A stretch of DNA of 43,013 nucleotides from an uncultured Peptococcaceae bacterium (GTDB lineage Bacteria > Bacillota > Dehalobacteriia > UBA4068). The notes under the pieces are model-generated. The model searched no databases. It saw only the letters and a list, made by a program, of their open reading frames with translations, and was not told where the DNA came from. Position 1 is the stretch's first letter. Every line of letters begins with the position of its first letter. Position numbers and translations under genes: made by a program. The stretch spans positions 1 through 43,013 of the forward strand of contig CAYRML010000003.1 of the NCBI GenBank assembly GCA_964425485.1, in the 5' to 3' direction. This document shows positions 1 to 43,013 of this stretch, piece by piece.

Positions 1-35
1 CTGATGGGAGACAGGCATTTTAACATAGCCTCCAA
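1..35 (-). CDS. Possible 5' end of a divergent gene running off the window (MEAMLKCLSPI...)
   Basis: Minus-strand GGAGG (45-41) precedes TTG (35-33), which is in frame with ATG (26-24); the frame is open to the window edge. Product unknowable. Confidence 0.35.
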   Translation of the reverse strand, partial: MEAMLKCLSPI

Positions 36-112
36 TTCTCCCTCCGTCACACCGCGAAAAAGAGGCGTTTTTTTGAAGATAGGAAAATATTTTTTCATTA
101 ATTACTCCATCT

Positions 113-155
113 TTTTGTAAATACAACAGCTGTGTTTTAAATATTATAGTACACT
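113..155 (+). promoter_or_regulatory. Candidate CRP/FNR-family (HcpR-like) box plus -10 element of the nim-FeS-hcp operon
   Basis: TTTTGT-AAAT-ACAACA (113-128) is one mismatch from a perfect palindrome. TACACT at 150-155 would centre the box near -41.5. Confidence 0.5.
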
Positions 156-187
156 GAAGCCATCAAAGTCAAGGAGGCTCTGCCGAA

Positions 188-691
188 GTGAGAAGAAAAG
201 ATCGGGAAATGGATAAAGATTTTGCCTTGGCCGTGGTCGACAAATGCGAATATGCCGCTCTGGCGCTGTTCGCCGCAGACGGATTCCCCTATTGCCTGCC
301 AATTACTATTGCCAGAGATGGCGATCACATCTATTTTCACAGCGCCAAAGAAGGCAAAAAGATCGAGGCTCTGCACCAAGATCCGCATGTCTGCCTGGCC
401 TGTGTCGGTGATACGCAGCGGCTGGAGCATAAATTTACCACGGAATTTGAATCCGCCATCGTCTTCGGCCTGGCTGCAGAAGTTACTGAAAAAGAGGAAA
501 AACTCCTGGCCCTGCGGCTTTTATGCCAGCGGCACAATCCGGACAATATGAGCAAATTTGCCGAGGCCGCGCGAAAAGGGCTCCCTCGTACCGCCATCTG
601 GCGCATCACTATTCAGGAGATCACAGGCAAACGTAAAAAGTATGACCAAGAAGGTAAGGAAATGAAATTCGGGAGGATGGAACAATGCTGA
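188..691 (+). CDS. Pyridoxamine 5'-phosphate oxidase-like flavin-binding protein, NimA/nitroimidazole-resistance family
   Basis: MRRKDRE start, PYxxP, YFHSAxEGKK, FTTEFESAIVFG and ITGK motifs; AAGGAGG RBS before the GTG start. Confidence 0.8.
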   Translation: MRRKDREMDKDFALAVVDKCEYAALALFAADGFPYCLPITIARDGDHIYFHSAKEGKKIEALHQDPHVCLACVGDTQRLEHKFTTEFESAIVFGLAAEVTEKEEKLLALRLLCQRHNPDNMSKFAEAARKGLPRTAIWRITIQEITGKRKKYDQEGKEMKFGRMEQC

Positions 692-1380
692 GAAGAATTA
701 TTGAAATCGACGAGGAAAAATGCAATGGCTGCGGCGCCTGCGCCGAGGCCTGTCATGAAGGCGCTATTGCCATGATCGACGGCAAAGCCAAGCTTGTGCG
801 TGACGACTATTGCGACGGACTGGGAGATTGCCTGCCCGCCTGTCCCACCGACGCCATCAGCTTTGTAGAACGCGAGGCTGCGGCCTATGATGAAAAGGCT
901 GTACAGGCTAAAAAAGCGCAAGCTGCCGACTCCTTGCCCTGCGGCTGCCCCGGCACTCATGTGCAGAGCATCAGCCATGAGCAGACTAATGTTTGCACCA
1001 CCAACACACCCAGTGCTTCCCGTTTATCCCAGTGGCCTGTCAAAATCAAGCTGGTACCCGTCAAGGCACCTTTTTTTGCCGGGGCCAATCTGCTGGTGGC
1101 TGCTGACTGTACAGCCTATGCCTATGGCGATTTTCATGAGCGCTTCATCAAAAATCATGTTACGCTGATCGGCTGCCCCAAACTGGATGATGTGGACTAT
1201 TCGCAAAAGCTGACCGACATCATCCGAGAAAATGATATCAAAAGCGTCACTGTCGTTCGCATGGAAGTGCCTTGCTGCGGCGGCCTAGAAAACGCCGTCA
1301 AAAAAGCGCTGCAAGACAGTGGCAAATTCATCCCCTGGCAGATTGTCACTATTTCTGCCAAAGGACAGATAATCGAATAA
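685..1380 (+). CDS. 4Fe-4S dicluster protein of the type usually found beside hcp
   Basis: CNGCGACAEACHE and CDGLGDCLPACP ferredoxin motifs, plus C-terminal AADC, GCPKLD and MEVPCCGG. Confidence 0.85.
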   Translation: MLRRIIEIDEEKCNGCGACAEACHEGAIAMIDGKAKLVRDDYCDGLGDCLPACPTDAISFVEREAAAYDEKAVQAKKAQAADSLPCGCPGTHVQSISHEQTNVCTTNTPSASRLSQWPVKIKLVPVKAPFFAGANLLVAADCTAYAYGDFHERFIKNHVTLIGCPKLDDVDYSQKLTDIIRENDIKSVTVVRMEVPCCGGLENAVKKALQDSGKFIPWQIVTISAKGQIIE

Positions 1381-1404
1381 AAAATCTAGGAAGGAGAATG
1401 TAAA

Positions 1405-2973
1405 ATGGAAAATATGTTTTGCTTTCAATGTGAACAAACAGCAGGTGGCAAAGGCTGCACCGGCAAAGCTGGCGTTTGCGGCAAGTCCGCCGCCACAGCC
1501 AATGCTCAGGATGATCTGACCCGTGCCCTCATCAACCTGGCGCTGGAAACGGATGGACAACCCCTAAACGATGAAATGCGCAAAGTCATGCTGGAAGGGC
1601 TTTTCGCCACCGTGACCAATGTCAATTTTGATGAACAAAGAGTGAGCGAACTGACGGAAAAAGTGATCGCCCTTATCCCCAATCAGAAAGGCGGTGCCTG
1701 CGCCCCCAGCGGCCAGCCGCTGAAACTGTGGTCGGCGCCAGAAGATATCCGCTCTCTGAAATCCCTAATCCTGTTCGGACTACGCGGTATGGCGGCCTAT
1801 GCCTATCATGCCCTTAACCTGGGCTATCGCGATGACGTCATCAGCGATTGCTGCTTTGAAGGCCTGCGCACTATCGGTAATCACCAGGCCGGTATGGAGC
1901 AGCTGCTGCCCATGGTGCTGAAAGTGGGCGAAGTCAATCTGCGCTGCATGGAGCTTTTGGATCAAGCCAATACGGAAACCTATGGCACTCCGGAACCGGT
2001 AACTTTGCCGCTGAAGATTGAAAAAGGACCCTTTATCGTCATCACCGGCCATGATTTGCTGGATTTGGAGCTGTTACTTAAGCAGACCGAAGGCAAAGGC
2101 ATCAATATCTATACCCATGGCGAAATGCTGCCGGCCAATGCTTATCCCAAGCTTAAAGCCTATAAACACCTGAAAGGTAATTTTGGCACGGCTTGGCAGA
2201 ATCAACAGAAAGAATTTGTCGATTTGCCGGCACCCGTAGTCTTTACCACCAACTGCATTATGCCGCCGCGTGACAGCTACAGCGGTAATATCTTCACCAC
2301 GGAAGTGGTAGCTTATCCCGGTCTCAAACATATCGGCCCTGACAAGGATTTTACTCCTGTCATCGAAAAGGCTTTGGAACTTGGCGGATATAGCGAAGAC
2401 AAAACTTTTACCGGCGTCAATGGCGGCCATCAGGTCAGCACAGGCTTTGCCCATGGCACCGTGCTTTCGTTGGCTGATAAAGTCGTCGAAGCTGTGAAGT
2501 CGGGCCAGATCAGCCATTTCTTCCTGGTGGGCGGCTGCGACGGCGCCAGACCCGGCCGCAACTATTATACTGATTTTGTGAAAATGACGCCGCCCGACAG
2601 CGTAGTGCTGACCTTGGCTTGCGGCAAATACCGCTTCAATGACCTGGATCTTGGCACCGTAGCCGGACTGCCCCGTATCATGGATATGGGCCAATGCAAT
2701 GATGCCTACAGCGCCATCAAGGTAGCTGTGGCTTTGGCGGAAGCTTTTGACTGCAGCGTTAATGATTTACCACTCTCCCTGGTGTTGTCCTGGTATGAGC
2801 AAAAAGCGGTCTGCATTCTTTTGACATTGCTATATCTCGGCATCAAGAATATCCGACTCGGCCCCTCCCTGCCGGCCTGCGTCTCGCCCGCCGTTTTGAA
2901 AGTGCTGGTGGATAATTTTGCCATCGCTCCCATCACCACCCCGGAAGCCGATTTGAAAGCCATGCTTAAATAA
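1405..2973 (+). CDS. hcp: Hybrid cluster protein (hydroxylamine/NO reductase)
   Basis: MFCFQCEQT..GC...GVCGK cubane motif, GHDL, YTHGEMLP, TTNC, GGCDG, LACGKY, DMGQCND and SWYEQKA. Confidence 0.97.
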   Translation: MENMFCFQCEQTAGGKGCTGKAGVCGKSAATANAQDDLTRALINLALETDGQPLNDEMRKVMLEGLFATVTNVNFDEQRVSELTEKVIALIPNQKGGACAPSGQPLKLWSAPEDIRSLKSLILFGLRGMAAYAYHALNLGYRDDVISDCCFEGLRTIGNHQAGMEQLLPMVLKVGEVNLRCMELLDQANTETYGTPEPVTLPLKIEKGPFIVITGHDLLDLELLLKQTEGKGINIYTHGEMLPANAYPKLKAYKHLKGNFGTAWQNQQKEFVDLPAPVVFTTNCIMPPRDSYSGNIFTTEVVAYPGLKHIGPDKDFTPVIEKALELGGYSEDKTFTGVNGGHQVSTGFAHGTVLSLADKVVEAVKSGQISHFFLVGGCDGARPGRNYYTDFVKMTPPDSVVLTLACGKYRFNDLDLGTVAGLPRIMDMGQCNDAYSAIKVAVALAEAFDCSVNDLPLSLVLSWYEQKAVCILLTLLYLGIKNIRLGPSLPACVSPAVLKVLVDNFAIAPITTPEADLKAMLK

Positions 2974-3008
2974 AGCAATTATCTCATCTGAGTTGCCATC
3001 CATAAAAA

Positions 3009-3043
3009 AAAAACAGGCCGCGAATTGTTCGCAGCCTGTTTTT
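3009..3043. terminator. Bidirectional intrinsic terminator between hcp and the phosphoesterase
   Basis: aaaaacaggccgcgaa...ttcgcagcctgttttt inverted repeat flanked by A and T tracts. Confidence 0.85.
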
Positions 3044-3059
3044 GTTTGTCTGCATCACA

Positions 3060-3911
3060 TTAATTATCCATCATCAAAGTTACAATAACCAGCTCTGGTC
3101 GATTATTGATGCGGAAGGGGAAAAGGCTGTTGCCCAAGCCGCGGCTGACAATCATGTCGGTGCGGCCATCTTTATAAATACCCTCGCTGTATTTGGGCAA
3201 AAATCCCTGGTTGGGAGCTACCAGCCCCCCGATCAAGGGCAGCCGCACCTGGCCGCCATGGGCATGGCCGCATAAAACTAAATCTATATTATTAGCCGCA
3301 TATACGGCAAAAAGCTCCGGCCTATGTGATAAGAGGATGGTGAATTGGCTGTCATCCGCCAGGGCCTGGAGCCTGGCAGCCGTTGTCCCGGACATGGGCG
3401 CAAAAGCAGGATCATCAAGGCCCAGCAGCCGGATGGAGGCATGTCCGCGCTCCAGCTGCACGCTCCGATCATGCAGTATGGTCACGCCGGCCTGCTGCAT
3501 TTGCTCTTCCAAGGCCGCATAGGCGGCGACGCGGGATTCATGGTTGCCCGTCACATAATAGACCGGCGCAATCTGGACCGCCGCCTCGATGAACTCCATG
3601 GCTGTGCCTATATCCGTGCGGCGGGAATCGACCAGGTCACCGGTGACGGCAATCAGATCGGGCCGGGCCGCCCGCACCTGGCGGATGAGCTCCGCCTGAC
3701 CGCGGCCGAACTGCGCATTGTGTAAATCCGACACTTGCACAATGGTAAAACCGTGAAAAGGCTCGGTGATCTTTTGGTCCTGAATCAGGTGACGGCTGAC
3801 CTGGAGGGAACTATTGCCCCAATAGATCCAGAGCGAAAGCAGCGCTACCAGCACTGCCGCCATGATAAGAACTGCTAATTTTCCTCTTTTTCTGCCGGCG
3901 ATCGCTGGCAT
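3060..3911 (-). CDS. Membrane-anchored calcineurin-like metallophosphoesterase (YkuE-like)
   Basis: SDLH, TGDLVD, GNHE, LSHRP and GHAHGGQ motifs, with an N-terminal TM segment. Start moved to ATG 3911 after a GGAAGGGGG RBS. Confidence 0.9.
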   Translation of the reverse strand: MPAIAGRKRGKLAVLIMAAVLVALLSLWIYWGNSSLQVSRHLIQDQKITEPFHGFTIVQVSDLHNAQFGRGQAELIRQVRAARPDLIAVTGDLVDSRRTDIGTAMEFIEAAVQIAPVYYVTGNHESRVAAYAALEEQMQQAGVTILHDRSVQLERGHASIRLLGLDDPAFAPMSGTTAARLQALADDSQFTILLSHRPELFAVYAANNIDLVLCGHAHGGQVRLPLIGGLVAPNQGFLPKYSEGIYKDGRTDMIVSRGLGNSLFPFRINNRPELVIVTLMMDN

Positions 3912-3945
3912 CAAGCCACCCCCTTCCAACGCCACTTATTTCTTT

Positions 3946-3974
3946 ATCATAGCAGACAGCGCGGCAGGCGGCAA
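3946..3974 (-). promoter_or_regulatory. Sigma-A promoter of the phosphoesterase
   Basis: TTGCCG-17 nt-TATGAT with an extended TG. Confidence 0.55.
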
Positions 3975-4010
3975 GGTTCCGGCTCACCTTTTGCAAGTGG
4001 ATTAGATAGC

Positions 4011-4049
4011 AAAAGAGAGGCGTTTTAAGTAAACGCCTCTCTTTTTTTT
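4011..4049. terminator. Intrinsic terminator downstream of the nitroreductase
   Basis: aaaagagaggcgttt-taagt-aaacgcctctctttt perfect stem. Confidence 0.85.
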
Positions 4050-4073
4050 CTCTCATGCGGCCGCCGGATTCTT

Positions 4074-4607
4074 TCAGCGGATAAAATCCGTTACAATATT
4101 TTCCCTAGTGAGGGGCTGTGCAACTACCTCTTGGGCGGCTTTGCCCACACCTACCATGGCCGCGGGGAAAAATCCCTCCGGCACCTGGGCCGCGGCATAA
4201 AACTCGGCATTATCAGCCAATATATAAGGTACAGCAAAAAGATAGATACTGCCCAGGCCCAGGTCCGTGGCGGCCAGCATCATATTTTCTATAATGCATG
4301 AGGCATTGCAATAGGCCAACGCTTTTGTCCGCTCGTCATCATTTTTGCCGCAGACCAGGATCAAAGTCGGCGCGCCATAAGTCGGATGCTCGCCAATCTT
4401 ATCAAAGGTGCCAAAGGCAGCTGCCTCCATCTTGTTTATAAAATCCCGATCCTGGATGACGGTCAGCTTGACATTTTCATATATCTTGCGGGCCACAGGC
4501 GCAGCATTGGCCGCCGCCAAAATCAAATCCAGCTCCTTTTCCGTTAACTGCTGCCCACTGTAAGCACGGCATGATCGCCGGGCGGCAATGGCTTCCATCG
4601 TCTCCAT
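4074..4607 (-). CDS. Nitroreductase family protein
   Basis: AIAARRSCRAY, AANAAP and ENMMLAATDLGLGS motifs; GGAGGAGG RBS. Confidence 0.9.
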   Translation of the reverse strand: METMEAIAARRSCRAYSGQQLTEKELDLILAAANAAPVARKIYENVKLTVIQDRDFINKMEAAAFGTFDKIGEHPTYGAPTLILVCGKNDDERTKALAYCNASCIIENMMLAATDLGLGSIYLFAVPYILADNAEFYAAAQVPEGFFPAAMVGVGKAAQEVVAQPLTRENIVTDFIR

Positions 4608-4722
4608 AAAGACACCTCCTCCATATTTTTGGGCAGCTAAATTATACTATATAAAAAGCCGATGCACAAGAAAATTAACATGCACTCTTGCCGGCCGGGT
4701 AAGCGGCTTGCCGAAATTTTTC

Positions 4723-4751
4723 TTGACAGTCATCATCATGCATGATAAAAT
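4723..4751 (+). promoter_or_regulatory. Near-consensus sigma-A promoter of the leader-aroF-pheA operon
   Basis: TTGACA (4723-4728), 17 nt spacer, TG-n-TAAAAT (4746-4751). Confidence 0.85.
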
Positions 4752-4807
4752 GCTATCAATCTTTAAGCAAAAACGAATATTATATATTAAGCAGAAAGGA
4801 CAGAGCA

Positions 4808-4897
4808 ATGATACTCTTGACGGCAGCAAACTTTAGCTTTAGCTTTAACTTCTTTTGGTTTTCTCCAGAAGGGGTGATTTGTGCTGCCAAAAGCTAG
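4808..4897 (+). CDS. Phe-rich attenuation leader peptide, 29 aa (MILLTAANFSFSFNFFWFSPEGVICAAKS)
   Basis: AAAGGA RBS 7 nt before the ATG; 6 Phe and 1 Trp in codons 9-18; lies between the promoter and a terminator ahead of Phe-biosynthesis genes. Confidence 0.8.
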   Translation: MILLTAANFSFSFNFFWFSPEGVICAAKS

Positions 4898-4932
4898 ATG
4901 TCCGAAACCGCTGCTAACGGATTAAGGGATCA

Positions 4933-4976
4933 AAGGGGCTGTGCAGAATCACATCTGTACAGCCCCTTATTTTTTT
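4933..4976 (+). terminator. Attenuator terminator upstream of aroF
   Basis: aaggggctgtgcaga / tctgtacagcccctt 15-bp stem with one G-U pair, 6-nt loop, then a T7 run, directly before the aroF RBS. Confidence 0.9.
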
Positions 4977-4991
4977 GGAGGGGGAAATATC

Positions 4992-5999
4992 ATGATCGTG
5001 GTACTAAAAAAAGGAACAACAAGCGAGCAAAGGCATAATCTCTGCCAATGGTTCAAGGAGATGGGGCTTGACGTCTACTTTCCGCCGGACAACGAATATC
5101 ATAATCTGATCGGGCTGATCGGCGATACCAGCAAAGTGGATATCAGCCTGGTGGAGAGCCTGTCATTTATCGAATCGGTCAAGCGTATCAGTGAGCCGTT
5201 CAAAAAGGCCAACCGCAAATTCCACGGCGAGGATTCCGTGATAGATATCGCCGGCGTTAAGATCGGCGGCGGCAATTTCCAGATCATTGCCGGCCCCTGT
5301 TCCGTTGAATCCAAAGACCAGATTCTGGCCGTGGCCACAAGCGTCAAGGACTCCGGCGCCTCCATCTTGCGGGGTGGCGCCTTTAAACCGCGCACCTCCC
5401 CTTATGATTTCCAAGGACTGCACGCCGATGGTATCGAGCTGTTGCTGGAGGCCAAAAAACAGACCGGACTACCTATCATCTCCGAAATCATAAACGCTAA
5501 TGATTTGCCTCTGTTTGAGCAGGTGGATATCGTCCAGGTGGGCGCCCGCAATATGCAGAATTTTGAATTGCTGAAGGTGCTTGGCCGCACGCAAAAAGTC
5601 ATACTGCTGAAACGCGGCCTGGCTAATACGCTCAAAGAGCTGCTGATGAGCGCCGAATATATCATGGCCGGCGGCAATGAAAATGTCATATTGTGCGAGC
5701 GCGGCATCCGCACCTTCGAAACTTATACCAGAAATACGCTGGATCTGTCGGCCGTACCGGCCCTGCACGAAATGACTCATCTGCCCGTGGTGGTTGATCC
5801 CAGCCATTCCACCGGCATATCACGCCTGGTCGAGCCTATGGCATTGGCCGCGGCGGCCGCCGGAGCGGATGGGCTGATGATCGAGGTGCACAATGATCCG
5901 CAACATGCCCTGTGCGACGGCCCGCAATCTCTGACGCCGGAACAATTCAAGCATGTGGCCGCACGCCTGCGCCGCATACGCCAGGCCCTGCTGCCCTAA
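4992..5999 (+). CDS. aroF: DAHP synthase, type I-beta, with N-terminal regulatory domain
   Basis: IAGPCSVES, RGGAFKPRTSPY, QVGARNMQN, CERGIR, DPSH and EVH motifs. Start moved to ATG 4992 after a GGAGGGG RBS. Confidence 0.95.
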   Translation: MIVVLKKGTTSEQRHNLCQWFKEMGLDVYFPPDNEYHNLIGLIGDTSKVDISLVESLSFIESVKRISEPFKKANRKFHGEDSVIDIAGVKIGGGNFQIIAGPCSVESKDQILAVATSVKDSGASILRGGAFKPRTSPYDFQGLHADGIELLLEAKKQTGLPIISEIINANDLPLFEQVDIVQVGARNMQNFELLKVLGRTQKVILLKRGLANTLKELLMSAEYIMAGGNENVILCERGIRTFETYTRNTLDLSAVPALHEMTHLPVVVDPSHSTGISRLVEPMALAAAAAGADGLMIEVHNDPQHALCDGPQSLTPEQFKHVAARLRRIRQALLP

Positions 6000-6048
6000 A
6001 ACAGGGCTTATAACAGGCTATAAACACAAAAATATAAGGAGAATTATT

Positions 6049-7191
6049 ATGGAACTGAAACAACTGCGCCAAGAAATTGATAAAATTGATGAGCAACTGA
6101 CCGAGCTGCTGACTCAAAGAATGGAAGTCTCCGCCCGCATCGCCCACTATAAGGTGGAGCATAATCTGCCTGTTTATGACCCTCAACTGGAAAGACAAAA
6201 ACGCGCGAACATGGCCGAAAAAGTGGGCGATGAGCTGGCTCCGGCCACTGATGCCCTCTTTTCTCTGCTGTTTGACCTCAGTCGCTCCTGTCAAAATCAG
6301 ATCACGGCCGGCGAAACCCCGGTCAAGGCCGATATCCGTCGTGCCCTGGCAGAAACGGATAAAATCTTCCCCACGCGGCCTATCGTGGCCTGCCAGGGCG
6401 TGGAGGGCGCCTTCTCGCAGCAGGCCTGCGAGCGCATCTTTCCCTCTGCCAGCATCATGTATTTCAACACCTTCGAAGGCGTTTTTGCCGCCATCGAGCA
6501 AGGCCTGTGCCGCTATGGCGTGCTGCCTTTGGAAAATAGCACCGCCGGCTCGGTCAACCGCATCTATGATCTGATGATGAAGCATAATTTTTTCATCGTG
6601 CGCAGCAGTCGGGTCAAGGTCGATCACTGTCTGTTGGCCAATAAAATGACAAAAATCAGCGATATCCGCGAGATCTACTCCCATGAGCAGGCCATTTCCC
6701 AATGCACGGATATGCTGAAGAAATTTGATAATGTCAGGGTCATCCCCTGCGAAAATACCGCAGCCGCGGCCAAAATGATATTCGAATCCGGCCGCACCGA
6801 CGCGGCAGCCCTCTCTTCCCGCAACTGCGCGGAAATCTATGGCTTGGACTGCCTGCTGGAATCCGTGCAGGATCAGGGTAATAATTATACCCGCTTCATC
6901 TGCATTTCCCGCGAGCTGGAGATATATCCCGGCGCCAATCGTACCAGCCTTATGCTGGTGCTGCCCAATCGGCAAGGCTCCTTATACCGGGCGCTTTCCC
7001 GCTTCAATGCGCTGGGCATCAATCTGCTGAAGCTGGAAAGCCGGCCGCTGCCCAATAGCGATTTCGAGTTCATGTTCTACTTTGATCTGGAAATGTCGGC
7101 CCAATCCGATGTCTTTTTGCGCATGTTCGACGATCTGAGCGGGCTGAGCACCAATATTAAATATCTGGGCACCTATTCCGAAGTGATCTGA
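6049..7191 (+). CDS. pheA: Bifunctional chorismate mutase / prephenate dehydratase (CM-PDT-ACT)
   Basis: LRQEIDKID chorismate mutase domain, QGVEGAFS, PLENSTAGSV, NYTRF and LESRP. Start moved to ATG 6049 after AAGGAG. Confidence 0.95.
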   Translation: MELKQLRQEIDKIDEQLTELLTQRMEVSARIAHYKVEHNLPVYDPQLERQKRANMAEKVGDELAPATDALFSLLFDLSRSCQNQITAGETPVKADIRRALAETDKIFPTRPIVACQGVEGAFSQQACERIFPSASIMYFNTFEGVFAAIEQGLCRYGVLPLENSTAGSVNRIYDLMMKHNFFIVRSSRVKVDHCLLANKMTKISDIREIYSHEQAISQCTDMLKKFDNVRVIPCENTAAAAKMIFESGRTDAAALSSRNCAEIYGLDCLLESVQDQGNNYTRFICISRELEIYPGANRTSLMLVLPNRQGSLYRALSRFNALGINLLKLESRPLPNSDFEFMFYFDLEMSAQSDVFLRMFDDLSGLSTNIKYLGTYSEVI

Positions 7192-7212
7192 GCACGGGGC
7201 AGACCCCTCTTG

Positions 7213-8364
7213 CTAAGATTTTACGATCAGCCTTTCCGGGCGACTGCCCAGGCGGCTGAAAATCTCGTTGGCGATAGTGCCCGCCTGCTCCGCCACATCG
7301 CAAGCCGTGATTTCCTCCTCACCGGAGCGGCCGATCAGCACAGCCTCGTCTCCCTGGTGGGCCTTCGGCACGGCGCTGAGATCAACCAACAGCTGATCCA
7401 TGCAGATGCGGCCGATGATGGGCAATCTTTTCCCCGCTATCAGCACCTGGCCCACACCATTGGAGAGCGCGCGCGGAACTCCGTCCGCATAGCCGATGGA
7501 GAGCACGGCAATCTTCATATCACAAGGGGCCACAAACTGCCTGCCATAACCAGCCACTTCGCCGGCCAGCAGCTCTTTGACCAGCATAATGCGGCTCTTG
7601 AGCGAGAGCATAGGCCGCAAGCCCACCGCATGCTTTTCGGTATCCTCTTTGCTGCTCAGCATACCGCAAAGAGCAATGCCCACGCGTGCATAATCGCATT
7701 TGAGCTGCGGGCAGGTGAAAATGCCATAACTGCTCTGGATATGCTGTTTGCCGTATGTAAAGCCCGCCGCCTTGATTTGGGCCAGCGTCTCATAGAAAGT
7801 TTTGATCTGCATCTTTGTATAAGATTCATCTTCCGGCAAACCGCTATCATCGGCGCACAGATGGGTATATATGCCCTCCACCTGTAAATTAGGGCGGCTA
7901 AACACCGTCAACAGCTGCGGCAGGTTCTGCCAGCGCTCGCCCAGGCGATGCATGCCGCTGTCCAGTTTGATATGTACCTTGAGCGGCTGGCCAAAGCGGG
8001 CCATAGCCTCGGCATGCTGCGCATCGACTACGGTAGGCATCAAATCATATTGCACCAGCAGCGGAAATTGTAAGGGATGGGTATAGCCGAGGATCAATAT
8101 CTCGCCCTCTATGCCTGCCCGGCGCAGCTCTACGCCCTCGTTGGCCGCTGCCACGCAAAAAGAGCGGATGCCGATACGGTTCAGCTCACGCGAAAGCAGC
8201 ACTGCCCCATGACCATAAGCATTGGCTTTGACCGCCGGCATGATACGGCAGCCGGCAGGCACAAGCCCCTGCAAAATCCGCACATTATGGCGCAGGGCCT
8301 CTAAATCAAGTTCTATCCAAGCCCTACCCGTTCTGGGGTCGGGCTCTTGTTTTATCTTTGTCAT
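7213..8364 (-). CDS. vanT: Serine racemase, stand-alone catalytic domain of VanT
   Basis: RAWIE, AVKANAYGHG (PLP lysine), DSGMHRLG, GYADG, GRICMDQ. C-terminal GTIANE has Asn where alanine racemases have TIxYE, a VanT hallmark. Confidence 0.85.
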   Translation of the reverse strand: MTKIKQEPDPRTGRAWIELDLEALRHNVRILQGLVPAGCRIMPAVKANAYGHGAVLLSRELNRIGIRSFCVAAANEGVELRRAGIEGEILILGYTHPLQFPLLVQYDLMPTVVDAQHAEAMARFGQPLKVHIKLDSGMHRLGERWQNLPQLLTVFSRPNLQVEGIYTHLCADDSGLPEDESYTKMQIKTFYETLAQIKAAGFTYGKQHIQSSYGIFTCPQLKCDYARVGIALCGMLSSKEDTEKHAVGLRPMLSLKSRIMLVKELLAGEVAGYGRQFVAPCDMKIAVLSIGYADGVPRALSNGVGQVLIAGKRLPIIGRICMDQLLVDLSAVPKAHQGDEAVLIGRSGEEEITACDVAEQAGTIANEIFSRLGSRPERLIVKS

Positions 8365-9394
8365 TAATTTTCCTCTTAACTTGTTCGCTAATTATGACAA
8401 TCACAACAGAAAACAACACGGAGAGCAGGCAGACCGCCATATAATGCAACAGACTATTCTCTATCAGCAGTTCTGCTGTACCGCTCAGCTTGGCGAAGCC
8501 GCGCACGGCGATGATGAATAGCGGATGCAATATATAAATCCACATGGTGACGGAGGCCATCCGTTTGGAGCCTTGGCTTTTGCCATTGAGCAAAAATTGA
8601 AATAAAAAGAACATAACGGGCAAAAGCAAAATATACATGCTGTCATGCCGCTGCCAACCCAAACGATATAAGGCCAGGCCTTCCGCCAGCATTACAGCCA
8701 GACAGATCAGGAACCAGACCAGGCTTTTCGCCGCCGGTAAGCGGTGCCTGGCGCGGGCCATATAGCCGCCCATAGCCAAAAAGATCGGGGCATAGAAAAT
8801 GCCGTTCCTGGTATATGAGGAGATATGGAAACCAGCCTCGTAGGCGGATTGCAGCCCCTCGGCATTTTGCAACAGCCCATAATAGCTGTCACCGAAGAGG
8901 CCGAGCGCATAGAGCGCAGCGCAAATAATCAGCAACGGTACCATCGACAGCCGCCGCGACAAAAGATAGACCAGCAGCGCGCCGATGATGGAAGCCGGGA
9001 AATACCACAGATGATAAAAAGTGCCGTCAAATATGATATTGCGCCAGATTTCCGCCGGCAAGCTAACTCCCTCATAATAGCCGGCATAAATACTGAATGG
9101 CAGATAGATGGCTGTAGCGATGGCATAGATGATGCCGGTTTTCCGTACAAAACGCCACAGGTTGCGGTGGCTCTTTTTTTCTCCGCCAAGATAGCCATGC
9201 AACAGAAAATAGCCCGTGGTCATGAAGAAAAAAGGCACAGCCACCCGACCAATGACTCGTGTGACGGCAAAATCCAGCTCCACACTCAACGAAGAAAGCG
9301 GTGCTGTATGGATAGCAACTATCAACAGCGCCGCCAGCAAACGGAAACGGTCTATACCGCCATAACGCTGCCCTTGCAGCAGGTTGGCTTCCAT
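8324..9394 (-). CDS. vanT: VanT membrane domain (acyltransferase-3-like), encoded as a separate gene
   Basis: GIDRFRLLAALLIVAIHT, RVAVPFFFM, GTFYHLWYFPA, GDSYYG, YTRNG, RHDSMY and IYILHP; about 10 TM segments. Start moved to ATG 9394. Confidence 0.85.
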   Translation of the reverse strand: MEANLLQGQRYGGIDRFRLLAALLIVAIHTAPLSSLSVELDFAVTRVIGRVAVPFFFMTTGYFLLHGYLGGEKKSHRNLWRFVRKTGIIYAIATAIYLPFSIYAGYYEGVSLPAEIWRNIIFDGTFYHLWYFPASIIGALLVYLLSRRLSMVPLLIICAALYALGLFGDSYYGLLQNAEGLQSAYEAGFHISSYTRNGIFYAPIFLAMGGYMARARHRLPAAKSLVWFLICLAVMLAEGLALYRLGWQRHDSMYILLLPVMFFLFQFLLNGKSQGSKRMASVTMWIYILHPLFIIAVRGFAKLSGTAELLIENSLLHYMAVCLLSVLFSVVIVIISEQVKRKINDKDKTRARPQNG

Positions 9395-9423
9395 TTTATC
9401 CCTCCCAGTTTTATCCCTCCCAG
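9394..9423 (+). repeat. Perfect 15-bp tandem duplication at the vanXY/vanT junction
   Basis: ttttatccctcccag at 9394-9408 and 9409-9423. Confidence 0.9.
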
Positions 9424-10163
9424 AGAGTGATGATGAATCCGTCCATATTATTGCCGGACAGCTCATAACAGGATTCTTGGGGCAAAGTCAGAACGGTCTT
9501 TTCCCCCGCCGCCGGCACATAGCTGATCCGGGCCCGGCCTCCCTTATGCTCGAACAGCAAGGGCCGCTGCCTCTGCGGATGGGATTTTAGCAGCTCATGA
9601 TATTCTTCCAGCACCAGGCCTCTTTGCGCCATGATCTGGGCATGGGGCGCGCCTATGTAGCGGAAATGCCAGGGCTCATGACCGATGCTGGTGACGGCCT
9701 TTTTGCCCTCAGGATAGCGCTCGATAAAGCCCCATAGCACAGCCTCTTCGCGAAAAGCCTGACAGATGCCGTTATATGGAAATTCCGGACAAAGGAAATC
9801 AATATCGGGCTGATTGAGGGCTAGGTCGATGGCCAGGCCTGTCTGATGTTCGCTGCAATTGGGCAGCGCCACAAATTTTTCCGTGAACTCCCTGCCGTTT
9901 TGGGCCAGAGAATCCTCAAATATCTGGATCTGTTCCTGCTGGGAGCGCCAGCCGCTGACGGCGATGATTTGCTGCTCGGCGCCCACTTTTGCCAGAACTT
10001 GGCGTAAGACGGCCGCGCTTTTGGCCTCCATCAGCACCTGCGGATTTTTTTCGTCCACACTGACCAACTCAATATCGACTTTTTGCCGATAGGGAAATTG
10101 CGGATTGACCAGGATCAGGTCGCCTTCATATACATCTTCCAGCTTGAGGATGACATCTCTCAT
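9411..10163 (-). CDS. vanXY: D,D-dipeptidase / D,D-carboxypeptidase, VanXY (G-type)
   Basis: LILVN, SGWRS, SEHQTGLAID, HEPWHFRY and SGNNMDGF; no N-terminal TM; lies between the ligase and vanT. Confidence 0.88.
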   Translation of the reverse strand: MRDVILKLEDVYEGDLILVNPQFPYRQKVDIELVSVDEKNPQVLMEAKSAAVLRQVLAKVGAEQQIIAVSGWRSQQEQIQIFEDSLAQNGREFTEKFVALPNCSEHQTGLAIDLALNQPDIDFLCPEFPYNGICQAFREEAVLWGFIERYPEGKKAVTSIGHEPWHFRYIGAPHAQIMAQRGLVLEEYHELLKSHPQRQRPLLFEHKGGRARISYVPAAGEKTVLTLPQESCYELSGNNMDGFIITLWEG

Positions 10164-11209
10164 TTTTTCACCGCCATAGCGATAGCCGTATCGATAATCT
10201 GATCAAAACTGATACCTATGGCCTTAAACATGGTGGCATAACGGCTGTGAGCCGTGAAGCCCGGTATGGTGTTGACCTCGTTGAACACAATTTCGCCATT
10301 GGGTGTGAGGAACATATCCACGCGGGCAAAAATGCTGCAGCCCAGTGCCTTGTAGATAACTTTGGCGGCCTCCTTCAGCTCCGCGGCTTTGGCCGGGTCG
10401 ATGCGCGCCGGCACATGGATGTTGGAGGTGATGAGGTTATATTTTTCCTCGAAATCGAAGAAGCCCTCCGCCAGCTCAATTTCGTCCAGCTCGCCCACCT
10501 GCGGATCATCACAGCCCAGGACCGCGCAGCCGACTTCAAAGCCAGGGATATTCTCCTCGATGATGACCTCGTCATCATATTGGAAGGCCATATCGATGGC
10601 CGGAAGCAGCTCTTCCATATTCATGACCTTGGTCACGCCGTAAGAAGAACCGGCCTTGACCGGTTTGACGAATAGCGGATAACCATAGCTTTCGGCCGCG
10701 GCCACGGAAGTCGCCAGCTCCTGACCCTTTTTCAGTACAAAAGCTTGCGGCACGCGAATACCGGCCAGTTGGACCAGCTTATGCGCCCGATCTTTATCCA
10801 TGCACAAAGCCGAAGACAGCGTATTACAGCCCACAATGGGGATGCCAGCCAGCTCTAAAAGGCCCTGCAAAGTGCCGTCTTCACCATTTTTGCCATGCAA
10901 AATGGGCATGGCCGCATCCAGACGCTCCGTGCGCGGGCCATTAGGAGTGAATACGATCAGCCCCTGCAGGCGCCGGCTGGGTGAAATCACGGCTGGCAGG
11001 CAATCGAATTGATTATACCAGTTATCATTCACGATACTATCCAAATCGCCTGTATATTCATACCAATCCCCATATTTGGTGATGCCGATTAAAACCGGAT
11101 CATATTTGGCGGGATCCATATGGCTGATGACAGCATGAGCCGATTGCAGAGAAACCCCATATTCACTGGAACAACCGCCAAAAAAAACGGCAATTTTGAG
11201 CTTGCTCAA
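10160..11209 (-). CDS. vanG: D-Ala-D-Ser ligase, VanG-like
   Basis: GGCSSEY, LHGKNGEDG, CMDKDRAH, KPVKAGSS, FFDFEEKY and PGFTAHSRY (D-Ser ligase-type Arg); cluster context; TTG start with AGGAGGT. Confidence 0.88.
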   Translation of the reverse strand: MSKLKIAVFFGGCSSEYGVSLQSAHAVISHMDPAKYDPVLIGITKYGDWYEYTGDLDSIVNDNWYNQFDCLPAVISPSRRLQGLIVFTPNGPRTERLDAAMPILHGKNGEDGTLQGLLELAGIPIVGCNTLSSALCMDKDRAHKLVQLAGIRVPQAFVLKKGQELATSVAAAESYGYPLFVKPVKAGSSYGVTKVMNMEELLPAIDMAFQYDDEVIIEENIPGFEVGCAVLGCDDPQVGELDEIELAEGFFDFEEKYNLITSNIHVPARIDPAKAAELKEAAKVIYKALGCSIFARVDMFLTPNGEIVFNEVNTIPGFTAHSRYATMFKAIGISFDQIIDTAIAMAVKK

Positions 11210-11258
11210 ACGCTTCGACCTCCTTCTATTCTCCTATTCTTCTATCTCTCTATTCTTA

Positions 11259-12074
11259 CTAGCTGATGGGCGTACCTTCCGGCAGCTCGTATCCTATTTG
11301 GCATAAATTCTTATATAAAAGTTCCTCCGACAGCATTTTTCTGTCGGCTGTGGCCAACTGCTGCCGGTAGATGCTGTTTTCCTCGAAGATATTACCCTCC
11401 CTGCGAAAATAGCGCAGATCGCGGCCGACTATCTCATAGACATAGGGCAGATTTTCATCCGTCAGCAGGCTACCGATGATATACTGCTGGTCAAAATCAA
11501 GATGGATCTGAAAAGTCAGATCCGTATCATTTCTCACCTTCAGATCCAGCCAGCCCTCGGTGACGGTGGCATCCACGCCCTCCGGCTCCTCGCTGGGCGG
11601 CGGCGGAAAATCCTTAAGCGCATGAGTGTGCCGCTCCACCACCGATAAGGGCGAATGCAGGAAGACCCAAAACAGCAAATTGCTCATCTGGCACATGCCG
11701 CCGCCGGCCACGGTGACCAGCTGCCCGTCTTTGACGATAAGGCCTTCGCGATAGGGCTCGGTTTTATCGGCATGGCGCACAAAACGCCAAAAGGAAAAAG
11801 TCTCTCCCGGCCGGATCAAAACCTTATCCAGCGTGGCCGCGGCCAGCTTGAGGTTAAAGACCTTGTTTTCCTGATAAACCATATCAAAGCCTGTCTCATA
11901 ATTATATAGCAAACTTTTTGCCTCAAACAGCTTATAAGGTAAAAGCTCTTGGCCCTGGGTGCTGCTGTAGCGGTTGCCATCTTTGTCCATCTCGGCATAA
12001 AACCATATCAGCCGCTGTTTTTTCCGCAAAGGCAAAAGCCAAGGAAAAATTTGAGTTAATCTCTTTCTGGCCAT
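11259..12074 (-). CDS. vanW: Glycopeptide resistance accessory protein VanW
   Basis: RKRLTQIFPWLLPLR, NKVFNLKLAA, PGETFSFW, GGGMCQMSN, ERHTH and DATV...WLDL. Confidence 0.9.
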   Translation of the reverse strand: MARKRLTQIFPWLLPLRKKQRLIWFYAEMDKDGNRYSSTQGQELLPYKLFEAKSLLYNYETGFDMVYQENKVFNLKLAAATLDKVLIRPGETFSFWRFVRHADKTEPYREGLIVKDGQLVTVAGGGMCQMSNLLFWVFLHSPLSVVERHTHALKDFPPPPSEEPEGVDATVTEGWLDLKVRNDTDLTFQIHLDFDQQYIIGSLLTDENLPYVYEIVGRDLRYFRREGNIFEENSIYRQQLATADRKMLSEELLYKNLCQIGYELPEGTPIS

Positions 12075-12308
12075 GCTTCACTGTCCTTTGTTATAATTAT
12101 CCAAATTTTTTGTCTGATATTGTCTAAATAGCCACCTTGACTATTGTAAACAGTATATACTTTTGTCCACATAATTGCAAGTATCAGCCTGGGAAAATCG
12201 GGCCCCTTTTGCGCTGTGGCCACCGCCATAAAATACAATCCTTGGCTAACTTAATATCTTATTATAACCATATGATTTGCTCCAAGTAAAATTAAGGGAG
12301 GAGAAACC

Positions 12309-12737
12309 ATGAACCAACAAGAAGCTATGGATTTATTCCAACAAGGGTTTGATTGTTCCCAAGCCGTACTTATGGAATTTGCCGATGAATTGAATTTGGA
12401 TGACGAAACGGCAAAAAAAATCTCCGCCTGTTTTGGCGGCGGTATTTGGAACGGCCATGTCTGCGGCGCCGTGGCCGGCGCTATGATGGTAATCGGTATG
12501 AAATACGGCCATTCTCAAGCCGGTGATAAGGAAACTAAAGACCTGATGGTGCAAAAGATCAACGAGTTTATCACCGCCTTCGAGCAAAAGCATGGCTCCG
12601 TTGTCTGCAAAGATCTTTTGGGATATAAAATACCGGAAGATCTGGACACGATTATGGAAAAACAGCTTTTCTTCACGGAAGGCATGTGCCCGGCTTTCGT
12701 TTGTGATGCTATCGATATTTTACATGATATCCTGTAA
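12309..12737 (+). CDS. C-GCAxxG-C-C family putative redox-active protein
   Basis: FxQGFDCSQAV, FGGG, VCGAVAG, GSVVCKDLLG and a C-terminal Cys. Confidence 0.88.
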   Translation: MNQQEAMDLFQQGFDCSQAVLMEFADELNLDDETAKKISACFGGGIWNGHVCGAVAGAMMVIGMKYGHSQAGDKETKDLMVQKINEFITAFEQKHGSVVCKDLLGYKIPEDLDTIMEKQLFFTEGMCPAFVCDAIDILHDIL

Positions 12738-12773
12738 ACTATGGCAAAAAGCCATCCTTAGGTGTGGTGTAAT

Positions 12774-12811
12774 AAAGAAGGTCTGAAGAAAAAACCCTCA
12801 GACCTTCTTTT
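12774..12811. terminator. Intrinsic terminator
   Basis: aaagaaggtctga...tcagaccttctttt. Confidence 0.8.
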
Positions 12812-12968
12812 ATATTGGGCGCTCTTTAGGATATGCTTACATGATATTGGTACTGTTTAAAAGATAATCTGTACTGGTATTGTAAAAATCCGCCATTTTC
12901 GCTTGTGCTAAGTTTTATCTTGGCTTAAATTGCGAATATTTGGCTGAATTTTCTTTGAGGTGATTGCT

Positions 12969-13173
12969 ATAGAATTATAGCAGAAATTCTGTCCAGGTTT
13001 CGGGAAAAAAAGAAATTACTATTATGTTTTCCGATTTGATAATAAAGGTAGCAGAAATTAAAGCGGAAAGTTATAAAGCCTTGCAAAAAATTAAGGCAAT
13101 CATAGAAAATAATTGTATATTTGCTTGAAGATTGGGAAGCGACGGCGGCAATAGACATGACTTTGCCCAATAA
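12969..13173 (+). pseudogene. Decayed small clostridial hypothetical gene (fragments AEILSRF / MFSDL..ESYKALQKIKAIIE / IVYLLED / LGSDGGNRHDFAQ)
   Basis: GAGGTG RBS with ATA at the start position, frameshifts and internal stops. The fragments resemble a recalled small clostridial family (YKALQKIKAIIE...GGxRHDF); unverified. Confidence 0.5.
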
Positions 13174-13188
13174 ATGATACCACCCGGC

Positions 13189-13245
13189 CAAATAAAAAGG
13201 CAACCGAAAACAGAAATTATTCTCTTTCCGGTTGCCTTTTTATTT
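13189..13245. terminator. Bidirectional intrinsic terminator ending the mre/rodA/methyltransferase run
   Basis: aaataaaaaggcaaccg...cggttgcctttttattt inverted repeat. Confidence 0.85.
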
Positions 13246-13273
13246 TCTCTTAATTCTATCTTTTCACTTCAAT

Positions 13274-14146
13274 CTATCTTGTTAATTCAGCCAATGTGGC
13301 AATATGCTGGGGAGTTGTGCCGCAGCAGCCGCCTATCAGCTGGGCGCCGGCCGCCAGACAGGACTTGATGCCGGCGGCAAAATCGGCCGGCGTCATATTA
13401 TAGACGGCACTGCCGTCATCAAATACCGGTTTGCCGGCATTGGGCTGCACGATCAGCGGCAAGCCGGCCGGCTTCATAAACTCCACTATCTGCGCCATCT
13501 CCTCCGGTGATAAATCGCCGCAATTAGTGCCGACCACGTCGGCGCCAGCCGCGGCCGCTTTTTGCGCGCAATCGGCGGCGCTGTTGCCCATGACGGTGCG
13601 CCCGCCCTTTTTCACAGTGCTGAAAGTCAGCGACACGATAACCGGTAGCCCACACAAGTCTTTGCAAGCCTTGAGCGCCAAAAGCGCCTCGTTGAGATCG
13701 AAGACGGTTTCGATAATAAAGCCATCCACACCGGCCTCGTATAAACTGCGCGCCTGGCGCAAATAGGCCCGCTGAAAATCATCGGCCTGGCCCGTACCCA
13801 AAGGCGCCAGCATTTCGCCCGTGGGGCCGATATCGCCGAAGACATAGACACCTGTGCCGGCCGCCGCCTTTTTGGCAATCTCGGCGCCGGCTTGATTGGC
13901 CGCATCGATATCGATTTTAGCCGCGCCTTTTTTATTCATATAGATCTCGTTCAAGGTCAGGGTGTTAGTGATTATACAATCGGCGCCGGCCGCTATATAT
14001 TCCTCATGGACTTCCCGCACCTTGTCCGGATGCTGCAGATTGTTGACGGCGCCGGTCAAAGACAGGCCTTTGGCGGCCAGCAAACTGCCCATGCCGCCAT
14101 CAAAAATCATGATTTTGCCGCTTTTTAGATCCTCGGTAAATGTCAT
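13274..14146 (-). CDS. Homocysteine S-methyltransferase family protein (stand-alone MetH N-terminal-like domain)
   Basis: FDGGMG, GDIGPTG, IIETV, GTNC, QPNAG and IGGCCGTTP zinc ligands. Confidence 0.9.
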   Translation of the reverse strand: MTFTEDLKSGKIMIFDGGMGSLLAAKGLSLTGAVNNLQHPDKVREVHEEYIAAGADCIITNTLTLNEIYMNKKGAAKIDIDAANQAGAEIAKKAAAGTGVYVFGDIGPTGEMLAPLGTGQADDFQRAYLRQARSLYEAGVDGFIIETVFDLNEALLALKACKDLCGLPVIVSLTFSTVKKGGRTVMGNSAADCAQKAAAAGADVVGTNCGDLSPEEMAQIVEFMKPAGLPLIVQPNAGKPVFDDGSAVYNMTPADFAAGIKSCLAAGAQLIGGCCGTTPQHIATLAELTR

Positions 14147-14162
14147 ATCACACCTCTTTTTT

Positions 14163-15326
14163 CTAAAACAATTTTTCTTTGCTCCTCATATTAACACTCA
14201 AAATCAAGCCCAAGGCCGCCATATTGATGATCATGCCGCTGCCGCCATAGCTCAAAAGAGGCAAAGGCAGCCCTGTAACAGGCATGATGCCGATGGTCAT
14301 ACCCACATTGACGAAGACCTGGAAGGCAAACATGGCCACCACCCCTGTCACCATAACCGTACCTAAAAGGTTTTTGGCCCGCTGGGCGATGCCGATTGCA
14401 CGCATGAGCAGGCCCAGATATAGCAGCAGCACACCCAAGGCCCCTAAAAAGCCGAATTCTTCTCCTACCACGGAGAAAATAAAATCCGTATGATGCTCCG
14501 GCAGAAAATTACCCTGCACCTGCGTGCCATTGCCGAAGCCTTTGCCCAATAGGCCGCCGGAGCCGATGGCCACCTCCGACTGGATCATATGATAGCCACT
14601 ATCCAGCGGATCCATATAAGGGTTGATAAAAATTATCAACCTGGTCAGCTGATAGGCCTTCAGCGGCAAAAATGACGGCGCTTCCTCCAATTTGCTCTGA
14701 TAGCCATCCGTATAAAAATAGAGAATGCCAAAGATCATGATTATGAGAATAGCGATGATCAGGACGATCGCGATTATGACCTTTTTGGGCACACCGCCCA
14801 CCACGGCCATGGCCAAAGCTATGGCTATGAAAACCAGGGAGGTACCCAGATCCGGCTCGATCAGGATGAGAAAAACCGGCAACAACACCAAAACAGAGCA
14901 AACGATAAGATTCCGAGGCCGGTTTAGCTTGCCTTTTTTCTTGGCCAAAAAACAGCCGAAAACCACGATCAAAGCCAGCTTGGCCAGCTCCGAAGGCTGA
15001 AGATCCATGAATCCCAAATCGAACCAACGATGTGCATTCTTTTGCTCCGGAGCAAACAAGACTGCCACCAATAAAAGGATGACAAAGATATAGATAAGAG
15101 CATCAATCTTCTTGAATTTTTCATAATTGAATAAGGCCACCAAGAAAAAAATGACAGAGCCCACACCTATCCACAACAGTTGTTTCTTGACATAAAAAAG
15201 AGGATTCCCATCCACAATATTGGCTGAAGCGCTGCTGAGGATGATAAGATTTATGGCTAAGGTGGAAAAAATCAAAGCCACAAATAACCAATCTACATTT
15301 TTAAAAAGTTTGACATTATCGAACAT
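14163..15326 (-). CDS. rodA: Rod shape-determining SEDS glycosyltransferase RodA
   Basis: RWF, QPSELAK, EPDLGT, IGSGG, HTDFIF, GEEFG and LPLLSYGGS; follows mrdA. Confidence 0.93.
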   Translation of the reverse strand: MFDNVKLFKNVDWLFVALIFSTLAINLIILSSASANIVDGNPLFYVKKQLLWIGVGSVIFFLVALFNYEKFKKIDALIYIFVILLLVAVLFAPEQKNAHRWFDLGFMDLQPSELAKLALIVVFGCFLAKKKGKLNRPRNLIVCSVLVLLPVFLILIEPDLGTSLVFIAIALAMAVVGGVPKKVIIAIVLIIAILIIMIFGILYFYTDGYQSKLEEAPSFLPLKAYQLTRLIIFINPYMDPLDSGYHMIQSEVAIGSGGLLGKGFGNGTQVQGNFLPEHHTDFIFSVVGEEFGFLGALGVLLLYLGLLMRAIGIAQRAKNLLGTVMVTGVVAMFAFQVFVNVGMTIGIMPVTGLPLPLLSYGGSGMIINMAALGLILSVNMRSKEKLF

Positions 15327-15394
15327 AGTTATCCTTATCGAAATAGTTATCCTTATCGACTATAGTTATTCTTATTGATAATAATTATCTTTTA
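15325..15394 (+). repeat. Decaying tandem repeat of a ~18-bp unit containing the rodA RBS
   Basis: atagttatccttatcga at 15325-15341 and 15343-15359, atagttattcttattga at 15362-15378, and a degenerate copy at 15381-15394. Confidence 0.85.
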
Positions 15395-15412
15395 TTATTG
15401 CTGCCGCCGCAA

Positions 15413-17299
15413 TTATTCCGGGGCTTCCGGCAAGTCGTCGGGTTCCGGCTGAGCATTTAAACCGAAATATTCTTTATAGACCTCCTTACAGACCACGCCG
15501 CCGGAGGAACCGCCATGATAACCGTATTCTATGAGGCAGGCAAAAGCCACCTTCGGATCATCATAGGGCGCAAATGATACGAAAACGCCATGGAAATCTT
15601 TGGTCTTGTCATCACCGGCCAAACCGGTCTGCGCCGTACCGGTCTTGGCGGCAACTTTGATGGGAAAATCTGCAAAGAGGCTGTAAGACGTACCGCCGGA
15701 CTGCGTTACGGCCAACATGCCGTCACGCAATATCTGCAATTTGCTATCCTCTATATCAAGTGTGTTCAAAACCGTAGGCTCTACCTGATATAATTGATCG
15801 CCTTCACTATTTAAAATTTTATCGACCAAATGCAGCTGCATGCGGTTACCGCCATTGGCGATGGTGGCTATGGCATTGGCCAGCTGGATCACGGTATCAC
15901 TGTTATAGCCCTGGCCCATGGACATGTAATATGTATCATAAGTTTTCCATTTGCCCTCGCTGCCGCTGAAATTCTCAGATTTCCAGTTGGGGTTGGGCAA
16001 GTTGCCGGCGACCTCCCCCGTCAGCTCCACGCCCGTTTTCTGGCCGAAGCCCAATTTTTCCGCCGTGGCCACCAATTGTTCGATGCCTATTCGTTTACCT
16101 ATTACCTGAAAATAGGTATTGCAGGAAACGGCCAACGCCTCCTCCAAATCCACAGCACCATGTTCTTTGGTGCATTTGGCCATGGGATAGACCCAATTGG
16201 AGGCATAGCAATTTACCGTATCATTGGGATTAACGGTGCCGGAATCCAAAACGGCCGCGGCCGTCACCGTCTTGAAAGTGGAGCCGGGCGGATAGGAACC
16301 GGATATGACCCGGTTGAAAGTAGGGCGCAAATCCTCATCATAATAATATTTGGCCTGATCCGTTGTCAAGCCATCAGCAAAATCATTAGGATCCATCGGG
16401 GGATAGCTGGCCATGGCTAAAATGCCGCCAGTTTTTACATCTATGAGCACGGCAGATGCCGCCTGGCATTTGGGATAAGTCTTATGCAGGTCCTTGACAG
16501 TATCTTCTAAGGCCTTTTCCATAGCCTGCTGAAGCTCAAGATCCAAGGTCAAGACCAGCGTATTGCCCTTCTCCGGCTCTTGCGTGGACAGGGTTCTGAC
16601 TATGCGATGCTTGGCATTGACCTCCACCTGCTGCATGCCGTCCTGGCCGCGCAAGCCGATTTCCCGGCTGCCGACCTCGAAGCGTTCCATGGTTTTTTCC
16701 AAACCGGACTTACCGATCCAATCAGTATTGCCATAGCCATATTCGCTGAGCCCGTCCAGCTCCTCAGAGCTGATCATGCCCACTGTGCCCAGCACATGGC
16801 CGGCCATATAGCCCTGCGGATAATAGCGCAGAGGCTCTTCCTGGATGACCACACCGGGCAAAAGATCGCGCATCTCTTCCAATTTGCTGATCATGGCCAG
16901 GCCTTCCTCATATTCATAGCGCTTGATCACAATCGGCTCATAGCGACTGTAATTTTCCGCCAAAGTCTGCTCTATGCTTTCCGCCGTGATCTCCGCATCG
17001 GCCAGCGCCGCCGCCAGGTCAGCGGATAATTTTTCTCTGTCCTCCACCTCGGAAGAAGCCACCGCCACGGCAAAGACCGGCTTGGTCACAGCCAATTCCG
17101 CCAGATCGCGGTCCAAAATATCACCGCGGCTGGCCGGAATGGAGATGATGCGGATAGTGTTGCGGTCGGAAAGCGTGGTGTATTCATCGGCACTGACTAT
17201 CTGCATAGCAAATAAGCGGCAAATCATGATGACAAACAGCGCTAGGATGATGAAAGTAACCACATATAAACCTTTTTTTCCGCTTAATCTAATTTTCAT
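15413..17299 (-). CDS. mrdA: Penicillin-binding protein 2 (class B transpeptidase)
   Basis: N-terminal TM, RGDILDR, PGSTFK (SxxK), SCN (SxN) and KTGTAQ. Confidence 0.95.
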   Translation of the reverse strand: MKIRLSGKKGLYVVTFIILALFVIMICRLFAMQIVSADEYTTLSDRNTIRIISIPASRGDILDRDLAELAVTKPVFAVAVASSEVEDREKLSADLAAALADAEITAESIEQTLAENYSRYEPIVIKRYEYEEGLAMISKLEEMRDLLPGVVIQEEPLRYYPQGYMAGHVLGTVGMISSEELDGLSEYGYGNTDWIGKSGLEKTMERFEVGSREIGLRGQDGMQQVEVNAKHRIVRTLSTQEPEKGNTLVLTLDLELQQAMEKALEDTVKDLHKTYPKCQAASAVLIDVKTGGILAMASYPPMDPNDFADGLTTDQAKYYYDEDLRPTFNRVISGSYPPGSTFKTVTAAAVLDSGTVNPNDTVNCYASNWVYPMAKCTKEHGAVDLEEALAVSCNTYFQVIGKRIGIEQLVATAEKLGFGQKTGVELTGEVAGNLPNPNWKSENFSGSEGKWKTYDTYYMSMGQGYNSDTVIQLANAIATIANGGNRMQLHLVDKILNSEGDQLYQVEPTVLNTLDIEDSKLQILRDGMLAVTQSGGTSYSLFADFPIKVAAKTGTAQTGLAGDDKTKDFHGVFVSFAPYDDPKVAFACLIEYGYHGGSSGGVVCKEVYKEYFGLNAQPEPDDLPEAPE

Positions 17300-17322
17300 T
17301 CTAACCTCTTAGAGCCGCCGGC

Positions 17323-17859
17323 TCAGTGATATTTGCGATAATGATAGCGTTTGTATTCCCTCTGCACCTGCATCCTGTGCAAGATAAATTGCATAGGCAC
17401 ATAAACAGCCAGGCTGAGTGCCGTATTATACAAACTTTGGGGCAGCACATCGGAAATAAAAGAGCCGGTAAAAAGCAGAGGAGCCGCGATGATCTGCGCC
17501 AATACCAGATACAGGCTACCGAAAATAAAGCTGCCGATGAAGACAGCAAGCAACGGCATCAGCAAATTTTCCTGATAAAAGCGGGCCCTTAGATATGCTA
17601 TGACATAGGCCGCAAAAGCATAAGAGAGGATGCTGAGGCCGATATACCTGCCGATCATCAAATCCTCAACCAGGCCCACAACGGCGCCCCAAAAGGCCGC
17701 CTGATATGGCCTTTTGACCAGCGCCGTAAAAATTACAAAATAGATTATCAGATTGGGCGAGACGCCGCCTAAGGCAATGGCTGGCATCAGTGTCTCGTTA
17801 AAGACCAAAGCGGCCAAAAAAAGGATGATTACTACCACATGGCGTGTGCTGATTTTCAT
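17323..17859 (-). CDS. mreD: Rod shape-determining protein MreD
   Basis: Polytopic membrane protein with PNL and GLVEDL motifs; between mreC and mrdA. Confidence 0.9.
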   Translation of the reverse strand: MKISTRHVVVIILFLAALVFNETLMPAIALGGVSPNLIIYFVIFTALVKRPYQAAFWGAVVGLVEDLMIGRYIGLSILSYAFAAYVIAYLRARFYQENLLMPLLAVFIGSFIFGSLYLVLAQIIAAPLLFTGSFISDVLPQSLYNTALSLAVYVPMQFILHRMQVQREYKRYHYRKYH

Positions 17860-18779
17860 CGGGCCGACACCTCGCCTTCAATGCCGGAGGCCTGGCCCTC
17901 CCTGTTTTCCTCATCATGATTCTGCGTGACCACCGGAGACTCGTCACCGCCGCTTTGCGTCACATTGGTCAAGACCAGCACATTACTCAGGCGGTCGAAA
18001 TCGACAAAAGGCTCTACTGTGGCCTGCTGCATCAAGCCGCCCTGCACGGAAGTCACATTATTGATATAGCCGATGCGTAAGCCCCGTGGGAAAATACCGC
18101 CCAGGCCGGACGAGATAACGGTCTGGCCCGTGCTGATCTTGGCATCCGCCGGTATATGTATCATATAAAGGCTGTCGGAATTATAGCCGTTGCCAGCCAC
18201 CACACCGGCGGTTTGGCTGGTCTGAACCACGGCAGAGACGGCACATTCCTGATCAATGATCAAAAGCACCTCCGCGGTGGTGGCACTGACCAAATTGATG
18301 CGCCCCACCAGCCCTTCGGCCGTGATGACCGGCATATTCTTGCTAAAGCCCTGATCCTTGCCTCCCTTGATGGTGATGGTATTATACCAAGATTTGCTGC
18401 TGCGGGCCACCACCGTGCTGGCCACCGGCTGCCAATCGGCAAGCTCGTCCGCAATATTGAGCAAATCCTTTAGATAGCTGTTTTCGCGCTTGGCATCCTG
18501 CAGGGCCGCCACTTCCGCCTCTAAGGACGCCACCCGCTCCTTCAAGGCCGTATTCTCTTCTAGCAATTGATCTACATCGACAAAATTATCGGAGATGGCG
18601 GAAGTATTGCCCACAAGCGAAGTTACCCCACCTTTCAGTGGGGCCGAAGCATCTCTGACCACGCCCTCCAAGCCGGATATGGAATCCCTGTTTGTGCCGG
18701 TGGCGGAAGCTAAAAACAATATCAAAACCACCGCCACAGCGATGATAACAATTATGATTTTTTTATTGAGTTTCCTCAA
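17856..18779 (-). CDS. mreC: Rod shape-determining protein MreC
   Basis: N-terminal TM, coiled coil, GLVGRI, SSGLGGIFPRG and PFVDF. Confidence 0.93.
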   Translation of the reverse strand: MRKLNKKIIIVIIAVAVVLILFLASATGTNRDSISGLEGVVRDASAPLKGGVTSLVGNTSAISDNFVDVDQLLEENTALKERVASLEAEVAALQDAKRENSYLKDLLNIADELADWQPVASTVVARSSKSWYNTITIKGGKDQGFSKNMPVITAEGLVGRINLVSATTAEVLLIIDQECAVSAVVQTSQTAGVVAGNGYNSDSLYMIHIPADAKISTGQTVISSGLGGIFPRGLRIGYINNVTSVQGGLMQQATVEPFVDFDRLSNVLVLTNVTQSGGDESPVVTQNHDEENREGQASGIEGEVSAR

Positions 18780-18809
18780 TTACAACACTCTTTCCGCTTT
18801 AGTATTGAT

Positions 18810-19829
18810 CTATCTTCTGCGGCGATGTCTGCCTTTGCTGGCATCGATATTCTTCAGCGCGATACCGGTGCCGATGACCACGGCAGAAAGCGGATCTTCC
18901 GCCAGATGGGCGACTATACCTGTTTCCGAAGATACCACTTTTTGCAAACCATAGAGCAAAGAGCCGCCGCCGGCGAACATGATGCCTCTATCCATGATAT
19001 CGGCGGAAAGTTCCGGCGGAGTATCCTCCAGGCAAGCCTTGATACAGCCCACGATAGACGCCACCGGCTCCGCCAAAGCCACATTGACTTCTTTGGCTGT
19101 CACGGTGACCGTGCGCGGCAGTCCGCTGACCGTATCGCGGCCCCGCACTTCCATAGATTTGGAATAATACTCATCATCCAAAAAGGCGCTGCCGATCTCG
19201 ATCTTGATCTGCTCTGCCGTGCGCTCCCCGATCAAAAGGTTATATGTACGGCGGATATGATTAGTGATGGCATTATCCATGCCGTCGCCGGCCATCCTGA
19301 TAGAATTGACCGTGACTACGCCGCCCAAAGAAATGACGGCCGCTTCCGTGGTGCCGCCACCGATATCCACGATCATATTGCCTGTAGGATGGAAAACATC
19401 CAGGCCGGAGCCTATGGCCGCGGCCATAGGTTCGGCGATCAGATGCGCTTCCGAGGCGCCAGCAGCTAAAGTCGCTTCCTTGACGGCCCGCTCTTCCACC
19501 GTGGTCACGCCGGAAGGGATGCAAACCACGACTCTGATCTTGCTGAAAAGGCCCTTCTTTTCCACCGCTTTGCTGATAAAATATTTGAGCATGCTCTGTG
19601 TATAATCATAATCGGCAATTACGCCGTCCTTGATGGGCCGGATGGCGATGATATTGCCGGGTGTGCGTCCGATCATTTGCTTGGCTTCGGCGCCCACCGC
19701 CAAAACCTGCTTACTATCCACATCTACAGCCACCACCGAAGGCTCTCTTAAAACAACGCCTTCCCCTTCTACATGAACCAATGTGTTGGCAGTGCCTAAA
19801 TCTATACCGATATCCTTGTTGAACAACAT
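18810..19829 (-). CDS. mreB: Actin-like rod shape-determining protein MreB
   Basis: [28 protein letters not shown] and IGERTAE. Confidence 0.97.
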
Positions 19830-19868
19830 AAAAATCTCCTTTTTCCTAAAAATACATGCTATTTATTA

Positions 19869-19897
19869 ATTATATGATAAAAAGATTTCTCTTACAA
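19869..19897 (-). promoter_or_regulatory. Sigma-A promoter of mreB
   Basis: TTGTAA-17 nt-TATAAT. Confidence 0.6.
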
Positions 19898-19982
19898 GCT
19901 TTGCTGACGCATTTACTAATATTTCCTTAATTTCGCCTCATATTTAACAGACTGCCGGTGCTAAAAGGATGTTCGTGCCGAC

Positions 19983-20570
19983 TCAAAAAATCTTTTTATC
20001 CAGCTTGGCTAACAGCCGGGCCAGAAGAAAAGTGGAGAGCCCCACCACCGTGCCATGATCGCCTTCTATCTTCTCGATAAAAACGCTGCCCAGGCCCTGT
20101 ATGCCATAGGCGCCGGCTTTATCCATTGGCTCTTTGGTCGCGATATAAGCAGCTATATCCGCTTTGGACAAAGGCCGGAAAAAGACTTTGGTTACGCTGC
20201 AATCGCTGATCCGGCAGCTTGTGCCCCCATCAATCAGCGCGATAGAGCTGTAGACCTCATGCGACGAGCCCGATAAAAAGGACAGCATGGCCGCGGCATC
20301 AGCCTCGTCCTGCGGCTTGCCCAAGACCCTGCCGTCTTTGACCACGATGGTGTCGGCAGCAATGATCAGCTTGTCCCGCACTGTTTTGGCCGCCTCCTTG
20401 GCCTTGGCCTCGGCATTGGCAATGACTATATCGCATGGCCGGCCCTTGCTGATCTCCTCCACATCCGTTGCGATGACCTGAGGATATAGGCCCAAAGACT
20501 GCAATATGTCAAGCCGTCTTGGCGAAGCACTGGCCAAAACTACCTGCTCAGAAACGATTTTCGTAGTCAT
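19983..20570 (-). CDS. maf: Maf-family nucleoside triphosphate pyrophosphatase
   Basis: LASASPRR, ADTIV, GKP and DKAGAYGIQG. Start moved to ATG 20570 after CAGGAGG. Confidence 0.93.
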   Translation of the reverse strand: MTTKIVSEQVVLASASPRRLDILQSLGLYPQVIATDVEEISKGRPCDIVIANAEAKAKEAAKTVRDKLIIAADTIVVKDGRVLGKPQDEADAAAMLSFLSGSSHEVYSSIALIDGGTSCRISDCSVTKVFFRPLSKADIAAYIATKEPMDKAGAYGIQGLGSVFIEKIEGDHGTVVGLSTFLLARLLAKLDKKIF

Positions 20571-21888
20571 GTTCCACACCTCCTGCTTTGCTGGCGCCAT
20601 ATTTTTGCAGCATCCATTTGCGGGCATCTGCCAAAAGATAAAGCGAGCCGCAGACCAGTAACAAGCTCTCTTCGTCCAGCCGGGCCAAAGCCTGGTCGCA
20701 GGCCGCCGTGATATCTTCTTTTGTGCAAACAGGGACGCCCTTTTCTGCGGCCAGTTCAGCCAAATATTGCCAATCGCCGGCCCGCCGATTCGGCGGCCTG
20801 GTGATGATCAGCTGATCCAGTTGCGGCAATATCTTTTCCAGTGCCGCTCGCCTGTCCTTATCGGCCAGCATGCCCATGACGGCCACGATCTTTTTCTGCG
20901 GCCAATATTCCTGCAAACTGGCAGAAAGCGCCTCCATGCCATGGCTGTTATGAGCGCCGTCCATGACGATGAGCGGCTGCTGGCTGATGATCTCCAAGCG
21001 GCCCGGCCAATCGGTTTTAGCCAAACCCCCTCTGATCGCCGCCTCGTCCAGACCGGCCGTTTCCGCCGCGGCCACAGCCAAGGCAGCATTGGACAGCTGA
21101 TATTGACCAAGCAAAGGCAAAAATAACTCCTTATACTCGGCTTTTTGCGTCCTGATATCAAAAGTCTGGCCCACATGGCCCGCCGCCAAAGAATAGGAGC
21201 GCGGATAATAACAAAAATCGCGCGGCAGCACTTGCAGCCGGGTATTCATACGGCAGGCTCTTTCCTCTATGATGCGCAGAGCCTCTGCTTCGGCGCCCGT
21301 GATGGCGGCGCAATCAGCTTTGATAATGCCTGCCTTGACGGTTGCGATCTCCGCCACCGTATCACCCAAATATTTACGGTGATCCAAAGCCACATTGGTA
21401 ATTACGGCCAGCCGCGCATCGATGGCATTGGTGGAATCGATGCTGCCGCCCATTCCCGTCTCGATGACGGCCCAATCCACCCGGCGGCGGGCGAAATAGA
21501 GCAAAGCCAAGGCTGTGCCGGCCTCAAATTCCGTGGGGCTTTCGAAGCCCTCGGCCACCATCTCGTTGATATGAACGGAGATCTCACTCACAAGTGAGGC
21601 CACTTTCTCCTCCGATATCAGGCGGCCATCGATGCGATAACGCTCACGATAGCTGTGCAGATGCGGAGAGGAGAAAAAACCCGTCTTCAAACCGGCCTCC
21701 CTCAAAATGGAGGCCAGCATGGCAGAGACCGAGCCTTTGCCGTTGGTGCCGGCGATATGGGCAAACTTAATGCCCGCTCGGTGCGGGTCACCCAAACGAC
21801 GCAGCAGCTCCTCGACACGACTCAGCCCCTGATTGATTCCGAATTTAGTTAATTCCTGCAATAGATGCAAGCTTTGCTGATAGTCCAT
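20548..21888 (-). CDS. folC: Folylpolyglutamate synthase / dihydrofolate synthase
   Basis: HIAGTNGKGS, SPHL, ETGMGG..DSTN, WPGRLE, DGAHN and GSLYL. Confidence 0.95.
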   Translation of the reverse strand: MDYQQSLHLLQELTKFGINQGLSRVEELLRRLGDPHRAGIKFAHIAGTNGKGSVSAMLASILREAGLKTGFFSSPHLHSYRERYRIDGRLISEEKVASLVSEISVHINEMVAEGFESPTEFEAGTALALLYFARRRVDWAVIETGMGGSIDSTNAIDARLAVITNVALDHRKYLGDTVAEIATVKAGIIKADCAAITGAEAEALRIIEERACRMNTRLQVLPRDFCYYPRSYSLAAGHVGQTFDIRTQKAEYKELFLPLLGQYQLSNAALAVAAAETAGLDEAAIRGGLAKTDWPGRLEIISQQPLIVMDGAHNSHGMEALSASLQEYWPQKKIVAVMGMLADKDRRAALEKILPQLDQLIITRPPNRRAGDWQYLAELAAEKGVPVCTKEDITAACDQALARLDEESLLLVCGSLYLLADARKWMLQKYGASKAGGVEHDYENRF

Positions 21889-21929
21889 TTTATCCTGCTT
21901 TTGTTTTATCCTGACTTTATTATCTGATT

Positions 21930-24581
21930 CTATGATTTGAAAAGTTCTAAGCGCGCGGCCAAAGCCTGCGCTTTTTCCTCATATTCGACCTGTTTGGATC
22001 GCTCTTTTTCCACTACTTCCGCCGGTGCTTTGGCCAAAAAGCCGGGGTTTGAGAGCTTGCCTTGCAGCCGCTTCAATTCCTGCTGTGTGCCTGCCAGCTC
22101 TTTTTGCAGACGAGCGGCTTCTTTTTCCAGATCTATTAGCCCCTTCAACGGCACATAGATCTCCACGCCAACGCTGTGGGCGGCCGCAGCTTGCGGCGGC
22201 GGCTGGCTGCCTTTAGACGCTGTTTCGATCTCGTCCACCTGCGCCAAAACGCGGATATAGGCCGCGCCTTCCTCGATAACGGCCAAAGCCTCATCATCGG
22301 CAAAAAGGCTGAGAGCGGCTTTTTTGCCCGGCGGCACATTCATTTCCGCCCGAATATTGCGCACAGAGCGGATTATTTCCATCAACAGCTGCATCTTCTG
22401 CGTATCCTCTTCATAAGCAGCCATTTGCTGCCCGTTAGGATAAGCTGCCAGCATGATGCTTTGGCCTTCATGCGGCAGATGCTGCCACAATTCCTCCGTG
22501 ATGAAAGGCATGAAGGGGTGCAGCAGCTGCAAGATACTGCGCAAAACCGCTGTCAGCACATGCTGTGCCGTATGGCGCTCTTCGGCGCTGCCTTTATAGA
22601 GACGGGCTTTGGCTGTTTCTACATACCAATCGCAGAATTCGTCCCAGGTGAAGTCGTAGATTTCCCTGGCGGCCTCTCCCAGCTCGTATTTTTCTAAATT
22701 ATGATTGACGGCCGCGGCGGTCTGGCGCAACCGATCCAAGATCCAACGGTCGGCTAAAGTTAGTTGCAAGGGATAAGCGCCTTCCTTATAATCCTCCAGG
22801 TTCATGATGGCAAAACGACAGGCATTCCACAGCTTGTTGGCAAAATTGCGCGCCGCCTCCAGCCGCTCTTCCTGAAAACGCAGGTCATTGCCCGGAGTAT
22901 TGCCCGTGATCAGCATAAAGCGCAGAGCGTCGGCGCCGTATTGCTCGATGATTTCGATGGGGTCGATGCCGTTGCCCAATGATTTAGACATCTTGCGACC
23001 CTTGGCATCCAGCACCAGCCCATGGATGAAGACCTCGGAAAAGGGCTTTTGCTCCATAAATTGCAGGCCGGAAAAGATCATGCGCGCCACCCAGAAGAAA
23101 ATGATGTCGCGGCCCGTGACCAGCACATCAGTGGGATAAAACGCATCAAGATCTTCCGTCTTTTGCGGCCAGCCCAAAGTGGAAAAAGGCCACAAAGCCG
23201 AGGAAAACCAGGTGTCGAGCACATCGGGGTCCTGCTCCAGCTGACTGCTGCCGCATTTGGGACATTTATCGGGATCGGTCCTTTGGCAAATGACCTCACC
23301 ACATTCCTTGCAGTACCAAACGGGGATGCGATGGCCCCACCACAGTTGGCGGGAAATGCACCAATCGCGGATATTTTCCATCCAGCCCAGATATATCTTG
23401 GCAAAACGATCCGGCACAAAGCGGATATCGCCACATTTGACGGCCTCGATGGCCGGTTCGGCCAAAGGAGCCATTTTGACGAACCATTGGGGGGAGATCA
23501 GCGGCTCCACCACTGTGCCGCAACGATAGCATTCGCCCACGGCATGTTCCAAATCGGTGATGTCCTGTAAAAGACCAAGTTCCTTGAACTCCGCCACCAG
23601 TTTTTCCCGGCATTCCAGGCTGTCCATACCTGCGTATTTGCCGGCCTCTTCGGTCATTTTGCCGTCCTTGCCGATAACAGTTATCTGCGGCAGATTATGG
23701 CGCATACCGATCTCAAAATCGTTGGGATCATGGGCCGGCGTGATCTTGACGGCGCCGGTGCCGAATTCCGGATCGACATAATCGTCGGCGATAAGAGGTA
23801 TCTCCCTGTTCATGACCGGCAGGATCAGAGTCTTACCCACCAAGCCGGCATAACGGCTGTCATCCGGATGCACGGCCACGGCCGTATCGCCCAGCAAAGT
23901 CTCCGGCCGCGTGGTGGCCACCACCACATAGCCGCTGCCGTCGGCAAAGGGATAGCGCAGATGCCACAGATGGCCGATGCGATCGTTGTGCTCCACCTCG
24001 ATATCGGAGATTGTGGTCTGGCATTTGCTGCACCAATTGACTATATAACTGCCCTTATAAATGAGCCCTTTTTCATATAAACGGACAAAGACCTCGCGCA
24101 CGGCGGCTGAACAGCCCTCGTCCAGGGTGAAGCGCTCGCGCTGCCAATCGCAGGAGGATCCCAAAAGCCGCAGCTGGCGGGTGATGCGATCATGATATTG
24201 GTCCTTCCACTGCCATACTTTTTCCAGAAAGGCCTCGCGCCCCAGATCATATTTGCTGACGCCTTCTTTGGCTAGGCTTTCCTCCACCTTGGCCTGGGTG
24301 GCGATACCGGCATGGTCGGTACCGGGCAGCCACAAAGCACGTCTGCCCTGCATCCGCCGCCAGCGGGTCAATATATCCTGCATAGTATTATCCAAAGCAT
24401 GTCCCATATGCAACTGCCCCGTAACGTTGGGCGGCGGCATGACGATGCAGAAAGGTTCCCCGTCTTTATTGTTATCGCCGCTGAAAAAGCCGCCCTCTTC
24501 CCATTTTTTATAGCATACACCCTCCACTTGCTGCGGATCATAGGTGGTGGAAAGCTGAGAGCTTTGTTTTTCTTTATCCAA
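21930..24581 (-). CDS. valS: Valine--tRNA ligase
   Basis: PPPNVTGQLHMGH, DWCISRQLWWGH, KMSKS and a C-terminal coiled coil; TTG start with GAGGAGG. Confidence 0.98.
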   Translation of the reverse strand: MDKEKQSSQLSTTYDPQQVEGVCYKKWEEGGFFSGDNNKDGEPFCIVMPPPNVTGQLHMGHALDNTMQDILTRWRRMQGRRALWLPGTDHAGIATQAKVEESLAKEGVSKYDLGREAFLEKVWQWKDQYHDRITRQLRLLGSSCDWQRERFTLDEGCSAAVREVFVRLYEKGLIYKGSYIVNWCSKCQTTISDIEVEHNDRIGHLWHLRYPFADGSGYVVVATTRPETLLGDTAVAVHPDDSRYAGLVGKTLILPVMNREIPLIADDYVDPEFGTGAVKITPAHDPNDFEIGMRHNLPQITVIGKDGKMTEEAGKYAGMDSLECREKLVAEFKELGLLQDITDLEHAVGECYRCGTVVEPLISPQWFVKMAPLAEPAIEAVKCGDIRFVPDRFAKIYLGWMENIRDWCISRQLWWGHRIPVWYCKECGEVICQRTDPDKCPKCGSSQLEQDPDVLDTWFSSALWPFSTLGWPQKTEDLDAFYPTDVLVTGRDIIFFWVARMIFSGLQFMEQKPFSEVFIHGLVLDAKGRKMSKSLGNGIDPIEIIEQYGADALRFMLITGNTPGNDLRFQEERLEAARNFANKLWNACRFAIMNLEDYKEGAYPLQLTLADRWILDRLRQTAAAVNHNLEKYELGEAAREIYDFTWDEFCDWYVETAKARLYKGSAEERHTAQHVLTAVLRSILQLLHPFMPFITEELWQHLPHEGQSIMLAAYPNGQQMAAYEEDTQKMQLLMEIIRSVRNIRAEMNVPPGKKAALSLFADDEALAVIEEGAAYIRVLAQVDEIETASKGSQPPPQAAAAHSVGVEIYVPLKGLIDLEKEAARLQKELAGTQQELKRLQGKLSNPGFLAKAPAEVVEKERSKQVEYEEKAQALAARLELFKS

Positions 24582-24738
24582 ATCATTTCCTCCTCTTTTA
24601 CGGCTTGTCCCTGCTCATATTTTGCGAAAAAACGAAGGTAAACTCGCTTTATCTAGCGGACTTTTTACACTTATGGCAAAAATACCGCTAAAAGTTAATA
24701 TTTCTGTCTTTACTAGCGATTTCCTGCCGGAAGACTTT

Positions 24739-25122
24739 CTATTCCTGATTATTTTGCTCCTTGGCCTGTTTGGCTTTGGCTACATTAAGCCCCCAAAATG
24801 AGCCTATCAGAGAAAAGAAAAAAATCACCAGCACCGTTTTGCCGATCATCTGCCAACTTAAAAAGGCCGGCGCGAACCAGACCACGGCAAACATGGTCAC
24901 CGCCAACAAGATCAGCCCGGTAATCATGCCGGCCTTCACGGGATTGGCCTTTGCTTTGAAGCCTGCTCTGGCGGCGGCGGCAAAAACCAGCGCCATCAGC
25001 CAGATGCGGCAAAACAGATAAGCGGAATAAGGCTCCGCCGCTATCGATGCCGCGATAAAAAGATACAGCGCCCCCACCAGCAAGATCACAAATGCCAGCT
25101 TCAAGCCTTGCCAAATCGCCAT
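24739..25122 (-). CDS. Small four-TM membrane protein (possibly TIGR04086/YrzE-like)
   Basis: Four hydrophobic segments and a GxxxG pattern; family assignment tentative. Confidence 0.6.
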   Translation of the reverse strand: MAIWQGLKLAFVILLVGALYLFIAASIAAEPYSAYLFCRIWLMALVFAAAARAGFKAKANPVKAGMITGLILLAVTMFAVVWFAPAFLSWQMIGKTVLVIFFFSLIGSFWGLNVAKAKQAKEQNNQE

Positions 25123-25263
25123 AAAAATCCCGCCTTTTCTGCTTTTTTATAAGCTATTTCCAGGCGGGAGCGATTATGCCGTCTTGCTTAAAAGCAAGCA
25201 TGTACTTTTTGACTTGTACCTTTTCATCTGATAATCCACGGCCTTTTGGTCAATAATAATATA

Positions 25264-26214
25264 TCATAGAACCTCCGGCGGCACCATCTGGAATCTTTCG
25301 CCATATTCCTGCTCTAATTTGCTGATCAGATAGCCCTCGCGCACACCGAAGCGGCTGATGATAATTTTTTTCGGCTGCAAAAAGCTGCTCATATGATAAA
25401 AAGCCATGATGCCCGGCAAGATCATCCTGGTGCGGGAGGAAGATACGCGCCCAAACTGCTGCTGGGCCTGCGGCGGATTATTCATGGCCGAATCGTAGAT
25501 ATCTCCCAGCGCTTTAGGCGTCAGATGATAGGTATGCGAAGGATCCTTGACACCCTTTCTGACACGGTCGATACGAGCTATCATACGGGCCGTGCTGCCA
25601 ACACCCACCAACACATTTTTTTTCTCCAGCGGCTGGACATGGCTTTCCATCATACGCAGGCGCACAAATGCGCAAATGGCCTCCAGCTCCTCCTTGGTGG
25701 GCGGTATCTGCCGCACGAACTGATTGGAGAGCGAAAGGCTGCCAAAGGGCAAAGTGATAGATTCCTGATACTCGCGCTTATGGCAGTTGATGATGCGCGA
25801 GCTAAGGCTGCTAATATCGAGGATGGACGAGCTTTTGACCGTCAGAAAGCCGCTGGCCTCCACGCCCACATATTCATAGCGGGCCTCGTCCTTGGCATTC
25901 ATTATATCGACGGCAAGACCCAATTGCTTTTTGATGCGCTCCATGACCTGAACATGATTTTCCACCTCCAGCCAATAGGCCGTGGCAAAAGGCAGCAGAT
26001 GATCCACACGAAAGACCTGCGCTATGTTGCAGAACTGATCTATGGTGTCCACAAGTAGCTGGCAGCCCTCTTCCGATAAAAAGCCCCGCTGCAGCTCGTC
26101 GGCTTGGCCGACCGATCTTTTTTCATTAAAGATAGCCGAGATTTTGTTCTTTTTTTTATCATATATGACCAGCCTGACGCTGTTACTTCCTATATCTAAG
26201 ATACCATAATACAT
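25264..26214 (-). CDS. Ppx/GppA phosphatase family protein with degenerate active-site motifs
   Basis: GILDIGSNSVRLVIY, DEARY, PFGSL and SxFGVREG are present; the second ASKHA loop reads DISSLSSR. Confidence 0.85.
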   Translation of the reverse strand: MYYGILDIGSNSVRLVIYDKKKNKISAIFNEKRSVGQADELQRGFLSEEGCQLLVDTIDQFCNIAQVFRVDHLLPFATAYWLEVENHVQVMERIKKQLGLAVDIMNAKDEARYEYVGVEASGFLTVKSSSILDISSLSSRIINCHKREYQESITLPFGSLSLSNQFVRQIPPTKEELEAICAFVRLRMMESHVQPLEKKNVLVGVGSTARMIARIDRVRKGVKDPSHTYHLTPKALGDIYDSAMNNPPQAQQQFGRVSSSRTRMILPGIMAFYHMSSFLQPKKIIISRFGVREGYLISKLEQEYGERFQMVPPEVL

Positions 26215-26305
26215 GCTTGAACCTCTTTTTCCTTATTTTTACGATGCTTTTATGGTTTTTATACGCCTTTTTACTTTTTTGATGCTTGCGATGGGAGTCG
26301 ATGAC

Positions 26306-27208
26306 ATGCCGCCAAAATTGTATGCCGCCTGCTGGCTGCTCTTCGTCAGCGCCGTTTGGGGCGGTGCTTTTGTTTTTATGAAAGTGGCTATGGAGGATAT
26401 AACGCCTCTCTATTTCGTCTGCTTCCGCTTCCTTTTGGCCGCCCTGATCATGATAATTTTATGCGGCAAAAGGCTGAAATCCTTTAATAAAAAGCTCTTT
26501 TTCGCCTCTCTCTGGACGGGCATACCGCTGGCTTTGGGCCTAATTTTGCAGACGGTGGGACTGGAGCAAACCACGGTTGCCAACACGGCTTTCATCAGCG
26601 GGCTTTATGTGATCTTTGTTCCTCTCTTGGCCGCCTTCGGCGGCAAAAGACCGCAAAAAAGCCAGATCTTTCTGGTTTGCGTTTCTGTCCTCGGCCTGCT
26701 GATCTTTTCCGGTAATCAAAATTTCCGCATGTCTTGGGGCGACTTCCTCATCCTGCTGTCCGCCCTGGCTTTTGCCTGGCAGCTTTTAGCTGTGGAGCAT
26801 CATGGCAACCGCCACAGCTCTCTTTTGCTGGCCTTCGGTCAGATTTTGGTGGCAGCCATCGTCTGCTCTCTGGCCGCCGTGCTGGCGGAGCCTGTGCCCA
26901 CATTCATCAGTCAATCCGTGCTGATATCGCTTTTGTACTGCGGTATCTTTTCCACGGCTTTGGCCTTTTTGCTGCAAATACGCGCGCAAAGGCTGATACC
27001 GGCCGAAGAGGCCGCCCTGGTCGTCATCAGCGAGGCCCTGTTTGGCGCCTATTTCGGATATTGGCTGCTGGGCGAGACCTTCAGCGATCGGCAGTTGGTG
27101 GGCGCCGTCATCATTATCAGCAGCCTGGTCGGGGCCGCCCTGGTACCCTTCCTGCGGCAACGGTATAAGCGGAAGAGGCACAAGCAGGCGGAGGCCCATT
27201 TTAGGTAG
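26306..27208 (+). CDS. DMT/EamA family transporter
   Basis: VWGGAF, RFLLA, QTVGL...AFISGLYV and two EamA repeats. Start moved to ATG 26306. Confidence 0.9.
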   Translation: MPPKLYAACWLLFVSAVWGGAFVFMKVAMEDITPLYFVCFRFLLAALIMIILCGKRLKSFNKKLFFASLWTGIPLALGLILQTVGLEQTTVANTAFISGLYVIFVPLLAAFGGKRPQKSQIFLVCVSVLGLLIFSGNQNFRMSWGDFLILLSALAFAWQLLAVEHHGNRHSSLLLAFGQILVAAIVCSLAAVLAEPVPTFISQSVLISLLYCGIFSTALAFLLQIRAQRLIPAEEAALVVISEALFGAYFGYWLLGETFSDRQLVGAVIIISSLVGAALVPFLRQRYKRKRHKQAEAHFR

Positions 27209-27824
27209 AAAATTGCCGCTGACTTTCGATAAAGTCCTCTGCCAGCTGCAAAAGCTGCTCCCGCCCCTCCTTACTGACGGCCGAAAAGACCACTATATCT
27301 TCCCTGGGCGCGCCCAGTTCCGCGGCGATCTCCCGCACATGCTTTTCCCTTTGGCCGCGGCTAATCTTGTCGGCTTTGCTGGCCACCACCAACAGGCGAT
27401 AGCCGGCATTTTTTAAGATATCGTACATGATTTTATCCTGCTGGCTGGGCTTGTGGCGGATATCGACTATCTGCCAGCAATATTTTTCGCCCATGCGGGA
27501 AAGTAAAAATTCCTCGATCATGGTCAACCATTTTTCCCGCTCGCTTTTGGCCGCCTTGGCATAGCCATAGCCGGGCAGATCCACTAGATACCAGCTGCTG
27601 GCCCCTGATGCCGTCTCTGCCTGCAACAGATAGAAATTCAAGAGCCGCGTCTTGCCCGGCTGGGAGGAGGTGCGAGCCAGATTACGCCGATTGAGCAAAG
27701 TGTTTATCAGCGATGATTTACCCACATTGGAGCGGCCAAGAAAGACTATTTCCGGCAGATTCTGTGGCGGGTACTGCGCTTTTTTGACGGCGGAAACTGC
27801 TAGCTCCGCTTGTTTAATCTTCAT
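27201..27824 (-). CDS. engB: Ribosome biogenesis GTP-binding protein YsxC/EngB
   Basis: GRSNVGKSS, PGKT, DLPGYG and KADK. Confidence 0.96.
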   Translation of the reverse strand: MKIKQAELAVSAVKKAQYPPQNLPEIVFLGRSNVGKSSLINTLLNRRNLARTSSQPGKTRLLNFYLLQAETASGASSWYLVDLPGYGYAKAAKSEREKWLTMIEEFLLSRMGEKYCWQIVDIRHKPSQQDKIMYDILKNAGYRLLVVASKADKISRGQREKHVREIAAELGAPREDIVVFSAVSKEGREQLLQLAEDFIESQRQFST

Positions 27825-27907
27825 ATCTGCTCCTTTGTTCCCAACTTTTGTATATATTAATATATTATATCACTTTTATAATGTATAAACAACAGCATAT
27901 GTTGCAT

Positions 27908-27944
27908 AAAAAAACAAGGGCGCACCAAGCGCCCGTGTTTTTTT
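27908..27944. terminator. Intrinsic terminator after lon
   Basis: aaaaaacaagggcgc-accaa-gcgcccgtgtttttt. Confidence 0.8.
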
Positions 27945-27952
27945 ATTTTTCA

Positions 27953-30361
27953 TTATTGAGCCGCTGCCTTTTCTACCGATAAAAGGGCGATATCCAGCAC
28001 CTGCGACATATCCTCCACAAAGTGGAATTGCATTTTTTTTCTGATATTGGTCGGCAATTCCTCCAAATCCTTAGCATTTTCTGCCGGCATGATGATCTCC
28101 TTGATACCGCCGCGATAGGCCGCCAGCATTTTTTCTTTAATGCCACCCACCGGTAAGACGCGGCCGCGCAAGGTCACTTCCCCAGTCATGGCTATATCAT
28201 CCCTGATGGGGCGACCGGAAAGCTCCGATGCCATAGCCGTGGCCATGGTGATGCCGGCGGAAGGGCCGTCCTTGGGGATTGCTCCTTCCGGCACATGCAC
28301 ATGCAGATTGGTGTTATCAGCCAAATTATTATTGATGCCCAGCCGGTCGGCCACGGACAGGATATAAGTGAGGCCTGCTTGCATACTTTCTTTCATCACA
28401 TCGCCCAATTGGCCGGTGACGGTGGTCTTGCCTTTGCCGGGCAATGACTGCACCTCGATCAGCAGCAGATCGCCGCCCATCTCCGTCCAGGCCAGGCCCG
28501 TAGCGACGCCCACCTGCGCTTTCGGCTCTTTTTTGCCATAATGATATTTGATTATGCCCAGATAATTTTCCAGGTTTTTCTCCGTGATCTTGAAGGGCGG
28601 CTTTTCGCCGGTGACGATCTTTTTGCCAATGCGGCGGCAGATCTTGGCGATCAGCCGTTCCAGATTACGCACTCCCGATTCCCGTGTATAGCCGCGAATG
28701 ACAGCCCGTAGGGCATTCTCCGACATTTGCAGCTGACAAGGCTCGATGCCATGCTCCTCCAGCTGCTTAGGCAGCAAATGACGCAGAGCGATCTGCAATT
28801 TTTCTTCCTCAGTATAGCTGGAAAGCTCTATCACTTCCATCCGATCCAAAAGCGGCCGCGGTATACTGTATTGCACATTAGCCGTGGTGATGAACAAGAC
28901 CTTGGACAGGTCGAAAGGCACTTCTATATAATGGTCGGCGAAGCTGTTGTTCTGCTCCGGATCTAAAGCCTCCAAGAGGGCGCTGGCCGGATCACCTTTG
29001 AAATCGCTGTTCAGCTTGTCGATCTCATCCAAAAGGAAAAGTGGGTTGGAACTGCCGGCCTGCTTGATATTCTGAATGATCTTGCCGGGCAAGGCCCCGA
29101 TATAGGTACGACGATGGCCGCGAATCTCCGCCTCGTCACGCATACCACCCAGCGACATGCGCACGAATTTGCGGCCCAAGGCCCTGGCCACGGAACGAGC
29201 CAACGAGGTTTTGCCCACGCCGGGAGGTCCGACCAGGCATAAAATCGGGCCTTTGAGCCCCTTTTTCAGCTGGCTGGCGGCCATATATTCAAGGATCCGC
29301 TCCTTGACTTTTTCCAGGCCATAGTGGTCCTCGTCCAATATTTTTTCCGCGGCTTTGATATCCAGATCATCTTCCGTATACTTGTTCCACGGCAGATCCA
29401 GCAGCCAATCGATATAATTGCGCACCACAACAGCCTCGGCCACTAGCGGCGGTATCCGTTCCAGGCGGTCTATTTCTTTTTTCACACGCTCTTTTATCTC
29501 CGCCGGCAGCTCCAGTCTTTGCAGCCTGACTCTCAGCTCCTCGACTTCTTCCAGGCGGTCCTCTTTATCGCCCAATTCCTCGTGGATGGCTTTCAGCTGC
29601 TCGCGCAGATAATATTCTTTTTGGCTTTTTTCCACCTGCTGATGGACTTTTTGCGTGATCTTTTTTTCTATCTCAATGATCTCAATTTCCCTGTCTATTT
29701 GCGAGATAAGCATTTCCATGCGTTTTTCTATGCATAGCTCCTCCAATAATTTCTGCTTATATTCCCAGTTCAGATTTAGATAGGAGCAGACTGTATCGCA
29801 GAATATGCCCGGATCGTCTATGCTGGAGAGATTGAACAGGGCTTCCGTGACGATATTTTTATTGGCCTTGGCATAGGCCTTAAAGCTTTGCGATACCACG
29901 CGCATCAGGGCCTCGGATTCCAGCTCGCCGACGGATAAATACTCCTTCAGCGGTGATACCTGCGCCTCTATACAGGGATCGGTTTGCGTATATCGCACTG
30001 TCTTGGCCCTGTATAAGCCCTCTGTGACGATGCGGATGGTGCCGCCCGGCAATTTTATCAGCTGGCTGATTTTAGCCACAGTGCCGATTTCGTAGATATC
30101 CTCGGCTTCCGGGCTATCGATTTTCGGATCTTTCTGCATAGCCAAAAAGATCAGGGCCTCGTCATCAGCCATGGCCGACTCGATGGACTCGATAGAGCGG
30201 TTGCGGCCCACATCAAAATTGACCACCGTATGCGGGAAGAGCAGCATACCCCGCAGTGGCAGCACCGGCAAGGTGAAGATATTTCTATTTTCTGTCTGCC
30301 AGGAAGGCAGGTATTGGTTTGCTTTATTTTGTTCATCAGGTACATTTTGCCAATTTTCCAT
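27953..30361 (-). CDS. lon: ATP-dependent protease La
   Basis: LPVLPLRG, GPPGVGKTS, LLDEIDK and PKDGPSAG (catalytic Ser). Confidence 0.98.
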   Translation of the reverse strand: MENWQNVPDEQNKANQYLPSWQTENRNIFTLPVLPLRGMLLFPHTVVNFDVGRNRSIESIESAMADDEALIFLAMQKDPKIDSPEAEDIYEIGTVAKISQLIKLPGGTIRIVTEGLYRAKTVRYTQTDPCIEAQVSPLKEYLSVGELESEALMRVVSQSFKAYAKANKNIVTEALFNLSSIDDPGIFCDTVCSYLNLNWEYKQKLLEELCIEKRMEMLISQIDREIEIIEIEKKITQKVHQQVEKSQKEYYLREQLKAIHEELGDKEDRLEEVEELRVRLQRLELPAEIKERVKKEIDRLERIPPLVAEAVVVRNYIDWLLDLPWNKYTEDDLDIKAAEKILDEDHYGLEKVKERILEYMAASQLKKGLKGPILCLVGPPGVGKTSLARSVARALGRKFVRMSLGGMRDEAEIRGHRRTYIGALPGKIIQNIKQAGSSNPLFLLDEIDKLNSDFKGDPASALLEALDPEQNNSFADHYIEVPFDLSKVLFITTANVQYSIPRPLLDRMEVIELSSYTEEEKLQIALRHLLPKQLEEHGIEPCQLQMSENALRAVIRGYTRESGVRNLERLIAKICRRIGKKIVTGEKPPFKITEKNLENYLGIIKYHYGKKEPKAQVGVATGLAWTEMGGDLLLIEVQSLPGKGKTTVTGQLGDVMKESMQAGLTYILSVADRLGINNNLADNTNLHVHVPEGAIPKDGPSAGITMATAMASELSGRPIRDDIAMTGEVTLRGRVLPVGGIKEKMLAAYRGGIKEIIMPAENAKDLEELPTNIRKKMQFHFVEDMSQVLDIALLSVEKAAAQ

Positions 30362-30586
30362 TTTAAATCCCCCGGTTGTCTGTTTTTAGGTTGTTACTAT
30401 TCTAACACAAAAGATCGGTTCTGAAAAGCGACTTCTTAATGAATATTATTGACCGTTCTTTACATTTTATTATAAAGGCTTGTACTAAGTACTATGTCGG
30501 CCGGCAAATTTTTCTTGTTCCTGCTAAAACAAATGCGCCCTTTTATGGCAAAGGACGCATTTGGTATTTTACCTTTAAGCACAGCT

Positions 30587-31870
30587 TCAGGCCGATTCAT
30601 CAGCCTCTTGTTCCGGCTCCTCTTCTGTTTGGCTGCAGGTGAACAAAATCGGCTTTTCCTTATGCTCGGCCGCGGCCTGAGTGACGACGCATTTGCTGAC
30701 ATCCTCCCGCGAGGGGATATCGAACATCACATCCATCATCAAATCCTCCAAAATGGCCCGCAGGCCGCGCGCGCCGGTATTGCGCCGGATAGCTTCCTGG
30801 GCGATAGTACGCAGGGCATCCTTTTTGAATTCCAGATCCACGCCGTCCATTTCCAGCAATTTTTTATATTGCTTGGTCAGTGCATTTTTGGGCTCGGTCA
30901 GCACTCGTACCAAAGCCTCCTCATCCAAAGCGCTGAGCGTGACGATGATGGGCAAACGGCCGACAAATTCCGGGATCAGCCCAAATTTCAGCAAATCTTC
31001 AGGCAAAATTTTAGCCAATATGTCATCTTTTTGCAGGTCCTTTTTGCTGCGGACCTCGGAGCCGAAGCCCATTGTGTTGCGGCCCAGACGGTTCTGGATG
31101 ATATCCTCGATGCCGCCGAAAGCGCCGCCGCAGATGAAGAGGATATTGGTGGTGTCCAGCTGAATAAATTCCTGATGCGGATGCTTGCGCCCGCCTTGCG
31201 GCGGCACGCTGGCCACGGTGCCTTCCAGTATTTTCAGCAGCGTTTGCTGCACGCCTTCGCCGGAAACGTCGCGGGTGATGGAGGGATTTTCCGATTTTCT
31301 GGCGATTTTATCGATCTCGTCGATATAAATGATGCCCTTTTCTGCCCTCTCGATATCATAATCGGCGGCCTGGATGAGCTTTAAGAGGATATTTTCCACA
31401 TCCTCGCCCACATAGCCGGCCTCCGTCAGGGAGGTGGCATCCGCCACGGCAAATGGCACATTGATGACATGGGCCAAAGTCTGGGCCAGCAACGTCTTGC
31501 CGCAGCCGGTCGGCCCCAGCATTACGATATTGCTTTTTTGCAGCTCCACATCATCATTTACCGCTATATCATCATTGGTAATACGTTTATAGTGATTGTA
31601 TACGGCCACAGACAAAGATTTTTTAGCTGCGTCCTGGCCGATAACATATTGATCCAGTATATCTTTGATTTCCTGTGGTTTGGGGATATCCCAGACTTCC
31701 TCCTGCTGGTCAGCAAGATATTCTTCGTCTTCGCGCAGGATTTCATTGCACAGCTCGATACACTCATTGCAAATATAGGCGCCAGGGCCGGCAATGAGCT
31801 TTTTGACCTGATTTTGCGATTTGCCACAAAAAGAGCATTTTGTAAGTGTTTTTTCCTCTTTTTTAACCAT
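30587..31870 (-). CDS. clpX: ATP-dependent Clp protease ATP-binding subunit
   Basis: CSFCGK..ICNEC zinc finger, [17 protein letters not shown] and RKHP. Confidence 0.98.
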
Positions 31871-31937
31871 TGATTTTCCTCTGATTCTTCTCTAGTCTTA
31901 AATTCATACAGTCTTCTGCCACTGACGGCGACAGAGC

Positions 31938-32537
31938 TTATTTTTCTTTCTTGCCGCGATGGGTCACCACCTGATCGATCAGGCCGTAATCCTTAGCATC
32001 GGCCGCATCCATGAAGAAATCGCGATCGGTATCGGCAGCGATTTTTGCTAAAGGTTGGCCCGTGCGTTCGGCCAGGATGCGATTAATGGCGTCCTTGGTA
32101 TGCAATATCCTTTTGGCATGGATAGCGATATCAGAAGCCTGGCCTTGGGCGCCGCCCATCGGCTGATGGATCATGATCTCGCTGTTGGGCAAAGCAAATC
32201 TTTTGCCCGCTTGACCCGCAGCCAGCAAAAAGGCGCCCATGCTGGCGGCCATGCCCAAACAAATCGTAGAAACATCACAGCATATATATTGCATGGTATC
32301 ATAAATGGCCATGCCTGCAGTTACGGAGCCGCCGGGGCTGTTGATATAAAGCCTGATATCCTTATCCGGATCTTCCGCTTCTAAAAACAGCATCTGAGCA
32401 ATGACCAGATTGGCCACATTGTCGTCGATGGCGCTGCCCAGAAAGATAACTCTGTCCTTCAGCAAGCGAGAATAAATATCATAGGATCTTTCGCCGCGAT
32501 TGGTCTGTTCGATGACCATTGGTACTAATATACTCAT
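31938..32537 (-). CDS. clpP: Clp protease proteolytic subunit
   Basis: [20 protein letters not shown] and HQP. Start moved to ATG 32537 after GGAGGT. Confidence 0.98.
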
Positions 32538-32664
32538 CAATTTGCACCTCCATACGCAATACAATTTATACCCGATCCAAGCGCAAAATATACCTCGAAT
32601 ATCTGAAGTGGGGCTCGGGCAAAATCAATTTTTGCACTTTATTTTTCTTATTTACTCGTCTTTT

Positions 32665-34317
32665 TTACTTATCTTCTTTCTTATCTTCTTTCTTAGCTGC
32701 CGGCTTTTTGGCAGCGGGCTTCTTGGCCGCAGGTTTTTCCGCCTTCTCGGCTTTATCGGCTTTTTCCGCCTTGGGGGCCGCGGCTTTTTTAGTTGCCGTC
32801 TTTTTGGGTTTTTCTTCCGCTGTTTCCTCTTTTGTGGCCGCCGTCTTTTTGGCTGCCGATTTTTTGGCCGCAGCTTTTACCGTTTTTTCTTCTATCTTAT
32901 CTTCCGGCTGGGCAGCCTCAGCTTCTTTATCCAAGTCCTCGATAGCGGCGGCAGCTTGGGCGGCCTCATCGGCAATGGCTTGGGCGGCCCTGGCTTCTGC
33001 TTCTGCTTTGGTGATATGTTCTTCCGTCACCGCAGCCTTGTCATAGATAAGCTTGCCGGCCTTATTGCAGAGGATATTTGTTTTTAGCTCCGGCATGGCG
33101 CCCTGGGACTCCAGGCTGGCTCTGATGGATTCCACGGATTTCCAGGATTTTTCCGCTAATCTGTACAATTGTTTTTCTATATCTTCTTCCGAAACTTCCA
33201 GATCTTCCGATTTAGCGATAGCTTCCAGCACCAGCTGCAATTTGATTTCGTTTTCAGCCTGCGGACGATATTCCTTCTTCAGCTGCTCTCTGTCAATCTT
33301 GGCATATTTCAGATATTCGTCAAAATTAATGCCCTGACCACGGAACTTGCTTTCCAGCTCCATAATCAGCAATTCCAGACGTTCTTCTATCATAGAATCC
33401 GGGATCTCGACTGTGGCATTATCAACCGCCATCTGGATACCAGCGGAAATGGCCATATCCTGGGCCTCGGAATCCTTGTCGTCCATCAAAGTCATTTTGA
33501 TGTCGGAAAGTAAATCGGCCATGGTATTGCAATTTTCGCTGAGCTCCTTGGCGAACGCGTCATTGGCTTCCGGCAATTCTTTTCTTTTGATTTTGCTGAG
33601 CGTCACTTTAAAGAGCGCCGGTTTGCCGGCCAGTTTTTTCTGCGGATAATCTTCCGGGAAAGTGACATTGACATCTTTGCTTTCGCCGGCGGCCATGCCA
33701 ATCAATTGCTCCTCAAAACCGGGGATAAAGGAGCCAGAGCCGACTTCCAGTGAATAATCGTCGAAAGAGCCGCCTTTGAAGGGCTTATTATCGATGAAGC
33801 CTTTGAAGGAGATGACGGCTTTGTCGCCTTTTTCCACCTTGGCATCTGCCGGTGCGTCCACGACGCGGGCCAAACGTTCCCGCGATTTTTGTAATTCGGC
33901 TTCTATATCTTCTTCGGTCACTTCATAAACGACCTTGTTCAGAGAAAGTTCTTTATATTGTCCCAATTCCACTTCCGGTCTGATGGTCACAATCGCTTTG
34001 AAGATCAAAGGTTTGTCTTTTTCCATTTGCGTGACTTCTATCTGAGGACGGGCCACGGCTTTGATATCATTTTCCTCCAGGGCTTCGTCATAGGCCTTGG
34101 CTATGATATCTTCGGCTGCTTCCTGCATGATAGCTTCCGCACCGATATAATTTTCCAAAACGGCATAAGGCACTTTGCCTTTGCGGAAACCGGGTATATT
34201 TATTTGGCGGGCGATTTTTTTGCCAGCGACTTTAAGCTCCGGTTCCATTTCCGCCATGGATACCTCGACCTCCAGTATCAGTTGGCTTTTTTCACCTTGG
34301 TTGACTTGAGACTTCAT
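32665..34317 (-). CDS. tig: Trigger factor with a long Lys/Ala-rich C-terminal tail
   Basis: IPGFRKGKVP ribosome-binding motif, FIPGFEEQL FKBP domain; upstream of clpP. Confidence 0.96.
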   Translation of the reverse strand: MKSQVNQGEKSQLILEVEVSMAEMEPELKVAGKKIARQINIPGFRKGKVPYAVLENYIGAEAIMQEAAEDIIAKAYDEALEENDIKAVARPQIEVTQMEKDKPLIFKAIVTIRPEVELGQYKELSLNKVVYEVTEEDIEAELQKSRERLARVVDAPADAKVEKGDKAVISFKGFIDNKPFKGGSFDDYSLEVGSGSFIPGFEEQLIGMAAGESKDVNVTFPEDYPQKKLAGKPALFKVTLSKIKRKELPEANDAFAKELSENCNTMADLLSDIKMTLMDDKDSEAQDMAISAGIQMAVDNATVEIPDSMIEERLELLIMELESKFRGQGINFDEYLKYAKIDREQLKKEYRPQAENEIKLQLVLEAIAKSEDLEVSEEDIEKQLYRLAEKSWKSVESIRASLESQGAMPELKTNILCNKAGKLIYDKAAVTEEHITKAEAEARAAQAIADEAAQAAAAIEDLDKEAEAAQPEDKIEEKTVKAAAKKSAAKKTAATKEETAEEKPKKTATKKAAAPKAEKADKAEKAEKPAAKKPAAKKPAAKKEDKKEDK

Positions 34318-34448
34318 TAAATTTCCTCCTTAATTCCCTGATTATTTCTAGCGTCTGCTAAACAGCCAAATGTTTATATTCTATGCATGAAAACATTTTC
34401 CTGCTTTGTGGCCATAAATAACTTGCTCCCTCTGCTGATTATGATTAA

Positions 34449-34952
34449 TTATACCAGCGCATCTTTTTCCAGCAGCAGCAGCCGTTCCTTAAGCGAAAGC
34501 CCGCCGGCATAGCCCGTCAGACGGCCGTTGGCGCCGACCACGCGATGGCAGGGGATGATGATGGCGATGGGGTTATGGTGGTTGGCAGAGCCCACAGCCC
34601 TGGCGGCCCGCGCATTGCCGATATCGGTGGCAATCTGACCATAGCTACGCGTTTGCCCATAAGGGATAGCCAAAAGCTCCTGCCACACCTGCTGCCTGAA
34701 AGAGGTGCCCTGTGGCGCCAGCGGCAGAGAAAATTGGCGCAGATGACCGGCCAAATAGGCCTGCAATTGCGCCCCCGCCTCCCTTAAAAGAGGGGTTTGC
34801 TGCTCTTCGGCTGTGGCTATTATCTGCTGCCGCCTCTTAAGCAAACTGCCCGAGAGCGGGCAATCGGCAAAAAAGAGGTCGGTGAGGGCATCATTTTGCT
34901 CTGCCAGGCCGAAGCGGCCAAAATCGCTATCATAAAAATAGAGTTTTTTCAT
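34449..34952 (-). CDS. ogt: Methylated-DNA--protein-cysteine S-methyltransferase
   Basis: IPYGQTRSY, RAVG, IPCHRV and GYAGG. Confidence 0.95.
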   Translation of the reverse strand: MKKLYFYDSDFGRFGLAEQNDALTDLFFADCPLSGSLLKRRQQIIATAEEQQTPLLREAGAQLQAYLAGHLRQFSLPLAPQGTSFRQQVWQELLAIPYGQTRSYGQIATDIGNARAARAVGSANHHNPIAIIIPCHRVVGANGRLTGYAGGLSLKERLLLLEKDALV

Positions 34953-35094
34953 GCGCTTGTCCCTTTTTTTTATCGTAACTATTGTATTATATCATAATAA
35001 TCAATTAATTGTTAAACATTATAATGTAATTTTTCTTAAAAATCACCATCTTTTATGATATAATTACAAAAAACCGTAGCGGAGGTAGCAAGCC

Positions 35095-35793
35095 ATGGAA
35101 AAAGCTCTGGTTTTGAGCAGCGGCGGCATCGATTCCACCACCTGCCTGGCTGTAGCCATCGAGCGGCTGGGCCCTGATAATGTCTCTTCCCTGTCCATTT
35201 TTTACGGGCAGAAGCAACGTAAGGAGCTGGATTGCGCTCACAAGATAGCCGATTATTACGGCATCAGGCATTACGAGCTGGACCTTTCCGCGGTCATGGC
35301 CTATGCCGACACACCTATGCTGGCCAAAAGCCAAGAAAATATACCGCAGCAAAGTTATGCCGAGCAGCTGGCTCAAAGTCCCGGCGGCATCGTCAAGACC
35401 TATGTGCCTTTTCGTAACGGACTCTTTCTCTCTGCGGCCGCCAGCTTGGCCATGTCTCTTGCAAAAGAGGAAGAAACCGGCATCTATCTGGGCGCCCATG
35501 CAGACGATGCGGCCGGGCGCGCCTATGCTGACTGCACACCTGAATTCACGCAGGCCATGGGACAAGCCATCAGCCTCGGCACCTATGACAAGATCAGCCT
35601 GGTCTCCCCTTTTATCAATCTCAACAAGGCTCAAATCGTGCGCCTGGGCCTGGAGCTGGGCGTGCCTTATCAATATACCTGGAGCTGCTATGAGGGCGGC
35701 GATCAACCCTGCGGCCTATGCGCCACCTGCCTGGACAGGCAGCAGGCCTTCGCAGCCTGCGGCATCGCAGACCCCGCCTTGGCCACCGAATAA
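35095..35793 (+). CDS. queC: 7-cyano-7-deazaguanine synthase
   Basis: SGGIDS, YGQ, YVPFRN, YxDC and TWSCY..CGLCATC. Confidence 0.95.
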   Translation: MEKALVLSSGGIDSTTCLAVAIERLGPDNVSSLSIFYGQKQRKELDCAHKIADYYGIRHYELDLSAVMAYADTPMLAKSQENIPQQSYAEQLAQSPGGIVKTYVPFRNGLFLSAAASLAMSLAKEEETGIYLGAHADDAAGRAYADCTPEFTQAMGQAISLGTYDKISLVSPFINLNKAQIVRLGLELGVPYQYTWSCYEGGDQPCGLCATCLDRQQAFAACGIADPALATE

Positions 35794-35810
35794 GAACAGG
35801 AGCTGAAATT

Positions 35811-36143
35811 ATGTATTATGTAGTCAAAAAAGTCAATATATCGGCCGCCCACCGGCTGGAGCTGGATTATGAAAGCAAATGCCAGAACATCCACGGCCAC
35901 AACTGGCTCATCACCGTCTATTGCAAATCGGCCACGCTCAACCAAAACGGCATGGTCACAGATTTTTCTTCCATCAAGGAACAGATAGAGGATTTTCTCG
36001 ATCATAAGTATCTCAATGACATTTTCGCCTTCAATCCCACCTCCGAGCAGATCGCCAAATGGATTGTCGATCATATTCCCAACTGCTATAAGGCCGAGGT
36101 GCAGGAAAGCGACGGCAATCTGGCCTGCTATGAAAAGGACTGA
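35811..36143 (+). CDS. queD: 6-carboxy-5,6,7,8-tetrahydropterin synthase
   Basis: AAHRL, CQNIHGHNW, DF, LDH and NPTSE. Start moved to ATG 35811 after AGGAG. Confidence 0.93.
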   Translation: MYYVVKKVNISAAHRLELDYESKCQNIHGHNWLITVYCKSATLNQNGMVTDFSSIKEQIEDFLDHKYLNDIFAFNPTSEQIAKWIVDHIPNCYKAEVQESDGNLACYEKD

Positions 36144-36146
36144 GCT

Positions 36147-36791
36147 ATGAAAGTCTGCGAGATATTCCACAGCATCGAGGGCGAAGGCATCCGCTGCGGC
36201 TATCCTGCCGTTTTTGTCCGCCTTTATGGCTGCAATCTGGCCTGCGGCTATTGCGACAGCCGTTATGCCTGTCAGGGCGATCAGTTCAGGGAGCTGAGCC
36301 CCCACCAGATAGTGCAGCGGATCGGCCGCTATGACTGCTGGCGCCTGACGCTGACGGGCGGCGAGCCACTTTTGCAGCCGCAAACACCGGAACTGGCGCA
36401 TCTTTTGACCGAGGCCGGCTATGAGCTGAACATCGAGACCAACGGCAGCCTGGACATCGGCCCCTATATAAATAATGAAAAGATCATCATCACCATGGAT
36501 AGCAAGCTGCCCACAAGCGACATGGCCGGACAGATGCTGGAGGCCAATCTGCCGCTTTTGCGCCGGCAGGATGTGCTGAAGTTTGTGGCGAGCAGTCAAG
36601 AGGACCTGCTTGTGGCAAAAAGCCTGATCCAAGCACATAAGCCGATCTGCCATATCTTTTTCAGCCCCGTCTTCGGACGGCTGGCGCCGGTGCAAATCGT
36701 CGATTTTCTGCTGTGCGAAGGGCTTAACGATTGTCGTTTGCAGCTGCAACTGCATAAAATCGTCTGGGATCCGCAGCAAAGAGGAGTCTGA
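36147..36791 (+). CDS. queE: 7-carboxy-7-deazaguanine synthase (radical SAM)
   Basis: EIFHSIEGEG, CNLACGYCD, TGGEP, ETNG and QLHK. Confidence 0.95.
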   Translation: MKVCEIFHSIEGEGIRCGYPAVFVRLYGCNLACGYCDSRYACQGDQFRELSPHQIVQRIGRYDCWRLTLTGGEPLLQPQTPELAHLLTEAGYELNIETNGSLDIGPYINNEKIIITMDSKLPTSDMAGQMLEANLPLLRRQDVLKFVASSQEDLLVAKSLIQAHKPICHIFFSPVFGRLAPVQIVDFLLCEGLNDCRLQLQLHKIVWDPQQRGV

Positions 36792-36826
36792 GCATGCCAT
36801 AAATGCTTCTTCTTTTGAGGCCGAAA

Positions 36827-36853
36827 GGCCGGCTCGAAGGCCGGTCTTTTTTT
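36827..36853 (+). terminator. Intrinsic terminator after queE
   Basis: aaggccggc-tcgaag-gccggtctt followed by a T tract. Confidence 0.7.
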
Positions 36854-36932
36854 GCAGCATAGCCCCGCAAAAAAAGATGTGCGAAAGTGGCCAAAGAAAA
36901 AAATCCAAATTTTGCACCTTATATGAAATAAC

Positions 36933-36961
36933 TTGCCAAAACTCGACTATTGGTTTAAAAT
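36933..36961 (+). promoter_or_regulatory. Sigma-A promoter of the MBOAT operon
   Basis: TTGCCA-17 nt-TAAAAT. Confidence 0.55.
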
Positions 36962-36997
36962 ACTTGAGTATATATTTTCCGCAACAGAGGAGTACAT

Positions 36998-38407
36998 ATG
37001 TTATTTTCCAGTACAACTTTCATATTCGGCTTTTTGCCCATAGTTTTGCTGATCTATTTCATATTTTTGGCCAAGGCCCCCATGCTTGCCAAAAATATCT
37101 TTTTGCTCTTAGCCAGCCTCTTTTTCTATGCTTGGGGAGAACCAAAGTTCGTTCTTATGATGATCCTTTCTATCGTCCTCAACTGGCTGGCAGGCCTTTT
37201 TATCGACAAATGGCGGCAAAACAAGGCCCGCGTCAACCTGGTCTTAGCGCTGGTGATGGCCTTCAACATTGGTATACTTTTCATATATAAATACCTCATT
37301 TTTTCCATCACAACCATCAACCAATTGACAGGTTCGGTCTTCGATCTGCCCAATATCCTCTTGCCTATAGGCATTTCATTTTTTACCTTCCAGGCTATCT
37401 CTTATGTCATCGATGTCAAGCGCGGAACAGTCGCCGTGCAGAAAAACCCACTTTATGTGGCACTTTATATCTCCTTCTTCCCTCAATTGGTGGCCGGCCC
37501 CATCGTGCGCTATTCCACCATCGCCGAGCAGATCAACGACCGCACATCCACTTTTAATGATAAAGCGGCCGGTTTGACCCGCTTTATCATTGGTCTGGCC
37601 AAGAAGGCTCTTTTGGCCGACAATTTGGCCATTGTGGCGGACAAGGCCTTCTCCATGGGGGCAGGCGACCTCTCCACGCCTTTTGCCTGGCTGGGCGTAG
37701 GGGCCTTTATGCTGCAGATTTATTTCGATTTCTCCGGCTATTCCGATATGGCTATCGGTTTGGGCCGCATCTTCGGCTTCCGTTTTCTGGAAAACTTCAA
37801 CTATCCCTATATATCCAAAAGTATATCGGAATTTTGGCGCCGCTGGCATATCTCTCTCGGCTCCTGGTTTCGCGACTATGTCTATTTTCCGCTGGGCGGC
37901 AGCCGTGTCGCCAGCAAAAAGCGGCTGGTCTTCAACCTCTTTGTCGTCTGGATGCTGACCGGCGTCTGGCATGGCGCCAACTGGACTTTTATCCTGTGGG
38001 GTCTGTTCTACTTTGCCTTTATCGCCGCGGAAAAACTCAGTGGCTTCGAGCTGAAGCTGCCTCATATCCTAAAGCATGTCTATACACTGGCTGTAGTCAT
38101 TTTCGGCTGGGTGCTTTTCCGCAGCGTAGATTTGGGGCAGACTTTTTCCTACATGCAGACCATGCTGGGCTTAACCGGCACCGCCTTTGCCGACAGCAAT
38201 TTCCTCTTTTACCTCAAGGAATATTGGCTCTTCTTCGTCTTTGGCGGCGTCTGCTCCTTGCCCATCATCCCAGCCATCAGGGAAAAATTGGCCACTATCA
38301 AACCGCTGTCTATTCCGCTGACCGCTATTTTGGTGGCCCTGTTCATCTTCAGCGTCAGCTTTATCATCAAGGGCAATTTTGCCCCCTTTATCTACTTTAA
38401 CTTTTAG
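36998..38407 (+). CDS. MBOAT O-acyltransferase (AlgI/PatA-like)
   Basis: LPIGISFFTFQ, FPQLVAGPI, YFDFSGYSDMA, FWRRWHISL, GVWHGA (catalytic His) and FIYFNF. Confidence 0.93.
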   Translation: MLFSSTTFIFGFLPIVLLIYFIFLAKAPMLAKNIFLLLASLFFYAWGEPKFVLMMILSIVLNWLAGLFIDKWRQNKARVNLVLALVMAFNIGILFIYKYLIFSITTINQLTGSVFDLPNILLPIGISFFTFQAISYVIDVKRGTVAVQKNPLYVALYISFFPQLVAGPIVRYSTIAEQINDRTSTFNDKAAGLTRFIIGLAKKALLADNLAIVADKAFSMGAGDLSTPFAWLGVGAFMLQIYFDFSGYSDMAIGLGRIFGFRFLENFNYPYISKSISEFWRRWHISLGSWFRDYVYFPLGGSRVASKKRLVFNLFVVWMLTGVWHGANWTFILWGLFYFAFIAAEKLSGFELKLPHILKHVYTLAVVIFGWVLFRSVDLGQTFSYMQTMLGLTGTAFADSNFLFYLKEYWLFFVFGGVCSLPIIPAIREKLATIKPLSIPLTAILVALFIFSVSFIIKGNFAPFIYFNF

Positions 38408-38415
38408 GAGGTGCT

Positions 38416-39657
38416 ATGATGCGTGATATCTTTACCAAGGTGACCTTGATTATCGTTTTGATCATCATAGCCCCTGTCTGCGCTTATTTATTTTATACCA
38501 CAGCTGTGGAGATGCGGGCCGACCGCGCGGCCATCTTTGCGGAGACCGATACCGTGTTTGAAAAAGCGCAGGCCGCCATCAATTATCTGAATAACAAATA
38601 TAATGAAAATATGCCGCTTAAGACCAACTTCATCGAGGCCAACGGCTTCTTCCAGCGCGCTGTGGGCAAGCAGTTTATCGAGGATGTCGAGGTCATGTAC
38701 AGCATCGTTAAGGATGAAAACGGCGAGCTCTATTTTACCGGCTACTGGCAGACGGAAAATGTCTTTGACCAGAAGAATCTGCCTGTGCTGATGCAGGAGA
38801 TCAAGGCACTGGACAGCGCTTTGTCTAAAGAGGACATCCCTCTTGTCTATATCGCCGCGCCGGAAAAATATATCAAGGGCTATACCGAATTCCCGGATAT
38901 TATCCACAACTATAATAATGATAAAGTCGATTCTTTTCTCTCGGCTCTCGACCAGACTGATATTCCTCACCTGGATCTGCGCAAAGTCATCAGCGAGCCG
39001 GCGGCCGATAAGAGCAACCTTTTCTATTATACCGACCACCACTGGCAGAGCGACGCCTCCTTTGACGCGGCCTGGGCCATCGGTGATTATCTGAACCAGA
39101 CTCTGGGCTTTAATATCGACCCGCATGACTATTACAGCAACAGCGCCAACTATCTGCGCGATGAATACCCCCGTTCCTTCGTGGGCTCGCAGGGGCGGCG
39201 CGTGGGCCGCTATTATACCCGCCTGGATGATTTTACGCTCATCTATCCGGCTTTTGCCACCGATTATGTCATGACCTATTATTCCGGCCAGGAAAAAACA
39301 CGCAGCGGCGATTTTGTCTCCGCCCTCGTCTTCGATGAATATATAAACAATGATGACGTCTATACCAACCGCTATGCGGCCTGGCTGGGCGGTGACCATG
39401 CTCTTTTGACCATAGATAATAAGCTGCAGGATGATTATAAATTGCTGATCGTCAAGGATTCCTTCACCTCGCCGGCGGCCTGCTTCCTCTCCACTGCCGT
39501 CAATGAGATCAAGCTGGTGGATTTGCGCCAATATAATAATTCCTTAACCGACCTGGCCCTTTCTTATCAGCCAGATGCCTTTATAATCCTCTACAGTTCC
39601 AGCGGACTTAACGAGGCTATGTTTGATTTCGATAACAATATGGCGGAAAGCCAATAA
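38416..39657 (+). CDS. Membrane-anchored AlgJ/AlgX-like (DHHW) O-acetyltransferase partner
   Basis: N-terminal TM, YYTDHHW and KDSF motifs; directly follows the MBOAT gene. Confidence 0.8.
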   Translation: MMRDIFTKVTLIIVLIIIAPVCAYLFYTTAVEMRADRAAIFAETDTVFEKAQAAINYLNNKYNENMPLKTNFIEANGFFQRAVGKQFIEDVEVMYSIVKDENGELYFTGYWQTENVFDQKNLPVLMQEIKALDSALSKEDIPLVYIAAPEKYIKGYTEFPDIIHNYNNDKVDSFLSALDQTDIPHLDLRKVISEPAADKSNLFYYTDHHWQSDASFDAAWAIGDYLNQTLGFNIDPHDYYSNSANYLRDEYPRSFVGSQGRRVGRYYTRLDDFTLIYPAFATDYVMTYYSGQEKTRSGDFVSALVFDEYINNDDVYTNRYAAWLGGDHALLTIDNKLQDDYKLLIVKDSFTSPAACFLSTAVNEIKLVDLRQYNNSLTDLALSYQPDAFIILYSSSGLNEAMFDFDNNMAESQ

Positions 39658-39680
39658 GATAATAATCATATAATGACGAT

Positions 39681-39724
39681 AAAAAAAGCACCGCCCTCTT
39701 TTTAAGAAGGCGGTGCTTTTTTTT
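39681..39724. terminator. Intrinsic terminator after the MBOAT operon
   Basis: aaaaaaagcaccgcc...ggcggtgctttttttt. Confidence 0.85.
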
Positions 39725-39853
39725 AGGGGAAATTTTATATACAAGGAGTATATAACAATGTAGTATGGTATTTTATGTTCAAATATATATGTCTATGATT
39801 TTTTATGTTTTATTATATAGAACTTCCGCCGCCAAGTCAAGCGGCCGCAAAAG

Positions 39854-40330
39854 TTATTTAATAATATCACAAAAGCGAACTTTCAGCAGCTGACTCAGCT
39901 CCTGTGGCTTCATCTCTATCTGGGAACCCAAGCGGCCGCCGCTGAACATGATGGTCTCATGCAGCAGCGCACTGTCGTGGATGACGGTAAGGAAGCGTTT
40001 TTTCATGCCGATGGGGCTACAGCCGCCGCGCACATAGCCGGTCAGCTTGTTGATATCCTTGACAGGTATCATCTCCACCGATTTTTCGCCCACGGACTGC
40101 GCTGCTTTTTTCAGGTCCAGCTCCTCCGCCACCGGCAGTACAAAAACATAATATTGCTTGCTTTTGCCGACTGCCACCAGCGTTTTGAAGGTTTTTGTCA
40201 CCGACATGCCCACTTTTTGCGCCACAGTCACTCCATCCAAAAACCCATCGCATTCATAGGTGTGAATGACAAAGGGCAGGCCTGCTTTTTCCAGCAAACG
40301 CATGGCATTGGTTTTGATCTCTTTTTCCAC
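39854..40330 (-). CDS. ybaK: Cys-tRNA(Pro) deacylase
   Basis: KTNAMRLL, FKTLV, GYVRGGCSPIGMK and SGGRLG; GTG start with AAGGAGG. Confidence 0.93.
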   Translation of the reverse strand: MEKEIKTNAMRLLEKAGLPFVIHTYECDGFLDGVTVAQKVGMSVTKTFKTLVAVGKSKQYYVFVLPVAEELDLKKAAQSVGEKSVEMIPVKDINKLTGYVRGGCSPIGMKKRFLTVIHDSALLHETIMFSGGRLGSQIEMKPQELSQLLKVRFCDIIK

Positions 40331-40352
40331 GGCAACAACCTCCTTCTTGGCT

Positions 40353-40405
40353 ATTATAGCCCCCGCCTCCGGACTTTGTCAATTGCCAGGCGGACAGCAT
40401 ATAAT
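40353..40405. promoter_or_regulatory. Overlapping divergent promoters of ybaK and the amidase gene
   Basis: Minus strand TTGACA (40382-40377)-18 nt-TATAAT (40358-40353); plus strand TTGTCA (40376-40381)-18 nt-TATAAT (40400-40405). Confidence 0.6.
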
Positions 40406-40430
40406 GGTTGTGAGAGAGGAGTGCTTGCCT

Positions 40431-40919
40431 GTGGGTTATAACCGCCAAGCTGCTGTTGCCTATGCCCATCGCTGGGCTTTTGCCCGCAACCCCCTATTTT
40501 ATGATTTTTCTGATCTGGGCGGTGATTGCACCAACTTTATTTCACAATGCCTTTATGCCGGCGGCGGCGTCATGAACCTTAATCATAATCCGGCACTGGC
40601 CTGGTTTTATTTAAGGCCGAACAATCGTAGCGCCTCTTGGACCGGTGTACCCTTTTTATATCATTTTCTTATCCATAATAAGGGGCCGGGGCCTTGGGCC
40701 ATCCATGCACCGCTGGCGCAAGCGGAGGCAGGTGATGTGATACAGCTCTTCTTCAACGGAGAAGATTATGGCCACTCTCTCTTTGTCGTGGAGGTAGCGG
40801 GACCGGATCCTTATAATATCTATATTGCGACCCATACTTATGATAGCGATTTCCGGCCCCTTTCCTCTTACGGCTATGCCGAGGCACGGCTTTTACACAT
40901 AGAGGGGGCCAGGTTTTAG
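40431..40919 (+). CDS. Putative amidase-domain (Amidase_6, CHAP-like) protein
   Basis: YNRQAAVAYAHRWA, GGDCTNFISQCL, GDVIQ, HS and ATHT. Start moved to GTG 40431 after AGGAG. Confidence 0.85.
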   Translation: MGYNRQAAVAYAHRWAFARNPLFYDFSDLGGDCTNFISQCLYAGGGVMNLNHNPALAWFYLRPNNRSASWTGVPFLYHFLIHNKGPGPWAIHAPLAQAEAGDVIQLFFNGEDYGHSLFVVEVAGPDPYNIYIATHTYDSDFRPLSSYGYAEARLLHIEGARF

Positions 40920-40953
40920 CTCTGCCCCCTCAGCCTGCCTGCATCGGCTTAGA

Positions 40954-41415
40954 TCAAATCAGACAAAAGATATGGCTACCGATTTTGGCACAGACACGGG
41001 CGTTTTGCGCCCCTCTGCTGAAATAGACGGCGTCGGGCGGCAGGATGCGCTGACTGCTGTAAAGCACATAATAGACATTGTTATATTCCTTGCTGGTGGC
41101 CACTGTCTTGGCGATGCGTTTGGCCGGGGTGAACTGGTTTTGAGCATAGACCACATGGCGAATATTATCAGGAAAGCGCTCGCTCATTACTCGATTGAAG
41201 ACCACCTCCACAACCGCCTGCTGGCCGGAATCGCTTTCGCCGCGGGCCTCCAGCCAGACCAGGCGCGCCATCAGATTGATATCGGCTACGCTGATATTTT
41301 GTCTGATCACATCATAGCTGTAGTTGTAGTTATATACGGCCGCCTGGGCCGGTGTCGCCGCCCATATTATGACCAGTGCTATGACCAATGCCAGCAGCTT
41401 TTTATATGAACACAT
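40954..41415 (-). CDS. Secreted cell wall hydrolase (Hydrolase_2, SleB/CwlJ-like)
   Basis: Signal peptide ending AQA, LMARLVWLEARGE (catalytic Glu), VVFNRV, QF and IGSHIF. Start moved to ATG 41415. Confidence 0.88.
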   Translation of the reverse strand: MCSYKKLLALVIALVIIWAATPAQAAVYNYNYSYDVIRQNISVADINLMARLVWLEARGESDSGQQAVVEVVFNRVMSERFPDNIRHVVYAQNQFTPAKRIAKTVATSKEYNNVYYVLYSSQRILPPDAVYFSRGAQNARVCAKIGSHIFCLI

Positions 41416-41443
41416 ACTTATACCTCCAACTTCTTTGACAGTT

Positions 41444-41476
41444 ACGCCCAGTCGCATCAGGATGGGCGTTTTTTTA
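41444..41476 (+). terminator. Plus-strand terminator-like hairpin in the 5' region of the minus-strand hydrolase
   Basis: acgccca...tgggcgt followed by a T tract on the plus strand only. Confidence 0.55.
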
Positions 41477-41579
41477 TTATGCCGCAAATATGGCAAAATC
41501 ATACAAAAATGTCAAAGAAAGCCTAAATAAGCAAGCGGCAGCAATATTCCACAAGAGTAAACAAGGGCCGGGGCCTTTC

Positions 41580-41876
41580 TTATTGATCCAGCTCCTGCAC
41601 GGCCGAATTAACCAAGGCATCCAGCTCCGACTCGCTGAGATCGATGCCCTTTTCCGCCAAAAAGCTCAGCACATACTCGTATTTGGCCGTTTGGCGCACC
41701 AGGTTGTTTTCCTCGTCCTCATAGGCCTTTTCCGCTGCCCGCACGGCCACGCGTACCACTTCCACCAGCCTGGCCCAGCTCTCTTCGCCAATTTTGGCCT
41801 TCAGCCAAGGCAGCAAAAAAGCGGTGATCAAAGCCGCCGCCACAGAAACCACTATCTGTAAAACTTCATATGTCAT
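41580..41876 (-). CDS. Phage holin, LL-H-like
   Basis: N-terminal TM, PWLKAK, AVRAAE, KYEYV and DALVNSAV; GAGGAGG RBS; downstream of tail-like genes. Confidence 0.75.
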   Translation of the reverse strand: MTYEVLQIVVSVAAALITAFLLPWLKAKIGEESWARLVEVVRVAVRAAEKAYEDEENNLVRQTAKYEYVLSFLAEKGIDLSESELDALVNSAVQELDQ

Positions 41877-42046
41877 ATTATTTCCTCCTCTGTTGTTTTT
41901 ATAAATTCCCCGTTTTCATATCTATCTCCAATACCAAAACCTTCTTACAGCAATATCCATCCCATACTTACAGCAAAAGCCTCATCCTCGCAGACTGCGA
42001 TATTGGTTATAACGCCATCGGTTATTTCCGCATAGATAGTTTCCAT
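41873..42046 (-). pseudogene. Small phage tail-associated gene with an in-frame TAA
   Basis: AGGAGGT RBS; METIYAEITDGVITNIAVCEDEAFAVSMGWILL*EGFGIGDRYENGEFIKTTEEEII*; the final TGA overlaps the holin ATG (ATGA). Confidence 0.7.
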
Positions 42047-42055
42047 ATATACCTC

Positions 42056-42772
42056 CTAGCCATAAATCAGGCAGACACCAGAGCCGCCAGCAGCGCCGTT
42101 GTAACTTGTGCTAAAGGCACTACTTCCACCACCGCCACCGCCGCCTGTGTTTGCTGTTCCCGCAGTGCCTCCTGATATAGTACTACCGCCTTTGCCGCCA
42201 CCTCCATCTCCACCCGCACCGCCAGAGGTGGTGCTACCACCACCACCGCCACCGCCATAGAGCGTGTTATTATAAGGGTTTGTGGGGGTGTAATTGGTTG
42301 TTCCTCCGCCAGTACCTCCTGCACCTGCAGAACCTGATCCACCATTACTACCATTGCTACCACCATAGCCACCACTGTTAGTACCGCCGCCGCCGCCGCC
42401 AGAACCACCAACACCACCAGTAGAACTAGAATTGCCACTACCTCCGGCGGAAGTATATGTAGCATCAAAAGAGCTTGTCCCGCCAGTACCACCAGTTGCT
42501 GAAGATGATGTCCCTCTTGTTCCACCAGCACCAATCACACAAGAATAAGAATTACCAGCAGTTACTGGTATATTTCTATATAATTCACAATAGCCACCAC
42601 CGCCACCACCTCTAACTCCGTAACCACCACCACCGCCGCCGCCGACTAAGTATACATCAACCTCTGTTACACCGGCCGGAACAGTCCAGTTTTGGCTTGA
42701 TGTAATTGTGGCAAGCAGGGTTTTAACCTTTGCCCCTTGCATATGCATAGCTGCTAAATGACTAAAATACAT
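42056..42772 (-). CDS. Glycine-rich phage tail-associated protein (polyglycine adhesin-like)
   Basis: WTVPAGVTEVDVYLVGGGGGGG, many Gly runs, ANTGGGGGG and GGSGVCLIY end; T/A-ending codons unlike the host genes. Confidence 0.8.
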   Translation of the reverse strand: MYFSHLAAMHMQGAKVKTLLATITSSQNWTVPAGVTEVDVYLVGGGGGGGYGVRGGGGGGYCELYRNIPVTAGNSYSCVIGAGGTRGTSSSATGGTGGTSSFDATYTSAGGSGNSSSTGGVGGSGGGGGGTNSGGYGGSNGSNGGSGSAGAGGTGGGTTNYTPTNPYNNTLYGGGGGGGSTTSGGAGGDGGGGKGGSTISGGTAGTANTGGGGGGGSSAFSTSYNGAAGGSGVCLIYG

Positions 42773-42784
42773 CTTACCACCGCC

Positions 42785-43012
42785 TTATATATCACCTTGC
42801 AAGAGCCATGTATCAGTTGCTAATTTGCGCAAAACGGCACCTTTGTACTGCGTTTTAATAGCGATATTAGAGCTGCCGCCGTTCAATGTTACACCGCTTG
42901 TCAGCTTCACCGTCACCGTACCGGAACCCAACCTGTTTATGCCTATGCTTGCGCCTATCGGGAAAGCAACGGAGGAATTGAGCGGGATAGTAACTTCAAT
43001 CGCGGAAGATGA
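42785..43012 (-). CDS. C-terminal part of a phage tail-fibre-like protein (truncated by the window)
   Basis: Open frame ...VTIPLNSSVAFPIGASIGINRLGSGTVTV...GVTLNG...QYKGAVLRKLATDTWLLQGDI*, missing from the ORF track because it has no start; resembles recalled phage fibre C-terminal domains. Confidence 0.7.
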   Translation of the reverse strand, partial: SSSAIEVTIPLNSSVAFPIGASIGINRLGSGTVTVKLTSGVTLNGGSSNIAIKTQYKGAVLRKLATDTWLLQGDI

Positions 43013-43013
43013 G

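Follow-up and report, generated by a model that had tools for sequence, protein, structure and literature searches.

A Phe-rich leader before aroF-pheA in an uncultured Peptococcaceae bacterium: a probable attenuator from a widespread family of Tyr/Phe leaders

The aroF-pheA operon of an uncultured Peptococcaceae bacterium is preceded by a leader that probably acts as a transcription attenuator of the classical, ribosome-mediated type, with Phe as the amino acid sensed. The leader lies in a stretch of 43,013 nucleotides (contig CAYRML010000003.1 of GenBank assembly GCA_964425485.1), here called the window, and, judged by its sequence, it is no one-off, but one derived, Phe-only member of a widespread family of Tyr/Phe leaders. 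The sequence elements of such an attenuator can be read directly in the window; they are conserved before aroF in many related Clostridia, bacteria of the gut type; the strands expected to pair are complementary specifically to their own partners; and the make-up of the sensor codons tracks the content of the operon. An earlier reading of the window on its own (below, the original prediction) had proposed a logic like that of pheL and trpL, and this is supported by the conserved ORF, start codon, aromatic run and terminator, and by two alternative helices, found before aroF.

All the leader elements are on the + strand. The promoter, located by consensus scan just where the original prediction had placed a near-consensus one, combines a -35 hexamer (4723-4728) and, across a 17-nt spacer, an extended -10 element (4743-4751: TG, one base and the hexamer 4746-4751). 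It matches the consensus at 11 of 12 positions and is top-ranked among four promoter-like sites in 4000-6000 (shuffled sequences gave 2.5 +/- 1.8), and transcription would start near 4758-4760. A purine-rich Shine-Dalgarno sequence (SD; 4795-4800, agreeing with the core at four of six positions, and with an equivalent site in relatives too) stands 7 nt before the ATG (4808) of the leader ORF (4808-4897), which has 29 codons and the stop codon TAG (4895-4897), and reads as had been predicted. Codons 9-18 (4832-4861) are the regulatory run, in which six of ten are Phe (five TTT and one TTC), one is Trp and none is Tyr; the Phe codons of the leader peptide alternate with Ser/Asn codons. The predicted strong terminator just before aroF is an intrinsic terminator hairpin (4933-4968, with a 15-bp stem including eight G-C pairs) followed by a run of seven T (4970-4976); the start of aroF, previously given as 4993, is corrected to 4992. 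No separate aroF promoter was seen by consensus scan in 4897-4992.

Four segments of this RNA could take part in alternative pairings. Segment 1 (4822-4828) is the 5' strand of an outer helix, and segment 2 (4874-4888) the 5' strand of a putative antiterminator, its last 7 nt doubling as the 3' strand of the outer helix; segment 3 (4933-4953) comprises the 5' arm and loop of the terminator, and segment 4 is the 3' arm. Enclosed by the outer helix is an inner hairpin (4848-4875), in which Phe/Trp codons are paired with sequence 3' of them. Segment 2 lies 9-23 nt upstream of the last base of the stop codon.

Downstream, aroF (4992-5999, + strand) encodes a DAHP synthase with an N-terminal ferredoxin-like domain (Pfam PF00793 and PF18152; NCBIfam NF006421, 469 bits), and pheA (6049-7191, + strand), after a gap of 49 nt, a chorismate mutase/prephenate dehydratase (Pfam PF01817 and PF00800), which was the sole prephenate dehydratase detected in the assembly by genome-wide tblastn. 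The operon consists of these two genes alone, and a vanG-type cluster past pheA is convergent with it. Upstream of the leader, a nitroreductase-family gene (4074-4607) is on the opposite strand, so the hairpin is not the terminator of that gene. As to public RNA data for this region, a 158-nt contig from an RNA library covers 4792-4935 exactly, and neither shows transcript ends or levels nor proves that the leader is transcribed; two runs have small shares (0.10 and 0.09) and are stored as contigs, none of them over aroF.

How is the rest of the aromatic pathway of this organism arranged? The same genome has a second aroF operon, aroF-aroB-aroA, behind a Tyr/Phe leader, while aroC, a chorismate-mutase-only gene and aroK are found on another contig. 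The T-box model gives eight matches in the genome, including those before tyrA (specifier read as UAC, for Tyr) and before a gene for a PaaK-like (phenylacetate-CoA-ligase-like) protein (specifier read as UUC), so T-box and leader-peptide systems coexist there. With the pathway split up in this way, a sensor on aroF-pheA that reads Phe alone makes sense. A genome-wide de novo scan for further leaders with amino-acid runs (SD matching at five or more of six positions, plus a terminator) gave 12 candidates, none of them convincing; it missed the window's own leader because the SD there matches at four of six. One scan candidate within the window, near 20056 on the minus strand, was rejected as lying inside a coding gene in another frame.

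The leader itself matches no RNA family of Rfam 15. In a search of 4400-5200 against all 4227 families, the + strand of the leader had no match at E <= 10, T-box included, and no family reached its gathering score in the whole window. Four chance-level matches (E 0.56-6.2) were to snoRNA, miRNA and lncRNA models, three of them overlapping the element but on the opposite strand, and the single + strand match lying inside aroF. For the T-box model (RF00230) in particular there was no match at E <= 10 in 4400-5200 and none at the gathering score in the window, in agreement with the original prediction, which had seen no T-box motif in the leader and proposed an Rfam search as a check. Its contrast with the T-boxes said to be typical of such genes in Bacillota holds for this leader, but not for the genome at large, with its eight matches. 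The amino-acid leader families of Rfam 15, which we take to be those for Phe, Trp, His, Leu, Thr and leu/phe leaders (for example, Phe_leader and Trp_leader), likewise gave no match to the window leader.

Folding of the whole leader gave a minimum free energy (MFE) of -69.1 kcal/mol, compared with -51.3 +/- 4.5 kcal/mol for shuffled sequences (z = -4.0, better than 200 of 200), in a structure made up of the outer helix (4822-4828 with 4882-4888), the inner hairpin (4848-4858 with 4865-4875) and the terminator. Three pairings had been read from the sequence in the original prediction. The first is the outer helix, which is complementary and is present in the MFE fold; the second, 4852-4858 with 4887-4893, shows complementarity on inspection, although in the fold 4848-4858 is paired with 4865-4875. 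The third, the putative antiterminator, forms when the 3' arm of the terminator is omitted, 4874-4888 then pairing with 4937-4952, and the best antiterminator duplex (4874-4888 with 4936-4953) has an energy of -17.7 kcal/mol. The shortened window RNA that forms the antiterminator folds at -23.0 kcal/mol, which is ordinary for its composition (z = +0.13; 107 of 200 shuffles were as good).

With a ribosome mask imposed, equilibrium folding showed no switch: the terminator won at any ribosome position in 13 of 17 leaders, including that of the window. With the terminator favoured at equilibrium, the switch, if real, must be kinetic, as in the classical cases. When transcripts were shortened to the RNA ahead of the ribosome and behind the polymerase, the 5' arm of the window's terminator was paired upstream with a probability of about 0.6 for a ribosome at codons 4-20, and of 0.2-0.4 for one at codons 23-30; most relatives behaved like the window. 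In the modelled state with no ribosome, segment 2 was not clearly sequestered, and the state was not clearly distinct.

From these elements we infer leader translation, ribosome stalling, and actual termination and readthrough, in a scheme by which the availability of charged tRNA-Phe would govern aroF-pheA expression. Transcription would begin at about 4759, and a ribosome loading at 4808 would translate the leader as RNA polymerase neared the terminator. If Phe-tRNA were scarce, the ribosome would stall within 4832-4861, covering segment 1 together with the inner hairpin's 5' half (for a stall at the last Phe codons, segment 1 would be just behind the ribosome footprint, not beneath it). Segment 2 would then be free to pair with 4937-4952 as this emerged, so blocking the terminator and allowing aroF-pheA to be transcribed. 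If Phe were plentiful, the ribosome would reach the stop codon and cover segment 2, the terminator would form, and transcription would end near 4976. Without translation, segment 1 would be expected to pair with segment 2, and again the terminator would form.

Is such a leader found elsewhere? A blastn search with 4700-5100 against 41 relatives returned the window itself as its sole match; the leaders are too diverged for blastn, and the search was therefore anchored on the AroF protein. AroF (E <= 1e-30) is present in 22 of the 31 genomes of the window's family, at 27 loci. At 16 of these, an ORF of 21-40 codons with an ATG and an SD, and with at least five aromatic codons in ten, lies 180-250 nt before aroF; two further loci have weak versions of the ORF, and at the nine loci without it, aroF either lies within an operon or is matched only in part. 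A terminator follows the ORF at all 17 family loci examined, and the operon of these relatives takes the form aroF-(tyrA)-aroB-aroA-aroC-pheA-aroE/aroK. A wider sample of Clostridia, both MAGs and isolates, with one genome per species (labelled Oscillospiraceae, Acutalibacteraceae, Ruminococcaceae, Lachnospiraceae, Christensenellaceae, Anaerovoracaceae and others), provided 80 AroF loci, 66 of which have the same kind of ORF, most with a terminator; Angelakisella massiliensis, Hominicoprocola fusiformis and a Pseudoflavonifractor sp. are among the carriers.

Altogether, a short, ATG-started, Tyr/Phe-rich ORF, usually followed by a terminator, occurs at 82 of 107 related aroF loci, and the homologous upstream ORFs that the original prediction had recommended looking for in relatives are therefore to hand. 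When an ATG and an SD matching at four or more of six positions were required, 72 of 106 forward sequences qualified, as against one of 106 reverse complements and none of 106 mononucleotide shuffles; after an incomplete neighbour-preserving shuffle, which retains part of the signal, 12 of 106 did so.

Among these leaders the sensor codons follow operon content, being mixed with tyrA in the operon, Phe-rich without it, and Phe-only at the window. Across the 82 leaders, the mean of F/(F+Y) is 0.48 where tyrA comes after aroF (n = 56) and 0.75 where aroB does (n = 14), with a Mann-Whitney p of 1.7e-7 that is inflated by kinship; five loci with aroF alone have a mean of 0.35 and include the three lowest values (0.17-0.25). 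The leader of the window is one of two Tyr-free examples among the 82, and so departs from the mixture of Tyr and Phe that characterizes the family. The clade to which its AroF belongs (SH-aLRT 96) contains four aroF-tyrA loci, the leaders of which have 3-5 Tyr codons each, and this suggests that a loss of the genes from tyrA to aroC between aroF and pheA was accompanied by a loss of Tyr codons. At least nine changes are needed to account for the tyrA-less state on a quick tree of AroF; three independent pairs, too few to reach significance, could be drawn on supported branches, with an average of 2.7 of 3 in the expected direction (sign-test p = 0.25).

These comparisons bear on whether it is Phe that is sensed. 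A translated leader with a terminator might instead respond to translation or coupling in general, or act as a constitutive damper, and this would be in keeping with the weak thermodynamic switch, with the one Trp codon in the run and with the leaders of two other aroF-pheA operons (L063 and L110), which are mixed, having kept their Tyr codons. We nevertheless regard it as unlikely, since six of ten consecutive codons here are Phe, codon composition tracks operon content over 82 leaders, the window's AroF shares a clade with four aroF-tyrA loci that have Tyr codons in every leader, and Tyr is handled separately, by a T-box, in the same genome.

The RNA of the family is also conserved. An alignment of 50 leaders has a core that consists of the start codon, the 5' strand of the outer helix, a tandem 6-nt unit reading Tyr-Phe and the complement of that unit, followed on the 3' side by segment 2 and then, past a linker that varies, by a terminator whose 5' arm and loop are conserved. 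RNAalifold, applied to MAFFT alignments, found no structure in one and the terminator alone in the other; the helices were therefore written by hand and their pairs counted. For the terminator, 94% of cells are paired, and seven of the nine main-helix pairs show changes on both sides. The outer helix (alignment A2) is paired in 65.8% of cells, compared with 60.7% in shuffled alignments (0 of 500 as high), with a covariation score of 0.258 against 0.178 (again 0 of 500), and registers slid from the proposed one are 31-56% paired. For the antiterminator in fixed alignment columns, 66.3% of cells are paired and 66.7% in shuffled alignments (346 of 500), with no covariation beyond column composition. 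In the inner hairpin of relatives, the aromatic codons are paired in either of two registers, because a 6-nt repeat makes up the 5' strand. Of the 50 sequences, about half have nine or more of the 11 pairs of register A, and 16 have eight or more of the nine pairs of register B. No single consensus fits this hairpin, and for that reason we claim no covariation for it.

Pairing energies tell more about partner specificity. In 67 leaders, antiterminator strands pair with their cognate partners at a mean of -14.2 kcal/mol and with non-cognate ones at -11.0 kcal/mol (0 of 5000 permutations as extreme), and the aromatic half of the ORF hairpin pairs with its own downstream half at -23.5, against -16.7 kcal/mol (0 of 5000), these sets including kin, which works against the test. 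The cognate duplex test was also done on 17 sequences. The 5' strand of the antiterminator overlaps the region from -15 to +12 around the stop codon in 53 of the 67 leaders. Overall, the antiterminator draws modest support from thermodynamics and from column-wise covariation. With respect to reading frame, the distances from ATG to core take six lengths, which are multiples of 3 apart in 47 of 50 sequences (a test that is partly circular, the ATG having been chosen in frame), and distances after the aromatic run are unconstrained (26/14/10).

The aromatic codons double as a strand of a conserved hairpin, and RNA structure could account for some of their conservation. This leaves some room for a switch that is not translated and acts as RNA, by binding a protein, small ligand or tRNA, with the ORF as a by-product of a U-rich/A-rich stem; the repeated 6-nt unit may also recall, in a general way, the systems of repeat-binding attenuation proteins. 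We think this more doubtful still than a general sensor of translation, given that an ATG and an SD accompany a single Tyr/Phe-reading frame far more often than in the reverse-complement and shuffled controls, that the ATG-to-core lengths differ by multiples of 3 (with the circularity just mentioned), that swaps from Tyr to Phe track tyrA content, and that no riboswitch or T-box model matches.

Covariance models built from the leaders, and used as probes, lead back to aroF. Model R1 was made from 50 leader sequences, that of the window included, and R2 from 49, with the window excluded. The sole match of R2 in the window is at 4796-4970 (47.1 bits, E = 6.6e-8), ending 22 nt before aroF, and the same interval is again its sole match genome-wide (E = 2.3e-6). 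R1 finds matches in 31 of 73 genomes from a sample of the class, seed sequences accounting for many of them, and in five of 151 sampled evenly across the phylum, two of which are seeds. Of its matches at 40 bits or more, 24 of 27 end 19-77 nt before aroF. Of the three exceptions, one lies at the end of a contig; another, the closest relative of the window leader, is Phe-only and precedes a PaaK-like gene; and the third, which bears Trp, precedes a PALP enzyme. Leaders with Val runs before acetolactate synthase scored 36 bits, mostly over the terminator and the segment-2 region, and no homology is claimed for them.

This linkage, together with the lack of a separate aroF promoter in 4897-4992, makes it very improbable that the product of the ORF is a small hydrophobic peptide with a function of its own, and the hairpin the terminator of its gene: the start context is good and a terminator does follow, but the peptide is free to vary, both in length (about 14-42 residues) and in its sequence beyond the aromatic run, and the stop codon shifts relative to the conserved RNA segments.

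Returning to the attenuator tuned to Phe, we draw attention to a broader evolutionary reading, which we advance tentatively, as a single whole and with slightly less than even confidence. The window element would be one state of an evolvable attenuator scaffold, widespread in Clostridia, with sensor codons that are rewritten as the controlled genes change. On this reading they would be Tyr plus Phe before aroF-tyrA-aroB-aroA-aroC-pheA, Phe-rich where tyrA has left the operon, and Phe-only at the window, whose operon looks like the product of an internal deletion to aroF-pheA. They would also be Phe-only before the PaaK-like gene, Trp-bearing before the PALP enzyme and perhaps Val before ilvB, and the scaffold and T-boxes would have been swapped for each other at the same gene in sister genomes.

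For the synthesis of aromatic amino acids in Clostridia like the Oscillospiraceae, Lachnospiraceae and Christensenellaceae, control by T-boxes or proteins is the usual assumption. Our results point to classical attenuators, in a family that is large and unannotated, before the first gene of the shikimate pathway. Annotation would gain in hundreds of genomes, in which the leader ORFs are uncalled or called hypothetical, and a covariance model would be ready for use. The leaders also provide a natural series of sensor-codon make-up against operon content, of use in understanding how attenuator specificity is tuned and in devising amino-acid-responsive switches for anaerobes. The mechanism is a textbook one, so that the family is of value for its distribution, its evolution and its annotation, and introduces no new principle.

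To what extent has such a leader been described before? Panina et al. reportedly dealt, in 2003, with aromatic regulation in low-GC Gram-positives, which might bear on novelty. Our survey of the literature, as far as it reached, found no aroF leader from Clostridia, the only aroF precedents being from Corynebacterium and Acholeplasma. The suggestion that the element was unannotated and possibly undescribed therefore stands for Clostridia aroF, in Rfam 15 as in that literature, but needs qualifying in that aroF leaders have been published from elsewhere. In Corynebacterium glutamicum, a putative leader peptide with the codons Phe-Tyr-Phe precedes aroF, for DAHP synthase (PMC4046766); going by its description, it belongs to Actinobacteria and has three regulatory codons, as against 5-9 in ten here. 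The element uORFC-13-1, as described, is an upstream ORF with a promoter, an RBS, a start codon, a Phe-coding U-run and an adjoining intrinsic terminator; its 24 representatives, from Acholeplasma and unassigned environmental DNA, are before aroF only (PMC8632094). Like the window leader, it belongs to Bacillota in the broad sense, and on the basis of that description the two may be members of the same family.

Known leader-peptide attenuators in other Firmicutes include the leu/phe leader of Lactococcus. For His, such attenuators have been described from bacilli, Peptostreptococcaceae and Erysipelotrichales (PMC2965389, PMC9413887). All of these resemble the window leader in using classical attenuation in place of T-boxes, but differ in amino acid, operon and sequence, and none concerns aroF of Clostridia.

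The closest functional parallels are the enterobacterial leaders pheL-pheA and trpL, with which the window leader would share an ORF with Phe codons, alternative pairings of the 1:2, 2:3 and 3:4 kinds, a terminator before a Phe-biosynthesis operon, and a stop codon so placed that a terminating ribosome would cover segment 2. The window leader differs from them in its control of DAHP synthase together with pheA, in its occurrence in Clostridia, in having Phe codons that alternate with Ser/Asn and form a strand of a hairpin, and in matching no Rfam family. The T-box, finally, is like the proposed attenuator in sensing tRNA charging and in controlling a terminator before amino-acid genes, but it does so by direct binding of tRNA, without translation.

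The genome to which the window belongs (G000) also contains T-boxes, tRNA-sensing leader RNAs. One lies directly 5' of tyrA (95.2 bits) and another directly 5' of a gene for a phenylacetate-CoA-ligase-like (PaaK-like), AMP-binding protein, this second one scoring 91.5 bits, slightly below the cut-off of 93; the two elements are at G000:C31:13435-13683 and G000:C28:8693-8948. With the specifier position placed according to the usual T-box layout, the specifier is presumably UAC for tyrA and UUC for the PaaK-like gene.

PaaK-like genes are also found behind leaders of the type recognized by R1, the 50-sequence covariance model of the aroF Tyr/Phe leader family that includes the window, at three loci: L148 (G010:C31:66538-66704), L189 (G008:C143:392-557) and L183 (in G041). 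The leader at L148 is Phe-only. In the L189 leader Tyr and Phe codons are mixed, and 3' of it come first a sodium/solute symporter gene and then the ligase gene. In other genomes of the family, the PaaK-like gene is instead preceded by a T-box (3 of 20 loci above the cut-off). This looks like the exchange of a T-box and a leader peptide at one and the same gene across family genomes, possibly connected with the synthesis of aromatic amino acids from aryl acids.

A second aroF in G000, 53% identical to that of the window, is the first gene of aroF-aroB-aroA (L025 on contig C106). It has its own, diverged leader with both Tyr and Phe codons, which was not detected at E 0.01 by R2, the model of 49 sequences from which the window was left out. 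Genes for aroC, a chorismate-mutase-only protein and aroK lie on another small contig (L188 on C109). In five other loci (L056, L080, L119, L121 and L127), aroF stands as a single gene with unrelated genes 3' of it. Tyr codons dominate in four of these leaders (5-6 Tyr vs 0-2 Phe), and the leader of L119 is balanced, with three of each. The codon content of these single-gene leaders suggests that some Clostridia have a DAHP synthase isozyme tuned to Tyr.

In the window, positions 4792-4935 are matched without a mismatch by a single contig of 158 nt, which comes from a library of the metatranscriptome type, the rest of 4650-5650 having no coverage in the same run; the match coincides with the leader, but such a contig can show neither transcription nor transcript ends. 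On the other side of the operon, pheA is met convergently by a vanG-type (D-Ala-D-Ser) glycopeptide-resistance-like cluster (7213-12074, minus strand), comprising VanW (11259-12074), a VanG ligase at 10160-11209 (544.8 bits against a cut-off of 495), a protein resembling VanXY-G (9411-10163) and a VanT that is split into a membrane part at 8324-9466 and a catalytic part at 7213-8364 (533.8 bits against a cut-off of 460).

Leaders also precede genes of other kinds. One R1 match (L149, G016:C36:6353-6532; 43 bits), with two Trp codons as well as Phe and Tyr, lies directly 5' of a gene whose product, an enzyme of the PALP family with 472 aa, may be TrpB-like. At L154 (G005:C35) and L156 (G045:C65), the gene for the acetolactate synthase large subunit is preceded by a short ORF that includes a long stretch of Val codons, with a terminator between the two. 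Because these two leaders match R1 only weakly (36 bits), their homology to the aroF leaders is doubtful, and we read them as alike in design: each looks like a branched-chain leader-peptide attenuator built much as the aroF leaders are.
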